Below the pieces are notes generated by a model. The model was given only the letters and a program-made list of their open reading frames with translations, was not told the DNA's origin and did not search any database. Position numbers and translations under genes: made by a program. A DNA stretch of 64,000 nucleotides, from the NCBI GenBank assembly GCA_002928515.1, contig PERI01000006.1:21670-85669 (forward strand), in the 5' to 3' direction. Shown here piece by piece: positions 1-64,000 of the stretch (its first letter is position 1; each line of letters begins with the position of its first letter). This stretch comes from Hyphomicrobium sp. (GTDB taxonomy: Bacteria; Pseudomonadota; Alphaproteobacteria; Rhizobiales; Hyphomicrobiaceae).

Positions 1-268
1 AGCTGGAAATAACGCCGGAGATCGCGTCGCCGATGACGGGAACGAGGCCGAGCAGAGCGTCGAAGCCCATGACGATTTTAGTGCCAGGGATTGTGACCGC
101 ACTATCCATGACGCGCGCCAACCCGTCGAGGCGGGCTAGTGTCAGTTTGACCTCGTGATGGTCAAGGTGCGGGACTTGCCGTGAAGTGCTGTGGCTCGAT
201 GGGCGTGATGGTCCACGATCTGGAAAAGCGCGAGAAACGGACACGAGGCAATCTCCCTGATCAGCCAT
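1..268 (-). CDS. DUF4112-family membrane protein (N-terminal part; runs off the left edge)
   Basis: Not in the ORF track. Manual translation of the minus strand from ATG 268 gives ...LARLDGLARVMDSAVTIPGTKIVMGFDALLGLVPVIGDAISGVISS, the typical DUF4112 N-terminal pattern (L..lmD..f.IPGT....G.D.llGLvP.iGD). Start uncertain. Confidence 0.8.
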   Translation of the reverse strand, partial: MADQGDCLVSVSRAFPDRGPSRPSSHSTSRQVPHLDHHEVKLTLARLDGLARVMDSAVTIPGTKIVMGFDALLGLVPVIGDAISGVISS

Positions 269-366
269 GATGCGAAGGCGTCATCGCAACGGTCATGCTG
301 CGCGCAATTACATAAGAAACGCCGTGCAGCATTCAAGGGTTCCTTACGCGAACCACATCGAACGCC

Positions 367-2157
367 TTAGGGAGTTTTGCGGCGCGGGAATGCGCGCGTC
401 TCGGTGCCTGCAGCTTTGGCGGCACCTTGCAGTTCGGCACGGAATACGTCGCGCTTTTCGTGGATTGACGCAATGACGAGGCCGGTTGGTACTCCGAGCC
501 CGACGAGTGTGGCCTCCGATAATTGCAAACTGGCTTCTATGTTTTCCGGTACTGCGTCGTTGACGCCGAGTTTATAAAGATGGCTCGCGTGGCTGGCGTC
601 TTTGGCGCGCGAAACAATGAGCAATTTCGGATAGGCCGCGCGCAAGGCCGTGACGATCTGATCGATTTCAGATTGGGTGTGAATGGTGATGATGGCGGCC
701 TTTGCCGTATCTAATCCGCAGTTGTTCAAAAACTCGATTTGGCGCACGTCACCGAAATAAACGGGTTTTCCTTCGCGGCGCATGGCGCCGACGAGGCGCG
801 GATCGCGATCGACGGCGATGTAGGATACGTTGTGTTTTTCCAGCATATCGCCGATGAGCTGGCCGACGCGGCCATGGCCAACGACGAGTGCTGTCGCGGG
901 ATTATCCAGCGAGGGCATGACAGCAAGCTCAGGATCAGGTGCCACCGGCGTCGCTGTGCTTCGAGCCAAGCGTCGCGCAAGGCTCGCAAACAGCGGGATC
1001 AGCGCCATCGATAACGCAACGGACGTCAGCAATATGCTGGTTTCCTGCGGGCTGACGAGTTTGTAGCCTAGTGCCAGCGTAAGAATGACGAAGGCGAATT
1101 CGCCACCAGGGGCCAGCAAACCGGCTGTTTCAAGAGCTGCGGGCCTTGGCACCGAGAACAAGCGTGCCAGTCCGTAAATGACCACAAGCTGAATGACGAT
1201 GTGGCCGAGCGTAATTCCTATGATGTGGATCGGATTGGCCAGCAGCAGGCCGAGATCAATACTCAAGCCGACCGAAAAGAAGAACACGCCGAGGAGTAGC
1301 GATTTCAGTGGTTCGATGGTTGTTTGAACGGCGCGGCGGTATTCCGTTTCGGCTAGCAACAGTCCGGCGACAAATGCGCCAAGCGCCATGGATAAGCCCG
1401 ACGCTGCGGTGGCAAAGCTGGTTCCCACCACGACGAACAATGTGGTGGCGATGAACATGTCCGAATTTTGTGTTTGAGCGACAATGCGAAACATCGGTTG
1501 CAGGACGTAGCGACCGACGCCCACAATAATCACAAGAGCGGCGATGGCTTGGATGAGGGCCAGGACGATGCCGCTTGCGAGAGAGCCGTTCGCTGTAGGA
1601 TCGAGGACGCCGAGCAGGAATAGGATTGGCACCACGGCTAAATCTTGGAACAGCAAAATTGCAAAGCTGGTTCGCCCTGCCGTGGACGCTAAGCGCTTTT
1701 GTCCGGCGAGATACTCAATGACGATTGCGGTCGAAGAGAGCGATAACGCTGCGCCGATAATCACCGCAGTCGTTGGCGATTGTCCGTACCATATGGCCGA
1801 CAAGGCAATCAGGCTGGTCGAGACCAGAACTTGCATACCACCGAGGCCGAAGACCAAGCGGCGCATCGTGACGAGGCGCTCGAATGATAATTCCAGACCG
1901 ATCAGGAACAAGAGGAAGACGACGCCTAGTTCGGCAATCGCGGCCACGCGCTCGGGACTTGAGACTGTGACCCAGTTCAGGGGCGGAAACGCTCCAGAGA
2001 GCAGCCCAAGCCCGTGTGGGCTGAGTAAAGCGCCAGCGATGAGAAATCCTAGAACCGGGCTGATGCGGTAGCGATGGAGGACCGGCACGACGACGCCCGC
2101 TGTGCCGAGCACAAGCAGGGCATCTTTGTAGGTCGTGTAATCGCTCTCAGCCGCCAT
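367..2157 (-). CDS. KefB/KefC-like CPA2 cation:proton antiporter with C-terminal TrkA-N (KTN) domain
   Basis: About 12 hydrophobic helices, LSSTAIV and LLFQDLAVVP CPA2 motifs, then a GHGRVGQ Rossmann motif and YFGD of a KTN domain. Confidence 0.9.
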   Translation of the reverse strand: MAAESDYTTYKDALLVLGTAGVVVPVLHRYRISPVLGFLIAGALLSPHGLGLLSGAFPPLNWVTVSSPERVAAIAELGVVFLLFLIGLELSFERLVTMRRLVFGLGGMQVLVSTSLIALSAIWYGQSPTTAVIIGAALSLSSTAIVIEYLAGQKRLASTAGRTSFAILLFQDLAVVPILFLLGVLDPTANGSLASGIVLALIQAIAALVIIVGVGRYVLQPMFRIVAQTQNSDMFIATTLFVVVGTSFATAASGLSMALGAFVAGLLLAETEYRRAVQTTIEPLKSLLLGVFFFSVGLSIDLGLLLANPIHIIGITLGHIVIQLVVIYGLARLFSVPRPAALETAGLLAPGGEFAFVILTLALGYKLVSPQETSILLTSVALSMALIPLFASLARRLARSTATPVAPDPELAVMPSLDNPATALVVGHGRVGQLIGDMLEKHNVSYIAVDRDPRLVGAMRREGKPVYFGDVRQIEFLNNCGLDTAKAAIITIHTQSEIDQIVTALRAAYPKLLIVSRAKDASHASHLYKLGVNDAVPENIEASLQLSEATLVGLGVPTGLVIASIHEKRDVFRAELQGAAKAAGTETRAFPRRKTP

Positions 2158-2343
2158 CGTGATCCTTGGAATTGATGTCGAAGGTCCGTCGTTAACTATG
2201 GCGGCGCAGGCATTCAGACACCACTAGGCATTTTCGCCGAAGTGGGTTTTGTAGCGTATTTCTTTTGCAGGTTTTGGATGTTGCGGGCGGTAGGAAATGT
2301 GTTGCGCACGAGGCGATCAAATTTGCACGGTTCGGCTGCATGG

Positions 2344-2358
2344 TTAACTGAGCGTTAA
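2344..2358. promoter_or_regulatory. CtrA-binding box (TTAA-N7-TTAA)
   Basis: TTAActgagcgTTAA; the reverse strand reads TTAA-N7-TTAAC. Intergenic, ~100 bp upstream of the class A PBP gene. Confidence 0.6.
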
Positions 2359-2459
2359 GCGCTGTTCGCTAACTTTCCTCCACTATCTGGCGGGCTCGCG
2401 ATGAGCCTTGGCTGAGCGATGGTTGGGCGTTTTTTACTGCTGAGGACGTTGAGCGTACG

Positions 2460-4691
2460 ATGTTTGGCTTTCGCACACTCGCTCGGCTACTGCGGTCAAC
2501 TCTTCGACTTTTGTTTCGGCGCCAATCCTTGCCCGGGCCCTTCAGCGCGCTGGCCGGCAAAGTTTATCCAAGCACGAAAGTGTCGTCTGTTGCGCCGAGT
2601 GATCTGAAAACGACGCGCACTTCGGGCAGGTTGTCGCGGCTGCCTGTCAAATATCGTTTCGCGATTGCTGTGCCGATTTTGGCTTGTGGCGTAGCGGTTG
2701 CTTCGTTGGCAGGCATGATGGTGTTTTATACCGTCGCCGTTCCCGATCCGCAGATCCTGCGACACAAAGAGCGTGCGCCGGTCGTGCGCATTTTGGCGCG
2801 AGACGGAACGATGCTGGCCGAGCGTGGTGAAGGCAACGACTATATGCCGATCGAACTGTTGCCGCGCCATTTGCAAGCAGCCGTCGTTGCGATTGAGGAT
2901 CGGAGATTTTTTGAGCATTACGGGCTCGATCCGGTCGGACTTTTTCGTGCGTTCTTTCGCAATCTTCGTGCGGGACGGTTTGCGCAGGGTGGTTCGACGC
3001 TGACGCAGCAGTTGGCGAAGAATTTGTTCCTATCGTCCGATCGCAAACTGTCGCGAAAAATCGAAGAGCTGGGTCTGGCGCTTTGGCTAGAGATGCGGCT
3101 CAACAAATCGGAAATTCTGGAACTCTATCTCAATCGCGTTTATTTCGGTGGCGGCGCTTATGGCGTCGAAGCGGCCAGCCAACGCTACTTCGGTAAATCA
3201 GCGCGCGACTTGACGTTGTTGGAAGCGGCGCTCATTGCAGGGCTACTCAAAGCGCCGTCGAAATATTCTCCTGCCTCCAGCCGTGAGCTGGCGCTGGAGC
3301 GTGGTCGCGTTGTGTTGGCGAAAATGGTCGAAGCTGGTTTGATCACGCGAGCCGATCAGTTGGCGGCATCGCATGAGCGCATTGTGTTTGTGAAGCCCAA
3401 AATCACGAAAGTTCGCACCAGCGCCGACTACATTGTCGATTTCGTGCTCGAACAAATGCCACCTTTGGTTTCGGGCGGACATGCCGAAGTGATTGTTGAG
3501 ACGACACTGGATGCCGAACTGCAACGGCAAGCGACTGAGATCGTGGCCAACGGGCTTCAACGCCAAGGTGAAAGTTTACAAGCCAGCCAAGCGGCGCTGG
3601 TCGTGCTCGATAACGATGGCGGCATTCGCGCGATGGTCGGCGGGCGCAATTATGCGGACAGCCAATTCAATCGCGTTGTGAAGGCCAAGCGGCAGCCGGG
3701 ATCGGCCTTCAAGCCGTTCGTGTATTTGGCAGCACTTGAGTCTGGTATGTCTCCGGATTATTTCGTGATGGATATGCCATTGACGATTGGCAATTGGTCA
3801 CCGCGCAACGACAACGGTCAGTATGTGGGAGAGATCACGTTGCGACGCGCCTTGGCGCAATCTGTCAATACGGTTGCTGTTCGATTGATCGAGCACGTTG
3901 GTGTGCAAAATGCGATGGAAGTTGCGCGGCGACTTGGAATTGACTCTGATTTGCGGGATGATCCATCGCTCGCGTTAGGAACATCAGAAGTTTCATTGCT
4001 GGAAATGAGCGGTGCCTATGCTGTGTTCGGTAATGGTGGGATGGCGGTCGATCCCTACATCGTCCGCCGCGTGCATTTGAGTTCGGGCGTTGAGATTTTC
4101 AAACGCGAAACTCAGAGCGCGCATCGCGTGGTGGACGCGCTGAAGGTTGGCGCGATGAACGACATGTTGAACGGTGCCATCGTGTCTGGCACTGGACGTC
4201 GCGCGGCACTTGCTGATTTTCCTGTCGCAGGCAAAACGGGCACGACGCAGGACTTTCGTGACGCTTGGTTTGTTGGATACACGAGCTATTTCACGGCTGG
4301 CATTTGGATCGGCAACGACAACAGTGCGCCGATGAAGAAATCCGTGGGCGGCGGGTTGCCAGCAGAGATGTGGCGGCAGGTGATGCAGGTTGCGCATCGC
4401 GGCAAGGCTCCACAAACTCTCCCTGAGACACGACCCGAGAATGGGCCCGAAGTCGCCGGGCAGAATTTGAGCCCGCGCGTTGCACAAAAGAGTGAGGTAC
4501 TGCCGTGGTTTGCGTCGCGAAGCACACAGACGGCTGCGTCTCATAGTGCCGATCGGAAGACCGATGCGCGCTATCCGCGCGAGGCGATCGATGCCGATTT
4601 TATTGCCGATGTGTTAGCGGAGTTGCCTGATCCAGCGCCCCAAAAGCCTGAGCGTTCTCAAGGTTTGTTATCGCTGGGTGGATGGTGGTGA
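2460..4691 (+). CDS. Class A penicillin-binding protein (PBP1A family, transglycosylase/transpeptidase)
   Basis: TM anchor; GT51 motifs IEDRRF, GGSTLTQQLAKN, RKIEE, YLN; transpeptidase motifs SAFK (SxxK), SVN (SxN), KTG. Confidence 0.93.
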   Translation: MFGFRTLARLLRSTLRLLFRRQSLPGPFSALAGKVYPSTKVSSVAPSDLKTTRTSGRLSRLPVKYRFAIAVPILACGVAVASLAGMMVFYTVAVPDPQILRHKERAPVVRILARDGTMLAERGEGNDYMPIELLPRHLQAAVVAIEDRRFFEHYGLDPVGLFRAFFRNLRAGRFAQGGSTLTQQLAKNLFLSSDRKLSRKIEELGLALWLEMRLNKSEILELYLNRVYFGGGAYGVEAASQRYFGKSARDLTLLEAALIAGLLKAPSKYSPASSRELALERGRVVLAKMVEAGLITRADQLAASHERIVFVKPKITKVRTSADYIVDFVLEQMPPLVSGGHAEVIVETTLDAELQRQATEIVANGLQRQGESLQASQAALVVLDNDGGIRAMVGGRNYADSQFNRVVKAKRQPGSAFKPFVYLAALESGMSPDYFVMDMPLTIGNWSPRNDNGQYVGEITLRRALAQSVNTVAVRLIEHVGVQNAMEVARRLGIDSDLRDDPSLALGTSEVSLLEMSGAYAVFGNGGMAVDPYIVRRVHLSSGVEIFKRETQSAHRVVDALKVGAMNDMLNGAIVSGTGRRAALADFPVAGKTGTTQDFRDAWFVGYTSYFTAGIWIGNDNSAPMKKSVGGGLPAEMWRQVMQVAHRGKAPQTLPETRPENGPEVAGQNLSPRVAQKSEVLPWFASRSTQTAASHSADRKTDARYPREAIDADFIADVLAELPDPAPQKPERSQGLLSLGGWW

Positions 4692-4703
4692 TCGCGTCGC
4701 GAT

Positions 4704-5462
4704 TTAAGTTAGCCCGCCGTTTGCCGGGCCGTAGCGATGCAGGTCTGGTCCATAGACCTGAAGCCACGTCTTAGCACTTTCAAAATCGGGGGCGGTTTTC
4801 TCGACCAATTTCCAGAAGCGCGGGCCGTGGTTCATTTCGGCGAGATGCGCCACCTCATGGGCTGCGACGTAATCCAGAACGAATTGCGGAGCTAAAACCA
4901 GACGCCACGAAAATGAAAGTACGCCAGTGGTTGAACAGGAGCCCCAGCGGCTCGTTTGGTCTCGAACAGCAATGCGCTTTGAAGTGAGCCCTAAACGTTT
5001 CGCGTGAAAAGCGACGCGGGCATCGAGATCGCAGCGTGCTTGCAAAAATAACCAGTCGCGTAGTCGGCGTGGTGCACCGACTTTGGTGCCTGGAACATGG
5101 ATTTCTGGCCAGTGACCATTGGTCGGCGCGCACGAAACAATGCGAGTCGAGGTTTCGCCAGTGAATAGGATGCGATGGGGAATGCCACGTAGCGGCATGA
5201 CGGCATTGTGCGCGAAGGGCACGGGATCGGGCAAGCTGTCGAGACGTTCTTGCACCCAGTCGATGTGTCGGTTGAGAAACGATCCGGCTTCATCAAGATC
5301 GCATTGAACGGGAATGGTGACGACAACGGCACGGCTGGTGCGGCTCACGCGCAGTGTTAAGCGCCGCGCTCCGGGATGACGGCGAACTTCCAGCTTGGCA
5401 TTCATGTCTTCGAATTTGGCGTTCGGCCGTTGCGGCATCACTGACGCTCTCGACTTGCGCAT
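4704..5462 (-). CDS. M48/YgjP(DUF45)-like zinc metallopeptidase
   Basis: SRWGSCS, LSFSWRL, DYVAAHEVAHL (HExxH) and NHGPRFW motifs. Confidence 0.88.
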   Translation of the reverse strand: MRKSRASVMPQRPNAKFEDMNAKLEVRRHPGARRLTLRVSRTSRAVVVTIPVQCDLDEAGSFLNRHIDWVQERLDSLPDPVPFAHNAVMPLRGIPHRILFTGETSTRIVSCAPTNGHWPEIHVPGTKVGAPRRLRDWLFLQARCDLDARVAFHAKRLGLTSKRIAVRDQTSRWGSCSTTGVLSFSWRLVLAPQFVLDYVAAHEVAHLAEMNHGPRFWKLVEKTAPDFESAKTWLQVYGPDLHRYGPANGGLT

Positions 5463-5671
5463 TAATTCTCGTCCTCTCGACGCTTCGCGTCACGCGGCAC
5501 ACGGGCCAACTCAACTTTTCAATACGCTATCATGACACGAGATGACAGCACACACCACGATATTAGATGGTCAGGTAGCAAGCTTCGTGATGTTACTCCA
5601 GATGCACAGCTGCATCACGCCATAGCAACATGGATAAGTGTTGCGCGTTGGTCTCAGCATTCGCGATGCGT

Positions 5672-6292
5672 TTAGCGCACAGCTTTGTCGAGTGCTGCAA
5701 CAACTTCGTTGACATCTGTCGTATGGGGAATGGGCGCGACGAAGGCACCGTCTTTGCCCATCAGATAAAACAAAGCCGCATGATCGTAACTGTAGCTATC
5801 AGGCGTTTTTTCATCGACGATCTTTTGAAAATAAACACGATAAGCTTTTGCTGCGGCTGCGACGTCGTCTTCGCTGCCCGTCAATCCAACGAGCCGGGGA
5901 TGAAAACTTTTGACGTAGGCCGCCAATTTTTCTGGCGTATCGCGCTTGGCATCGAGCGTTACGAACACTGGGGTGATGTCGTCCGCCTTCGTGCCCAACT
6001 TGTCGAGTGCCGCCGATACGACCTGTAATCCTGATGGGCAAATATCGGGGCAATTGGTAAAACCGAAGAAGACCAACATGTACTTGCCGAGGAAATCTTT
6101 CTCGGTCACGCGCTTACCGGTTTGGTCTGTGAGTGCAAAGGGACCGCCGACGAGTGCCGTGCCTGTCACTTTCGTGCCAGAAGAATCTGCTGGCGCAGTT
6201 GTGTTGATGCTAGAATTTGGCAGCGTGACATAAGCAATTATCGCTCCAGCTGTGAGCCCGGCTGCAACTAGCGCGAATAATCTCGTCTTCAT
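5672..6292 (-). CDS. senC: SCO1/SenC/PrrC copper chaperone
   Basis: FFGFTNCPDICP (CxxxC) and distal YDH copper ligand; divergent from regB as in the regB/senC/regA locus. Start moved to the ATG at 6292 (ORF track 6346). Confidence 0.92.
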   Translation of the reverse strand: MKTRLFALVAAGLTAGAIIAYVTLPNSSINTTAPADSSGTKVTGTALVGGPFALTDQTGKRVTEKDFLGKYMLVFFGFTNCPDICPSGLQVVSAALDKLGTKADDITPVFVTLDAKRDTPEKLAAYVKSFHPRLVGLTGSEDDVAAAAKAYRVYFQKIVDEKTPDSYSYDHAALFYLMGKDGAFVAPIPHTTDVNEVVAALDKAVR

Positions 6293-6376
6293 GCGCTTGA
6301 ACTCTCCACATAGTATTGAGTATTTTAAGCGAGAGTTGTGGGCCAACGCGTGCTGGCATACAAGTCGCTACGACCT

Positions 6377-6391
6377 GCGGCCTGCAGTCAC
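6377..6391 (+). promoter_or_regulatory. Putative RegA/RegR box
   Basis: GCGGCctgcaGTCAC versus the RegR consensus GCGGC-N5-GTCGC (1 mismatch), between the divergent senC and regB starts. Confidence 0.5.
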
Positions 6392-6438
6392 GAGTCGTTT
6401 AAGTTGCGATAGCAGCGTACGTTCTAAGGCGAAAATCC

Positions 6439-7866
6439 GTGAGCATATCTCCGCCGGCTGATCCTGTATCGTCTCAAGGCTTCCGAGACGAGACGATGCC
6501 AGCGTCGTCGATAAAAGGCATCGTCAATACGCGCGAGAGCCAGTTGCGGCTGGTCACGACGGTACGCCTGAGATGGGCTGCAGTGCTGGGTCAACTCTTG
6601 GCTGTTGGCGTTGTGAGCACGATTTACGGTTTTGCGATGCCGGTCGCCAATTGTTTGGCGTTGATCGCGCTATCGGCTTGGCTCAATGTTTATCTTGCGA
6701 TCCGCTATCCAGCACGGCATCGCCTCAGTACGCCATTCGCAACGGCCCTGCTGCTGTATGATATTTTGCAGCTTTCTGCGTTGTTGTATTTTACGGGCGG
6801 GATCGAAAATCCGTTTGTGGTTTTGTTGGTCGCACCCGTGACTGTTTCGGCTGCAACGCTGCCGCCGCGATACACAGTCGCTCTGGGCCTCACGGTCATG
6901 GCCATCGCGGCGTTTCTTATCAATCACCATTATCCGCTGCCATGGTATCCCGGCATTCGCTTCGACCTTGAGCGCAACTATAAGATCGGAGTGTTTGCAG
7001 CACTCGCGGCATCGACCTGCTTCATGGCGTTTTACACATGGCGTTTGAATAAAGAGTCGCGCCAGATGTCGGCGGCACTCGCGGCAACAGACATGGTGTT
7101 GGCGAGTGAGCAGCGCTTACACGCACTCGATGGGCTTGCGGCGGCCGCCGCACATGAACTGGGAACACCGCTTTCGACGATCGTGCTGGTCGCCAAAGAG
7201 TTGGAACATGAATTCGGTCCGCAAAGTCCCTATCGAGAAGATCTGCAATTGATGCATGAGCAAGCCAAGCGCTGCCGAGAAATTCTCCAAAAGTTGACAC
7301 GAAAGCCTGACGAACAAGATCCGATGCACGCGACAATCACTGTCCGCGAATTGCTCGAAGAAGCCTCGGAGCCATATCGACCGCGTGGAAAACGGCTCAT
7401 CATTTCTACAGCACCCATTTCCGATGCGGATGAGGCAGGGCGCAGCGAGCCAGTCGGTCATCGTCGGCCAGGCGTGATATATGGTCTTGGAAATATTATC
7501 GAGAACGCTGTGGGATTTGCTGCGTCCGAAGTGCAGCTATCAGCACGCTGGAACGAGCGCGATGTGGTGGTATCGATCATCGATGACGGGCCTGGATTTG
7601 CACCCGAAGTCATGGACACAATCGGCGAGCCCTATGTCACGACGCGCCGGTTCGAGGACAAAGGTGACAAAGGCCATTCTGGGTTGGGACTTGGTTTCTT
7701 CATTGCCAAGACGCTGTTAGAGCGGTCCGGTGCCAGCGTTAACTTTATGAATGTGCCGGAGCCGCGAACGGGTGCCCATATTCAGGTGACATGGCCGAGA
7801 TCGGCATTCGAGGTCTCACCGACGGCTTTTGAATGGCCAGGACGCCGCAATGCGCGCCCTGGTTGA
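6439..7866 (+). CDS. regB: Redox-sensing histidine kinase RegB/ActS/PrrB
   Basis: Six TM helices with the GGIENPF quinone-binding motif, H-box AAAAAHELGTPL, redox Cys (QAKRCREIL), N/G boxes (IIDDGPGF, GLGLG). Confidence 0.93.
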   Translation: MSISPPADPVSSQGFRDETMPASSIKGIVNTRESQLRLVTTVRLRWAAVLGQLLAVGVVSTIYGFAMPVANCLALIALSAWLNVYLAIRYPARHRLSTPFATALLLYDILQLSALLYFTGGIENPFVVLLVAPVTVSAATLPPRYTVALGLTVMAIAAFLINHHYPLPWYPGIRFDLERNYKIGVFAALAASTCFMAFYTWRLNKESRQMSAALAATDMVLASEQRLHALDGLAAAAAHELGTPLSTIVLVAKELEHEFGPQSPYREDLQLMHEQAKRCREILQKLTRKPDEQDPMHATITVRELLEEASEPYRPRGKRLIISTAPISDADEAGRSEPVGHRRPGVIYGLGNIIENAVGFAASEVQLSARWNERDVVVSIIDDGPGFAPEVMDTIGEPYVTTRRFEDKGDKGHSGLGLGFFIAKTLLERSGASVNFMNVPEPRTGAHIQVTWPRSAFEVSPTAFEWPGRRNARPG

Positions 7867-8012
7867 TCGGCCATGGGTTTTTGCCCTGCCTACAGAGGAT
7901 TTCATCAACCTTACGACGCTATTTTGCACAACTTAAGGGTTGCACCGGACAAGGCCCCGATAGATTATACGGCCGAGTTGAAACAAGGGCCGTGAGAAGC
8001 CCGGAGGGTGCC

Positions 8013-8579
8013 TTGGCCACAGAAGATCTGTCATTCAGACAAGACGAATTACCGGAAGATCGTTCGCTCGTGATCGTCGATGACGACCGGGCTTTTTTGC
8101 AGCGCTTGGTGCGCGCGATGGAGACGCGCGGATTTGAAGTGCGCTTTGGCCATTCGGTGGCCGAGGGTATCGATCTCATTCGCGATAAACCACCTGCATT
8201 TGCCGTCGTCGATATGCGCTTGGAAGATGGCACGGGTCTGGATGTGATTGCAGAATTGGCGCGCGTGCGGCCGGACTCACGGGCAATCGTTCTGACGGGC
8301 TATGGTAATATTGCGACGGCAGTCAGTGCTGTGAAGCTTGGAGCCGTCGATTATTTGGCGAAACCTGCCGATGCCGACGATGTAACGGACGCTCTGCTGG
8401 CTCCATCGGATTCTAAAGCGCCGCCGCCGGATAATCCGATGTCAGCGGATCGGGTGCGTTGGGAGCATATCCAACGCGTTTATGAGCTGTGCAATCGCAA
8501 CGTTTCGGAAACCGCGCGCCGTTTGAATATGCATCGTCGTACGTTGCAGCGTATTTTGGCTAAGCGCGCACCGAAATAA
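8013..8579 (+). CDS. regA: Response regulator RegA/ActR/PrrA
   Basis: Receiver domain (IVDDD, VVDMRL) plus the hallmark C-terminus MSADRVRWEHIQRVYELCNRNVSETARRLNMHRRTLQRILAKRAP. TTG start at 8013 follows GGAGG (ORF track 7833). Confidence 0.95.
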   Translation: MATEDLSFRQDELPEDRSLVIVDDDRAFLQRLVRAMETRGFEVRFGHSVAEGIDLIRDKPPAFAVVDMRLEDGTGLDVIAELARVRPDSRAIVLTGYGNIATAVSAVKLGAVDYLAKPADADDVTDALLAPSDSKAPPPDNPMSADRVRWEHIQRVYELCNRNVSETARRLNMHRRTLQRILAKRAPK

Positions 8580-8598
8580 TTAAGATTTAGAGGTTCGG

Positions 8599-9087
8599 CT
8601 AAAAAGTTCGCGTCGGATCGGTGAGATTGTGCAGTCGCGTTGCGGCCGTCCTGGCAAACGACAAGAGCACGGCTTTGCGCCTCGCTGCTGCGAGTTGGGT
8701 TATCGGTGCGCCACGTATGACTTCTGCGCCGTAAGCATCGGCGCAGATAATTCCAACGTCGGCCGGTAAGCATTCGAGAGGGAATGCACAATCAACTGCG
8801 AAATAGAGACAATCGCAATAATCTTGATATTCCGGCCACTTACGGTCTGATCGATAATCACCGATGCAAGATTTAATTTCGATAATTTCGATTTCGCTGC
8901 GTGAACCAATGGAAATGACGTCGGCGCGTCGGCCGTTTCCGAGTGGAAATTCGGCTAGGCTTGCGCAGTTGCGATCAGCCAACATGCGTTGCACGCCGCG
9001 CCGGATTGCCAGGGCTACTCCAAGATTTTGCTCGCCTGTCAAGGCGGCGTTCACAAGATTGGCGTGTAAGTCTGGCGTTGTGGTCAT
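8599..9087 (-). CDS. mmcB: MmcB-family DNA repair endonuclease
   Basis: EFPLGNGRRADV...EIKS...DYRSDRKWPEYQDYCD.LYFAV (PD-(D/E)xK); usual position convergent to regA. Confidence 0.85.
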   Translation of the reverse strand: MTTTPDLHANLVNAALTGEQNLGVALAIRRGVQRMLADRNCASLAEFPLGNGRRADVISIGSRSEIEIIEIKSCIGDYRSDRKWPEYQDYCDCLYFAVDCAFPLECLPADVGIICADAYGAEVIRGAPITQLAAARRKAVLLSFARTAATRLHNLTDPTRTF

Positions 9088-9212
9088 GGTAACGCCATTA
9101 TGCGCGTGAGATCATTGAACTCAAGACGCTTGCGGGGCGGGACCGCGAGCTGTGTTGGCTTTATATTTCATGCGTTGTGATCGAAGCGATTTCGTAGGGG
9201 CTCGGAGGCCGC

Positions 9213-10790
9213 ATGTTTTGGCGCGCGAAAACATCTAAGTCGGCTGATGGCGCATCGTCGAATGAAGAAGATACAGCGTCGGTTGCACCAGGTGGCGCAG
9301 ACTATGCCGCGCCAAGCGCTTTGGTGGAAGCCAGCGCGAGTACAGCTGCGCAATCGCCGGCGAGTTCGACATCATCAAGTGTGAGTGTGCCGGCAATCCC
9401 GGCATCATCATCTTCATCATCGACTTCGTCGGTGTCGCCTCCGGCACTTAGTCCGTCTACTTCGAGCAATGTCGTGTCGCTCGTCAGCCAGCGCTTGGCT
9501 GATCGTCTCGCCGATGTGTCTCCTGGCGCCGAGGTGGCCACCATCGGTCGCGAAGCTTTGATCGCGGGCGATGTATTGCAGAGCGAGGCGCTCGAAGCGC
9601 TTCGTGTGGCCATCACGCAATCGAAAAGTGGCGCGCATATTTTGGTGATGGCACCTCCCGGTGCTGCACCTAGAACTGCTGTCTTGCAACTGGCTGAAAC
9701 GCGCGCCGAAACGCTGGAAGCGCCACCTGACTGGATTTATGTGCCGGATTGGGATCGACCGGGGCGTTTGGTGCCCGTCGCCTTGCCGCATGGTGAAGGC
9801 GCACGTTTCGTCAGCGATGCGAATGCGGCTTTAGAAAAATCTGCGGCTATGTTCGATCGCCTCGTCAACAGCGACGAACATCGCTTGAGCGTCGAATTGC
9901 TCGATGAAGAATTCCGGCAGCGCAACGATAAAGCGCTGGAAGGCATGCGGCGTCGCGCTGAAGCTCAGAATATCGCCGTCATCAAGTCGCTCAATGGCTA
10001 CGTCCTTGCGCCGATGCACGAAGGCAAAGCGGTGCGGCCCGAGGTTTTTCGCGCCTTGCCAGGTGGATTGCAGCGCAACGTCGAAGCCAAAGTCGGCGCG
10101 CTTGAACAAGAATTACAGTCTCTGATTGCGTCATTGCCCGAAGCTGAGATGGAAGCTGACGATAAGCACGCGGCGCTCATTCGCCAAGTCGCCTTGCGCG
10201 CGGTAAAGCCCAACCTTGCCGTTCTCAAAAAAATGTATGCCAAAACATCAGGCGTCACGGCCGTTGCCGATCGTCTCGAACAGGGCTTTTTGCAACGCGC
10301 GGCAGCGTTAGTGCGCAACCCCATCGGCGGGCCGACGGTTGCGACGTTGTTCAGCCGAAGCCTTGGCGTTCTGATTGCCGATGGCGCAAGCGGGGCACCA
10401 GTTGTCGTGTCGCGCGGTATTGTTCCGGAAGAACTGTCCGGTGAAATTGGCCGCGATGTGTTTGGAGCACCAGCGATACGCGCGGGCGATTTGATGCGCG
10501 CCAATGGCGGAATTTTGATTGTCGAAGCGTGGCGTCTGGTAGCATTGCCGCAGACGTGGGCGGCCTTAAGTGCAGCTCTCGAAACCCGGTTGTTGCAACC
10601 GAAAGCAGCGCCTGGATTGGCCGTGACAGCCGAGCCCGTTCCGCTCACGCTGACTTTGATTTTGCTTGCCGATCCTGTGTCCTGGAGAAAGTTGGAAGCT
10701 CTCGATCCGGGTATCGCTCAGCATTTTTCCAAGGTTGCCGAAGTCGATAAAAAATCCGCAGCGGACGTCCAGGGTGATCGCGCGCGATGA
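9213..10790 (+). CDS. Lon-like (YcbZ/AAA_32-type) AAA protein lacking the protease domain, degenerate Walker A
   Basis: PPDWIYV..WDRP....VALPHGEG, helical insert, IRAGDLMRANGGILIVEA and PVPLTLTLIL match the Lon-like AAA_32 pattern. The ORF ends before any Lon proteolytic domain. Confidence 0.7.
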   Translation: MFWRAKTSKSADGASSNEEDTASVAPGGADYAAPSALVEASASTAAQSPASSTSSSVSVPAIPASSSSSSTSSVSPPALSPSTSSNVVSLVSQRLADRLADVSPGAEVATIGREALIAGDVLQSEALEALRVAITQSKSGAHILVMAPPGAAPRTAVLQLAETRAETLEAPPDWIYVPDWDRPGRLVPVALPHGEGARFVSDANAALEKSAAMFDRLVNSDEHRLSVELLDEEFRQRNDKALEGMRRRAEAQNIAVIKSLNGYVLAPMHEGKAVRPEVFRALPGGLQRNVEAKVGALEQELQSLIASLPEAEMEADDKHAALIRQVALRAVKPNLAVLKKMYAKTSGVTAVADRLEQGFLQRAAALVRNPIGGPTVATLFSRSLGVLIADGASGAPVVVSRGIVPEELSGEIGRDVFGAPAIRAGDLMRANGGILIVEAWRLVALPQTWAALSAALETRLLQPKAAPGLAVTAEPVPLTLTLILLADPVSWRKLEALDPGIAQHFSKVAEVDKKSAADVQGDRAR

Positions 10791-11641
10791 TAGCGCATGT
10801 CGCTGAGGCGTCGGAGGGAAGCGGCCGCGTCGTGTTGTGGCTTGATCCTTCCGTTCGCGCGTCCCCGCAAGCCATCGATATTTCTGTGCGATTGGCGGCT
10901 GCATACGGATCGGAAATCGAAACTGTCGAAGTCGATCCGCCATATTTGGAGCCATCGGACGGCGTTCCGATGCGTCGTGTCGATGTGCGCCCATCGGCCG
11001 TGATGGCAGACTTGAGCGAAACCGATGCGCGGGCTTGTTTGTCAGACGGTCATCGACGCAGCGTCGATCAATTGGCGGCAGAGTTGAAGGTTCCAGTGCG
11101 TCATGCGCGGACCTCCGGTGAGCCGATCGATCGCCTAACGCATATGTGCACCGTTCGCGGTCCTTGGAACATCATCGCTTTATCTCGTGCGCCCTCACTC
11201 GACATGGCTGAGATGGTATCGAGTGTCTTTGCCAACGTCAGTGGAGCGACCGGCGTCATCGTTGCCTCGCGTCATGAGGCTGCTTGGTCTGGACGTGTCG
11301 CTGTCATTGCTGAAGATAGCGAACGATTGCCGTCGATGCTGCGTGCGGCAGAGCGCATGGTCGGTCCCAATGGCGCGACGCATCTCGTGATCGCGGCAGC
11401 TACGAAATCTGTCTATGACGAACTCGAAGCGCAATCTCGGCTGTTACCGGAAGTCGGCACGCGCATCATATTCGAGACGACCGGGCCGACACTGGGGGTC
11501 GATGGCGCGTTGGATGAGAAACTCATTCGCGCGCGGCCGAGCCTTGTGATTGCACGATTTGGCGGCACATTACTGTCGGATGGTCGCGCGCTGTCGCGCT
11601 GTCTCGCGGTTACGGGCGCGCCATTTTTACTCGTGCGTTGA
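10787..11641 (+). CDS. Usp-like (adenine nucleotide alpha-hydrolase fold) tandem-domain protein
   Basis: N-terminal RVVLWLDPS..SPQAIDISVRLAAAYGSEIETVEVD resembles a Usp beta1-alpha1-beta2; second unit ends PSLVIAR...APFLLVR. ATGA overlap with the upstream gene. Confidence 0.5.
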   Translation: MIAHVAEASEGSGRVVLWLDPSVRASPQAIDISVRLAAAYGSEIETVEVDPPYLEPSDGVPMRRVDVRPSAVMADLSETDARACLSDGHRRSVDQLAAELKVPVRHARTSGEPIDRLTHMCTVRGPWNIIALSRAPSLDMAEMVSSVFANVSGATGVIVASRHEAAWSGRVAVIAEDSERLPSMLRAAERMVGPNGATHLVIAAATKSVYDELEAQSRLLPEVGTRIIFETTGPTLGVDGALDEKLIRARPSLVIARFGGTLLSDGRALSRCLAVTGAPFLLVR

Positions 11642-11662
11642 GCGGTCGGGCTGGGGCCGGTG

Positions 11663-12643
11663 TTAAGTTTTCGGAGCGGCTAGATTTTGCGCCAAAAATT
11701 CAGGCCCGGAGCCAATTATCAACGGGTCGGGTTGGCCAATGGCCGCTAAATCTCGTCCTTCGTAGTCGATGGCCAATAGAATATTGCGGATGGTTTCGAT
11801 GCGGGCGCGACGCTGATCGTTGGCGTGGACGATGGTCCACGGTGCGATGGCGGTGTGCGTGAAGCGGAACATCTCGGTGTTGGCTTCAGTGTAGTCATCC
11901 CATTTTTCCAGAGCCGCAAGATCGACGCTTGAGAGTTTCCATTGCTTGAGCGGATCGTGGCGGCGCTCATGGAAGCGCTTGATCTGCATCTCGCGGCCAA
12001 TCGACAGATGATATTTGAACAGGCGAATGCCGTCGCGCACCAGCAAGCTTTCGAATTCTGGGGCTTCACGTAGGAAAATCGCGAGTTGATCCGGTGTGCA
12101 ATAGCCCATGACGCGTTCGACGCCAGCACGATTGTACCATGAGCGATCGAACAGGACGACTTCGCCTGCTGTCGGCAGGTGTACGGCATAACGCTGGAAA
12201 TAGAGCTGACCGCTTTCTGTTTCGGTCGGCTTTGTTAGCGCGACTGTACGGGTGTTGCGTGGGTTCAAATGTTCGCGAAATGCGTTGATGCACGACCCTT
12301 TACCGGCGCCGTCACGACCTTCGTAGAGAATGACGATGCGGCCGCGGGTTTTCAGATTGTGGGTTTGCAGTTTGACCAATTCAACTTGTAGTGCGTGCAG
12401 CTTTTCCTCAAACTCTTCACGCTTCATGCGCTTGTCGTAGGGATAGCCGCCCGACTTTAGGGATTTGTCGTCGATGTCTTTGGGTAGCTTCGGGTCGTCG
12501 AGTGAAAACCCTTTTGGCAAGGACGTGGCTTTTGCAGTTTGGGAAGTTGGCGTTTCTGCCGATGCGGCGACAGATGGGACCGATTTTTCGCTGTCAGTTT
12601 TTTTCTCAAACTTACGATCTGATTTGTTCTTGTCTTTGGCCAT
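11663..12643 (-). CDS. ppk2: Polyphosphate kinase 2
   Basis: [11 protein letters not shown] Walker [31 protein letters not shown]. Start moved to MAKDK (12643; 12649 is possible). Confidence 0.95.
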
Positions 12644-12718
12644 GCTCATCCACCGCTCACACACGTTTTTCTGACTGACAACAACGTCAGGCAGGACAAG
12701 CTTGCAACCCCGCATACG

Positions 12719-12754
12719 AAAAAAGGTCAATAGCCCCCGCGCTATTGACCTTTT
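12719..12754 (-). terminator. Intrinsic terminator after gcrA (possibly bidirectional)
   Basis: Perfect 14-bp stem aaaaggtcaatagc/gctattgacctttt with a 6-nt loop; T-runs follow on both strands. Confidence 0.75.
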
Positions 12755-12796
12755 CTCAAGATGCCGGAAGCCCCCCTTCCGGCAAACCGATTATCG

Positions 12797-13351
12797 TTAC
12801 GCGCGTTCCTTCGCCGGAACGGACGGCGGTGCGAGCGTTATACCGATAGGCATTTCGACTTCAGTGCGTTCGCGGCGGCGTGGTGCTGCCGGTTGGAAGG
12901 CGCGCCGGGCGTGAACTTCGCAATAGGGTAGTCCCAAAACTTTATTGCGACCGCAGAAGTGGAAGTCACTCATTTGTGGGTCGCCAATCGGCCAGCGACA
13001 ACTGCATTCTGTGAGTGTTTGAATGGATTTGCGTTCCGCCAATGGAATTTCGATTTCTTCCACGGGCTGCACATATGTTTCTGCATCCATTGAATAGAGC
13101 GCGCGCACAGCCGGATTTCCGGCCTGGGCAAAACGCGGTTTGGCGAGCCTTTTGGCATTGGCCAGGCGTGCGCGCGGACGATGCGTTTTCATACGCGACG
13201 TCGTTGCTCGACCTGACAGCCCAAGGCGATGCACCTTGCCAATGACGGCATTGCGCGTGACGCTGCCAAGACGTCCGGCAATTTGGCTGGCGCTCAGCCC
13301 TTCCGACCAGAGCTTTTTCAAAAGCTCAACCCGATCATCTGTCCAAGACAT
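12797..13351 (-). CDS. gcrA: Cell-cycle regulator GcrA
   Basis: MSWTDDRVELLKKLWSEGLSASQIA..LG.VTRNAVIGKVHRLGL and CRWPIGDP...FHFCG...GLPYCEVH. Start at ATG 13351 (ORF track 13465). Confidence 0.95.
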   Translation of the reverse strand: MSWTDDRVELLKKLWSEGLSASQIAGRLGSVTRNAVIGKVHRLGLSGRATTSRMKTHRPRARLANAKRLAKPRFAQAGNPAVRALYSMDAETYVQPVEEIEIPLAERKSIQTLTECSCRWPIGDPQMSDFHFCGRNKVLGLPYCEVHARRAFQPAAPRRRERTEVEMPIGITLAPPSVPAKERA

Positions 13352-13936
13352 ACGTTGTCGCTCCCTGTCGAGCCGCAATTCAGCGGCGGTGCACCCCCCG
13401 GTGCCCGCAGAAAACCGTTCGCTATCGACCGAACGACGCACGCGTTTTTGCAAACGCGACAGCATCGGACGCCGAACACGACCGGGTTACAAACGCAGAA
13501 CTGTTTGGAAACGCAGGACAAATAACGCGCTCATACAACGCGGGCTGCCCCAACACAGGCGCCCAGAACGCGGCTTAACCCAACAAAAAACCGATGTTCA
13601 GCACAACTGGCCGCCACATCTCGTGGGTCAACGGAGGTAAATTACAACATGCTGAATCCCTTCTACAAGACGAGCTTTTGTTTTCGCAGGCGTTGACAGG
13701 GAGCCGTTGCCGCGCCGCAACAGATTGATTCGTGACAGTGGATATGTACGTGAAAGCATCACATGACGTTTTGGATACTGCGCGCGTGCTCTTGCAACGC
13801 CGGAAAACCCAATCAAGTCTGGCTTTTTGAACGGTGCTCCGCGTTGACAGCGTCATGCTCGACGCGTATCTAATGAAGGAACAGGGCCGCCAGGATTGGG
13901 CGGCTTTTTGATTTTGTGCACGAGGTTCACTGACGC

Positions 13937-15199
13937 ATGTCCGGGACTTCTGCGGTGCAGGGTAAGATCGCTGCGACCGCTTCCCCGAAGGGCTACGCCT
14001 CGAAATCCGAGGCTTCCGACATCGTGATGGGCACATACGCTCGTCAGGACATTGTTTTTGCGCGCGGTGAAGGTGTCTGGCTGATTGCCGACAGCGGTGA
14101 GCGCTTCCTCGATTTCGGCTCTGGCGTCGCGGTCAATAATTTGGGTCATGCTCATCCCCGCCTCGTGGCGGCGCTGGCTGAGCAGGCGGGAAAACTCTGG
14201 CACACATCCAATCTTTATCGTGTCGAAGGCCAAGAGACCGTCGCGGCGCGATTGGCTGAACTCACGTTCGCTGAGAAAATTTTCTTTTGTAATTCGGGTG
14301 CGGAAGCCTGCGAGGGCGCGATCAAGGTCGCACGTCGGTATCAGTTCGTGTCCGGTCATCCCGAGCGCCAGCGCATTATTACATTCAGCGGCGCTTTTCA
14401 TGGGCGCACGTTGGCAACGTTGGCTGCGGGCGGCAACGAAAAATATCTCGAAGGATTTGCGCCGACAGCCGACGGGTTCGACAATCTTCCCTTCGGCGAT
14501 CATGCGGCATTGGAAGCTGCGATCACGCCTGCGACGGCTGCCATCATGATCGAGCCTGTGCAAGGTGAGGGTGGTGTGCGCCAAGTGCCTGCGCAATGCC
14601 TGCAAGGTTTGCGTACGTTATGCGATCAGCATGGTCTGCTCCTCATATTCGATGAAGTGCAAACCGGCATTGGCCGTTCGGGCAAATTATTCGCGCACGA
14701 GTGGGCTGGCGTGACGCCAGATGTGATGGCGGTGGCGAAGGGGCTGGGCGGTGGCTTCCCAGTCGGCGCGGTGCTGGCCACTGCGGAAGCGGCCAAAGGC
14801 ATGACTCCGGGCACGCACGGCTCGACGTTCGGTGGCAATCCGCTGGCGATGGCTGTGGCGTCCGCTGTTATCGATGTGGTCACAGAAGCCGGATTTCTTG
14901 AAGATGTGCAGATGAAGGCGCTGCGTTTGAAGCAGGGTCTCGCCAGTCTCAAAGATCGCTTTCCAAGCGTCGTCGAGGATGTGCGCGGCGTCGGGTTGCT
15001 GACCGGCTTGAAACTCACGTCTGGTATTGCACCGGCTGCTCTCGTCAAAGCCGCACTCGGTGAACATCTGCTGCTCGTCGGCGCTGGCGACAACACGGTT
15101 CGCGTGCTGCCGCCATTGATCGCGACTGAATCAGAAATCGCGGATGGCATCGAGCGACTGTCGCGCGCACTTCAATCCGTTGCTCGTGAGCATTCCTGA
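13937..15199 (+). CDS. argD: Acetylornithine aminotransferase
   Basis: [36 protein letters not shown] (PLP lysine), HGSTFGGNP. Confidence 0.95.
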
Positions 15200-15238
15200 C
15201 TTTCCCATTTCAGCGAGCCAGAGAAAGCTCCCCGCGCC

Positions 15239-16171
15239 ATGCCGTTAGCAAAATCGCCGAGACATTTTTTAGATATTTCCGAACTTGATGCCAAGACACT
15301 GCGTCGGATCATCGATGCGGCGCACGCCATGAAGAAAGCCGGAAAACGTGTCCCCGTAGCGCTGCGCCCGAAGGACATTGCAGACCTCGTATTGGTGATG
15401 ATTTTCGAGAAGCCATCGACTCGCACGCGCGTATCTTTCGATATCGCGATGCGACAGCTCGGCGGTGGCGCGCTGTCGCTCAATCATACCGACCTGCAAT
15501 TGGGGCGCGGTGAGTCTGTGGCGGACACGGCGCGCGTCTTATCACGTTACGCGGATGCCATTATGATCCGCGCGAACACGCACGACACGCTCCAGCAACT
15601 GGCGAACAATGCCACGATACCTGTCATCAACGGGCTGACCGATAAGAGCCATCCGTGCCAGGTGATGGCCGATATTCAAACATTTGAAGAGCACCTCGGT
15701 CCCATCAAAGGGCGCACCGTTGCGTGGGTCGGCGATGGCAATAACGTCGCCGTTTCATGGATGCACGCGGCTACGCGCTTTGGATTTACATTACGATTGG
15801 CGTGTCCAAAATCGCTTTATCCAGAAGATGATGCGATTGACTGGGTGCATCGGGAAAAGGGTGCGGTGCAAATCAGCGATGATCCCGAGAAGGCCGTTCG
15901 CGGGGTCGATTGCGTTGTCACTGACACTTGGGTGTCGATGGGTCAGGTCGATGCTGCCAAGCGCAAGAAACTTTTGGCGCCTTATGCGGTCGATGCCAAC
16001 TTGATGAAGAAAGCTGCCAAAGGCGCCATCTTCATGCACTGCCTGCCAGCGTATCGCGGGCACGAGGTCAGCGAAGAGGTGCTCGAAGGGCCGCAGTCTG
16101 TGGTGTTCGATGAAGCGGAAAATCGCTTGCACGCGCAGAAAGCCATTCTTGCGTGGTGCCTGGGTGCGTAG
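15239..16171 (+). CDS. argF: Ornithine carbamoyltransferase
   Basis: [36 protein letters not shown]. Confidence 0.97.
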
Positions 16172-16195
16172 CTTTCCTGTCGGCGTTTAGGGGCG

Positions 16196-17158
16196 TTGGT
16201 GATGGCTGAGCCGACTGAAGCATCCAGCATGGCGCTTGCCCACGACGATGTTGTGATCGTATTTCGCACTGAAAAGTCTGACATACGCGGGCGTCTCGTT
16301 CGCTTGGCTGCGACGAGCGACACTGTCTTATCGCGCCATAACATGCCTGATCCAGTGAGCCATGCGCTGGGACAAAGTTTGGCACTGGCCGCCATGCTAG
16401 GTTCCGTGCTGCCTGCTGAAGGCAAGATCATTCTGCAAACGCGCACCAGCGGTCCGGTATCGTTTTTGGTCGCCGATTATGATGCGCCGGGTCGGGTCCG
16501 TGGGCATGCGCGTTTCGATGCTGCATCATTGTCTGAGATCATGGCCAGCTCGCAGACAATTGATACGGGTTATGTCCTGGGCAAAGGACACCTCGCGATC
16601 ACTGTCGATCAAGGTCCTGGTTCGGACCGCTATCAAGGCGTCATCGCGCTCGATGGTGTGCCGCTCGAATTGGCAGCCGCTACCTATTTCGAACAACGCG
16701 AAGCGCTGCCGACATTTGTTCGTCTGGCCGTTGCACGTCATGGCACGCGTGGCTCAGAGCCTGCTTGGCGCTGGCGGGCTGGCGGTTTGATGATGCAAAG
16801 TATAGCTGAGGTCCTTGAAACTGAAAGTTTGACTGACAGCGAATCTTCCGAAAATTGGTCCCGCGTGCGCACGCTAGCTGCCACCGTCGAAGATCACGAA
16901 CTGCTCGATCCTAATTTGTCGGCCGAGCGGCTACTGCTCCGGTTATTTCATGAGGAAGGCGTGCGCGTTGAGCGTGTGCTGCCGCTGACAAGCTACTGTC
17001 GCTGTTCCCGTGAACGCGTATTCGATGTGTTGCGCAGCTTTGGCGCGAAGGAACTGGCTGATATGCGCGACGACGCTGGCGACGTCGTTGTCACATGCGA
17101 GTTCTGCGCGTCTCACTACCACTTCACGTTGTCGGAAATCGAGCAGAACGCCAGTTGA
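16196..17158 (+). CDS. hslO: Hsp33 redox-regulated chaperone
   Basis: GRVRGHA, GKGHLAIT, YQG, and the C-terminal zinc centre CRCS...CEFC. Start could be ATG 16202. Confidence 0.92.
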   Translation: MVMAEPTEASSMALAHDDVVIVFRTEKSDIRGRLVRLAATSDTVLSRHNMPDPVSHALGQSLALAAMLGSVLPAEGKIILQTRTSGPVSFLVADYDAPGRVRGHARFDAASLSEIMASSQTIDTGYVLGKGHLAITVDQGPGSDRYQGVIALDGVPLELAAATYFEQREALPTFVRLAVARHGTRGSEPAWRWRAGGLMMQSIAEVLETESLTDSESSENWSRVRTLAATVEDHELLDPNLSAERLLLRLFHEEGVRVERVLPLTSYCRCSRERVFDVLRSFGAKELADMRDDAGDVVVTCEFCASHYHFTLSEIEQNAS

Positions 17159-17185
17159 TCTGGCGTCTGCAACATACTCTGCAGT

Positions 17186-17722
17186 TTATTGCTGTGTGCG
17201 CGGCTTTTTCGCGTCATCGAGATCTTGTGGGCCTTCTTCAGGCTTTTTGCCCGATACGTCGTATTCCGTTTTCGAACGTGCACCGGCAATCTGTGCGCCA
17301 CTCAGCGAACATGTGTTGCCGGTATCCATGAGTTTGAACGCGGGGTTTTGCTTATCGACAAATTCAGTGCGCGAAACTTTGCCATCGTTGTTGGCGTCGA
17401 AGTAATCGTGGTTGGCCGTTACAAACATACGATCGACTGCGACGATGGCTTTCCATTCAGCTTCATCGACGTTGTCATCGCGGTTGGCATCCGCGCCGTT
17501 GAAGAGTTCGGAAGCGTATGCTTTCCACTCTTCACAGGTCACGACGTTGTCGCGATTGCGGTCCCAACTTCCAGCAGCGACAAGAAACACACGATCTGTT
17601 TCGCCAACTTTGTTGGAGCCGAATGGGCTGATCGAGCCTATCGAGCTCAGCGGCGACGACGAACACGCACCCAGCATGGACAGGACTGGAAGGATGGCAA
17701 TCGCGAGTGCGCGGGACTTCAT
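17186..17722 (-). CDS. EF-hand calcium-binding lipoprotein
   Basis: Lipobox LGAC; EF loops DRNRDNVVTCEE, DANRDDNVDEAE, DANNDGKVSRTE, plus one degenerate loop. Confidence 0.8.
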   Translation of the reverse strand: MKSRALAIAILPVLSMLGACSSSPLSSIGSISPFGSNKVGETDRVFLVAAGSWDRNRDNVVTCEEWKAYASELFNGADANRDDNVDEAEWKAIVAVDRMFVTANHDYFDANNDGKVSRTEFVDKQNPAFKLMDTGNTCSLSGAQIAGARSKTEYDVSGKKPEEGPQDLDDAKKPRTQQ

Positions 17723-18054
17723 CGGGTCAAATCTTTCTCAATCGTGTGTAGAAAATCATATACGGAGTGGAGTTGAGCCATGTCCTAGCGCCAGGATTGC
17801 GACGCGCCCACGGCAGGATGGCAAAAAAATGTGCATCACTGTACTGAGAATGACGACTGTCGCCTAGACGTCACACAATTGTCGTTCACAACTCACCCGT
17901 ATAGTGAATTTCGCCTCTTGGAGGCATGTTCCATATCTATTGAAGATACCACTTGAAACCATGTCCGCTATCGACCTGCGCAAGCATGTGTCTGAAGTTG
18001 GATTGATGGACGGGCTCCGATGCCCGATTTGAAACCAGTCATTAGGGCCGCTCC

Positions 18055-18723
18055 ATGCGTTCAGATATTTCACGCCGCATCGCTGCTGAGTTCATCGGCA
18101 CGGCATTTTTGCTCGCAGCGGTCGTTGGGTCCGGCATCATGGCCGACAAACTCAGTGCTGGAAATGTCGGCCTTGCGCTTTTGTGCAATGCCATCGCGAC
18201 AGGTGCTGCGCTGTACGTTCTCATTACTATTTTTGGACCGATCTCAGGCGCGCATTTCAATCCGGCTGTTACAGCAATCATGCTTTTGAATAGGCAGATC
18301 GAAACTTTGCCAGCGTTGACTTATGTCGGTGCGCAGGTGCTGGGCGGCATTTTCGGTGTGATCGTCGCGCATGCGATGTTCGATCAATCCCTGTTGCAAA
18401 CTTCGACTACGTCTCGCACAGGTCTCGCACAATGGACGGCTGAGTTCGTTGCAGCTTTTGGTTTGATCCTCACAATTCTGGGCACGGTGCGATTTCGACC
18501 TGAAGCTGTGCCGACAGCCGTCGGTCTCTACATCGTGTCTGCGTATTGGTTTACGGCTTCAACCTCGTTTGCCAATCCGGCTGTGACCATTGCAAGGTCT
18601 CTTTCCAATACGTTTGCCGGTATCGCTCCGGGCGACGTTTTATTATTTATCGTCGCTCAGATGCTCGGTGCCCTTGCGGCCTTGATCATCGCCAAATGGC
18701 TGTTTTCTGAAACGACAAACTAG
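18055..18723 (+). CDS. MIP/aquaporin-family channel (AqpS-like)
   Basis: AEFIGT, SGAHFNPAVT and STSFANPAVTIAR (two NPA motifs), six TM helices. Confidence 0.9.
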   Translation: MRSDISRRIAAEFIGTAFLLAAVVGSGIMADKLSAGNVGLALLCNAIATGAALYVLITIFGPISGAHFNPAVTAIMLLNRQIETLPALTYVGAQVLGGIFGVIVAHAMFDQSLLQTSTTSRTGLAQWTAEFVAAFGLILTILGTVRFRPEAVPTAVGLYIVSAYWFTASTSFANPAVTIARSLSNTFAGIAPGDVLLFIVAQMLGALAALIIAKWLFSETTN

Positions 18724-19886
18724 TTTTTCTGCTCGGCCCAGTCGGCAAGCCTGCGCATAAACGTCATGCATTGATCGAGTTGGCTTTCTGCAATCCATTC
18801 GTTTGCCGTATGCGCCTGCGCGATGCTGCCTGGCCCGCATACGATCGAGGGTGCGCCTGCATCTTGAAATAGTCCCGCTTCGGTCGCGTAAGACACGGCA
18901 TAGGTTTCGTTCTGACCGGTGAGATAAAGTGCCAGCGTCACGATTTCCGATTTCGCATCGGCGCCGAATGGCGGCACGGCATTGGCGCGCGTGATGGTGA
19001 TATCGGCTTCCGGTGCAACGCTACGCATCTCGGGCAAGCATTCACGTGCAGCAAAATCTTTAAGACGCTGCTCGATCAGATCTGGGTCGAGACCTGGCGT
19101 TGCGCGAATTTCAAATCCGAAACGGCATGTCACCGGTATGATGTTGGCGGCTGTGCCACCCTCAATGCTAGTGACTTGTAACGATGCATAGGGCGGATCG
19201 AAGCGGTCGTTACGGGTTGTGATTTTCAATTCAGCTTCGATGCGAGCCAATTCTATAATCAAGCGTGCGGCATAGGAAATCGCGTTAATGCCCAGCGTCG
19301 CCATGCTTGAGTGGGCGGCACGGCCCGTGACTTCGACTTGCCAACGCACAGGGCCTTTGTGGGCATCGACGACCTGCATGGACGTCGGTTCGCCGACAAT
19401 GACGAGGCGTGGTTTCGGTAATGTTGCGCCGAATTCGGCAATCATCGGGCGCACACCGATACAGCCGATTTCTTCATCGTAAGAGAACGCCAAGTGGATC
19501 GGCTTGGCCAGATCGCGGCTTTTGAAATCTGGGACCGCGGCCAAGGCGCAGGCGAGAAAGCCTTTCATGTCGCTGGTGCCGCGACCGTAGAGCTTGCCGT
19601 CGGTTTCGCGTAATGCAAACGGGTCGGTATCCCAAGCTTGGCCATCGACTGGCACCACATCGGTGTGCCCGGATAAAGCAATGCCACCCATCTCAGTGGG
19701 CCCGATGGTTGCAAACAGGCTTGCCTTTTGCCCATCCGGCGTCGTTACGCGCGTGGATGTGACGCCATGTTGGAGCAAATAATCTTCGATGAAGGCGACG
19801 ATGCCGAGATTGCTTTTATGGCTCGTCGTGTCGAATGACACCAAACGTGCGAGCAATTCTGTTGGCGAATAGACCGGGCCCGGCAT
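18720..19886 (-). CDS. argE: Acetylornithine deacetylase (M20 family)
   Basis: LSGHTDVVP, YGRGTSDMKG, SYDEEIGC, GEPT, GPGSIAQAHTANE. Confidence 0.93.
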   Translation of the reverse strand: MPGPVYSPTELLARLVSFDTTSHKSNLGIVAFIEDYLLQHGVTSTRVTTPDGQKASLFATIGPTEMGGIALSGHTDVVPVDGQAWDTDPFALRETDGKLYGRGTSDMKGFLACALAAVPDFKSRDLAKPIHLAFSYDEEIGCIGVRPMIAEFGATLPKPRLVIVGEPTSMQVVDAHKGPVRWQVEVTGRAAHSSMATLGINAISYAARLIIELARIEAELKITTRNDRFDPPYASLQVTSIEGGTAANIIPVTCRFGFEIRATPGLDPDLIEQRLKDFAARECLPEMRSVAPEADITITRANAVPPFGADAKSEIVTLALYLTGQNETYAVSYATEAGLFQDAGAPSIVCGPGSIAQAHTANEWIAESQLDQCMTFMRRLADWAEQKN

Positions 19887-19928
19887 GCGAAAGGTTCCGG
19901 CGCGCGCCGCTCCTCAAATGCGAAGAAT

Positions 19929-20381
19929 TCAGTTCATGGTCCGTTGCGTGTAGGGACTATCGAGCGAAAACGCAGGAATAGCGACGTCGAACAGCGCACC
20001 TTTTTCGTCAGCCATTTGGTAGCTGCCAACCATAATACCCTGTGGCGTTTTGAGAGGGCATCCTGATGTATAACTGAACGTGCTGCCCGGTGCGATGGTT
20101 GGTGTTTGTCCGACAACGCCAGGGCCACGCACTTCTTCGGTGCGTCCCAGGGCATCGGTGATGCGCCATGTGCGGGTTTTGAGTTGCACAGTTTCCGTGC
20201 CGTCGTTGCTGATCTCGACCGCATATGACCAGACGAAATGGCTATCATCTGGCGAGGACTGGTCCTCCATATAGCGCGGCTCCACGCGTATGCGAATGCC
20301 GCGCGTGATGGTCTCGTACGCGTGCAGGTCTGCCGGCTTTTGCCGCTGTCTTTTCGACAATGGGTCGGTGCTCTTCGCCAT
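19929..20381 (-). CDS. apaG: ApaG protein
   Basis: WSYAVEISN, WRITD, EEVRGPGVVG, YTSGCPL.TPQG.M.GSY. Confidence 0.93.
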   Translation of the reverse strand: MAKSTDPLSKRQRQKPADLHAYETITRGIRIRVEPRYMEDQSSPDDSHFVWSYAVEISNDGTETVQLKTRTWRITDALGRTEEVRGPGVVGQTPTIAPGSTFSYTSGCPLKTPQGIMVGSYQMADEKGALFDVAIPAFSLDSPYTQRTMN

Positions 20382-20389
20382 ATCCCTCG

Positions 20390-21598
20390 TTACCTATATG
20401 CGGCGTCGAGCGCCGTATTTAGATCGTCGGCTAAATCTGCCGACGCTTCAAGTCCGATTGATAGCCGTATCATACCATCGGTGATCCCGAGCTCGCTGCG
20501 TTGTGCTGGGGTTAATTTGAAATGGGTCGTCGTTGCCGGGTGCGTCACGAGGCTTTTGGCATCACCGAGATTATTGGAAATTCGGATGAGCCGCATGGCG
20601 TTCAATGCACGAAATGCAGCGGCTTTTCCACCTTCGACTTCGAAGGCGATCATCTGGCCGCCGCCCGGCATTTGCGCTTTGGCGAGGGCTGCTTGAGGGT
20701 GATCGGCGCGGCCGGGATAAATCACGCGCGTCACGCCCTTGAGCTTGGTCAAAGCATCAGCCACTTGTGCGGCTGTCGCGCACTGCGCGCGCACGCGGAC
20801 GGGCAAAGTTTCCAATCCTTTGAGCATCACCCATGCATTGAACGGGCTGATGGATGGGCCGGTTTGGCGCACCCATTCCTGCACGTACTTGGTGATGAAG
20901 TAGGTCGAACCCAGCACGGCGCCGCCAAGACAGCGACCCTGACCGTCGATGTGTTTGGTCGTCGAATAGACGACGATGTCTGCGCCGAGAGCGAGCGGCC
21001 TTTGCAGCATGGGCGTGGCGAACACGTTATCGACAATCGACAAAATACCGGCATCGCGGGCGATTTTTGCAACGGCTTTGATATCGACCAATTCGAGATT
21101 GGGGTTCGATGGTGTTTCAAAGAAAAACATTTTGGTGTTGGGGCGTATGGCTGCGCGCCACGCATCAAGGTCGGTGCCGTCGATCAGCGTGCAGGCGATG
21201 CCAAAGCGTGGACACAGCGTCTCGACGATATAGCGGCACGATCCAAACAGCGCGCGGGCGGCAACGATGTGATCGCCGGTTTTGACGTATGCCAAGATCG
21301 CCGCCGTGACGGCTGCCATTCCAGTTGCAGTGGCGCGGCATTCCTCAGCGCCTTCGAGCATCTTCAAGCGATCTTCGAACATCGTGACGGTCGGATTGCC
21401 AAAGCGCGAATATTGGTATCCGGGATCTTCCTGCTTGAAGCGCGCCTCGGCCTGCTCGGCGTTGTCGTACACGTAGCCCTGGGTCAGAAATAGCGCTTCG
21501 GATGTTTCGCCGAATTGAGAGCGCACGATGCCGCCATGCACCAGCGCCGTCTCAGGCTGCCAATCGCGTTTCGTCGATGAAGTTTTATCGTCCGCCAT
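20390..21598 (-). CDS. metZ: O-succinylhomoserine sulfhydrylase
   Basis: RSQFGETSEALFLTQGYVY, YSRFGNPT, VDNVFATP, YSTTKHIDGQGR, NNLGDAKS. Start moved to MADDK 21598 because the ORF-track extension overlaps the riboswitch. Confidence 0.93.
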   Translation of the reverse strand: MADDKTSSTKRDWQPETALVHGGIVRSQFGETSEALFLTQGYVYDNAEQAEARFKQEDPGYQYSRFGNPTVTMFEDRLKMLEGAEECRATATGMAAVTAAILAYVKTGDHIVAARALFGSCRYIVETLCPRFGIACTLIDGTDLDAWRAAIRPNTKMFFFETPSNPNLELVDIKAVAKIARDAGILSIVDNVFATPMLQRPLALGADIVVYSTTKHIDGQGRCLGGAVLGSTYFITKYVQEWVRQTGPSISPFNAWVMLKGLETLPVRVRAQCATAAQVADALTKLKGVTRVIYPGRADHPQAALAKAQMPGGGQMIAFEVEGGKAAAFRALNAMRLIRISNNLGDAKSLVTHPATTTHFKLTPAQRSELGITDGMIRLSIGLEASADLADDLNTALDAAYR

Positions 21599-21687
21599 GT
21601 CAGACAACGCCTTTCGCGCCAATAAAAAACCCGATCTCCAAGGGCACCGGACATGCAAACAGCCGGGCGCGGGACATCGGGGGCGCA

Positions 21688-21748
21688 CTCGGCCTTTTAG
21701 CGACTTATTTAACGTGGCTGCAAGCCGACCGGCCAAAGGACCACGAGT
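21688..21748 (-). ncRNA. SAM-II (SAM-alpha) riboswitch upstream of metZ
   Basis: Minus strand reads CGUGGuccuuugGCCGGUCGGCUUGCAGCCACGUUAAAUAAGUCGCUAAAAGGCCG, matching the alphaproteobacterial SAM-II pattern (CGUGG/CCACG stem, UUGCAG, GCUAAA), in front of a methionine biosynthesis gene. Confidence 0.9.
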
Positions 21749-21840
21749 GATGCGTGGGGATACCGCCCACCGCCCGCGGCGTCAAGGCTTGGCGTTGTCG
21801 GCCGCATCGGTTAGAGCGGACACTAGAGAGCGAGGACGAG

Positions 21841-22980
21841 ATGGCAAAAACCCGCACGAACGCGGATACTTTAGCGCCTGCTGCGGAAAAATCTGACGCT
21901 GCGACATCGGGGATTTTACCATCGCAAGCGATTGCTGGATTGATCGACAACGGTGCCATCCGTCTTGTCGAAGCGCTCGCTGAAAACCAACTACAGCCCG
22001 CAAGCCTTGATCTGCGTTTAGGCGCCATTGCATATCGCGTGCGTGCGAGCTTTCTGCCGCAGCCAAGCACCGACGTGCAGTCAAAGCTCGATGAACTGGC
22101 GTTGCATACGATCAGTCTGAGCCAAGGCGCGGTTTTGGAAACGGGTTGTGTTTATATCGTGCCGCTCCTGGAAAGCTTGACACTGCCGCACGACGTCGAA
22201 GCGTCTGCCAATCCAAAAAGTTCGACCGGGCGGCTCGATGTGTTTACGCGCGTCATTGCCGACGGCGTTGCCGCGTTCGATCAAATTCCCGCTGGCTACA
22301 AAGGACCGTTGTACGCTGAAATCTGTCCGCAGACGTTTCCAATCGTGGTGCGCAAAGGTTCGCGATTGTCGCAAATTCGCTTCCGCACGGGCGTTGCGGC
22401 CAACACTGATGTGCAACTGAAAGAACTGCATGCGCGCGAGCGCCTTGTCTCCGATGGCACCGCTGATATCGCGGGCGGTATTGCGTTGTCGGTGGATCTG
22501 GCCGGCGACAAGGATGGGCTCATTGGCTTTCGTGCCCGGCGACATACCGGCGTTGTCGATGTCGATAAGCCGGCAAGTTGTCCGGTCGAAGATTATTGGG
22601 ACCCGATTTATGCGCGTGGCAAACAACGGCTGATCCTCGATCCCGATCAGTTTTATATTTTGGCATCCAAGGAAGCGGTGCATGTGCCTCCGACGCACGC
22701 TGCCGAGATGGTACCGTTCAATCCGCTTGTCGGTGAATTCCGCGTGCACTACGCGGGCTTCATGGATCCAGGGTTCGGCCACGATCCGGCAGGCGGGAAA
22801 GGCTCACGCGTCGTGTTGGAGGTTCGTTCGCACAAGGTGCCGTTTATCCTCGAACACGGGCAGATCATCGGTCGCTTGATCTATGAACAAATGACCGAAA
22901 TTCCAAACATTATCTATGGCCGCGACCTGAAATCGAACTATCAAGGCCAGGGCCTGAAGCTGTCGAAGCATTTCCGCTGA
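21841..22980 (+). CDS. dcd: 2'-deoxycytidine 5'-triphosphate deaminase (alphaproteobacterial two-domain type)
   Basis: QPASLDLRL, ANPKSSTGRLDVFTR, EFRVHYAGFMDPGFG, SNYQGQGLKLSKHF. ATG 21841 follows GAGGA (ORF track 21754). Confidence 0.9.
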   Translation: MAKTRTNADTLAPAAEKSDAATSGILPSQAIAGLIDNGAIRLVEALAENQLQPASLDLRLGAIAYRVRASFLPQPSTDVQSKLDELALHTISLSQGAVLETGCVYIVPLLESLTLPHDVEASANPKSSTGRLDVFTRVIADGVAAFDQIPAGYKGPLYAEICPQTFPIVVRKGSRLSQIRFRTGVAANTDVQLKELHARERLVSDGTADIAGGIALSVDLAGDKDGLIGFRARRHTGVVDVDKPASCPVEDYWDPIYARGKQRLILDPDQFYILASKEAVHVPPTHAAEMVPFNPLVGEFRVHYAGFMDPGFGHDPAGGKGSRVVLEVRSHKVPFILEHGQIIGRLIYEQMTEIPNIIYGRDLKSNYQGQGLKLSKHFR

Positions 22981-23025
22981 GTTGTTGCGGATCGCGTTCG
23001 CGTCCAGAAAAAACTCAAGCCCACG

Positions 23026-23379
23026 TCACATCTCGATGATTGGCTTGAAGCCGCCGAAGATCATGCGCTTGGTATCGAAGGGCATCTTGTCCATCATGGG
23101 CATGATGCGCGGGTCGGCCATCACTTTTTTCATCACGGCATCGCGATGCGCGCGCGACTTGTAAACGATCCAAGAGAACATAACGACTTCGCCGTCTTTG
23201 AGCTTCACGGCCTTGTCGAATGAGGTGATCTTGCCAGGCGGTACGTCATCACCCACACATTCTACGTATGCTAACGCGCCATATTCCATCCAGACCTTTC
23301 CGGCCTTGGTGGCGATTTTCTTGTACTCGGGAATATTATCTTTCGGCACGGCGAGAAGAAAACCATCGACGTAGGACAT
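23026..23379 (-). CDS. DUF1428 (YbaA-like) protein
   Basis: YVDGFLLAVP, YGALAYVECVGDDVP.GK.TSF, VMFSWIVYKSR.HRD, MPFDTKRMIFGGF. Confidence 0.9.
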   Translation of the reverse strand: MSYVDGFLLAVPKDNIPEYKKIATKAGKVWMEYGALAYVECVGDDVPPGKITSFDKAVKLKDGEVVMFSWIVYKSRAHRDAVMKKVMADPRIMPMMDKMPFDTKRMIFGGFKPIIEM

Positions 23380-23499
23380 GGGCGTGCTCCTTTAGTCGGC
23401 CGCTGGCGCGGCACGTTGTTAAAGTCCGTTCCTAAAATGACGATGGATGAGGCGATAATCCGACAGCCGCGTTGAAAAAAATTCCAACGCGGCTCTGGC

Positions 23500-23829
23500 T
23501 TACTTTTTCTTGTTTTTATCGCTCGCCTTCAAAATCGAGGCGATGACGCCGGGGAAGCGCTTATCCAGTTCACTGCATCTGAGCGAATTCACGACTTCTG
23601 TTCCGCGCCGCTCGGAGCGTATGAGACCCGCCTCACGCAACACTTGGAAGTGATGCGATTGCGTCGATTTGGGCAAGTCTGCTGGTGCTGCCATCGAGCA
23701 ATTCATACCGCATGCAGCTCCGCCCGCTAAGCGCTTGACGATCTCAAGACGCGTTGGATCAGCCAGGGCGTACAGCACGCTCTCCAGTGAAACATCGTCA
23801 ACAGCAGGGTGAACAAAAGGTCTTTGCAT
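23500..23829 (-). CDS. ArsR/SmtB-family transcriptional regulator
   Basis: ALADPTRLEIV...KSTQSHHFQVLREAGLIRSERRG. Start moved to MQRPF (23829). Confidence 0.88.
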   Translation of the reverse strand: MQRPFVHPAVDDVSLESVLYALADPTRLEIVKRLAGGAACGMNCSMAAPADLPKSTQSHHFQVLREAGLIRSERRGTEVVNSLRCSELDKRFPGVIASILKASDKNKKK

Positions 23830-23859
23830 GCCGAGATATCTAGACACGGAGTCGTGAAC

Positions 23860-23892
23860 ATTCAATAGTTCGATAATCTTGAACTACCGAAT
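23860..23892. promoter_or_regulatory. Palindromic operator between divergent arsR and SDR genes
   Basis: attc-aa-TAGTTCGA-taatc-TTGAACTA-cc-gaat imperfect inverted repeat. Confidence 0.55.
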
Positions 23893-23979
23893 AACCGTTC
23901 TTAAGTAAGTCGGGTCGTAGTGTCGGACGCTGACGTCCGCACAGCTTCAAAATGCAGTCGGCATCAACAAGAGGTTTCC

Positions 23980-24750
23980 ATGTCACGCCCACTCACAGGC
24001 AAAATCGCACTCGTTACAGGGGCCAGCCGCGGAATTGGCCGCGCTATCGCTGAAGCGTTGGCAAACGACGGCGCACTCGTGGCCGTCCACTACGGCAAAA
24101 ACAAAGCTGCGGCCGATGCGGTCGTGGCCAACATCACATCAGCGGGCGGCCAGGCTTTCGCCATCGGCGCCGACCTTGCACGAAAAACAGCCGCGCAGGA
24201 TTTGTTCAAGGAATTCGACCGCGAGTTGATGGCGCGCACTGGCAGCAATAAGTTCGATATTCTCATCAATAATGCCGGTATTGCGCCGTTCGCAGGCTTT
24301 TCTGAAACAACCGAAGCGGTGTTCGATGAAATCTACGCGGTCAATGTCCGGTCGTTGTTCTTCATCACGCAGGAAGCTGACAAGCGTCTGAATGACGGCG
24401 GCCGCATCGTTTCAACTTCCACAGGCGCGGTTCGCACGCCATACGGCCCTGTCACCGCCTACAGCATGCTCAAAGCCCCGCTCGACAACCTGACTAAGAC
24501 GTTGGCTGTCGAATTCGGTCCGCGCGCGATCACCGTCAACGCTGTCGCGCCCGGCGCTATCGACACGGATATGGCCGAGTTTCTGCGTGCCGACGAAGGT
24601 CGGGAATTTGCTCTCAGCAAGCAAGCTTTGAAGCGGATTGGGCAGCCTGACGATATCGCCGACGTCGTCGCTTTTCTGGCCGGACCGCGAGCGCGTTGGA
24701 TTACCGGCGAGGTCATCGAGGCGACGGGCGGGACCAATCTGACCTTCTAA
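23980..24750 (+). CDS. Short-chain dehydrogenase/reductase
   Basis: TGASRGIG, NNAG, YSMLK (YxxxK), NAVAPGAIDT. ATG 23980 follows GAGG. Confidence 0.92.
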   Translation: MSRPLTGKIALVTGASRGIGRAIAEALANDGALVAVHYGKNKAAADAVVANITSAGGQAFAIGADLARKTAAQDLFKEFDRELMARTGSNKFDILINNAGIAPFAGFSETTEAVFDEIYAVNVRSLFFITQEADKRLNDGGRIVSTSTGAVRTPYGPVTAYSMLKAPLDNLTKTLAVEFGPRAITVNAVAPGAIDTDMAEFLRADEGREFALSKQALKRIGQPDDIADVVAFLAGPRARWITGEVIEATGGTNLTF

Positions 24751-24817
24751 GGATAGCCCCGCCAAGCGCTCGGGATCGGCTCCCTCCCCGAATTCTCGCG
24801 CCGTGGCTTGTGGGCGA

Positions 24818-24855
24818 TGCAGGCAGAATGAGACCCCCCGCTCATTCTGCCTGCA
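24818..24855. repeat. Perfect 15-bp inverted repeat with a C-rich loop
   Basis: tgcaggcagaatgag-accccccg-ctcattctgcctgca. Confidence 0.85.
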
Positions 24856-25013
24856 CACTTATTTGGTGGGGGCGATAAATAATCTGTGTTTTTAGGCCAC
24901 AAATCGCTGATTTTTTGAATTTGCCTATAGAAAATCCCACAAAATAAGCGTTTTGTGCGGCCCGCGCTGTATTCTCCAGCGCATCTATCGATTCGTAAGA
25001 GGGACTAAAACCA

Positions 25014-25331
25014 ATGGCAAAAGCACCGGCCGCAGCGAAAGCCGCCGCAAAAATCGAAACTGTCACGCTCAAGCATATCGCTGCTACGCTGGCAGAAACG
25101 CATGAGATCCCGAAGAAGCAGTCGATCTTGCTGCTCGAAGATCTGGTTGCGACCATCGCCAAGCATTTGAAAAAAGGCGCACGCATCCGCATTGGCGGTT
25201 TGGGTGTTCTTCAGGTTCGCAAGCGCGCAGCACGTATGGGCCGTAACCCGGCCACTGGCGAAGCGATCAAGATCAAAGCTTCCAAGAAGATTGCATTCCG
25301 CGCTGCTAAAGAATTGAAAGAGTCGATCTAA
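25014..25331 (+). CDS. HU-family DNA-binding protein
   Basis: IRIGGLGVLQVRKRAARMGRNPATGEAIKIKASKKIAFRAAKELK; Ala/Lys-rich N-terminal extension. Confidence 0.93.
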   Translation: MAKAPAAAKAAAKIETVTLKHIAATLAETHEIPKKQSILLLEDLVATIAKHLKKGARIRIGGLGVLQVRKRAARMGRNPATGEAIKIKASKKIAFRAAKELKESI

Positions 25332-25376
25332 GCGACGTCTTTTTTCGATTTTGCTGACGTGTCATCACGTCGCCTG

Positions 25377-25405
25377 AAAGGCTGCCATAACGGCAGCCTT
25401 TTTTG
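25377..25405 (+). terminator. Intrinsic terminator after the HU gene
   Basis: aaaggctgcc-ataac-ggcagccttt followed by TTTT. Confidence 0.8.
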
Positions 25406-25410
25406 TGCGG

Positions 25411-26583
25411 TTAAGCGCCAGCGAAATAATTGCCGATGAAGCGGCCGTAAATATCGGTCAAGGCTTCGAGGTCGGCGACGCTGGTGCGCTCATCGACTTG
25501 ATGGATGGTTGCGTTGACGAGACCGAACTCCACAACCGGACAATGGTCTTTAATGAAGCGCGCGTCCGACGTGCCGCCGCCGGTTGTTAGCGCTGGCACA
25601 CGCCCTGTCACGGATTTCACGGCATCGCGCAGCGTTGACACCAGTGGACCCGGCTTGGTCAAAAACACATCGCCGGTGCCTGAAATCACTAAGTCGAATT
25701 TTGCGCCCAGTTCCTTAGCGGCGCTCTCAGTCGTGTCGCGCACCCAGGCTTCGATTTTCGGACGTGTCCAGGCATCGTTATAGCGGATATTGACGGTTGC
25801 GCGCGCTAGTCCGGGAATGACGTTGCTGGCGGTATTAGGCACCGAGATCACAGTCACTTGCACATTAGAGGGTTCGAAATTCGGCGTGCCCTCGTCAAGT
25901 TTAGCCGAAGACAGCCGGTCGATGATGCGCGCGAGCTTCGGCACCGGATTGTCGGCGATTTTCGGATATGCAGAATGACCTTGCTTGCCGTGCACGACGA
26001 TATCGATGTTGATCGAGCCGCGGCGTCCGATGCGGATCTCATCGCCAAGTGCTTTCGGGTTTGACGGTTCGCCAACGAGACAGGCATCGAGCACTTCGTC
26101 GCGTGCCTTCATCCAATCGAGCACTTTAACGGTGCCATTGATGGATGGGCCTTCTTCATCACCGGTAATCAAGAACGACAGCGATCCGCGCGGTAGTCCG
26201 TTATGTTGCCCGAGATACCTGAGTGCGGCTGCCGCGAACGCTGCCACGCAGCCTTTCATATCGACAGCGCCGCGTCCGTATAAAATGCCGTCGCGAATTT
26301 CGCCAGCGAACGGCGGCACGGTCCATTTGCTCTCATCGCCGACCGGCACCACATCGGTATGGCCTGCGAAGCACAAGTGCGGACGACCCGTGCCGAGGCG
26401 CGCATACAAGTTGTCAACGTCGGGAGTACCGGGTTCGGAAAACGTCATGCGATGACATACGAAGCCCATGGGTTCCAAAACGTTTTGCAGCAACGTCAAC
26501 GCGCCACCTTCGTGCGGTGTCACGCTTTCGCAGCGGATGAGCGCTTGTGCGAGTGCTACGGGGTCGGTGGGTGCGAAGGTCAT
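25411..26583 (-). CDS. dapE: Succinyl-diaminopimelate desuccinylase
   Basis: FAGHTDVVP, GRGAVDMKG, ITGDEEG, GRRGS, TGGGTSDARF, TIHQVDE. Confidence 0.95.
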   Translation of the reverse strand: MTFAPTDPVALAQALIRCESVTPHEGGALTLLQNVLEPMGFVCHRMTFSEPGTPDVDNLYARLGTGRPHLCFAGHTDVVPVGDESKWTVPPFAGEIRDGILYGRGAVDMKGCVAAFAAAALRYLGQHNGLPRGSLSFLITGDEEGPSINGTVKVLDWMKARDEVLDACLVGEPSNPKALGDEIRIGRRGSINIDIVVHGKQGHSAYPKIADNPVPKLARIIDRLSSAKLDEGTPNFEPSNVQVTVISVPNTASNVIPGLARATVNIRYNDAWTRPKIEAWVRDTTESAAKELGAKFDLVISGTGDVFLTKPGPLVSTLRDAVKSVTGRVPALTTGGGTSDARFIKDHCPVVEFGLVNATIHQVDERTSVADLEALTDIYGRFIGNYFAGA

Positions 26584-26596
26584 CAGCCTGCCTATC

Positions 26597-27352
26597 CTAC
26601 AAAAGCGCCGAGGGCGGTGGTGGCTTCAATTCGATCGGATCGCTTTGGGCCTGCATAATGCTGATTTTTTGCCAGATCTTATTAGACAGGTTGGTGGTCA
26701 GTTGACCGATATCGCTGACTGCGGAAATCACGCTCGTGTCTTTGGTGCTTTGCGAATACAGCGCGGCGACTTTAGCTGCCAACGATAACATTTCCGAGCA
26801 GTAGTCGAGATAACGCATCATTTCAAATTTTGTCAGGTCTCGCTGGGGCGCGTTGCCGGGGCCGGTGGCCACCGTGGCAGTGCGATCAGAACTTGGATCT
26901 TTGGGCAGTTGGTGCATATCTATGACGTGCACGATTGAGCGTATCTCATGGAGATGCTCCATGACTTTATGGCGCTTCCAGCGTGCTTCGAGGGATGTCA
27001 AAAATAACGCGCCAGCGCCCATGAGTAGCAGGATGTTGAATGCTGAATCCACGCCCTGCAACATGCCATAAAGATTTTCGGACTCGCGTTTTAGTTCGAT
27101 AATCGACGAGACCTTCATGAGCATGATCACGCCTATGACGAGCGTCGCGATGACGCCACCTCTCAGCGCGTAATTCGGTCGCGATATTTCTGTGATGCGC
27201 GATTGCGTTTCTGCAGCGATGTCTTTCAATTCTGCGCAGACGCGCGACAAGCCAGAGCCTGGCAGGCGTTGTGTAATGCGTTGCTCAAGGGTGATTAATG
27301 TCTTGATGATGTGATTGGGCTTGAGCTTTCGATAATTTGGCTCGTCAGTCAT
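26597..27352 (-). CDS. Uncharacterised two-TM helical membrane protein
   Basis: Fills the space between dapD and dapE with 6-bp and 13-bp gaps; two hydrophobic segments; HVIDMHQLPKDP and YLDYCSEMLSL blocks. Confidence 0.75.
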   Translation of the reverse strand: MTDEPNYRKLKPNHIIKTLITLEQRITQRLPGSGLSRVCAELKDIAAETQSRITEISRPNYALRGGVIATLVIGVIMLMKVSSIIELKRESENLYGMLQGVDSAFNILLLMGAGALFLTSLEARWKRHKVMEHLHEIRSIVHVIDMHQLPKDPSSDRTATVATGPGNAPQRDLTKFEMMRYLDYCSEMLSLAAKVAALYSQSTKDTSVISAVSDIGQLTTNLSNKIWQKISIMQAQSDPIELKPPPPSALL

Positions 27353-27358
27353 TGCTGA

Positions 27359-28201
27359 CTAATCCCGTAACAGCTCGTTGATGCTCGTTTTGCTGCGGGT
27401 TTTCTCATCGACGCGCTTGACGATGACCGCGCAATACAGGTTCGGGCCTGGCTCGCCGTTTGGCAAGGGCTTGCCCGGCATCGTCCCTGATACGATCACA
27501 GAATATGGCGGGACTTTTCCGAACATTTTCTCGCCCGTTGCGCGGTCGATGATGGTGGTCGAAGCGCCCAGATACACGCCCATCGACAACACAGACCCTT
27601 CGCCGACCTGCACGCCCTCGGCGACTTCTGCGCGTGCGCCGATAAAGCAGTTGTCTTCGATGATGACGGGTCCAGCCTGAAGCGGTTCCAACACGCCGCC
27701 GATGCCAGCGCCGCCCGAGATATGGCAATTCTTGCCGATCTGCGCGCAACTGCCGACCGTCGCCCAGGTATCGACCATCGTGCCACTATCGACGTAGGCA
27801 CCCAAGTTCACGAACGACGGCAGCAGAACAGCACCCGGCGCGATATAGGCGGAGCGCCGCACGATGGCACCTGGCAATACGCGGAACCCGCCTTTGCGGA
27901 AATCGGCTTCGGTCCAGTCTTTGAATTTTGGCTGCACTTTATCCCAGTAAAAACTGCCTGCCGGGCCGCCGGGAATTGTTTCCATGTCGTTTAGGCGAAA
28001 CGACAGCAGAACGGCCTTCTTCAGCCATTGATTGACGACCCACGCGCCGTCGCGCTTTTCGGCGACGCGGGCTTGCCCCTTATCGAGCAGATCGAGCGAT
28101 GTTTCGACAGCCTCGCGCACTGCGCCCGTTGTTGAGAAAGAAATGCTGTCGCGGGCATCCCAAGCGGCTTCGATGGTCGATTGAAGGTCGGCGTGGGACA
28201 T
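27359..28201 (-). CDS. dapD: Tetrahydrodipicolinate N-succinyltransferase
   Basis: [61 protein letters not shown]. Confidence 0.97.
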
Positions 28202-28401
28202 GACGTGCGGTGCTCCTGATCGCTGGAACGAGGTGGAGAGCGGGTTGTGCAGCCCCTCAGTCCGAGTGTCAATTGCGGCTGGTGGACTGGGCTAAGTCGC
28301 CAGAAAAGTGTCGGCGCGTCATACACCGGATGCAGCGAATCTGGCATGTTCAGCGCCGCTCGTCCGGCTCTCGGCGACCTTTTCTCAAGGATGCGACGTT
28401 C

Positions 28402-28707
28402 ATGGCAAAATCGGAATCGACCGGCAAGAAGGTGGCCTCGGCTGCTGCCAAGGTGATGAAAAGCAAGACCGCGAGCAAAGCGGAAAAAGCCGTCGCCGCA
28501 TCGGCGCTGACGCAAAGTAAGAGCAAGACGGAAGCCACCAGCGCCATGGTCGCGTCAGCGGCAGCTCACGTTCTGCGCGATCCAAAAGCCAGCAAAGAAG
28601 GTCGTTCGATTGCGGCATCGACATTGACGCAGAAAGTCGCTGCACCGGCTGCCAAGAAAAAACCTGCCAAGACGCCAGCAAAGAAAAAGCCAGCGAAGAA
28701 AAAGTAA
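28402..28707 (+). CDS. Small basic protein with two 34-aa repeats and a histone-H1-like PAKKK tail
   Basis: In-frame ATG 28402 preceded by AAGGA; clear internal duplication and a Lys/Ala-rich tail (ORF track start 28210). Confidence 0.7.
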   Translation: MAKSESTGKKVASAAAKVMKSKTASKAEKAVAASALTQSKSKTEATSAMVASAAAHVLRDPKASKEGRSIAASTLTQKVAAPAAKKKPAKTPAKKKPAKKK

Positions 28708-28714
28708 CTGGCAG

Positions 28715-29356
28715 CTACGGCATCGCTGCTGAGATCAGTTGCTTGGCTTCATCCGAATCCCATTCGGCCGGTCCTGCCAAGCGACCGACTTCGAGACCGT
28801 CGGCGTTGATCAGGATGGTCGTCGGCATACCGACGATTTTCAGCGCGACGCCCTGTTTGGCTGTCGCATCGACATAAAGCTTCAATGCTTTGGCATTGAC
28901 CTCATCCAAAAACTTTTGCGAGGCCGCAGCACCCTGGCGATCGAGGCTCAAAGCCACGACTTCGAATTTATCGCTACCAAGTTGCTCTTGTAGGCGATTG
29001 AGGGCTGGCATTTCCTCACGACATGGTGCGCACCATGTGGCCCACAGATTGAGAAGAATGGTGCGGCCTTTGAAATCGGATAGTTTGCGTTCACCACCGC
29101 TGGAATCGTTAAAGGTAATATCGGGCAACGGTTCCGGTTGCTTTTTGGTGACGAAGGCGGCCAATTTGCTGAGCTTGAAGGTCGCATTTGCCGGAGCGCC
29201 AATATCTGGCGCAGCCGCGGCTTGTTGAACCGGCGCTGAATTCGTCACAGGCGCGTTGTCGGATCGCCCCATCGTGAGGTATATCGCGGCAAAGCCCGCA
29301 GCCGCTGCGAGAGCTGCGACGCCCCATGTTTTCGCCAGTCCGCTTTCGCTACTCAT
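28715..29356 (-). CDS. tlpA: TlpA-family thioredoxin-like protein
   Basis: TM anchor, LNLWATWCAPCREEMP, GMPTT, GRLAGPAEWDS; divergent from argH as in rhizobia. Confidence 0.9.
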   Translation of the reverse strand: MSSESGLAKTWGVAALAAAAGFAAIYLTMGRSDNAPVTNSAPVQQAAAAPDIGAPANATFKLSKLAAFVTKKQPEPLPDITFNDSSGGERKLSDFKGRTILLNLWATWCAPCREEMPALNRLQEQLGSDKFEVVALSLDRQGAAASQKFLDEVNAKALKLYVDATAKQGVALKIVGMPTTILINADGLEVGRLAGPAEWDSDEAKQLISAAMP

Positions 29357-29408
29357 CTGTTTGTGACCTTACTTTCTTCAAATCCGTTTCCGAGGGAGAC
29401 CGAAACCC

Positions 29409-30818
29409 GTGTCAGACAAACCCGCCAATACTATGTGGGGTGGCCGTTTTGCGATGTCTCCTGCCGAGATCATGCAGGAGATAAATGCCTCGATCGGTTT
29501 CGACAAGCGTTTGGCACCACAAGATATTCGCGGGTCCAGGGCGCATGCGGCGATGCTGGCCGAAGCTGGCATCATCACAAAGGCCGATGCGAAGGAGATA
29601 ACGAAAGGTCTCGATCAGGTGTTAGCCGAGATCGAGGCCGGCACGTTTAAATTTTCGCGCGCGCTCGAAGACGTTCATATGAACGTCGAAAGCCGTTTAA
29701 AAGATCTCATCGGTGCCGCAGCGGGGCGTTTGCACACGGCACGCTCGCGCAACGATCAGGTCGCGACCGATTTTCGGCTCTATGTGCGCGATCAAATTGA
29801 CGGATTGGATGCAGCTCTCGCTGGCGTGCAGCAGGCGCTTGCGGCAAAAGCCGAGGCGCATGCGGGCACCGTGATGCCCGGCTTTACCCATCTGCAACCG
29901 GCTCAACCCGTCACGTTCGGTCATCATCTGCTCGCCTATGTCGAAATGATCGCGCGCGATCGCGGGCGTTTTGCCGATGCACGAAAGCGTTTGAATGAAA
30001 GTCCGCTGGGCTCTGCGGCACTTGCTGGGACGTCATTTCCCATCGATCGGCACAAGACGGCTGAAACGCTCGGCTTCGATAAGCCGATGGCGAATTCGCT
30101 CGATGGCGTTTCCGATCGCGACTTCGCGCTCGAAGTTTTGGCAGCAGCCACCATCTCGTCGATCCACTTCTCGCGCCTTGCCGAAGAGATCGTGATCTGG
30201 ATGACGCCGCAGTTCGGCTTCGTGCAGTTGTCGGACAAGTTCACGACCGGCTCCTCGATCATGCCGCAGAAGCGCAACCCGGATGCCGCCGAACTCTCGC
30301 GCGCCAAGGTCGGGCGCATCGCGGGCGCATTCCAAAGCCTTGCCATGGTTATGAAGGGGCTGCCGCTCGCCTACTCCAAGGACATGCAAGAAGACAAAGA
30401 AGTCACGTTCGATGCTTTGGAGAGTTTCAAGCTCGTGATTGCTGCCATGGCCGGCATGATTGCCGATCTCGAACCCGTTCCAGAGGTAATGCGGGCTGCC
30501 GCCGGTCGGGGTTATTCCACCGCCACCGATTTGGCCGACTGGCTGGTGCGCGAGTTGAAAATGCCGTTCCGTGACGCTCATCATGTCACAGGGTCCATCG
30601 TGAAGGCGGCTGAAAAGCGCGGCATTGAGCTTGACGCGATGCCTCTTGCCGACATGCAGGCCGTCGAGCCGCGCATCACAAAGGCCGTGTTTTCGGTGCT
30701 GTCGGTCGAGAATTCGGTCAAAAGCCGGGTCAGCTATGGGGGAACCGCGCCACAGAACGTCCTTAAAATGGCGAAAGGGTGGATCAAGCGGTTGGAAAAG
30801 GAGCGGGGGAAGGGCTAG
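29409..30818 (+). CDS. argH: Argininosuccinate lyase
   Basis: [49 protein letters not shown]. Confidence 0.97.
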
Positions 30819-30869
30819 AAGTGTTGCTTATTCCCTTGCAGCGTTCCTCACGGAATCGGCTGGAGACTT

Positions 30870-31097
30870 ATGCCCGTTATGACGTTTGATCGCTTGCCGT
30901 CTCGGATTTCTCTGGTTGTCGTCGCGCTCGCGGCGCTGACGCTGGGCGCTTGCGGGGTTAAAGGACCGCTTGATCCTCCCGCTCAGGCGAAAGCCGAAGG
31001 TCAGACAAAATCGGCCGAAGCTGCCGCTGCTGGCGAAAACTCCGCAGCACCACCAAAACCGCATGAGCCTTTCGTGCTCGATGGTTTGTTGCGGTAG
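30870..31097 (+). CDS. Small lipoprotein, LptM/YifL-like
   Basis: Lipobox LGAC followed by GVKGPLDPP (CGxKGPL motif); upstream of lysA. Confidence 0.75.
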   Translation: MPVMTFDRLPSRISLVVVALAALTLGACGVKGPLDPPAQAKAEGQTKSAEAAAAGENSAAPPKPHEPFVLDGLLR

Positions 31098-31239
31098 GCT
31101 GCTTTGATGACTCGCTTGTTTTCCACTTCAATCGATGACGATTGCGCGTTTGCTGCAGACCGCTAAAAGCGCTGTCATAATGATTGGATGATTGGGCGCT
31201 GTTCGCTCATCTCCCGTGAATGTCCAGGCCGCCTACCCC

Positions 31240-32514
31240 ATGCATCACTTCACCTACAAGTCCGGCACCTTGCACGCCGAGGACGTGAGCCTCGCAGCGA
31301 TTGCGGACGCCGTCGGCACGCCGTTTTATGCCTATTCGACGGCGACGTTAGAGCGCCATTATCAAGTTTTGGCACACGCGTTTCGCGATTTGGACGCGCT
31401 CATTTGTTTTGCCGTCAAAGCCAACTCCAACCAAGCCGTGCTCGCAACCATGGCGCGTCTCGGCGCTGGGATGGATGTCGTCTCGGAAGGTGAGTTGCGG
31501 CGCGCGCGCGCGGCTGGTGTGCCGGCATCCAAAATCATTTTCGCAGGCGTCGGCAAGACACGCGCTGAAATGGCGTATGCACTCAGCGAAGGTATTCACG
31601 GCTTCAACGTCGAAAGCGAGCCCGAGCTGATCGCATTGAGCGAAGTTGCCAGTGGACTAGGTCAAACCGCTTCGGTCGCCTTGCGCGTCAATCCCGATGT
31701 CGATGCCAAAACGCATGCGAAAATCTCGACCGGGAAATCTGAAAACAAATTCGGCGTGCCGTATAGCGATGCTCGCGAACTCTACGCGCTGGGCGCAACA
31801 TTGCCGGGCATCAAGCTGTCCGGCATTCATATGCACATCGGCAGCCAGATTACCGAATTGCAGCCGTTTCGCGATGCATTCGGTCTGTTGCGCGCCCTTG
31901 CGCTGCAACTGAAATCAGACGGCATCGCGCTCGAACATCTCGACATTGGCGGCGGTCTGGGCGTGCCTTATCGCGGCACAAACGATATGCCGCCCCATCC
32001 CGACGCTTACGCCGCTGTTGTCACAGAACTGCTGGGTGATTTAGGTCTCAAAATCGTGCTTGAACCCGGACGCATGATCGTCGGCAATGCCGGTGTTCTC
32101 GTCACGTGCGTTATCGCGGTCAAAGAAGGTGCGGACAAAACATTCACCATCGTCGATGCGGCAATGAACGATTTGCTGCGTCCGACCTTGTATGAGGCGC
32201 ATCACGACATCTGGCCACTCGCAGAGGGCAAGTCTGCCATGGCGCCGGTGCAACAAGATGTTGTCGGCCCGGTCTGTGAGACGGGCGATTATCTGGCCCA
32301 GGACCGAGCTTTGCCGCCGTTGGTGTCTGGTGATTTGCTGGCGGTCATGACGGCTGGCGCATACGGCGCGGTTATGGCCTCTACCTATAATACCCGCTTG
32401 TTGGTGCCAGAAGTACTGGTCAACGGTGATGTTTTCGCGGTCGTTCGGCCACGACCCAGCTATGACGATCTGATCGGTGCAGACCGGTTGCCGCCCTGGC
32501 TATCCAACGCCTAA
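31240..32514 (+). CDS. lysA: Diaminopimelate decarboxylase
   Basis: FAVKANSN (PLP Lys), STGKSENKFG, HMHIGSQI, DIGGGLG, EPGR, GPVCETGD, GAYG. Start moved to MHHF 31240. Confidence 0.96.
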   Translation: MHHFTYKSGTLHAEDVSLAAIADAVGTPFYAYSTATLERHYQVLAHAFRDLDALICFAVKANSNQAVLATMARLGAGMDVVSEGELRRARAAGVPASKIIFAGVGKTRAEMAYALSEGIHGFNVESEPELIALSEVASGLGQTASVALRVNPDVDAKTHAKISTGKSENKFGVPYSDARELYALGATLPGIKLSGIHMHIGSQITELQPFRDAFGLLRALALQLKSDGIALEHLDIGGGLGVPYRGTNDMPPHPDAYAAVVTELLGDLGLKIVLEPGRMIVGNAGVLVTCVIAVKEGADKTFTIVDAAMNDLLRPTLYEAHHDIWPLAEGKSAMAPVQQDVVGPVCETGDYLAQDRALPPLVSGDLLAVMTAGAYGAVMASTYNTRLLVPEVLVNGDVFAVVRPRPSYDDLIGADRLPPWLSNA

Positions 32515-32596
32515 TACTCGTCGAAATTGACAGACTGCAAACACGCTTAACCTTGCATTTTGTTAAGGTGCGAGTGGCTGCGCACATGCTAACTTT

Positions 32597-35335
32597 ATGA
32601 GCATGGCAAACCGCGATCCCATGACCCCTGACCCTATAACTCCAGACCCGAGCATGGCGCGGGTGCTTGCGCGCAAATTGCGCTTGAGCAAATGGGCTTT
32701 GTTCTTCGAGCGTTTGTGGCCACGGCTTTGGGTTCTGATCGGTCTTGCTGCGCTGTTTGTGGCGTTGTCGCTGGCTGGCATCTGGCCGCACGTTCCGGAA
32801 CTCAGCCATAAAATCATTCTCGCGTTGTTTGCATTGGCGGGCGTTGCCTCGCTCGTGTTCGCGCTGCGCGTGCCTTGGCCAACACGCGATGAAGCTATGC
32901 GGCGCATCGAGCGTCGCTCGGGCGTGCCGCATCGTCCGGCCTCGTCGTACGAGGATACGCTCACTGCACAGTCGGGCAATGCAGAGACGAGCGCGTTGTG
33001 GCAGGCGCATCGGACACGCTTGTCGGCGGCTATTCAGCGCCTCAAAGTGGGTTCGCCCAGTCCGCGCGCCGACCGCTTCGATCCGTTGGCGGTGCGCGCA
33101 TTGGCGCTTCTGATCCTGGTGCCTGCTGCCTTATTGGCGACGGGAAGTTTCAGCGATCGCTTGGCGTCGGCATTTCGTTTCGGTGTTGGTGAGCTTGGTC
33201 CGCAAGCGCGCCTCGATGCTTGGGTCACGCCACCGCCTTACACGGCATTGCCGCCTGTGTTGCTCGCCGATGGCGGTGCTGTTGCAGGCGCTGCCAATCC
33301 TGCAACGGCCAAGCTCATCGAAGTTCCTGAGCGCAGTCTTTTGACGTTGCGCGGCATCGGCTTTTCCGCGCCCGGCGTTAAAATTGAAATTCTCGGCGAA
33401 GGTGCAACTGGCCCCGAAATCGTCAACGCCGAAGCACCAAAGGCTGGCGACACGTCCGGTCTTTCTGAAGTTCGCTTCGAGATCAAGAGATCGGCGATCA
33501 TTCGCGCGCTGAACGGTTCGCGCGAGTTGGCGCAATGGACGTTTGGCGTCATTCCCGATCAGTTGCCGCGCATCACGCTCGATAAACAGATGGATCGGAC
33601 GCCGCGCGGTTCGCTGAAACTGGGCTACAAAGCCGAAGACGATTATGGCGTGCAATCGGCGGTCGCCAAATTTCGACAACCGAAAGCTAAGGAAGGCGAC
33701 AAGAGTAAAGCTTGGGCACGCCTTGCGCCTTTGAAGGGTGCGCGTTTGCCGCCGGAGCGTCCGCCCGTACTGACTTTGAAAATCCCGCGCCCTGGTGAGA
33801 AAGCCGTCGAGGCTTCGACATTGCTCGATCTTGGCGAACATCCCTTGGCGGGACAGCGCGTTGAGATGTGGCTTGAGGCGACCGACGTTGGCGGTCAGAT
33901 CGGCCGCAGCGAACCTGTCGAGATCGTTTTGCCTTCTCGTCGTTTTAATAAGCCACTCGCGCGCGCCGTCATCGAGCAGCGCCGCAAGCTTGCGGAGGAT
34001 TCACGCCATCGGCCGATGGTTGCGCGTGCGCTCGATGCGCTGACGATTGCGCCTGAAGGGTTCATAGAGCCATCGTCGATTTATCTTGGCTTGCGCGCCG
34101 TGCATCATCGCTTGGCGCGTGAGGGCCGACGCTCGGCTATTAAAGAGTCTATCGATCACTTGTGGCAGTTGGCGTTGCGGATCGAGGATGGCGCTCTGTC
34201 GGAAGCCGAGCGTGCTTTGAAAGATGCACAGGATAAGCTTGCCGATGCCCTTCAAAAAGGCGCGGAAGACAAAGAGATTCAAGATCTGATCGCGGAGCTG
34301 AAGCAAAAGCTCAACGACTATTTGCAAGAAATGGAAAAGAACGCTCAGAAGGATCAGCCGCAAAGCGATCCCAATGGCGAACAGGAACCACAGCAGCAGG
34401 ATCAGTTAGGCCAGCAAGATCTCGACCAGATGATGAAGGATCTGGAAAAGACGGCCAAGGAAGGCTCGCGCGAGGAAGCTGAAAAAATGCTCGCCGACTT
34501 GAAAGAGTTGATGGAGCGCTTGCAGTCGGCGAACTCGCCGGAAGCAAAAGCCGAGCAGAAGCGCGCGCAAGACATGATGAAAAAGCTCGATCAGTTGAGC
34601 GATCTTGCCGGTCAGCAGCAAAAGCTCATGGACGATACCTTCAAAGAGAACAACAAGCCGCCGCAGGATGGCGATGCGGTGCAAAGCGATCGCAACACCG
34701 GCGACAAAACCGGTAAGCAGCAGCGCCAAGGGCAGTCTGGTCAGCAAGGCCAGCAGCGCGGCGAGCAAAGCGACCAAGGTCCTCCGAGCGGGCAGGAGTT
34801 AGGCGGCGATCAGCAAGCAGAAGGCGAACCCGGTCAAGGCAAGAGCGGCAAGAACGGTAATACGCCGAACGATCCACAAACGTTGAAAGAGCGCCAGGCG
34901 CAACTGCGTAAAAACTTAGAGCAGTTGAAAAAAGACCTCGAAGAGATGGGTGCGGGCGATCCCGATAAACTCGGCAAGGCCGAAGAGGCTATGGGTGAAG
35001 CGGAAGAAGCCTTGAAGGAAGGCGACTTCGAAGAGGCAGGCGAACAACAAGCTCAAGCGCTCGAACAAATGCGCCAAAGCGCGCAAGCCATGGCGCAAGA
35101 GATGCAAGAGAATGCGCAGCAGAAAGTTGGACGCGGTGGCGACTCACCGCGCGATCCGCTAGGTCGTCCGCAGCGCTCGCAGGGTCCTGATCTTGGTACT
35201 TCGGTCAAAGTTCCTAATGCGATTGATGCGCAGCGCGCGCGTGAAATTCTCGATGAATTGCGCAAGCGTGCCGGTGAGAACCTGCGTCCGCCAACGGAGC
35301 TTGATTATATCGAGCGCTTATTGCGCCGGTTCTGA
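32597..35335 (+). CDS. TIGR02302/DUF4175-family large membrane protein
   Basis: WERLWP-type N-terminus, LDAWVTPPPYT.LPP, DDYG, helical Gln/Glu-rich C-half ending RDPLGRP...RAREILDELRKR.GE..RP..ELDYIERLL; downstream of lysA. Confidence 0.85.
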   Translation: MSMANRDPMTPDPITPDPSMARVLARKLRLSKWALFFERLWPRLWVLIGLAALFVALSLAGIWPHVPELSHKIILALFALAGVASLVFALRVPWPTRDEAMRRIERRSGVPHRPASSYEDTLTAQSGNAETSALWQAHRTRLSAAIQRLKVGSPSPRADRFDPLAVRALALLILVPAALLATGSFSDRLASAFRFGVGELGPQARLDAWVTPPPYTALPPVLLADGGAVAGAANPATAKLIEVPERSLLTLRGIGFSAPGVKIEILGEGATGPEIVNAEAPKAGDTSGLSEVRFEIKRSAIIRALNGSRELAQWTFGVIPDQLPRITLDKQMDRTPRGSLKLGYKAEDDYGVQSAVAKFRQPKAKEGDKSKAWARLAPLKGARLPPERPPVLTLKIPRPGEKAVEASTLLDLGEHPLAGQRVEMWLEATDVGGQIGRSEPVEIVLPSRRFNKPLARAVIEQRRKLAEDSRHRPMVARALDALTIAPEGFIEPSSIYLGLRAVHHRLAREGRRSAIKESIDHLWQLALRIEDGALSEAERALKDAQDKLADALQKGAEDKEIQDLIAELKQKLNDYLQEMEKNAQKDQPQSDPNGEQEPQQQDQLGQQDLDQMMKDLEKTAKEGSREEAEKMLADLKELMERLQSANSPEAKAEQKRAQDMMKKLDQLSDLAGQQQKLMDDTFKENNKPPQDGDAVQSDRNTGDKTGKQQRQGQSGQQGQQRGEQSDQGPPSGQELGGDQQAEGEPGQGKSGKNGNTPNDPQTLKERQAQLRKNLEQLKKDLEEMGAGDPDKLGKAEEAMGEAEEALKEGDFEEAGEQQAQALEQMRQSAQAMAQEMQENAQQKVGRGGDSPRDPLGRPQRSQGPDLGTSVKVPNAIDAQRAREILDELRKRAGENLRPPTELDYIERLLRRF

Positions 35336-35375
35336 TGCGGTTATGCCAGCGGCAGAGTCATTTGTTTTTTCGCAG

Positions 35376-36332
35376 TTACGGTGCAGCGATACCGGCCGTT
35401 GGTTTGGCTGCGAAGCGCACCGTGAAACCGCTGACGACTTGATGGCTGGTCAAAGTCGTTGCCGCCCATCCGCCGGGCGGTTCTTCTCCCGACCACCAGC
35501 GCGAAAACTGACGCCACATGTCGATGGGTAACCATGACCCGTCGCGTCCTGTCAGCGGCGCTAAATAATCGGCAGTCGTGAATTTGTATTCGATGAACAC
35601 CGATCCGGTTTTCAATCGGTACTCGATGCCAAACAGCGCCTGCGCGTTGGGTCCGGTGTATTGATACTCATAGGTCCGAGACGGATCTGTTCTAACATGC
35701 AATTCAGAGTGCGGCAGCGAAATGCCGCCACCAGCGCCCGCATACGGAATAATCGGTCCGAACGATGCAAAGCGCATCAGACCGTTCAGCGTCAGCATGT
35801 TGTGGCCATGCGTGAATTCGAGCTTGCTGAAATAGTCCTTCAATTGGGCCGTTTCAGGCGCTGGTGCACCATTCAGCGTGCCTTCGAGTTTGGTGTCGGT
35901 CTTTAATGGTGCGAACGCTTTGGAGTGCGTGAAGTCGATCATCGTGCCGAACGTGCCGCCCGCCATCCAACGCTGAATGCGCCAGCCGTAATAGAGTGGA
36001 TTGTCGAATGGCAGCGTGAACCAGTTCACGTCTTTGATCGTCAGATCGTGACGACCTTCCTTCGTGAGCTTGAAGTCGCTGGGGTAGTGATAGGGCGCAC
36101 CGAGATAAGCGCCGATGGCTGTTTCACGTCCTGGTCGCGATGCGACATCTGCGGGCGCGACGGACGCACCACCCGTTGCGCTGCTATCGCGCGGTAGAGC
36201 TGCCATGGTCACAAGCCCAATGGCGGCAATCGCTGCGGCTGTCGCGTGTGCCGCGTGACGCCACCTGTCTGGCTGGCGCGGCATATCCCAAGTACCGCCT
36301 GCGTATGCGGTGCTGACTAGACTGTCCGACAT
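35376..36332 (-). CDS. Outer-membrane beta-barrel protein, lipid A oxidase (LpxQ)-like
   Basis: PLYYGWRIQRW, IDFTHSKA, LEFTHGHNMLTLNG, PYAGAGGGISLPH.E, FIEYKF resemble the LpxQ family pattern as recalled; alternating beta-strands. Confidence 0.55.
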   Translation of the reverse strand: MSDSLVSTAYAGGTWDMPRQPDRWRHAAHATAAAIAAIGLVTMAALPRDSSATGGASVAPADVASRPGRETAIGAYLGAPYHYPSDFKLTKEGRHDLTIKDVNWFTLPFDNPLYYGWRIQRWMAGGTFGTMIDFTHSKAFAPLKTDTKLEGTLNGAPAPETAQLKDYFSKLEFTHGHNMLTLNGLMRFASFGPIIPYAGAGGGISLPHSELHVRTDPSRTYEYQYTGPNAQALFGIEYRLKTGSVFIEYKFTTADYLAPLTGRDGSWLPIDMWRQFSRWWSGEEPPGGWAATTLTSHQVVSGFTVRFAAKPTAGIAAP

Positions 36333-36380
36333 AACTGCCCCCCGAATATTTTCGTTCGCCAGATATTACGATGACGGAGA

Positions 36381-37466
36381 TTATTTTGAGAGCGCTTCCA
36401 GCATGCCTCGCACTGCGGCAATCTGAGGCGCGTCACGCGTGAGATAACCGTCTCCGGTATAGCCCCACCAATCCCAGCATCCTTGTGGATTGAGCGGCGT
36501 GGTTGCGACTTGAGGATATAGAATAATCAGTTTGTTGGTATCGGCCCAACGGTCATATCCGGTCGATGCAATGAACGCATCGCCGACGGTCTCGCGATTT
36601 TGTGCGCAGCCATGGAATGCCACGTGGATGCGGCAGCCTGCATTTTCGCGGCACGCCCGCGGCACATACACGACGCCGGTACCTGCTAGTCCATCCAAAA
36701 CGTCGCGCGGTTTGAATGGACCTTGATCGAAGACAATGGTCTCGCCCGTGGCAGATGCCGCGCGCGGTTTCAGATCGCCATAGATATGTTTCAGGAGATC
36801 ACCGGCTTGATCGTAATCGCAATCGACGACATAGGGCTTTTCCGATCGCTCGCACGCGCTGCCCTCATTTTCGGTGACGAAGGCATGGCCTGCCGGAATG
36901 TCGGTCACGAGCTTGATGTTAGCGGGTGGCACGCCGAGCTTCACATAAAATTCGGCGGCGGCTTTGACGATGCTGGGCACCACCGTGCGGTCTGCCGTCC
37001 CTGAAAATAAATAAACCCGGTCGTTGATAACATCGGCGATCGGATCGATGACGCCGCGCTCAGCGCGCTTTTCGGCTTTACGCGCTAAATCGTCAGGGTT
37101 TGCAACGCCCCAGATGCCGAGCAGGTCCAACATGCAGCCGTTTACGGCTTTGCCGAGATTGAGCCACGCGGTACCAGGAGCCGAGAACGCACCTGCAAAG
37201 ACACTTTCGGAACAGCCATAGGGCCCGCCGGCGATGATCGCTGCGCCAACGACGAGCTTGGCGTGGGCCATTTCAAATTGGCCCGCCATGTAAGCGCCTG
37301 ATGAAATGCCCGAGACCGAAGTTTGATCGATGACAGCGCCGAGTGCCGGAAGTGCTTTTGTTTGTTGATCTGGAGCGCGCTCGCAGGCGGTGAGCGTGAG
37401 AAGCGTTGCTGCCAACCCGATCAGAAAACCGTGGCGTCTGTATTGGCCGCGTTGTTGCGTGCGCAT
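36381..37466 (-). CDS. Extracellular PHB-depolymerase-like esterase, probable lipoprotein
   Basis: LTLTAC lipobox-like motif, SVSGISSGAYMA (GxSxG), GHAF, HVAFHGC, NPQGCWDWWGY. Confidence 0.78.
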   Translation of the reverse strand: MRTQQRGQYRRHGFLIGLAATLLTLTACERAPDQQTKALPALGAVIDQTSVSGISSGAYMAGQFEMAHAKLVVGAAIIAGGPYGCSESVFAGAFSAPGTAWLNLGKAVNGCMLDLLGIWGVANPDDLARKAEKRAERGVIDPIADVINDRVYLFSGTADRTVVPSIVKAAAEFYVKLGVPPANIKLVTDIPAGHAFVTENEGSACERSEKPYVVDCDYDQAGDLLKHIYGDLKPRAASATGETIVFDQGPFKPRDVLDGLAGTGVVYVPRACRENAGCRIHVAFHGCAQNRETVGDAFIASTGYDRWADTNKLIILYPQVATTPLNPQGCWDWWGYTGDGYLTRDAPQIAAVRGMLEALSK

Positions 37467-37537
37467 GCGATGACCTTTGGCGTTGCGTCAGGCCTTGTAG
37501 CCCTATGCTCGGCTGCCAGCTAGAGCGCAAATGAGCC

Positions 37538-39712
37538 CTACTTCACGCGCACCGACACACGATCGACACGCCCATTGGCATCGATCACGGTGACTTTAGT
37601 AAAACCAGCACCTTTGGGTTGCCATGCGGTTTCGCGCGCGTGCGGATCAGAGGTGATCGGTGCATCGTCCACCAGCCACGTCAATGGCAGCGCTCCGCCG
37701 TCTGCTTTGAGCACCATGGGTTCGCCGTCGAGATCGCTGCTTTCGATTTCAGAACGATCGGGCGGAAACGATATCAATACTGGCGTTGATAGAAACGGTC
37801 CTGTGACGGCGTCGTCGCCCGGCTCGCGCCAGCGTTTCAAGGGCTGAGGCAAATCTGCTGCGGCAAACGTCAGTGCGCCTTTAGGAGCACCTGGCAGCGG
37901 TGTGCGTTTTTCGGAAATGCGTTGGAAGGCATCGAACAAAATCGGTGCAGCCGCCGTGCGTCCCATCATGCCAGGCACACTCACGCCGTCGGGACGGCCA
38001 ACCCATACGGCCACGACATAGCGACCATCATATCCAATCGCCCAGGCGTCGCGATAGCCATAGGACGTTCCGGTCTTGTAGGCGAAGCGACCGCCTTTTG
38101 CGTTGAGGGGGGGCGGTGCGTCTTTTAAAATATCGCTCACATACCATGCCGCCACTGGCGACATCAGGCGGCGCGCGTTGACGTAGGATTTAACGCGTGT
38201 CTGTGCTGCGATTTGCGCGCGCGCATCCATGCGATTGTTCAGCGTGATCGCATCGCCGCCGCGCGCGAGCGCTGCGTAAAGTTGTGTGACGTCGAGTAAC
38301 GTCATGCCGGTGCCGCCAAGCGCCATCGCCAGGGTTGGTTCCGATTTATCCGGAAACCGCGCCATTACGCCTGCGCGCCGGAATCTACCGACGAGTTTAC
38401 CCGGCCCCACGCGCGAGAGGGCACGTACCGCTGGAATGTTGAGCGATTGCGAGAGGGCATCGCGAATAGAAATAGTCCCGTGATAGTCCTCATCGAAATT
38501 TTTCGGCGCGTAATTGCCAAAGCGAACTGGCCGATCTTCGATGAGCGTATCGGGATGGGCAAAGCCTGCTTCGAAACTCAATCCATAAATGAACGGTTTC
38601 AACGTCGAGCCGGGTGAGCGGATCGCCGTTGTCATATCGACTGCGCCTTGGCGCGATGCATCGAGATATCCCGCCGATCCGACTTGAGCCAGAATTTCGC
38701 CGTTCTGATGATCGGCGACGATGATCGCTGCCGATAGTTTTTCGCCTTGGAGCTGGGCTTGTTGCGAGGCCAGCGTTTCTAGGCTCGCTTGTAATGTGCG
38801 GTCGAGCGTTAGCCTGTGAATGATCTTTGTTGGATCGCGCGCAACTTCGGTTTCCGTCAGATGGGGTGCGAATTTGGGAAAATCTTTGCGTCCCGTTGGC
38901 ACCGTTTCGGTTTTTGCCCGCTCTGCTTCGGCCAGAGAAATGACCCCTGCGGCGACCGCGCTATCCAAAACGCGATTGCGGGCGCGCTCGGCAGCTTTCG
39001 GATGGCGGTCGAGACGGCGCGCTTCGGGTGATTGCGGCAACGCGACGAGCAAAGCTGCTTCCGACATCGACAACCGACGCGGTTCTTTGCCGAAATACGA
39101 CAGCGTGGCGGCGCGCACACCTTCGAGATTGCCTCCGAACGGTGCAAGCTGAAGATACAATTTCAGAATGTCGTCTTTAGAAAGTGCCTGTTCGAGTTGG
39201 CGTGCGCGGATCATCTGACGCAACTTTCCGCCCGCCGTGCGCTCGTGGACGCCCGACAACAAGCGCGCGACCTGCATGGTGATGGTCGATCCGCCTGAGA
39301 CAAGCCGTCCGTGCATGACAGCTTGTACAACGGCGCGCACCAGCGCTTGGCCGTCGATACCGCCATGCGCGTAAAAGCGGCTATCTTCGAATGCCATGAG
39401 CATTTTTAAATAGTGCGGATCGACGTCTTTTGTTTCTAGCGGTAAGCGCCAACGACCGTCGGCGGTCGTGAACGGGCGCAGCAATTTGCCGTTACGATCC
39501 ACGACCGTCACCGACATGGCTTTGCTGCCATCAAGCGACAGAGGTCCGACTTGGCTGAGTATTGTGCTATAAATCCCATATGCGGATGCGGTCATCGCCA
39601 GCATCACGACACCTGTGCCGAGGGCAAAACTCCGCCAGCGGAATTGTCGGAGAGCCGCGCGCACGCCGCTCTCCTTATTGTCCTCAGGTTGTGTTGGAGT
39701 ATTCGCTTGCAT
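37538..39712 (-). CDS. pbpC: Penicillin-binding protein 1C
   Basis: EDSRF, SGGSTITMQVAR, APFGGNLEG, RSPGSTLKPF, SLNIPAV, YKTGTSYGYRDAW, C-terminal PBP1C domain; directly after alpha-2-macroglobulin. Confidence 0.95.
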   Translation of the reverse strand: MQANTPTQPEDNKESGVRAALRQFRWRSFALGTGVVMLAMTASAYGIYSTILSQVGPLSLDGSKAMSVTVVDRNGKLLRPFTTADGRWRLPLETKDVDPHYLKMLMAFEDSRFYAHGGIDGQALVRAVVQAVMHGRLVSGGSTITMQVARLLSGVHERTAGGKLRQMIRARQLEQALSKDDILKLYLQLAPFGGNLEGVRAATLSYFGKEPRRLSMSEAALLVALPQSPEARRLDRHPKAAERARNRVLDSAVAAGVISLAEAERAKTETVPTGRKDFPKFAPHLTETEVARDPTKIIHRLTLDRTLQASLETLASQQAQLQGEKLSAAIIVADHQNGEILAQVGSAGYLDASRQGAVDMTTAIRSPGSTLKPFIYGLSFEAGFAHPDTLIEDRPVRFGNYAPKNFDEDYHGTISIRDALSQSLNIPAVRALSRVGPGKLVGRFRRAGVMARFPDKSEPTLAMALGGTGMTLLDVTQLYAALARGGDAITLNNRMDARAQIAAQTRVKSYVNARRLMSPVAAWYVSDILKDAPPPLNAKGGRFAYKTGTSYGYRDAWAIGYDGRYVVAVWVGRPDGVSVPGMMGRTAAAPILFDAFQRISEKRTPLPGAPKGALTFAAADLPQPLKRWREPGDDAVTGPFLSTPVLISFPPDRSEIESSDLDGEPMVLKADGGALPLTWLVDDAPITSDPHARETAWQPKGAGFTKVTVIDANGRVDRVSVRVK

Positions 39713-39721
39713 GGCGTGCCG

Positions 39722-42700
39722 TTACTCCTTCACGCCGACGGTCAGAGTGCCCGCTGCCGTGCGCGCGTAACGATCCGGGCGATACATGTCTTCGACCGTG
39801 GCGGCCGGGTGTACAAACGATCCCGGCGTCACGGCGCGGACGATGTAGGCAACTGTTGCTGTCAACACCGTAGGGGGTTCTGCCGATGCATCTGTTGGCG
39901 CGTCACCGTCAGAGTTTTCGTTGTCTGTGTTGGCGCGCGCGCTAGAGAAGTTGAAGGCGGCAACGAACCGGTCATCGCGGAATTCCGTGTGCTCCGGATC
40001 GGCCGACGATTTCAGCCAATCGAGACCGCTGATCGCGCCGCTTGCAACAAGCTTCGGATTTTCGATTTCGAAGCCCGCTGGCAAACGATCGACCAACATG
40101 ACGCGCCCGCCCGCTTCGCTCGATTGGATTTTTACCGTCATCACGAAGCGGTCGTTTTGCTTGACGCTCGCCGTGCCGCCGTTCAGGCTTTTCAGATCGA
40201 CCTTTTTGCCGTCGAGGGTGTATGCCGCGCGTTCGATGGTAAAGCCCTTCGCGATTGCAGGTTCCGGCGTCAGTGCTGCGCCGATGACCGAGATCACGGC
40301 ATCGGTTGCCGCTTCGCCTGTGTTGGTGATGGTAACGGCACCGTTGACGAGATCGGCGGGTGTCAAAGCGCGCAGCATCGGACCTGAGACGGCCTTGCCG
40401 TCGACGGCCAACGTCGTTGCCTTCACCTCATCGTTGAGCGCTTTGGCTGCCAGCAACATCCATGCCTGTTCTTGAGTGGATGTATAGCTGCGCGTCTCAT
40501 AGACTTTTGCGATCACGCCCGCGAGTTTCGGCGTCTCGGCTTTGGCGATGCCGGTTTCCGATGCGAGCGTGACGAGCGCTGCACTGTCGCGCAACGTCGA
40601 GCCGTAATCGCTGCGATAACCGGTATCGGGTGTCGTATCACCCATGCTGACGAGGGCTGCCTGGAACGCGCGTTCTGCGCGCTCCTTGTCGCCCATCATG
40701 GCTAAGGCTGCACCGATTTGCGCTTTTGCAAGCGGTGTCGAGAAGCGGTCGATGCGCGTGTCGGCGTAGTAGCGCAACTCACCGATTGGTGCGCGTGCAT
40801 TACGTGCCAGAACGTAAATCGCATACGCGCGATCTTCGCCGCCCTTTTCGAAGTCTTCCGCGTAGCTCAAGAAGTTCTGCAAGCGGTCGAGTGCGCGGTT
40901 GAAGCCTTCTTTGGCTGCCGTTGCGCCGTTTTCTTGCGCACGTGTCAAAAAGTCGGTCACGTAGGCCGTCAGCCACAAGTCGGCATCCGATGGTCCCCAG
41001 ACGCCGAATGCGCCAGTGGAGTCCTGCATTTCGAAGACGCGATTGACAGCTTTTTGCACGCGCTCTTTGAGGTCTTTGTCTTGGCCCAAGCCGATTTGTG
41101 CGGCGACGGCGTTGGCATACACGAGTGGGAGTGCGCGCGAGACGGTCTGCTCGGCGCAGCCATACGGGTAGCGATCGAGCTGCGTCAGCAGGCTCGGTAC
41201 GTCTAAGCGGGCGGCTGGTCCAACCGACAGATTGATGCGCGTGCGCGATGCAATCATGTCCTGTACCAAATCGCGCGACAGTGTGAGTTTACCGCCATTG
41301 CCTTTCAGCGACGAGATCGTCGTGCGTTTGATGTCGCCAGCAGGTGGCAGCACGTCGAACGTCATTTCGCGTTTGATGGCGATGTCGTTGGGGCCGGTGA
41401 CAGCGACGCGCAACGTCACGGGTCCAATGTCCTTCGGTTTGAAGACCAAGCGTTCGGTTGCCCGCGCGCCGGTTTTCAAGGCCATCTGTTTATCGCCGAT
41501 GGCGGTGAGGCGTTCGGCGGTCGCATCGCCCTGCTTTTCTGTCAAGCTGAGCGCGTAAGCTGCATCCGGCCCTTCGATGTTGTGGACGTCGAAGCCGAGA
41601 TTCACCTCGTCGCCAAGTGTCAAGAAACGCGGTGCCGAGACGGTCAACGCGACAGCATCGCGGACGATCACGTCACTCGATGCATGGCCGATTTTATCGT
41701 TGCTCCACGCAACCGCCATAACGCGCACGGTGCCGTTAAAGTCTGGCAGTTCGAATTCAACATTGGCCGTGCCGTCGCTGGCAACTTTCACGATGCCCGA
41801 ATAGAGCGACACCACAGTTTCAACTGTTGGGTTGCCCTGCATGACCGGTCCGGTGCCATCGCCACCCGATTTCAGTTTGCCGCGATCGGCGCGCATGCCA
41901 TCGATCAAGCGACCGTAGAAGTCGCGGATTTCAAAGGCGAGTTTCTGCTGAGCGTTGAACCACTTTTCTGGTGCAGGTGCCTCATAGCGGGTCAAGTTCA
42001 AAATACCGAGATCGACGGCTGCAACCGTGATGCGCGCATCTTCGCCCGATGACAGACCATCGACTTTCACCGGCACAGTGATCTTGGCCGCCGATTTGAC
42101 TTTCTCAGGCAGCGTCATCGCGATCTTCAATTCGCGCGCCGACTGATCGACACCGAGCCAAGTGATGCCAATGGCCCGTCCGGGCATGCGCTTCTGGCCT
42201 TCGTCCATCGGACGATAGAGCATCGCTGTGACATACGCGCCGGGACCCCAATCATCGGTCACGTCAATCGATACTTCGCCGCCGCCCTTGGCAATTTCGA
42301 CTTCTTTCGTCAGGTGCAAGCTGCTGCCAAGCACGGCGATCAAGGCCGTACCGCCTTGCTTTGATGAGATGCGCAGCTTGGCGCTTTCACCTGATTTGTA
42401 GGTTTCTTTATCAAGTGCCACGTCAAGTTGCTCTGGACTATCGACCGCTTCGCCTGTCGCGTACCAACCGGCGTTGAACGTGATGCTGGAAGCTGGTCCG
42501 TTCGCTTCCGTCGAGACGACATCGAGACGGTATTTTCCCCAGCCAATATTCTGCATAATTTTGGCAGGTGCGGCGGCATCTGTTTTCAGTTCTCCGCCGG
42601 CGACTTTGCGCTTTACGGTGACCGAGTCGTACGTCCAATTGCCGTCGCGGCGATACCACTGCCAATTCGTGTCGAGGCGTGTCAGCGTCCAAGCTAATTT

Positions 42701-45031
42701 GTCAGAGGCTTGCGGTTTGCTTGCGCCATCCAATAGAACGACTTCGAACGCGGCGTCCTGATCTTCCGGAGCTTGGCCGCCTTCGAATAGTGGTTTGATG
42801 CCGATGCGCGGCTGTTTCAAATCAACCGGCAGCGTGAGTTTACGCTCGATGCTGCGTCCGCCAGATTCGACGAGATTGATGAGAAGATCAGCTTCCAAGG
42901 GACGTGCGGTCTTTGGAAGTGCAGGCAGTGTCACGGCAATAGCCGCGTTGCCGTCTTTATCGGTCAGCAGCCCGGCTTCGAGCGGTTGGCGAACAGCGTT
43001 GACGAAGTCATCGGATTGGCCGAATTGATATCCAGCGTACCCAGGCAGTTCCTTACTTGCCAGGCGCACAACGATCTCGCCTTCAAGGCCGAGCGATGCT
43101 GCGGGTGGGCCGTAGAGATAGCGCCCCGTTGCGTTGACGATCTGTCGATCGTCGGGCACGAGCGCTGTGACATCCGACTTCAATGTCATGTCGAGGCGCT
43201 CAGGCACAAAATCTTCGACCAGGAACGCGCGCTCGGCAATCGCTGGTGCTTTGGGATCGGTGTGCAACCACATGCGCCAGGTGCCGGTTTGTGCGGTCTT
43301 GGCAAGTGACAAGGCGAGCGAGCGACCGCCGAGGCCTTGATCGTTCAACACGAAGCGGCCGTGTTCGACGCCATCGGGGCGGGTCACGATCAGCGTCGTT
43401 GGCAAGGTTGCGGCTTTACCTGCGCGGTCGCGCACGAGTGCGGTCACGGCGACCTCTTCGCCACCGCGATAAACACCGCGTTCCGTGTAGATGAAGGCAT
43501 CAATTGGGCCTGCCGCGTCGCGGCCCTTTACGCCGCGATCCGACAAGTCGAAGGCATTGAGCGATAAATCGAGAAACGCATATTCGCCGTCGCCTTTTTC
43601 AGCGACGAGCACGGCTGGTTGCGTGCCGCCTTCGCCTTTCGTCAGGCTTGCATCGAATTTGGCATAGCCCATCGCGTCCGTTCTTGCAGTGGCCAGAACT
43701 TCATTGTTACGGGCAACGAGCTTGACGGCGCTGCCTTCGATGGGCGTGGCGTCGGCGAGCGAGCGCACGAACGCGTGTACGCCATCGCCGCCTGAGAATG
43801 CGGTCAGTCCCAAATCCGAAACGATGAACCACTGGGTTGCGAGTTGGCCGGTGTCGTCCTTCGACTTTTCGGTTGGCTTGGCGACCATCACGTAGGCGCC
43901 GGGTTCGAGCTTACCGGTCGCATCCGTCACCGGCACAGCGGTGATCACTTCCTCATTCAGTTTGGACGCGATGTCCATCTCGCCGACATAAACTTTCACG
44001 CCAGAACGCTCGCGAATGTTCTCCAATTCATAATCTGACAACTGCCGCTGCATATCGCCCGACTGCAATGTTGCGGCCAGATTGCGATCACCGATGCGAT
44101 ACACCTGAACATCGATTTTGCCGGTGTTCGTTGTGACCACCGGGATGCCCTGCTGGCCGCGACTTGGCAGCACGTAAGACTTGCCGGTGAAGCGCACGAG
44201 CGCGGAACGATCCGGCACATAGACCGCAATGTCAGCGGTTTTGTTCAGGTTTTCGCCGACATCTGACGGCAATCCGGCGCGGATTTGCACATTATATCGC
44301 TCGCCGTGCTTCAAACCTTCGAGGCACAACTGCTTGCCGTCTTGCACGACCGTTTCTGGGTCGCGGCCGTTGACCGAAACAAACTTTGCTGCATCGCCTT
44401 GCGTGCGCGACAGCTCCTCAGAGAATTGCAGACACAGGCGCGGTGGTGTCGCCTCGTTGTCCGTCTTGTAGTCGATCATGCGGAAGCCGTGCTCGGCACG
44501 CAGTTTGTCATAGGCTTCGCGTGCGGGTTGGCTGTCGGCCATTTCGATGCTGAGTTTGAGTGCGTCAATCGCCGGACGCCAGTAAGAGCGCCGCTCCAAG
44601 GCTTGGCCGAGCACAAACAGCGCGCGAGCTTTTTCAGGCTTATCTTTCGCCAACTCATAGCCGCGATAAGCCGCTCCTGACGCGTGCACTGGCAAGTCGT
44701 AGCGCTCGCCTTTTTCGGGATCGGGCTTGATCGCGAGAAGGGCTTCGGCGAGGCGGGTCCAGGCTGGCGCATCGACAGCTTCACTTGCGACGACGTTGGC
44801 AAGCAGCCGCGCGGCGGCGCGCGGATCATTAGCGAAAAGTTTTTCGGCTTCGACCTTCAGGTCAGCGGACTTTTTACCGTTGGCTTTCCAGGCCGACTTC
44901 AAAAACGTCTCGTAGCGTTTGGCATCGGCTGCCACGCCTTGATGCGAAAATCCCTGGTTGGCGGCATGGCTTGTTAGCGGTGATGCCATAGCTATCAGCG
45001 AGAGCAGGGCGAGGCGGGCGAGGAACGTCAT
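39722..45031 (-). CDS. Bacterial alpha-2-macroglobulin with an intact thioester motif
   Basis: YPYGCAEQ (CxEQ), QWFIVSDLGLT, YTERGVYRGGE, LPDFNGTVRVMAV, PAATVEDMYRP. Start moved to MTFLAR 45031 (signal peptide). Confidence 0.95.
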   Translation of the reverse strand: MTFLARLALLSLIAMASPLTSHAANQGFSHQGVAADAKRYETFLKSAWKANGKKSADLKVEAEKLFANDPRAAARLLANVVASEAVDAPAWTRLAEALLAIKPDPEKGERYDLPVHASGAAYRGYELAKDKPEKARALFVLGQALERRSYWRPAIDALKLSIEMADSQPAREAYDKLRAEHGFRMIDYKTDNEATPPRLCLQFSEELSRTQGDAAKFVSVNGRDPETVVQDGKQLCLEGLKHGERYNVQIRAGLPSDVGENLNKTADIAVYVPDRSALVRFTGKSYVLPSRGQQGIPVVTTNTGKIDVQVYRIGDRNLAATLQSGDMQRQLSDYELENIRERSGVKVYVGEMDIASKLNEEVITAVPVTDATGKLEPGAYVMVAKPTEKSKDDTGQLATQWFIVSDLGLTAFSGGDGVHAFVRSLADATPIEGSAVKLVARNNEVLATARTDAMGYAKFDASLTKGEGGTQPAVLVAEKGDGEYAFLDLSLNAFDLSDRGVKGRDAAGPIDAFIYTERGVYRGGEEVAVTALVRDRAGKAATLPTTLIVTRPDGVEHGRFVLNDQGLGGRSLALSLAKTAQTGTWRMWLHTDPKAPAIAERAFLVEDFVPERLDMTLKSDVTALVPDDRQIVNATGRYLYGPPAASLGLEGEIVVRLASKELPGYAGYQFGQSDDFVNAVRQPLEAGLLTDKDGNAAIAVTLPALPKTARPLEADLLINLVESGGRSIERKLTLPVDLKQPRIGIKPLFEGGQAPEDQDAAFEVVLLDGASKPQASDKLAWTLTRLDTNWQWYRRDGNWTYDSVTVKRKVAGGELKTDAAAPAKIMQNIGWGKYRLDVVSTEANGPASSITFNAGWYATGEAVDSPEQLDVALDKETYKSGESAKLRISSKQGGTALIAVLGSSLHLTKEVEIAKGGGEVSIDVTDDWGPGAYVTAMLYRPMDEGQKRMPGRAIGITWLGVDQSARELKIAMTLPEKVKSAAKITVPVKVDGLSSGEDARITVAAVDLGILNLTRYEAPAPEKWFNAQQKLAFEIRDFYGRLIDGMRADRGKLKSGGDGTGPVMQGNPTVETVVSLYSGIVKVASDGTANVEFELPDFNGTVRVMAVAWSNDKIGHASSDVIVRDAVALTVSAPRFLTLGDEVNLGFDVHNIEGPDAAYALSLTEKQGDATAERLTAIGDKQMALKTGARATERLVFKPKDIGPVTLRVAVTGPNDIAIKREMTFDVLPPAGDIKRTTISSLKGNGGKLTLSRDLVQDMIASRTRINLSVGPAARLDVPSLLTQLDRYPYGCAEQTVSRALPLVYANAVAAQIGLGQDKDLKERVQKAVNRVFEMQDSTGAFGVWGPSDADLWLTAYVTDFLTRAQENGATAAKEGFNRALDRLQNFLSYAEDFEKGGEDRAYAIYVLARNARAPIGELRYYADTRIDRFSTPLAKAQIGAALAMMGDKERAERAFQAALVSMGDTTPDTGYRSDYGSTLRDSAALVTLASETGIAKAETPKLAGVIAKVYETRSYTSTQEQAWMLLAAKALNDEVKATTLAVDGKAVSGPMLRALTPADLVNGAVTITNTGEAATDAVISVIGAALTPEPAIAKGFTIERAAYTLDGKKVDLKSLNGGTASVKQNDRFVMTVKIQSSEAGGRVMLVDRLPAGFEIENPKLVASGAISGLDWLKSSADPEHTEFRDDRFVAAFNFSSARANTDNENSDGDAPTDASAEPPTVLTATVAYIVRAVTPGSFVHPAATVEDMYRPDRYARTAAGTLTVGVKE

Positions 45032-45434
45032 GGGGGCAATCCTGTGAAAAGAAACCCTGCCGGTGGGGCAGGCCATCCTTGGAGAGTCGGGCTTGGAACT
45101 GGACGAGACTATCGATCCATTCGGTGGCTTTTCGTAGCCCAACAAGGCGGAACGGCCGCTGCGCGGCGGTAAGTTGAATTTTGCTGTCTGATGCCTGATT
45201 TTGCCGCCATTTTCCGTTCATCTTGCGCGCCGCCCGTCATGGACCAACGTCAAAACCAAAAATATCATGCGGCCAGATCGCGGGGATAACTTTCGGGAAA
45301 TATTTTTGGAGATGCGTGATGCACCCGCCAGAACGCGCAAAACCGCACGCTGTGCAGCCGATGGAATGGCTACACAGCGGCGGTGCTATTAACGATAATG
45401 ATCGCTGAGGGGCGCTGTCGCGTGCTGTCGGCTA

Positions 45435-46046
45435 TCAGCGACGTGACGTTGTGTTATCGCCCGTTGCATCCGTTGCTTGACTGGCAACAATCGAAGCGGG
45501 TGCGATGGCGCGCGTCACAGACCGCTTCAACGGTTTGGCCGACGACCAAAGCTTTGCGAATGACGCGCTGGTATTGTTGGTCGCCGTCGTCACGTTGAGA
45601 TGATAAATCTCGAAGGCATCGCGCTTAGCCGGATCGCGGCGCATGCAATCGCCGATCCAAACATGGGCGTCGCCAATCACAAGCTGTTCGTGGGCGTCGA
45701 CAAAGCGGCTGTCGGGCAGCACGCGGAACTCAGCCGACGCAATGTCGAGAATTGAAGTTTTGGCATGGTCTTCAACCGTCGTGTCGATATCGAAGAGCAC
45801 GACGAGAATGGATGTTGGTGCATTCACCGACGCGGTCAAAGCCGCAGCAAACGCATGCGCCACGGGGCTGTCCGTGCCACGCACGACCAGCGTGATGTGT
45901 GTTTCTTCTCTGGAATGAGAAAGAGCATCAGCCATGAACGACAACAGCCGCGATTCCTTGTCCGATTTGGTATCGATGAGGGGATGCGAGGGTGTGTCGA
46001 AGCGCATGTGGTCATTCCTAGTTCCGGGCCCACGCTGCTCGGTCAA
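45435..46046 (-). CDS. Hypothetical protein, probable PLD-like fold with a degenerate HKD motif
   Basis: HEQLVIGDAHVWIGDCM aligns with HxKxxxxD-x5/6-GSxN; ends with SFAKLW like PLD-domain C-termini. Confidence 0.5.
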   Translation of the reverse strand: MTEQRGPGTRNDHMRFDTPSHPLIDTKSDKESRLLSFMADALSHSREETHITLVVRGTDSPVAHAFAAALTASVNAPTSILVVLFDIDTTVEDHAKTSILDIASAEFRVLPDSRFVDAHEQLVIGDAHVWIGDCMRRDPAKRDAFEIYHLNVTTATNNTSASFAKLWSSAKPLKRSVTRAIAPASIVASQATDATGDNTTSRR

Positions 46047-46169
46047 TATGGAGCCGAGCCTCTGTGGGATGTTGCGAGGCCCATTAAAAGACCAAGACTG
46101 TTAAACAAGCGTTGCAGCCTGGGTTGAATTGTGACGTTTCGACTTAAGCCATTTTCTGTCCAAGGTTTT

Positions 46170-48608
46170 TTATTCGGCCGCAGGCGGCGCCATTCGCCCG
46201 ATAAGCGCCATTTCACGGGCGGTTAACGTGTCTTCACCGTAGGATAGAGGTTCGTGGCTGCTGGATGTAAAGATTGTGTTATCGCGGTCAGCCGTTGTGA
46301 GCGTTGTGCTGTGGTCCACGTTCGAGGTGTTGTTTGCAAGCCCAGTAAGACGCTGGATGGTCGATTTCAGCTCATCGGGCAGGCTCGCTTCGATCGCGGG
46401 TAAAGTGAAAGTCGCTGTTTCTCGACTCAGAGTGACGTGCGTGTGCGTGTCACCGTCGCGATCTGGGCGTTGCTCAGTGTTGCTTGTCGCGGTGCCGTGC
46501 TGATTATCAGTGCGAGGTAATTGCACAACTGAAGATATCTCTGATTTTAAAACGTCTGATTTCTCTGGCGCGTGACTCACGGTGTTGCTGTTGGCTGCTT
46601 GCACCGTCACCTCGTCATGACTTGGTGCCGTTTGAGATGGCTGATACACGTCGGCGTAAGGGCCAAAGCGGCTGGCGTGTTCAGGGTCGATCGCGCGAGA
46701 CTTAGCTGGCGATGACCGGGTGCTGGCTAAACTTGGTTCGAAGGCGCGCGTTGCCCGGCGCGTGAAGTTCATGACGGACGCGGGTGGCGTGCGCAGCGGT
46801 TCTGGTTCTGCCTTACGGATTGGCGGCGCTGAGTTTGGTGGCCAAGGAAGCGTTGTGTCGGCCGTTTCTTTCGCGCGCCGCTTTTCCTCTTCGCTGCGAC
46901 GTGCAGCACCCATCACCGCGCCGAGAATGATATCCGACCACGCGCCATCGGCGAATTTGTAAACGCGAAACGCGTTTGACTGAGCAAATTTTGACCCTTG
47001 GCGCGCCAGTCGTTTCTGGATGCTGCCGGTTGTGGGCAGCATCGTCCGCTTGAATATTTTTTCTTTTTCAAAACTTGCAAATAGATTGGCCAAAAGCTGG
47101 GCTTCGATGCGCAAATCTTCGCGCTGCTGAGGGTCGAGCCGTGGTGGGGCATCGAGAGGGACGGCCACGTAATAGTCCCCGTGCATATCGAACACGACAT
47201 GGCGGAAGATTTCAAAATTCTCGCGAATTTGGCTATCGCGGTGAATGTCGTTGAAACGGGACAGAATCTGAATAACCGGGCCGCGTTCGGCCGCTTGCAT
47301 TTTCGGCAGCAAGCCGGTGAGCCGACTGGTCGGCCGCTGTACCATCGAAACAAGCAACAGGCATATATCGACGAACACTGCGACAGCGAGCGGTACATAA
47401 TCGCGTTTCGACAATCCGCCTTGTTCGGTTGCAATAGCTCGGAGCGAGGCTGAACTTTGGCTTGACGAGCCTGAAGCGTTTGCGCTTTCGACAGACTGCA
47501 CTGCCTTTTTCTGTAATTCACGCAACTCGTCGGCAGAAGGCGGTAACTTGAATGCCAGCGCACCGTAGAAAGTCGTCGTCAAGCGGCGGAAGGCTTCGAT
47601 GGTCGCCTCCGATCCCTCGACGGCTGCTATTTCCGGCTTGGTCATCTCCGGCAATTGGTCGATGGCTTTGACGACACCGCGCAGCGCGGTTTGCAGTTGC
47701 GGGTCGGGGCATGAGAGATTTTTTCCGCCGTTGGCAATGGTGGTGCGTTCGGCGCGGTCTGCGAGATCGGTCCGTATCTGGCGCAATTGCGGATCGGTGC
47801 GGAACGCATTGAAGCCTGTCACGGTGAGGTCGAGTTTGCGGCTCAGCGCACGCATGAATTCGTTGCGGTTGCCTGTCTTGGCGTCGATGGTGGACGCATC
47901 AGCCGACACGATTTTGACGAGGTCACCGTCGAGGGCTGAAAGATCGCCTTTCACAGCCGTGACGCGGCCTTTGACGAACTCGGATGCAAACGTAAATCGC
48001 TGGGCATCTTCATCGCGCATTTTTCGGCGGGGACCGTCGCCCGGTTTGCTATCGGGGCACGAGGTTCCCTTGGCGCGTTCCAGTTCGGCTTTTTCGTTTG
48101 AAAGCTGGGTCAGTTGAACGAGCGTCGATTGCAGTTGTTCGAGCCGTGTTGAGGCTGCATGCAACGAATTCTGCACCTGAGTGACGGCGCTTTCAGCCGA
48201 GCGTGAAGCCTCGCCGCGGCTTTCCAGCACTTTCCAGTAGAAGCCAAAGCCGAAGCCGACCGAAATCAGCGACAGAAAGATGTAGCCTGCCGCGTAGGCA
48301 AGTTTTGTTGAGAACGGATGCGGACGAAACATCTGGTCGAGCAGCCAGATGATCATCGTCATCAACATGGCAACCGAAAAGCCGATGATGAGCTTATGGA
48401 TGATCGGCAGATCGCCCATGTTGGCTTCGATCAGTTCGAGCATGCCGACATACGTTGCAACCCACGACAGCGCGCCGAGTCCGACAATTAAGACCGTGCG
48501 CTTCCAGTCTCGTTCAGGTTTTTCACTGTCATGCTGATTTTGCTGTCGGGGAAATGATGAGACGGTTGACGCACGCTGCGAACCCAAACTCGACGGCTCA
48601 AAATCCAT
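46170..48608 (-). CDS. Large membrane protein: 3 TM, coiled-coil ectodomain, TM, cytoplasmic domain (DUF4407-like, tentative)
   Basis: Three N-terminal hydrophobic helices, long helical region with E..G..C....GDGP, a fourth TM VPLAVAVFVDICLLLVSMV, Ser/Thr/Pro-rich tail. Start moved to MDFEP 48608. Confidence 0.7.
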   Translation of the reverse strand: MDFEPSSLGSQRASTVSSFPRQQNQHDSEKPERDWKRTVLIVGLGALSWVATYVGMLELIEANMGDLPIIHKLIIGFSVAMLMTMIIWLLDQMFRPHPFSTKLAYAAGYIFLSLISVGFGFGFYWKVLESRGEASRSAESAVTQVQNSLHAASTRLEQLQSTLVQLTQLSNEKAELERAKGTSCPDSKPGDGPRRKMRDEDAQRFTFASEFVKGRVTAVKGDLSALDGDLVKIVSADASTIDAKTGNRNEFMRALSRKLDLTVTGFNAFRTDPQLRQIRTDLADRAERTTIANGGKNLSCPDPQLQTALRGVVKAIDQLPEMTKPEIAAVEGSEATIEAFRRLTTTFYGALAFKLPPSADELRELQKKAVQSVESANASGSSSQSSASLRAIATEQGGLSKRDYVPLAVAVFVDICLLLVSMVQRPTSRLTGLLPKMQAAERGPVIQILSRFNDIHRDSQIRENFEIFRHVVFDMHGDYYVAVPLDAPPRLDPQQREDLRIEAQLLANLFASFEKEKIFKRTMLPTTGSIQKRLARQGSKFAQSNAFRVYKFADGAWSDIILGAVMGAARRSEEEKRRAKETADTTLPWPPNSAPPIRKAEPEPLRTPPASVMNFTRRATRAFEPSLASTRSSPAKSRAIDPEHASRFGPYADVYQPSQTAPSHDEVTVQAANSNTVSHAPEKSDVLKSEISSVVQLPRTDNQHGTATSNTEQRPDRDGDTHTHVTLSRETATFTLPAIEASLPDELKSTIQRLTGLANNTSNVDHSTTLTTADRDNTIFTSSSHEPLSYGEDTLTAREMALIGRMAPPAAE

Positions 48609-48740
48609 GTTACCCAACCCGCGCGCCAGCATCGGCGTAGCGCGACAATCGTCGGGCTGTCTGCTTTTTTCATGTCGCAACTGCGGCTGACGGGTGGCGT
48701 TTGTTCGCTCGATTTGTGGATGCGGGAGACGTGCGCATGA

Positions 48741-51242
48741 TCAATTCGGATTGAGATTGCGAAACAGATTTTCGCCCGATGTCGGTGGGCGGTAGGCATC
48801 GTCGCGTCGTAGCGATGCCACCGGCGACGCTGCAGGTCTAGCCGGGCGACGCGGCACAAGATCAGGACGCGCGTTCGCTTTTGCGTCCTGCGCCAGATTG
48901 ATGAGGAGATCATCGAGCAAGGGTGCAGCCAGTTGTCCGGCGTGAAGCCCCTGGGCAAATGGCGAGCCTGGCGTGCCGGTTCCAACGAGCACGACGTAGG
49001 AATACGCCGCGCCGTTCTTGAACTGCAATCCACCTGTGATCCAGGTGTCGATGGTGGCGTTCGGGTCGGTACCGACTTGGGTTCCGGTTTTCGCAAAATG
49101 CAACAGCAGATCGTCCCGCCTCGCGGCGCACCAATGACTCAATGTTTTCAGTGTGCCGTGCGGAGTTCCGCCCGTTTCATAACACAGCGGTGCTTGTAAG
49201 AGCGATTTCAGCAACGGCGCTGCGTTTTTGCGAACGAGCTTATTGGGAACGACTGTTGCGCGGGCGTTTGGTGTCACACCTGCATGGCTGTCGCCTTTGA
49301 AGGTGTAGTCGTAGCTGCGGATCATGCTCGGCAATTTGAGCGGCTTTCCGCCTTGCCCGATCAAGGACGCTAGCACGATGCTCGACATGTTGTGGACGGT
49401 CCGCGGTGCGCCAGCAATCTGGCCCAGTACGGCAGCGGTTGATGCTGGTGTTCCGCCGAGTGCTGCTGACGGCGGCATGGCAAAACCGAAGCCGTCGACC
49501 AAGCGCTGCATGCGTGGTTGACCGAGACGTGCGGCACGATCCACCAAAGGCTCGTTTAGCGAACACGCGAAAGCGACTATGGATTTGCGGCCAAAACTTC
49601 CACTGCCGCCCTTGGCACAGGTCTCAAGACCTGCTGATGGCGCGCGGGTATCGAGATAAAGCGAGTCAGCGGTATCCTTGCCCTCGTTGGCAATGCCGAT
49701 GGCGACAAGCATTTTGCCTGTCGAGGCGATCATGCGGCCTTCGGCTGTCGGGTCGTAGATGCCGGACTGCGTATTGCGTGCGGGCCATGATCCAAAGTAG
49801 GGCGCGGTTTCTCCGGTCTCGTAATAGCGCACGATGTTGCCAGCGCTATCGGATGCCACGACGACGACATTGGGCATAGTTTTATCAGAGCTGACTTTCT
49901 TGGGATCGAGCGTGTAGGCAGGATCGAGCTTGCGTTGCCATTTCGCATCGAGACTTGCCAGCCGCGTTTCCATCGTTTCGCGGAACGCCAAGTTCGCGCC
50001 AACGTCGAATGTCGTCGTTACGCCGCGCACGTAGTCGCGCCAGCCAAAGCCATAGCGCTGCTTCATTTCTTCGCGCAGGCCGAAGCGCGCCGATGGCATT
50101 AGCACGTTGGCGCGGACGACCGGATTGGCTTGTGCGCGTTTTTCCTGATCAGGCGCAAATCGTTCCAGCGCTTGTTGCAGCTTTGGCCTGACCTTCGGAT
50201 CAGGCGGACCGCTACCCAGCTGCAACAATTCGAACACGATGGCTTTCTGCTCGGCTTCATCAGTGATCAACTTTTCAGCGCATGTGCGTGCGCGCACTTC
50301 GGTAATGTAGCGCCAGCGGTCGAGCCGCACTTCGTTCAGGCGGTCGCTGCCTTCCAGCAAAATGATCGGTTTGTTGACCGCCGATGCCAGCACGAACTGT
50401 TCAGCGGTCGATAGATCCTTGGCTTCCTTGCCTAACACGATGCGGCTTGTCACTTCGACGCCATGCAACGGTTGCCCGCCGGTGCGTTGCGCAAGCCAGA
50501 TATGGTTCGCCGCCCATTGCTTGAGCAACGTGTCATCGCCGCCGCGGGTGAGTTCGCGATAAATGACGGGGGCGAGCCACCACTCGCGCATTTTGCGACC
50601 GAGCTTTCCAAACGGGCCCTCGTCAGCATGGGGCGGCGTTTTGTAGATCACGCGGGCAAATTGCATCGGCAGCGTCGATCCACCTACGCCCAGGCTCGGA
50701 CGTTTCAGCTCAATGGAACGCGTCACCGTTGAGAGTGGAATTTTTAGAACGCCTATGAGGTCGATACCGAATGGATTGAGCGGTCCGCCGAGATAGCGAT
50801 CCTCGTGATAGGACAAGCAGCGCCAGTATTGCTCCGGCACTTCGCGCACAGGAATGGATTTGTGATCGGGATTGGCAACGTAATCGCCGAATTCGATGGC
50901 TTCGTCGGTGTAGTTGACGTCGCGAAGGCTATCGAGGCGCGGGTCAAACGTGCCGACGAAATTGCCTTTTGGGTCGTAAATGGCGGTTGCGAGCCAGCGC
51001 TCGGCGTCATAGCCGATTTTTTCGCGCAGCGTGTATTGGCCGGTATAGCCTCGTATCGGCGCGACGACATAAACCAGGAGCACGGCAAAAACGACATAGA
51101 GACATCCGGCCGTCGCGAGATGACGCAAGGGCCCAAGGCGCGGATTAAATGGAATGGCGTTGGCAAAAAAACGCAGGGCGCGCCTGGGCACGATCAGAAA
51201 AAGATCGAGGAGCGCGGTCAAACGCCTGAGAAGTTGTAACAT
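48741..51242 (-). CDS. Divergent bifunctional class A PBP (PBP1C-related)
   Basis: GT motifs HEDRYL, GGSTLPMQFAR, RKMRE; transpeptidase motifs STGK, SLN, KTG all present. Confidence 0.8.
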   Translation of the reverse strand: MLQLLRRLTALLDLFLIVPRRALRFFANAIPFNPRLGPLRHLATAGCLYVVFAVLLVYVVAPIRGYTGQYTLREKIGYDAERWLATAIYDPKGNFVGTFDPRLDSLRDVNYTDEAIEFGDYVANPDHKSIPVREVPEQYWRCLSYHEDRYLGGPLNPFGIDLIGVLKIPLSTVTRSIELKRPSLGVGGSTLPMQFARVIYKTPPHADEGPFGKLGRKMREWWLAPVIYRELTRGGDDTLLKQWAANHIWLAQRTGGQPLHGVEVTSRIVLGKEAKDLSTAEQFVLASAVNKPIILLEGSDRLNEVRLDRWRYITEVRARTCAEKLITDEAEQKAIVFELLQLGSGPPDPKVRPKLQQALERFAPDQEKRAQANPVVRANVLMPSARFGLREEMKQRYGFGWRDYVRGVTTTFDVGANLAFRETMETRLASLDAKWQRKLDPAYTLDPKKVSSDKTMPNVVVVASDSAGNIVRYYETGETAPYFGSWPARNTQSGIYDPTAEGRMIASTGKMLVAIGIANEGKDTADSLYLDTRAPSAGLETCAKGGSGSFGRKSIVAFACSLNEPLVDRAARLGQPRMQRLVDGFGFAMPPSAALGGTPASTAAVLGQIAGAPRTVHNMSSIVLASLIGQGGKPLKLPSMIRSYDYTFKGDSHAGVTPNARATVVPNKLVRKNAAPLLKSLLQAPLCYETGGTPHGTLKTLSHWCAARRDDLLLHFAKTGTQVGTDPNATIDTWITGGLQFKNGAAYSYVVLVGTGTPGSPFAQGLHAGQLAAPLLDDLLINLAQDAKANARPDLVPRRPARPAASPVASLRRDDAYRPPTSGENLFRNLNPN

Positions 51243-51498
51243 GCCTGACGCAATGCCGATCTATTGCAAGCCGCGAAACGGATTGCTGGACAAGCACTGT
51301 AATGGACAAAGTTTACGGCTTCACTCGCGCGAATAGGCGGTTTATTCCGTGCAAGTTCACGGCATCAATGCGGCGCAGACAATATTCACCCGTTATGATC
51401 AACACGCACGATCGCTGCAGCGATCACCTACAAGTTATTCATAAGGACAAACAGACCTACACCGATCGCAGGACCCAAAAGGGTCGCACATAACATTA

Positions 51499-51520
51499 CA
51501 AAAAATGGCTTAGCCGCCAT
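51499..51520 (-). terminator. Possible short intrinsic terminator
   Basis: Minus strand ATGGC-GGCTAA-GCCAT-TTTTT; only a 5-bp stem. Confidence 0.35.
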
Positions 51521-51973
51521 GACACTCTACCCCGCACACAAGCCTTCAATCACACAATTTACGCCACAGAACCCGGAAGTCCCTCTCCGCGTTCCAAACA
51601 CATTCCGAGATTTGCGAGCCACATATCAAATCTCAGGTCAGTCGAAGCCCTCCGCCGACAATTTGATATGACATACTCCTAAAGTGCTTGACAGAGCCTT
51701 GTGTGATTTGCGTTGCGCAGCGTCGACTTCAGGCCACGCTCTGGAAGGTTTGAAATGAACGGCATATAGACGCTATAAATTGCGTCATCTCTGAATTGAA
51801 TCTCGTAGCTATTTCATGGGCCTGGGTAAGACTATTCTAAAAGGCGGATTTCTTCGCGCGTGAGCATTTCGCGTCGCAACATCACGGACCCACGCAAAAG
51901 CTGAAATAAGAATTGATCGCAGCGGTGTATTTGCGCATCAGGCAAGACCTTCGCTGTAGCCTTCCTTCATACG

Positions 51974-54900
51974 CTACTTGAGGTCAAAAAGTCGGAGCTG
52001 CCGCTCGTCCAATCCGCGCGTTTCGGCAGCCAGTTGTTCGATCCGATCGAATGGCACCTGCTCGGCAGAAATCAACGAACGCTGTGCCTTCATCGGTCGC
52101 ACAAGACCTTCTTGCACGAGATGGAATTCGCCGACCGTTTGGCCTGGCAGAGACGTGGTTGGGTCGAGGCCCGATTCCGATTGGAATGCGGCTTTCAATT
52201 TGCGCAAGGCTGTGTCTTCACGCACGCGGCCGATGAACCAGCTCGTGATCTGATCGCGGCTCTTATAGTCGAGGTCGCCGGGCGATTGGGTAGCGAGCAT
52301 CATGCCGAGACCAGCCGAGCGCGCGCGCTTCAACAGGCTTTGCAGTGGCTCTGCCGTTGCCGGTTTGGAGTTGGCTGGAATGTAAAGATCGGCTTCGTCG
52401 AACATGACCACGGCTTGCAGTTCGTCGTTCGGGTTGCGCTGACAGAAGCGCAAGGCCTCCGATAGGAACTGCGAGACCCAGAACAGAATATTTTCGTTGT
52501 CGCCAAGGAAGCCGGTGTAGATCACCGACAAGCGTGTGCGGTTCGGGCGCTGATATTTGCCCAAGCCCAACAGGCTATCCATGCGCAAGCTTTCACCACC
52601 GCCTTCAAACAAAGCGGCGTTGCGCAGACGTAAGCTATCCAGCTGCGCGACGAGATCGCGGCGCAGTTTGCCGGACGGGTCCATGCGCTGCGTTTGGTCT
52701 GTCAATTCGGGATGCTCGTCTTCGAGCATGTGGATGAGATCGGTCAGCGTCACTTCAGCGGTGCTGAGGGTGCCAAGAATCCGCAGTGCGACGGCTAATA
52801 CGCCCGACTGCTTCTGGTGCGTGGCGGAATTCTTCAGATGCAGCATGTCGCCGAGGGCGGCAGCCGAAAGGTTGGCGAGCAACTGTTGCTCGTGCTCGGG
52901 CAGTTCGTTGATGCCGTTCGGCAGCAGCGTGATTGAGATCGGACGTCCTGAAGATCGTCCGGGCGTATAAACAGCGACGTCAATCGCATCGGCGAGTTTT
53001 TCGCGTTCTGCTTTGCGCTCAGGCGTATCGCTATCGTTGGCGCGCCAGACATCGGGGTTTGCGTAGCTCGCCAAGTCGCCCTTACGGTCGATCAGTACGG
53101 CTGGAATTCCGCGCAGCAAAAGCTGCTCGATGAGCGATAGCGCGAGCGTGGTTTTACCCGAGCCGGAGCCGCCGAGAAACGCTGCGTGGCGCTTCAAGAT
53201 ACTTTTATTGAGCGTGACAGGCTTAGCGCGTTGGCCAATTTCGCGGCCCGACATAATGCTCGATCCGTAGGTGCCGTTCTCGTCGAGGATCATGGACAAC
53301 GGTAGTTCGTCGTCATTCGCGGGCAGATTGACATCAGCAACGGCATCGCTCGACATTGTGTGCGATTTGTCAGCGAAATGATCGTGCGCTGAGTTTGGAT
53401 CGTCCATGTCTTTTTGCACGAGGCGGGGCACGGGTCGCCCGAGCAAATCCAACCGCAACAGATGCACAATCGACAGTAGGCTCGAAAGAGGTTTGGTCCC
53501 TTCCAGCCACTGCATCATGCCCGCGTCGCCGCGATGATGCGCCGTGAACTCGCGCACCGTCATCATGCGTTCCCACTCTGGGATCGGCACCAGCAACTGA
53601 CGGCCGCCGCCATCGCGGAATTTGCGGAATGCTTGAGCGGTTTGATTTTTTTTGTTGGGCGGAAAGTCGCTGGCGCGCAGCATGAAACAAGGCTTGCCCT
53701 GCATCGCCATGAGCACTTTATCGAGCTGTCGTTTCAATCCGCCGCCTTGCGTCGGCCGATTGCACAGGAATACGCGCACGTCGCTGGCAAAACCGGTTCG
53801 GTGGCGCACGGTGAGATCGAATGCCGGCAAGTCTTCGCCGAGTTCAAGGCGCTTGACCGTTACGTCGATGGCTTTGCCCCACTCGTCGCGGGCAAGCAGG
53901 AGGCCAGCCGATAGAACATCGACCAGTTCCTGATCGTCGGTCGGCATTTCAGCTTCGCTCTCATTGGCAAAGCGCTCCCACATTTCGCGGAATTGCACGG
54001 CCGATAAAGCGTTCGGTGGGTCTTCTTCGGCGTGTCCGAAGCCGACAGCTTGGCCGAGTGCTTGCGCCAGCGTGCTGATGAACGATGGCTTGCTCGTCTC
54101 GGCGTCGCCGTCTGTATCGTCGCTGTCACTGCCGGTTGCCTCGCGCAGACGGGTTTGTGCGTGTTCGAGCAAGCGGCGTGTCGAAAGCCCAGCAAATTCT
54201 TCGAAGAACTGCGGTCCGAAAAACTGCGAGGCATCCGGGAAGCTCATGCCTCCGCCACTGATTTCAGCTTGGTGGGCAATGCGCTTTGAGATGATTAAGC
54301 GCGCTTCTTCGGGCGTGCGGCTTTCGCGCAGCAATACCGGGCCAGACTTTTCGATGCGGTCTATGTAGGACTGCGAAATCAGGCCGCGAACTTGGCCGTA
54401 GAAATCTTCCAAACACGAAATCACAATGATCGCGTTGGTCAGCCGATTAGCGATTTGAATCAGATCGCGCACGGCGCGCTGGAAGCGTTCCTCAGCGTTG
54501 TCAAAAAAGCGTAAATCTTCGACTTGATCGATGCAGAACACGAGTGCTGCGCGATCGACACTCCAAATCAGCGAGCCAAGCGCGGCGATGATTTCGAAGG
54601 CGCGATCCTCACCCGTATTCGGGTCCAGCGCACGCACCGCTTCGAGCGCGATCGGCGTCAACTGTCGGCCGTGCAAATACTGTCTGATGCGCTGATCGAT
54701 GCGCGGATCGCGACGCTGCATGTAGAGCAACGCGCGCACGATATTGATATCGACTTCGCGCGTTTGAAAGCGCTCGCTGGCGACGATGTCATCGGCCAAT
54801 CGTAAAATCAGTCTGGCTAAGCCTTCATCGTCCAACTGCGCGTCGCGAAGCTGGTCGAGATCGGCGGCCGAGATCACCTCGCTATCGAGCACGAGCTTAT

Positions 54901-55339
54901 TGGTCAGTCGTGACAACGCGCTTTCGCCAAAGCGGTCTGGGTCATAGGGCTTTTCCAGAGAATGGACGAGGCGGCGCAGATAGAAGTCGGCGTAGTTCGA
55001 TACGTCGGGCGTCATTTGTGCGTAACCAAAGTACGCTTGCCCCGTGCGATGCGTTGCAGTGCGCAGGGCCCGCACGAGATGCGTTTTGCCGGCACCCGAT
55101 TGGCCGTGAAATAGGAGGATGCGCTCTTGAACGTGGAATCCACGACCTGACGTGACGGTGGTGATCAAGTCATTGAACTTTTGGCGTGCTTTCGCGTGCA
55201 CCTCAGGGACGTCGACAGGGTCGGCACGCCATAGATCATCTTCCCAGGTGATCGAATGCTCAAACGCCTCGCTCAGCTTGTCTGGCGCGAGTTGCGGAGC
55301 ATAGGAGGTTTTTTTCAATGGACTGCTTTCGACACCCAT
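51974..55339 (-). CDS. Dual-NTPase protein: N-terminal AAA+-like P-loop plus C-terminal HerA/FtsK-like (DUF87/DUF853-type) ATPase
   Basis: N-terminal GQSGAGKT and VFCIDQVE; C-terminal GGSGSGKT, LIDRKGD, VMFDEAD, KRARSAGLGMMLATQSPGDL. Start moved to ATG 55339 (ORF track 55384). Confidence 0.85.
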   Translation of the reverse strand: MGVESSPLKKTSYAPQLAPDKLSEAFEHSITWEDDLWRADPVDVPEVHAKARQKFNDLITTVTSGRGFHVQERILLFHGQSGAGKTHLVRALRTATHRTGQAYFGYAQMTPDVSNYADFYLRRLVHSLEKPYDPDRFGESALSRLTNKLVLDSEVISAADLDQLRDAQLDDEGLARLILRLADDIVASERFQTREVDINIVRALLYMQRRDPRIDQRIRQYLHGRQLTPIALEAVRALDPNTGEDRAFEIIAALGSLIWSVDRAALVFCIDQVEDLRFFDNAEERFQRAVRDLIQIANRLTNAIIVISCLEDFYGQVRGLISQSYIDRIEKSGPVLLRESRTPEEARLIISKRIAHQAEISGGGMSFPDASQFFGPQFFEEFAGLSTRRLLEHAQTRLREATGSDSDDTDGDAETSKPSFISTLAQALGQAVGFGHAEEDPPNALSAVQFREMWERFANESEAEMPTDDQELVDVLSAGLLLARDEWGKAIDVTVKRLELGEDLPAFDLTVRHRTGFASDVRVFLCNRPTQGGGLKRQLDKVLMAMQGKPCFMLRASDFPPNKKNQTAQAFRKFRDGGGRQLLVPIPEWERMMTVREFTAHHRGDAGMMQWLEGTKPLSSLLSIVHLLRLDLLGRPVPRLVQKDMDDPNSAHDHFADKSHTMSSDAVADVNLPANDDELPLSMILDENGTYGSSIMSGREIGQRAKPVTLNKSILKRHAAFLGGSGSGKTTLALSLIEQLLLRGIPAVLIDRKGDLASYANPDVWRANDSDTPERKAEREKLADAIDVAVYTPGRSSGRPISITLLPNGINELPEHEQQLLANLSAAALGDMLHLKNSATHQKQSGVLAVALRILGTLSTAEVTLTDLIHMLEDEHPELTDQTQRMDPSGKLRRDLVAQLDSLRLRNAALFEGGGESLRMDSLLGLGKYQRPNRTRLSVIYTGFLGDNENILFWVSQFLSEALRFCQRNPNDELQAVVMFDEADLYIPANSKPATAEPLQSLLKRARSAGLGMMLATQSPGDLDYKSRDQITSWFIGRVREDTALRKLKAAFQSESGLDPTTSLPGQTVGEFHLVQEGLVRPMKAQRSLISAEQVPFDRIEQLAAETRGLDERQLRLFDLK

Positions 55340-55356
55340 GCGGAACAGACAACCTT

Positions 55357-56520
55357 TTAGTCTTCGACGCGCACAAAATGCCAAACAGTGTTTTTGTAGA
55401 GGATCTTGGAATCCTCCAGTTGCTTGAGATCACACCGGTCTTTGAGATCGGCGCCAGCTAGAACGACGTGTCCAGAGCGGTGCGCTTCCGCAAGCATGCC
55501 CTTGAAAGCAACTTCGGTGAGCTCCCAGTCCGGGCGCGTGTGCCGAATCGCTTGCCATACCAAAGAGATAAACGCCTTCCGGTTGCCTGGCCAGCCCTCG
55601 GATATCGGGCGTGCCGCATCTACAACAGCGCCAGCGAATTCAGTCATGTCGGGCGTCTGTGAGACGCGCTTGTTATTGAGCGTCTCGTCGGAAATGGCGT
55701 GCTGATCGTTATCGGGGCGCGGCGCAGGCTTGCGTGGATCTGTTTTGGCGCGAAGCGCTACCGGTTCAGGTGCCAGGGCGGCAACCTGGGGTGCCTGCGA
55801 GGTCAAGCGCCGAATGAGGGCGATCTTGAGTGCGTCGAGGCTGCTGTCGGTGGCCCCCGTCACTTCGCAGGCCAACCCGACGATGAGTTTGCCATCGGTC
55901 GAGACTTCACGTGGCGATTTGAAGAGTTGGCCAGCTAGCAAACGCCCAGCTTTGGCAGGTAGCCCGGAGCCTTTGCCAAGACCAGTTTTGATCTTGTTTC
56001 CGAACGCGCGTTCGAGCGCCAGGATCGCAAGTTCGGCGCGCAGATCGGTCGGCGACAAGAGCCGTTTCGGCAAGATTGCGAAGTGCTGTTGCAACACGAG
56101 ACAGCTTAGCCCTTCGAGGCGATCCAATGCTTTTGCAATTTGGCCTGTGACGTTTGTCAGCCCTAGAGAACGCGCCACAAGAGCGTTGCAGACATTGCTC
56201 CAACCGCCTTTGAATGTCGTCGATCGATCGATCAGACGTTCCGCTTCGGTCACTCCAGAGGCTGTCGCGAGCAACCGACTTTTGCTGTCGGTGATCAGGT
56301 TGGCATCGACAAAGCCACCTATGGCACGTTCGGCTGCTTGCCGGAATGCCGTGCCAGATGACGATTTAGGGCCCGTGAGTTTTGCGAGGTCTCTTTGTAG
56401 CTCAGCCCGTGTCGCGCCATCTGCTGCGATCCTGAGCAAAACCAAATCAGCGATCGACAAGCTCGCGGTACCAAGTGTGGGCTCCGTGCCGCGTCGGGCA
56501 CGACTCATTGCCGCCGTCAT
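55357..56520 (-). CDS. Hypothetical protein with predicted winged-helix domains, partner of the dual ATPase
   Basis: N-terminal helix-helix-wing pattern (LVLLRI...TRAELQRDL...FVDANLI...LLATASG); C-terminal FISLVWQAI...FKGMLAEAHRSGHVVLAGADL...TVWHFVRVE. Ends 17 bp before the ATPase start. Start ambiguous (56652/56520/56508). Confidence 0.7.
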   Translation of the reverse strand: MTAAMSRARRGTEPTLGTASLSIADLVLLRIAADGATRAELQRDLAKLTGPKSSSGTAFRQAAERAIGGFVDANLITDSKSRLLATASGVTEAERLIDRSTTFKGGWSNVCNALVARSLGLTNVTGQIAKALDRLEGLSCLVLQQHFAILPKRLLSPTDLRAELAILALERAFGNKIKTGLGKGSGLPAKAGRLLAGQLFKSPREVSTDGKLIVGLACEVTGATDSSLDALKIALIRRLTSQAPQVAALAPEPVALRAKTDPRKPAPRPDNDQHAISDETLNNKRVSQTPDMTEFAGAVVDAARPISEGWPGNRKAFISLVWQAIRHTRPDWELTEVAFKGMLAEAHRSGHVVLAGADLKDRCDLKQLEDSKILYKNTVWHFVRVED

Positions 56521-56805
56521 GTCGTGGCTTTGGTCATTGTTGGCACCTCGCCCTAGCGAATCAGTATGATCTCGCGGCTGGAGTGTCTGGTATTCGCGGC
56601 TGCGTTCCAAGGGGCGGAGACGCAAAATTCGCGTTTGCGGCCGTACGGTCAAAATAGCGACATGTTGTTGAGACGAATGTATATTTGGGTGGGTATTGGT
56701 TGGGACAGATGCACGGCAAAATTGAGCATTATCAACGCTACAGCTTGCGGGTAGGCGCAGGTGCGCGCGCCCACACTGCGGAATATTGCGGCTGGCGCAT
56801 TAGCG

Positions 56806-56821
56806 TTAACGGCGGGTTAAC
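56806..56821. promoter_or_regulatory. CtrA-binding box (TTAA-N7-TTAAC, perfect on both strands)
   Basis: gTTAAcggcgggTTAAC, in the divergent promoter region between the wHTH-ATPase pair and the CAP gene. Confidence 0.65.
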
Positions 56822-56875
56822 GGATTTGCGCCACTGTTCAATTCATCCGCACGTCGTGTTCCGAGGGTCATAGTC

Positions 56876-57529
56876 ATGTATCGCGTCATCCTCATTGCTG
56901 CTGTTGCATCCGGATTGGCAGGGTGCAGTTTAGGGTCCGCTTCGCTTTCGTCTGGCATTCCCGACAGCGTGTCGACCTCTGCCATCTCGAAAAAATCATC
57001 CAACAGTGTCGGTCTTGGCGGCGATCCTTCCGCTCGGCGCGGAACGCAGTTGGCAAAACTCGATGACAAAGCTCCGGCCGGTACCTTTGAGCGTGCACCG
57101 AATGGCATCCTTTCCGATCGGGATTACTCGCGCACGCAGCTCGACGCGGAGATGGCGCGTGATCTCGTCAATTCCTATCGTAAAGAAAAGGGCCTGAAGC
57201 CGTTGCGCTTGAGTCCGGAATTGACCGAAGCTGCGAAACTCCATTCGCGCGACCTTTCCAAATGGGATCGCATTTCCCACTACGGCTCTGATGGATCCAA
57301 CCCTTGGGATCGCGTGAAACGCACGGGCTATAAAGCACGCCTTGCTGCAGAAAACGTCGGAACCGGGCAAATCGATTTCAATGAAGTCATGCGCGGGTGG
57401 AAAGATAGCCCTGGCCACAACAAGAATTTGCTCATGGCGGATGCGGACCACATGGGTATCGCGCTCGTGCAGGATCCAAAAACAGAATTCAAATCGTTCT
57501 GGACGCTCGTTATCGGCGCGCCGATGTAA
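56876..57529 (+). CDS. CAP (SCP/YkwD) domain lipoprotein
   Basis: Lipobox LAGC; NSYRKEKGLKPL, AAKLHSRD, SHYGSDGS, AENVG, WKDSPGHNKNLL, WTLVIG. Confidence 0.9.
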   Translation: MYRVILIAAVASGLAGCSLGSASLSSGIPDSVSTSAISKKSSNSVGLGGDPSARRGTQLAKLDDKAPAGTFERAPNGILSDRDYSRTQLDAEMARDLVNSYRKEKGLKPLRLSPELTEAAKLHSRDLSKWDRISHYGSDGSNPWDRVKRTGYKARLAAENVGTGQIDFNEVMRGWKDSPGHNKNLLMADADHMGIALVQDPKTEFKSFWTLVIGAPM

Positions 57530-57557
57530 GTGGGTCTTCGTAGAATTCGATATTTAG

Positions 57558-57590
57558 AAGGCCGAATTTTCTTCGGCCTTTTTTATTTTT
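57558..57590 (+). terminator. Intrinsic terminator after the CAP gene
   Basis: aaggccgaa-ttttc-ttcggcctt followed by TTTTATTTTT. Confidence 0.85.
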
Positions 57591-57602
57591 GTGTCGATCT
57601 CG

Positions 57603-59045
57603 TCAGCCTCTGGCTATGGGTAAGTTATGCCAAATCGCAATTCGGATGCCGAGACGTTGCCACACCACAATATAGTTCAATAGCGCGACCGCTATGAGCG
57701 AGAGCGATGTTGCGCAAGCGGCGCCGACCAGACCCCACTTCGGCACCAATGCGAAGTTGAGGGCTAGGTTCAGCACAGCAGCGGCTGATAAGACTTTCGC
57801 GCACAGCACTTGTTGGCCCAACATGTTGAGCAGATGTTCGGCTGGTCCCATGGCAGACCGAAACAGAAATCCGACAATCAAAATCCACATCACCGGATAG
57901 CCGGACGTAAACTGAGGTCCGAACAGCGACAGGATTGGTTTGCTGAATGACAGAATGACAATTGCGCCTGCAAGGGACGGCCAGAAGGTCCAGTTCACCG
58001 CGTCTTTGAAGACATTTCTGAGGCCTTCGTGATCGCCTCGCGCGTGCAATGCTGAAAAGCGATGCGCCACAGCACTGCCGACCGCATAGTGCACGAACAT
58101 AATCAAGGCCATCGTTTTGGCGGCTGCGAAATAAATGCCGACATCTGTTGGCGTGAGAAAGCGGGAAATAACGAGTATGTCTGTGTTCTGTAGCAGTAAT
58201 TCGCAGGCGATAATCAGCAGAAATGGCAGCGAGGTTTTCAGCCATGCTGTGAAATCGTAAGCGCGAGGACCCGCGGGAATTTCAGAGCGCAAATTCGCGT
58301 TGACCAGATAGGTTTGCACAAAGCCAGCGCACCATGTCGCTAAGACGGCTGCCCCGGCAGCTGTCGCGGCCAGCATGTCCATGCCGTATTCGTGGGCCGC
58401 AATCATGCTTGCGAGCAACAAGAATGGCCGCAAAACGTAGGGCGGAATAAGCCCAACACTCATCCAGCCTTGACTGCGTCCGATGCCATCTTGCACTTCG
58501 GCGAGCGTGAACAAGGGTATGCAGAGCAAGCCAAGATAGATTGGCAAAATGTAGTGATCTTCGAGCCGATCTTGGATCAGCCAGGTGGCGACGAGACCGA
58601 TCATCATGGTGATCGTACCGCCTGCGACGGCCATCAAACGAACGCCGCGCATCAAGCCACGGAGATGGTTGAAATCGCCGATCTCGCGATACATGGGGGC
58701 GAGACGAATGGCAGCTAGACCTAGGCCTAGGTGCGAAATTCCGCCCAAAATTATAACCCAGGTCCAGACGAAAACATAAATACCGTACTCGTAGCCACCC
58801 ATCCAGCGTGCGAGTATAATTTGCGTCGCATATAAAATGAGGGCGCTGGTGCAGCGTACCGAAAACGCAACCATGGCATTGCGCTGAGCTCGGTCGCGTT
58901 CGGTTTGGCCGCTGATGATGTTTAATGTGCGCAGAATGAGAGGGTGTGCGTTATTTGCGCGTTCAGCCGCCATATCTGGTCTCGCGCTATTTGCGATTGA
59001 GCCAGCGTGCAACGATTGCTCAACGGGACTTGCTGACGATTTCAA
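57603..59045 (-). CDS. Polysaccharide flippase (Wzx-like, MOP superfamily)
   Basis: About 12 TM helices; LARWMGGYEYGIY, TDILVISRFL.PTDVGIYFAA, LNFALVPKWGLVGAA. Confidence 0.85.
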   Translation of the reverse strand: MKSSASPVEQSLHAGSIANSARPDMAAERANNAHPLILRTLNIISGQTERDRAQRNAMVAFSVRCTSALILYATQIILARWMGGYEYGIYVFVWTWVIILGGISHLGLGLAAIRLAPMYREIGDFNHLRGLMRGVRLMAVAGGTITMMIGLVATWLIQDRLEDHYILPIYLGLLCIPLFTLAEVQDGIGRSQGWMSVGLIPPYVLRPFLLLASMIAAHEYGMDMLAATAAGAAVLATWCAGFVQTYLVNANLRSEIPAGPRAYDFTAWLKTSLPFLLIIACELLLQNTDILVISRFLTPTDVGIYFAAAKTMALIMFVHYAVGSAVAHRFSALHARGDHEGLRNVFKDAVNWTFWPSLAGAIVILSFSKPILSLFGPQFTSGYPVMWILIVGFLFRSAMGPAEHLLNMLGQQVLCAKVLSAAAVLNLALNFALVPKWGLVGAACATSLSLIAVALLNYIVVWQRLGIRIAIWHNLPIARG

Positions 59046-59062
59046 AGTGGAAACTTTCGGAG

Positions 59063-59299
59063 TTATCTGCGCTCTATCCGCTCACGTTCGCGGTTGCGGA
59101 CCAATTCGGCAACTCCGCTCCAGGCCCAGGCGCGTCCGGCATCGCCCTTTTCGCCATGATAGGCTGCAAAAAAATCGGCGACCCCGGCCGCATGAATGCC
59201 GTGACGTCCTTCCAAGACTTCCGCCATAAAACACACGTCGCGCGGCGTCGGTGTGGTATCCGGCTGTGTGTCCCAATCTACAAATCGCGGCGCAGTCAT
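59063..59299 (-). CDS. Small hypothetical protein
   Basis: 78-aa ORF co-oriented 17 bp upstream of the flippase; protein-like helical content (MAEVLEGRHG...GDAGRAWAWSGVAE). Confidence 0.55.
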   Translation of the reverse strand: MTAPRFVDWDTQPDTTPTPRDVCFMAEVLEGRHGIHAAGVADFFAAYHGEKGDAGRAWAWSGVAELVRNRERERIERR

Positions 59300-59465
59300 C
59301 TTTAGGTCGACCCCAAGTGATATGAAAATTCTTTAAAACCCTAACAGCAAGATTGACGCCAGTGCGGGGGTGCTGCGTTGATGGCAAAAGGTGTTAGAGT
59401 TAATTTGTTCGATATGGTGCATGCGCGTTTCGTATTGTCAGCAAACGGCTGGAGTTAAAATTGTG

Positions 59466-59780
59466 ATGTTCGCGCCAACTGTCCGATACGCACTACTCTT
59501 TGCAGCGTGCATTTTTGCGGGCGTTGGTAATACCGGCACTGCTTTGGCCGCGCAAAAGTCTAGCGCACTTAACTTTGTGCAAAATGGATTTTCAGATCCA
59601 AACGCGCCAGATGCGTCGCCTGAAGGTGACGGCGGTGGACGTCCCGAACTGCGTCAAGGAGAGCCTGGATTAGATCAACCGTCCGAAGACGGGACATTCA
59701 ATCGCCTACCCAATCAACCATCAGACGATGACCCGCCAGGATGTTTACTGCGCGAGCGTCAGCTTGAATTGATCGTTTGA
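59466..59780 (+). CDS. Small secreted acidic/Pro-rich hypothetical protein
   Basis: Signal-peptide-like N-terminus ending TALAA, disordered acidic middle, C-terminal PPGCLLRERQLELIV. Confidence 0.5.
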   Translation: MFAPTVRYALLFAACIFAGVGNTGTALAAQKSSALNFVQNGFSDPNAPDASPEGDGGGRPELRQGEPGLDQPSEDGTFNRLPNQPSDDDPPGCLLRERQLELIV

Positions 59781-59811
59781 TCGAAATCAATCGATACACC
59801 ACGCTTTGGAA

Positions 59812-60840
59812 CTATGGTTGTGTGGATGGCTTGAGTGCGGGTTTAGTTTCACTGCCAGATGCGTTTTGAGAAGCAGCTTTTTCCGTTGCAGCTTTCGCTT
59901 TTTTCTTCTTTCTTGCGCCTGCACTGCTTCGTTTCTTGCGACCGCCACAGTCCCACGAGATGATCGTTTCTCGCACAGTCTTGAGCCCTTTGGCCGCAGG
60001 GTCGATCGGCAAGTTGTCAATGTTGGATGGATTGAAAAGATCTTTCCAACCGTAATTCACGAAACCATGTTCGAGCAAGCTGGCGGCGCGTATTGCACGC
60101 TCATTGCCTGAACTTTCTCCTAGGACAACGGCCATCAATTGTCGGCCATCTCGACTGGCGCTGGCCACGACGTTGAAGCCTGAATCGCAGGTGAAGCCGG
60201 TTTTTAAGCCATCGGCTCCAGGATATGTCCTGAGCAGTGCGTTGTGACTACCAAGACGTCGTTTGCCCAAACGCATATCCGTCATCGCCCAGTAGTGCGC
60301 ATATTGTCCGAATTCTGCAACGACCGCGCGCGATAATTTTGCCAGATCGCGTGCGGTGGTGACTTGCGATGGATCCGGCAATCCATTTGTGTTTGCAAAA
60401 TAGGTACGCGTCATGCCGAGACGCGCTGCCGTTTCATTCATTTTACGGATGAATGCCGTTTCGCTACCGGCAACAGCTTCGGCTAACATGACCGTCACAT
60501 CGTTGGCTGACTTGATGATGATCGCCTGCAGCGCTTGATCGATTGTGAGTTCGCCACCAACCGGCAATCCAACTTTGCTCGGCGGTTGCAGAGTGGCTAC
60601 CAGTGAGCATTTAATTTTGTCGTCGAGTTTTATTTTGCCTTCTTTGATCGCGATGAACGTCAAATAGGCGGTCATGATTTTGGTGAGAGACGCCGGGTGC
60701 CACAGATTATCTGGCTCTTCGGCGTACAAGATCTTGCCGTTCGATGGTTCGAACAGCAATGCGGGACCCGCCAGCGCTTGTTTGCTGACGATCACGGCAC
60801 TCAAAGCGATGGCGGCGATGGCAATCGCTCTTGCTATCAT
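59812..60840 (-). CDS. D-alanyl-D-alanine carboxypeptidase (S11 family)
   Basis: HPASLTK (SxxK), KSAND (SxN), LKTGF, NTNGLP. Start moved to MIARA 60840. Confidence 0.92.
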   Translation of the reverse strand: MIARAIAIAAIALSAVIVSKQALAGPALLFEPSNGKILYAEEPDNLWHPASLTKIMTAYLTFIAIKEGKIKLDDKIKCSLVATLQPPSKVGLPVGGELTIDQALQAIIIKSANDVTVMLAEAVAGSETAFIRKMNETAARLGMTRTYFANTNGLPDPSQVTTARDLAKLSRAVVAEFGQYAHYWAMTDMRLGKRRLGSHNALLRTYPGADGLKTGFTCDSGFNVVASASRDGRQLMAVVLGESSGNERAIRAASLLEHGFVNYGWKDLFNPSNIDNLPIDPAAKGLKTVRETIISWDCGGRKKRSSAGARKKKKAKAATEKAASQNASGSETKPALKPSTQP

Positions 60841-61008
60841 CGTTTTCCCCGAATTCTTCTCGATTTTGAGATACCACATCACCACCAAATGCGGCAATCG
60901 AACGGCCTTGATATGCTGCGCAAAGCTATGGGGTGTGGCGCATGGGGCGCGCAGTTCATTGAATGGCGCTCATGTCGCGCTCAATGTTTTCGAGACTACA
61001 CTGGTCTT

Positions 61009-61094
61009 TGGTGCCTCTGGAGGGACTCGAACCCCCACACCCTTGCGAATAGCAGATTTTGAGTCTGCCGCGTCTACCGTTCCGCCACAGAGGC
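61009..61094 (-). tRNA. tRNA-Leu (CAA)
   Basis: GCCTCTG/CAGAGGC acceptor stem plus encoded ACCA, D-loop GGCGGAACGGTAGAC, anticodon arm GCAGA-CTCAAAA-TCTGC, long variable arm, GGTTCGAGTCC T-loop; 86 nt. Confidence 0.97.
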
Positions 61095-61175
61095 CACGCG
61101 CTGATTTCCAGGCGAGCGGCGATGTATAGCGTTGTTGCGCTCCGCGTCAACGCCTAGCGCACGGCAGCAATGCCG

Positions 61176-61520
61176 CTACTTAAAGGAATGTGTGACGCGG
61201 CCGGTTGCGTGGCGGTGTTCGGCGATTTCGACACGGTCTCCGATGTGCGGATTACTGCTTAATTCCTCGATCACGCTGACATGGCGGCCGTCGTCTAACT
61301 TGATGCCGACTGTAAGGGCTCTTCCGGTGCCTTGCTTTGACACGAGGGGATCAATGCGTTCGATGGTCCCTGCGACCTTGGAATGCGTGACCATCAAATC
61401 CAGGCTTTCAATACTGAATGCCAATGTAATGGCCGCAGCAAATGCAAGGCCGATGCCGGTCTTTTTCGCACGCTCGATCCAAAGCATTTGGTTGAGTTTC
61501 TTGCGAGTGTCGTGGCGCAT
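61176..61520 (-). CDS. Small single-TM hypothetical protein (paralog B)
   Basis: One TM helix then a beta-rich domain; gaplessly similar to the upstream ORF. Confidence 0.65.
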   Translation of the reverse strand: MRHDTRKKLNQMLWIERAKKTGIGLAFAAAITLAFSIESLDLMVTHSKVAGTIERIDPLVSKQGTGRALTVGIKLDDGRHVSVIEELSSNPHIGDRVEIAEHRHATGRVTHSFK

Positions 61521-61526
61521 AGTGAC

Positions 61527-61844
61527 CTACGGCTGTTGATTGAGCTGATACCAGATCTGTCCCCAGGGACTGACCATTTCTGTGAGTTCTACGTCACTAC
61601 CGAGCGAAGGCAGCTTGCTATGGCTGGTTCGCACTAAAACGTGTGTGCCGTCCACAAGCTGTGCGGTTAGTTTGAGCGGCGTTGGACTTGGGGCTTTGTA
61701 TGGATACTTCGCGCTATCGGCTTGGACGATGATAGCGCGCACGATGCCACGGGGGCGCGACCCAAAGTCATGCATCAGACCATAGGCCACGCCTGCGATC
61801 AGCAGGATGAGGAACAGCAGCACTGCCAATTTCGTGGCTTCCAT
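61527..61844 (-). CDS. Small single-TM hypothetical protein (paralog A)
   Basis: N-terminal TM helix then a beta-rich domain; starts 25 bp after the ecm stop and ends 6 bp before paralog B. Confidence 0.65.
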   Translation of the reverse strand: MEATKLAVLLFLILLIAGVAYGLMHDFGSRPRGIVRAIIVQADSAKYPYKAPSPTPLKLTAQLVDGTHVLVRTSHSKLPSLGSDVELTEMVSPWGQIWYQLNQQP

Positions 61845-61869
61845 AGACCGATCCGCATTGACCGCTCAG

Positions 61870-63879
61870 TTATGCTGCCTTTGCATGTCCGTCCACGAGG
61901 CGCACGATGTCGGCCATGATGTCGTTCAACTGGAAATCCTTGGGCGTATAGACGGCTGCCACTCCGAAGGCTTTCAGAGTTTTGGCGTCTTCTGGAGGGA
62001 TGATGCCGCCAACGATCAAGGGCACGTCCTCTATGCCTTCCTTGCGCATGCGCTCGACAACTTCTTTGACGAGCGGGACATGCGAGCCCGATAAAATGGA
62101 CAGGCCGACAACGTGGACCGCTTCATCGACAGCAGCGCGAACGATTTGCGCGGGCGTCAGCCGGATACCTTCGTAAACCACTTCCATACCGACATCTCGG
62201 GCTCTTACGGCGATTTGTTCAGCGCCATTCGAGTGACCGTCGAGACCTGGCTTGCCGACTAAGAATTTAATGCGGCGGCCTAGTTTGTTCGACACGGCTT
62301 CGACGCGTTCGCGCACAGCGCTCAATGCTTCGCCATCACGGGCGACGGCTGCCTGAGCGACGCCGGTTGGGGCGCGATACTCACCAAAGATTTTGCGCAA
62401 GGCTGTGCCCCATTCGCCAGTTGTGACGCCAGCACGGGCGGCGGCAATCGACGGCTCCATAATGTTGCGGCCTTCTTTTGCCGCGCGCTCGACTTCGGCC
62501 AAGGCTGCACTCGCGGCTTTGTTGTCGCGCTGTTCGCGCCAGGCTTTGAGGCGACCGACCTGCTCGGCTTCCATTGCCGGATCGACAACCATGATGCTGT
62601 CAGTGCCGCCTGACAGTGGTGAAGGTTCGGTTTCGAGATATTTGTTGACGCCAACGACGACGAGTTCGCCACTTTCGATCTGCGAAAGGCGCCCCGTGCC
62701 GCTCTCGACGAGCCGACGCTTCATGTAGTCGATGGCTGCGACGGCGCCGCCCATTTTTTCAATCGTGGCCAATTCGGATTTGGCCTCTTCTTTTAACGCG
62801 GCGACCTTCTTTGCAATTTCAGTCGAGCCGTCGAAGATATCGGCGTATTCGAGCAGGTCGGTTTCATACGCGAGGATTTGCTGCATGCGCAGCGACCACT
62901 GCTGATCCCAAGGGCGTGGCAGGCCGAGCGCTTCATTCCAAGCGGGCAATTGCACGGCACGCGCACGGGCATTTTTCGATAACGTCACGGCCAGCATTTC
63001 AAGCAAGATGCGATAGACATTGTTTTCTGCTTGCGGCTCGGTGAGACCAAGGGAATTGACCTGTACGCCGTAGCGGAACATGCGGTGCTTGGCGTCCGTT
63101 ACTCCATAGCGTTCGCGTGTGATTTCATCCCACAGCTCGGTAAAGGCGCGCATTTTACACATTTCAGTGATGAAACGCATGCCCGCATTGACGAAGAACG
63201 ACACACGGCCAACCACATTGCCGAATTCGTTCGCAGGGACCTCTCCTGATGCTTTGACCGTGTCGAGAACGGCGATGCCGGTGGCAAGGGCGAAGGCCAA
63301 TTCTTGCACTGGAGTCGCGCCAGCTTCCTGCAAGTGGTAGGAGCAAACGTTGGTCGGGTTCCACTTCGGCACGTTCTTGGTCGAGAACACGATCGTGTCC
63401 TTAATCAATCGCAACGACGGTTCGGGCGGAAACACATATGTCCCGCGCGACAAGTATTCCTTGATGATGTCGTTTTGGATGGTGCCGGTCAGCTTGTTGC
63501 GTGGCGCGCCAGTGTCGTCAGCCACCGCGACGTAGAGCGAGAGCAACCAAGCGGCCGTCGCATTGATGGTCATCGAGGTATTCATCTGGTCGAGCGGAAT
63601 GCCGTCGAGCAGCGTTTTCATGTCGCCGATGTGCGATACGGGTACGCCGACCTTGCCGACTTCGCCACGCGCCAGTTCGTGGTCGCTGTCGTATCCTGTC
63701 TGAGTTGGAAGATCGAAGGCGATGGACAGCCCCGTCTGCCCTTTCGACAGGTTCTTTTTGTAGAGTTCGTTGGACTTCGCGGCCGTCGAATGCCCGGCGT
63801 AGGTGCGAAACATCCACGGCTTGTCGCGCTCAACCTTGGCGGCGGACGATGTGGACGGTGCGCTCGACTTCGTGGCCAT
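61870..63879 (-). CDS. ecm: Ethylmalonyl-CoA mutase (MeaA/Ecm), B12-dependent
   Basis: KPWMFRTYAGHSTAAKSNELY..NL.KGQTGLSIAFDLPTQTGYDSDH, RYGVQVNSLGLTE, B12-binding GKPGLDGHSNGAEQIA. Confidence 0.93.
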   Translation of the reverse strand: MATKSSAPSTSSAAKVERDKPWMFRTYAGHSTAAKSNELYKKNLSKGQTGLSIAFDLPTQTGYDSDHELARGEVGKVGVPVSHIGDMKTLLDGIPLDQMNTSMTINATAAWLLSLYVAVADDTGAPRNKLTGTIQNDIIKEYLSRGTYVFPPEPSLRLIKDTIVFSTKNVPKWNPTNVCSYHLQEAGATPVQELAFALATGIAVLDTVKASGEVPANEFGNVVGRVSFFVNAGMRFITEMCKMRAFTELWDEITRERYGVTDAKHRMFRYGVQVNSLGLTEPQAENNVYRILLEMLAVTLSKNARARAVQLPAWNEALGLPRPWDQQWSLRMQQILAYETDLLEYADIFDGSTEIAKKVAALKEEAKSELATIEKMGGAVAAIDYMKRRLVESGTGRLSQIESGELVVVGVNKYLETEPSPLSGGTDSIMVVDPAMEAEQVGRLKAWREQRDNKAASAALAEVERAAKEGRNIMEPSIAAARAGVTTGEWGTALRKIFGEYRAPTGVAQAAVARDGEALSAVRERVEAVSNKLGRRIKFLVGKPGLDGHSNGAEQIAVRARDVGMEVVYEGIRLTPAQIVRAAVDEAVHVVGLSILSGSHVPLVKEVVERMRKEGIEDVPLIVGGIIPPEDAKTLKAFGVAAVYTPKDFQLNDIMADIVRLVDGHAKAA

Positions 63880-64000
63880 GGATCATTCCCGGTATGGGGC
63901 CCGATTAACGCGGGCGAGGTGGATGCGCTGTAATACCGCGCCATCGGCCCAATGCAAAATGCCAGTTCGCCGCTCTTGGGGCGGTGCGACCGGCTTGGGG

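Follow-up and report, generated by a model that had tools for sequence, protein, structure and literature searches.

A conserved operon encoding a double ATPase and a winged-helix partner in the Hyphomicrobiaceae: a candidate motor for handling the cell's own DNA

The handling of DNA by hyphal budding bacteria is poorly understood. A 64,000 nucleotide stretch of a Hyphomicrobium sp. genome (contig PERI01000006.1, positions 21,670 to 85,669; referred to here as the window) contains two adjacent minus-strand genes, one encoding a large protein with two ATPase modules and the other a winged-helix (wHTH) partner, and raises the question of whether such a pair defends the cell against foreign DNA or handles the cell's own. 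An earlier note on the locus put forward both possibilities: a minimal anti-phage or anti-plasmid system, and a housekeeping machine that could help move the chromosome through a hypha or bud neck.

The double ATPase and its partner

The two-gene layout noted previously is that of a true operon, with two minus-strand ORFs filling the interval 51974-56652, the right end of which corresponds to the longest, TTG-started frame of the partner gene (geneA). Translation of this ORF from the ATG at 56520, a start backed by the N-termini of orthologues (MTAA... or MSAA...), gives a protein of 387 amino acids (55357..56520, minus strand, stop codon included). The gene encoding the 1121 amino acid double ATPase (51974..55339, minus strand, stop codon included) follows after a gap of 17 nt, as had been described, the partner stop codon lying at 55357-55359 and the ATPase ATG at 55339. 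The GC content of the operon equals that of its flanks.

Pfam profiles and Walker motifs bear out the presence of two ATPase modules in the larger protein. The first (residues 46-400; 54140..55204, minus strand), recognised by Pfam and Foldseek, is an Orc/Cdc6/BrxC-like AAA+ (STAND-like) module that matches AAA_22 (7e-11), AAA_16 and nSTAND1, with Walker A (GQSGAGKT) at residues 79-86 and Walker B (DQVED) at residues 271-275. Its Foldseek matches include ORC2 (1w5s, probability 0.99), BrxC (9zll and 9zdx, 0.96-0.99) and TnsC (8fcu, 0.99). The second, C-terminal module (residues 691-1121; 51977..53269, minus strand) is of the HerA/FtsK type, as judged by Pfam, PADLOC, PDB and Foldseek comparisons, and matches both DUF87 (2.9e-11) and HerA_C (6.2e-9) above the Pfam cut-offs, with the motifs GGSGSGKTT at residues 723-731 and FDEAD at residues 980-984. 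The best PADLOC match is to mad8 (3e-20), followed by HerA and DndH models, the best match amongst PDB sequences is SIR2-HerA (8wiv), and the top Foldseek match of the ATPase model is the HerA of HerA-NurA (9x1m), the HerA half being of low confidence in the model. Every residue of the motifs forming the two ATPase sites is invariant across 21 orthologues.

Between these modules lies a middle domain (residues 446-633; 53441..54004, minus strand) that AlphaFold and Foldseek suggest has a restriction-endonuclease-like fold. The AlphaFold model (pLDDT 72-89) displays an alpha-beta-beta-beta-alpha-beta topology, with helices at residues 469-486 and 533-545 and strands at 491-499, 505-513, 518-525 and 551-555, and Foldseek returned a single match, to EndoMS/NucS (5gkj; probability 0.91 over 134 columns). 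The D...(D/E)xK catalytic motif is not conserved, the third strand reading RVFLCNR. Taken together, the topology and the one Foldseek match (probability 0.91) are consistent with a degenerate restriction-endonuclease-like domain. No nuclease domain was identified in either protein by Pfam, PADLOC and other profile searches, and no membrane segments are seen in the partner or the ATPase.

The HerA/FtsK module is 93% identical within the genus, 87% within the family and 71-73% to other families. When compared with its orthologue in one other genome (G021), the whole ATPase is 86.6% identical and ranks fourth amongst 39 collinear orthologue pairs spanning 34%-92% identity, most of which lie between 58% and 83%, with the neighbours at about 70%. 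Judged by these sequence comparisons, the ATPase is under very strong purifying selection and ranks amongst the most conserved Hyphomicrobiaceae proteins of unknown function.

The partner as a whole, by comparison, is only 55% identical across the genus (the ATPase, 87%). Its N-terminal winged helix (residues 20-100; 56221..56463, minus strand) comprises helices at residues 23-34, 38-46 and 56-72 and two strands in the AlphaFold model (pLDDT 85-94), and is matched by Foldseek to Sso10a, MotA and MarR-type wHTH proteins (probability 0.93-1.0). It is the fast-evolving part of the protein (52% identity in the genus, 21-25% to other families), its divergence outpacing that of the ATPase two- to fourfold. 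A disordered linker joins it to the C-terminal domain (residues 290-387; 55360..55653, minus strand), the most conserved part of the partner (83% in the genus, 44-47% to other families). Winged helices had been predicted at both ends of the protein: AlphaFold and Foldseek bear out the first, whilst the C-terminal domain, modelled as three confident helices with a low-confidence tail, is no more than a plausible winged helix. The 724 amino acid partner in another genome (G025) shares the C-terminal domain only, and many distant homologues match residues 285-387 only; we infer that the C-terminal domain is a docking module for the ATPase. All 993 partner homologues are unnamed or annotated as 'hypothetical'. 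The protein has no match at default cut-offs in Pfam, NCBIfam, PADLOC or PHROGs and none amongst PDB sequences, and the DndG, DptG and SspB models in PADLOC show no sequence similarity to it.

Distribution and upstream region

Of 401 Hyphomicrobiaceae genomes, 388 carry the pair (251 of the 253 of high quality), as do 50 of 51 genera of the family and all 24 other genomes sampled from the same genus. Sampling across the order found it in 26 of 196 genomes, and wherever a family had it, all of the members sampled did; a wider search of 185,579 species genomes found it in 374, nearly all of them labelled Hyphomicrobiaceae, Filomicrobium, Methyloligellaceae or similar. Amongst the carriers are MAGs with Methyloligellaceae and Methyloligella labels and one labelled Rhodomicrobium. 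None of 200 other alphaproteobacteria has the pair, nor, as judged with an N-terminal profile, does any of the 299 other Pseudomonadota searched, and no relative was found in plasmid, phage and IMG/VR viral-contig collections. The two genes, whose co-occurrence was proposed in the earlier note as a check on the system, are adjacent in all 79 testable loci, and the two proteins co-diverge (r = 0.86 for pairwise distances). The pair is single copy, its identity tracks taxonomy, and the region is syntenic, being collinear over 64 kb with that of a congener. Inherited vertically, the operon belongs to the core of the Hyphomicrobiaceae and some ten sister families, and none of the other lineages sampled carries it.

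The genes on either side have metabolic or envelope functions and vary from one genus to the next. In Hyphomicrobium the operon sits amongst PBP-like, CAP, flippase and DD-carboxypeptidase genes, envelope neighbours that are conserved only in the genus and close relatives. As previously observed, no nuclease, methylase, PglZ, integrase or transposase gene is found amongst the neighbours; nor does a nuclease or other effector adjoin the pair in the window flanks or in 80 related loci, where unrelated genes are found instead. On a Methylobacterium megaplasmid, a distant cousin that shares the two-ATPase layout belongs to a three-gene operon. Since the genome has its canonical FtsK gene elsewhere (on another contig, a six-frame FtsK search not listing the present ATPase gene), the pair represents an extra motor.

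The high-ranked GcrA/CcrM methylation site, TGATTCG or more generally YGAKTCK, was defined in the promoter regions of Caulobacter genes, where members of the regulon have the site no more than 40 bp from the transcription start and show reduced expression on GcrA depletion (PMC4647560). The sequence TGATTCG, the consensus GcrA-preferred CcrM (GANTC) methylation site, lies 37-43 nt upstream of the partner ATG (56557..56563, minus strand). Only two copies are present in the 64 kb window against 16.9 expected, and GANTC itself is depleted fivefold (58 observed, 290 expected). The upstream copy is kept in 16 of 16 aligned intergenic regions between geneA and a divergent CAP-domain gene, and TGATTCG is conserved in 57 of the 70 loci compared throughout the clade, with 70% of all such sites falling within 3.3% of the sequence (an approximately 21-fold positional enrichment). 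This conserved site is a new finding of the present analysis. A gcrA homologue is encoded in the window at 12869-13351 (172.6 bits). A TGATTCG upstream, gcrA in the organism and GANTC apparently under selection are features of the GcrA/CcrM regulon, and the operon is probably cell-cycle-expressed via this candidate site, although the site could instead bind a factor other than GcrA. Two further elements are conserved in the same alignment: an island, CAACAACATGTCGCTATTTTGACC (56647..56670, minus strand), possibly a promoter or operator, the strict pattern of which recurs in only 7 of 53 more distant loci, and CCCTTGGAAC (56604..56613, minus strand), located about 45 nt upstream of TGATTCG and a candidate -35 region.

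A perfect CtrA-type box (TTAA-N7-TTAA), cited in the earlier note in favour of a housekeeping role, does exist upstream at 56806..56820, the motif occurring twice in 64 kb against 0.15 expected, but its link to the operon does not survive comparison. In most CAP-adjacent loci of the family the box lies 56-60 nt from the ATG of the divergent CAP-domain gene (56876-57529, plus strand), to which we assign it; where the CAP neighbour is lacking the box is mostly missing, with stray boxes elsewhere in four such loci, and its distance from the partner ATG, 286 nt here, is variable. Membership of the pair in the CtrA regulon is rejected: the box is not at the operon's own promoter and follows the CAP gene.

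Relationship to known systems

To describe the pair as an undescribed system, as was done when the locus was first noted, is too strong, as the same domain combination was described in 2024: the Orc/CDC6-coupled HerA/FtsK 'capture systems', predicted, by comparative genomics only, to act against invaders (Nucleic Acids Res 2024, PMC10853773; restated in PMC12839542). These mobile and patchily distributed systems comprise an Orc/CDC6 AAA+ ATPase, an inactive REase-fold domain, a HerA/FtsK ATPase, a wHTH and an active REase effector, and a subset include a fast-evolving multi-wHTH protein related to DndG/SspB (PMC10853773). The Hyphomicrobium pair resembles them in having an Orc/Cdc6-clade AAA+ module followed by a probable nuclease-fold domain without catalytic residues and then a HerA/FtsK ATPase, domains that can be fused in one polypeptide in those systems also, with a separate fast-evolving wHTH protein alongside. 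It differs in lacking an active REase in either protein or in adjoining genes, in being inherited vertically as part of the core of one clade, neither mobile nor patchy, in having a partner with no detectable similarity to DndG, DptG and SspB-type models, and in possessing both a motor under very strong purifying selection and a GcrA/CcrM consensus site upstream.

Other likenesses are more partial. The N-terminal AAA+ module is close to BrxC, and a few orthologues have a precomputed PF10923 match, recalling BrxC/PglY of BREX; however, PglZ, PglX, BrxA, BrxB and BrxL are not found amongst the neighbours, PADLOC returned no Brx or Pgl matches and BrxC has no HerA fusion. The HerA-type domain is shared with mad8 of MADS, SIR2-HerA and DUF4297-HerA at the level of the domain only: MADS is an eight-gene operon (mad1-mad8), none of the other mad genes being near the pair, and the pair is without the SIR2 or nuclease effectors of the other two. 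The HerA-NurA end-resection complex of archaea and Deinococcus provides the top structural match noted above, but the HerA-type module here is fused to an Orc/Cdc6-like one and has no nuclease partner, whether NurA or another. FtsK/SpoIIIE belongs to the same ATPase superfamily, and the winged helix could confer sequence or direction specificity in the manner of FtsK-gamma and KOPS, although in the pair no membrane anchor is seen and the wHTH is a separate protein. Identification of the ATPase as FtsK/SpoIIIE itself is rejected, as the FtsK_SpoIIIE profile (PF01580) reaches 18.1 bits where its cut-off lies at 24 (E = 0.002), no anchor is seen and the true FtsK is encoded elsewhere.

Possible functions of the pair

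With a probability of roughly 0.6, we consider the pair to be a domesticated, probably cell-cycle-expressed operon of motor and adaptor that is chromosomally fixed and handles the cell's own DNA. Its origin would be a conflict system of the Orc/Cdc6-HerA/FtsK capture type that lost its nuclease and was domesticated. The C-terminal domain of the partner would dock on the ATPase, leaving the variable wHTH and helical part to select DNA; the AAA+/nuclease-like module would serve as an ATP-dependent DNA-binding switch or loader, and the HerA ring would translocate double-stranded DNA, with GcrA/CcrM coupling expression to replication and the cell cycle. Rather than in classical phage defence, the pair would serve in handling the cell's own DNA, whether in its segregation, clearing, condensation or repair. 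The evolutionary pattern fits a housekeeping DNA machine better than a minimal defence system, and to this extent the second of the two original proposals stands, shorn of its CtrA-box argument. If the pair is indeed domesticated, a predicted anti-invader DNA motor has been turned into a core cellular machine, and its two genes, freedom from nuclease and tractable genus would provide a clean experimental way into the Orc/Cdc6-HerA systems, a class that to our knowledge nobody has tested.

The alternative that survives best, unlikely as we judge it, is a defence or exclusion system fixed in the lineage: a nuclease-less 'capture' device acting against plasmids or phages, in which the wHTH would recognise foreign DNA, or else an intermediate of replication or transfer, leaving the motor to strip it, expel it or recruit a host nuclease encoded elsewhere. 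The architecture fits, the domain set being equal to that of the predicted capture systems, as do the PADLOC matches to mad8, HerA and DndH, the Foldseek matches to BrxC and SIR2-HerA, the faster divergence of the partner wHTH and the megaplasmid location of the Methylobacterium cousin. Counting against domestication are the assignment of this domain set to anti-invader systems by comparative genomics, the identity of the best PADLOC match as a defence component (mad8) and the fast evolution of the partner's DNA-binding end, as seen in defence recognition modules. Some defence-like systems are also core within a lineage. The model of a minimal defence system is nevertheless contradicted because the pair is core, single copy and syntenic in about 99% of good genomes and in more than 50 genera, with identity that tracks taxonomy; the distribution, the lack of mobility and the lack of an effector all speak against it. 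So do the conservation of the motor (87-93%, above almost all neighbours), the absence of defence genes adjoining the pair, the empty plasmid, phage and viral-contig collections and the conserved cell-cycle-type methylation site upstream. Were it a fixed defence system all the same, the pair would consist of unusual immunity genes, conserved like housekeeping genes.

Because it combines a highly conserved ATPase with a cell-cycle-type promoter site, the pair is a concrete candidate for DNA handling in hyphal budding. In the most specific version of the domestication reading, a capture module domesticated in the ancestor of the Hyphomicrobiaceae and their allies might have become an S-phase motor timed by GcrA/CcrM, its wHTH adaptor reading chromosomal sites and its motor moving or clearing DNA through the hypha or bud neck. 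This is quite a long shot; if true, the pair would be the motor still missing from accounts of how hyphal budding bacteria pass on their chromosome. Considered as an explanation in its own right, the idea that the pair drives or clears the chromosome through the hypha or bud neck is very doubtful. The host is a Hyphomicrobium, the pair is core to a clade that includes Hyphomicrobium, Filomicrobium and a MAG labelled Rhodomicrobium, the HerA/FtsK-type motor is additional to the canonical FtsK and the promoter site is likely to be linked to the cell cycle. No membrane anchor or polar-targeting feature is seen, however, nothing ties the proteins to the hypha, the CtrA-box argument fails, and the 200 other alphaproteobacteria lacking the pair probably include stalk-budding Hyphomonadaceae. 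Cultured members of the Methyloligellaceae group divide by binary fission, and the link to hyphal transport is weakened because the pair occurs in MAGs labelled Methyloligellaceae and Methyloligella.

Finally, it is highly improbable that the HerA/FtsK-type ring, by analogy with its VirB4- or EccC-type relatives, works on a non-DNA substrate in the secretion or remodelling of protein or nucleoprotein, possibly in connection with the envelope genes: weak profile matches to T4SS coupling proteins and VirB4, a Foldseek match to the Legionella T4 coupling complex and the PBP-like, CAP, flippase and DD-carboxypeptidase neighbours in Hyphomicrobium favour such a role, but the T4SS and VirB4 matches are at P-loop level only and far below family cut-offs, membrane segments and secretion genes are not seen, the envelope neighbours are not conserved beyond the genus and its close relatives, and the fused Orc/Cdc6-like and nuclease-fold domains, together with the wHTH partner, point to DNA.

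The operon and its products

The proposal in the earlier note of a two-gene module, in which a gene for a wHTH protein is followed after a 17-nt gap by one for a dual ATPase, is borne out by the open reading frames and the domain matches. The partner gene (55357-56520, minus strand) begins with an ATG at 56520 and encodes a 387 amino acid protein. Its longest frame is bounded by a TTG at 56652; the ATG is the likelier start because orthologues share the initial MTAA/MSAA residues. The ATPase gene (51974-55339, minus strand) starts at 55339, 17 nt after the partner stop, and encodes 1121 amino acids. There is no terminator-like site between the two genes and no Rfam match in or near the operon, the GC content of which is that of its flanks.

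The ATPase is built of modules joined by acidic, variable linkers. Residues 46-400 match the Pfam families AAA_22, AAA_16 and nSTAND1, and Foldseek comparison of the AlphaFold model of this region reveals a resemblance to archaeal ORC2, BREX BrxC and TnsC. Residues 446-633 are modelled by AlphaFold as a confident alpha-beta-beta-beta-alpha-beta domain, the sole structural neighbour of which is the PD-(D/E)xK nuclease EndoMS (Foldseek probability 0.91), and in which no catalytic motif is conserved. Residues 691-1121 comprise a HerA/FtsK-type ATPase (Pfam DUF87 and HerA_C; PADLOC mad8, 3e-20) with a sequence match to SIR2-HerA (8wiv) and a fold match to HerA-NurA (9x1m); the MADS preprint gives no function for mad8. 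Both Walker A/Walker B pairs are invariant across 21 orthologues. Ahead of the AAA+ core lies an invariant peptide, F.HSITWEDD.W.ADP.DV..VH (residues 26-48; ~55196-55264, minus strand), which is modelled with low confidence and is a candidate docking motif.

The partner has no match at default cut-off in Pfam, NCBIfam, PADLOC or PHROGs and none among PDB sequences in a profile search, and its model has no significant match in Foldseek. The best Foldseek similarities, to the kleisins MukF and JetA (E = 0.09-0.75), were not counted as evidence; the domain matches are to generic wHTH domains only. In the AlphaFold model, the N-terminal part consists of a canonical winged helix and then a helical domain (residues 20-240, confidently modelled). 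A disordered linker (residues 243-285) leads to a C-terminal domain in which three helices are confident and the tail, the best-conserved sequence in the protein, is of low confidence. Within the genus, the C-terminal domain is 83% identical, versus only 52% for the N-terminal wHTH. In one distant family (genome G025) the partner is a 724 amino acid protein without a Pfam domain (L013 5478-7652, plus strand) that has only the C-terminal ~100 residues in common with the 387 amino acid partner. This amounts to a natural swap of domains, with the C-terminal one as the module that stays constant.

Distribution and constraint

All 24 other sampled genomes of the genus encode the ATPase, as do 388 of the 401 in the GTDB family as a whole (251 of the 253 of high quality; 50 of 51 genera). 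An order-level sample had the ATPase in 26 of 196 genomes from around eleven families, all sampled members of the positive families carrying it. A search of 200 other alphaproteobacteria gave no orthologue of the full-length protein (E <= 1e-60), and a profile of its N-terminal half matched nothing in 299 other Pseudomonadota (E <= 1e-6). Scanning one genome per species across 185,579 species identified 374 carriers; the labels among the 80 carriers listed are Hyphomicrobium, Filomicrobium, Hyphomicrobiaceae, Methyloligellaceae, Methyloligella and unclassified relatives, together with one "Rhodomicrobium sp." MAG and a few probable mislabels. Three loci, one labelled Leptospira interrogans LS0056 (L085, JBNOAI010000009.1) and two labelled Devosia (L057 and L078), contain a typical Hyphomicrobiaceae-type operon with a partner ~42-45% identical to that of the window, and probably reflect assembly contamination or mislabelling. 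Identity steps down with taxonomy, from 84-92% within the genus to 71-77% within the family and to 52-58% beyond it.

The partner gene is found immediately upstream of the ATPase gene, on the same strand, in 79 of the 79 loci with enough flanking sequence, and the pairwise distances of the two proteins are correlated (r = 0.86). Gene order over the entire 64 kb is shared with a complete genome from the same genus; across the 39 orthologue pairs in the collinear block the ATPase ranks fourth (86.6% identical), with the partner (55%) among the lowest. Identity in the HerA part is 93% within the genus, 87% within the family and ~72% between families. The flanking genes are ordinary and vary between genera (PBP-like synthase, CAP, flippase, MoeA, sulfite-reductase-like protein, HD-GYP, ABC transporter, phytochrome kinase and others), and neither a nuclease nor a recognisable defence gene was ever found in the flanks of the operon, whether in the window or in related loci. 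The genome also encodes a canonical FtsK, at another locus. A mobile-element origin was rejected, there being no relatives in plasmids (searched with the full-length ATPase, its N-terminal half and the partner), phages or IMG/VR viral contigs. The suggestion that the pair might be a minimal anti-phage or anti-plasmid system is disfavoured by its distribution.

Signals upstream of the operon

The alternative, a housekeeping machine that would move DNA through the hypha or bud neck, had been argued in part from a perfect CtrA box in the upstream region. This TTAA-N7-TTAA box (56806-56820) is real and conserved. In most loci of the family that have CAP as the neighbour, it is located 56-60 nt upstream of the CAP ATG, and it is mostly missing where the neighbour is not CAP (stray boxes are seen elsewhere in four such loci), whilst the distance to the partner start is 286 nt or more. 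Since its spacing to CAP is fixed, it is mostly missing without CAP and the partner start is distant, the box can be assigned to CAP; control of the operon through it was rejected and the argument drawn from it falls. The proposal is favoured in its general housekeeping form, but not yet for transport through the hypha. The CAP/SCP-domain gene itself (56876-57529, plus strand) is the divergent neighbour in 45 of 80 loci, other families included, and may well be a CtrA-controlled gene for a secreted protein or lipoprotein. The window contains a second perfect TTAA-N7-TTAA at 2344-2358, between the divergent ORFs 367-2157 (minus strand) and 2460-4691 (plus strand). Another is found in a distant orthologue (G033; L012 2772-2786), exactly at the junction of partner stop and ATPase start, and may be due to chance.

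The conserved islands proximal to the operon differ from the CtrA box, the sharpest being TGATTCG, 37-43 nt upstream of the partner ATG. In Caulobacter, the CcrM methylation sites preferred by GcrA share the consensus TGATTCG (Haakonsen et al. 2015, PMC4647560). The motif is eightfold depleted in the window (2 observed, 16.9 expected) and GANTC is fivefold depleted (58 observed, 290 expected); these counts point strongly to selection on CcrM sites. A sense-strand TGATTCG is present in the 260 nt preceding the partner gene in 57 of 70 related loci, including loci lacking a CAP neighbour and loci from other families, so that 70% of all copies are concentrated in 3.3% of the sequence. The second of the window's two TGATTCG copies (13726-13732) lies ~260 nt upstream of a gcrA homologue (12797-13465, minus strand; PF07750, 172.6 bits), in the intergenic region that gcrA shares with the divergent gene 13937-15199, hinting at methylation-dependent control of one or other of these genes. 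No alphaproteobacterial LexA box (GTTC-N7-GTTC) was seen upstream of the operon on inspection by eye.

Relation to known systems and likely role

The label of an undescribed system, for which the earlier note saw the pair as the best candidate, is incorrect because its class of architecture is already known in silico. A comparative genomic study (PMC10853773, 2024; restated in PMC12839542) reported mobile neighbourhoods in which an Orc/CDC6 AAA+ ATPase, followed by an inserted, inactive REase, is combined with an active REase and a HerA/FtsK ATPase. These neighbourhoods also have wHTH domains, sometimes with a separate, fast-evolving multi-wHTH protein, and were interpreted as devices for the capture and cleavage of invading DNA. 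The building blocks appear to be alike, but the pair lacks two features that define the capture systems: it has no active nuclease, and its distribution is neither mobile nor patchy. It is thus like this class in architecture without being a regular member of it. Hyphomicrobiaceae are not mentioned in that paper or its supplement.

The Methylobacterium aquaticum megaplasmid pMaq22A_1p encodes a distantly related double ATPase, 29% identical to that of the window over the HerA half and 22% over the AAA+ half. Its gene is the last of a three-gene operon (L102 2184-7233, plus strand) with overlapping stop and start codons, indicative of translational coupling, the products of which are 373, 226 and 1084 amino acids in length; the last of these is the distant, collinear homologue, and the first two match nothing in Pfam and show no resemblance to the 387 amino acid partner at profile level. 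An operon of this kind, with unrelated partners, fits a wider family in which partners are exchangeable.

Taken together, the pair is most likely an Orc/Cdc6-HerA DNA motor that has been domesticated, lacks a nuclease and has its own wHTH adaptor. Transcription of the operon would be driven by a GcrA/CcrM-type promoter and the motor, with its adaptor, would act on the cell's own DNA. In going from a DNA motor to any specific cellular role, we infer.

Downstream of the operon, a 730-nt intergenic region of low GC content (51243-51973; ~51%) separates the ATPase stop from the PBP-like gene. This region has no credible ORF and no Rfam match. It contains two terminator-like hairpins (51456-51520, minus strand) and may be a long leader or promoter region of the PBP-like gene. 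Rfam matches in the window are limited to a SAM_alpha riboswitch (21677-21754, minus strand; 71.9 bits) and one tRNA gene (61012-61094, minus strand).
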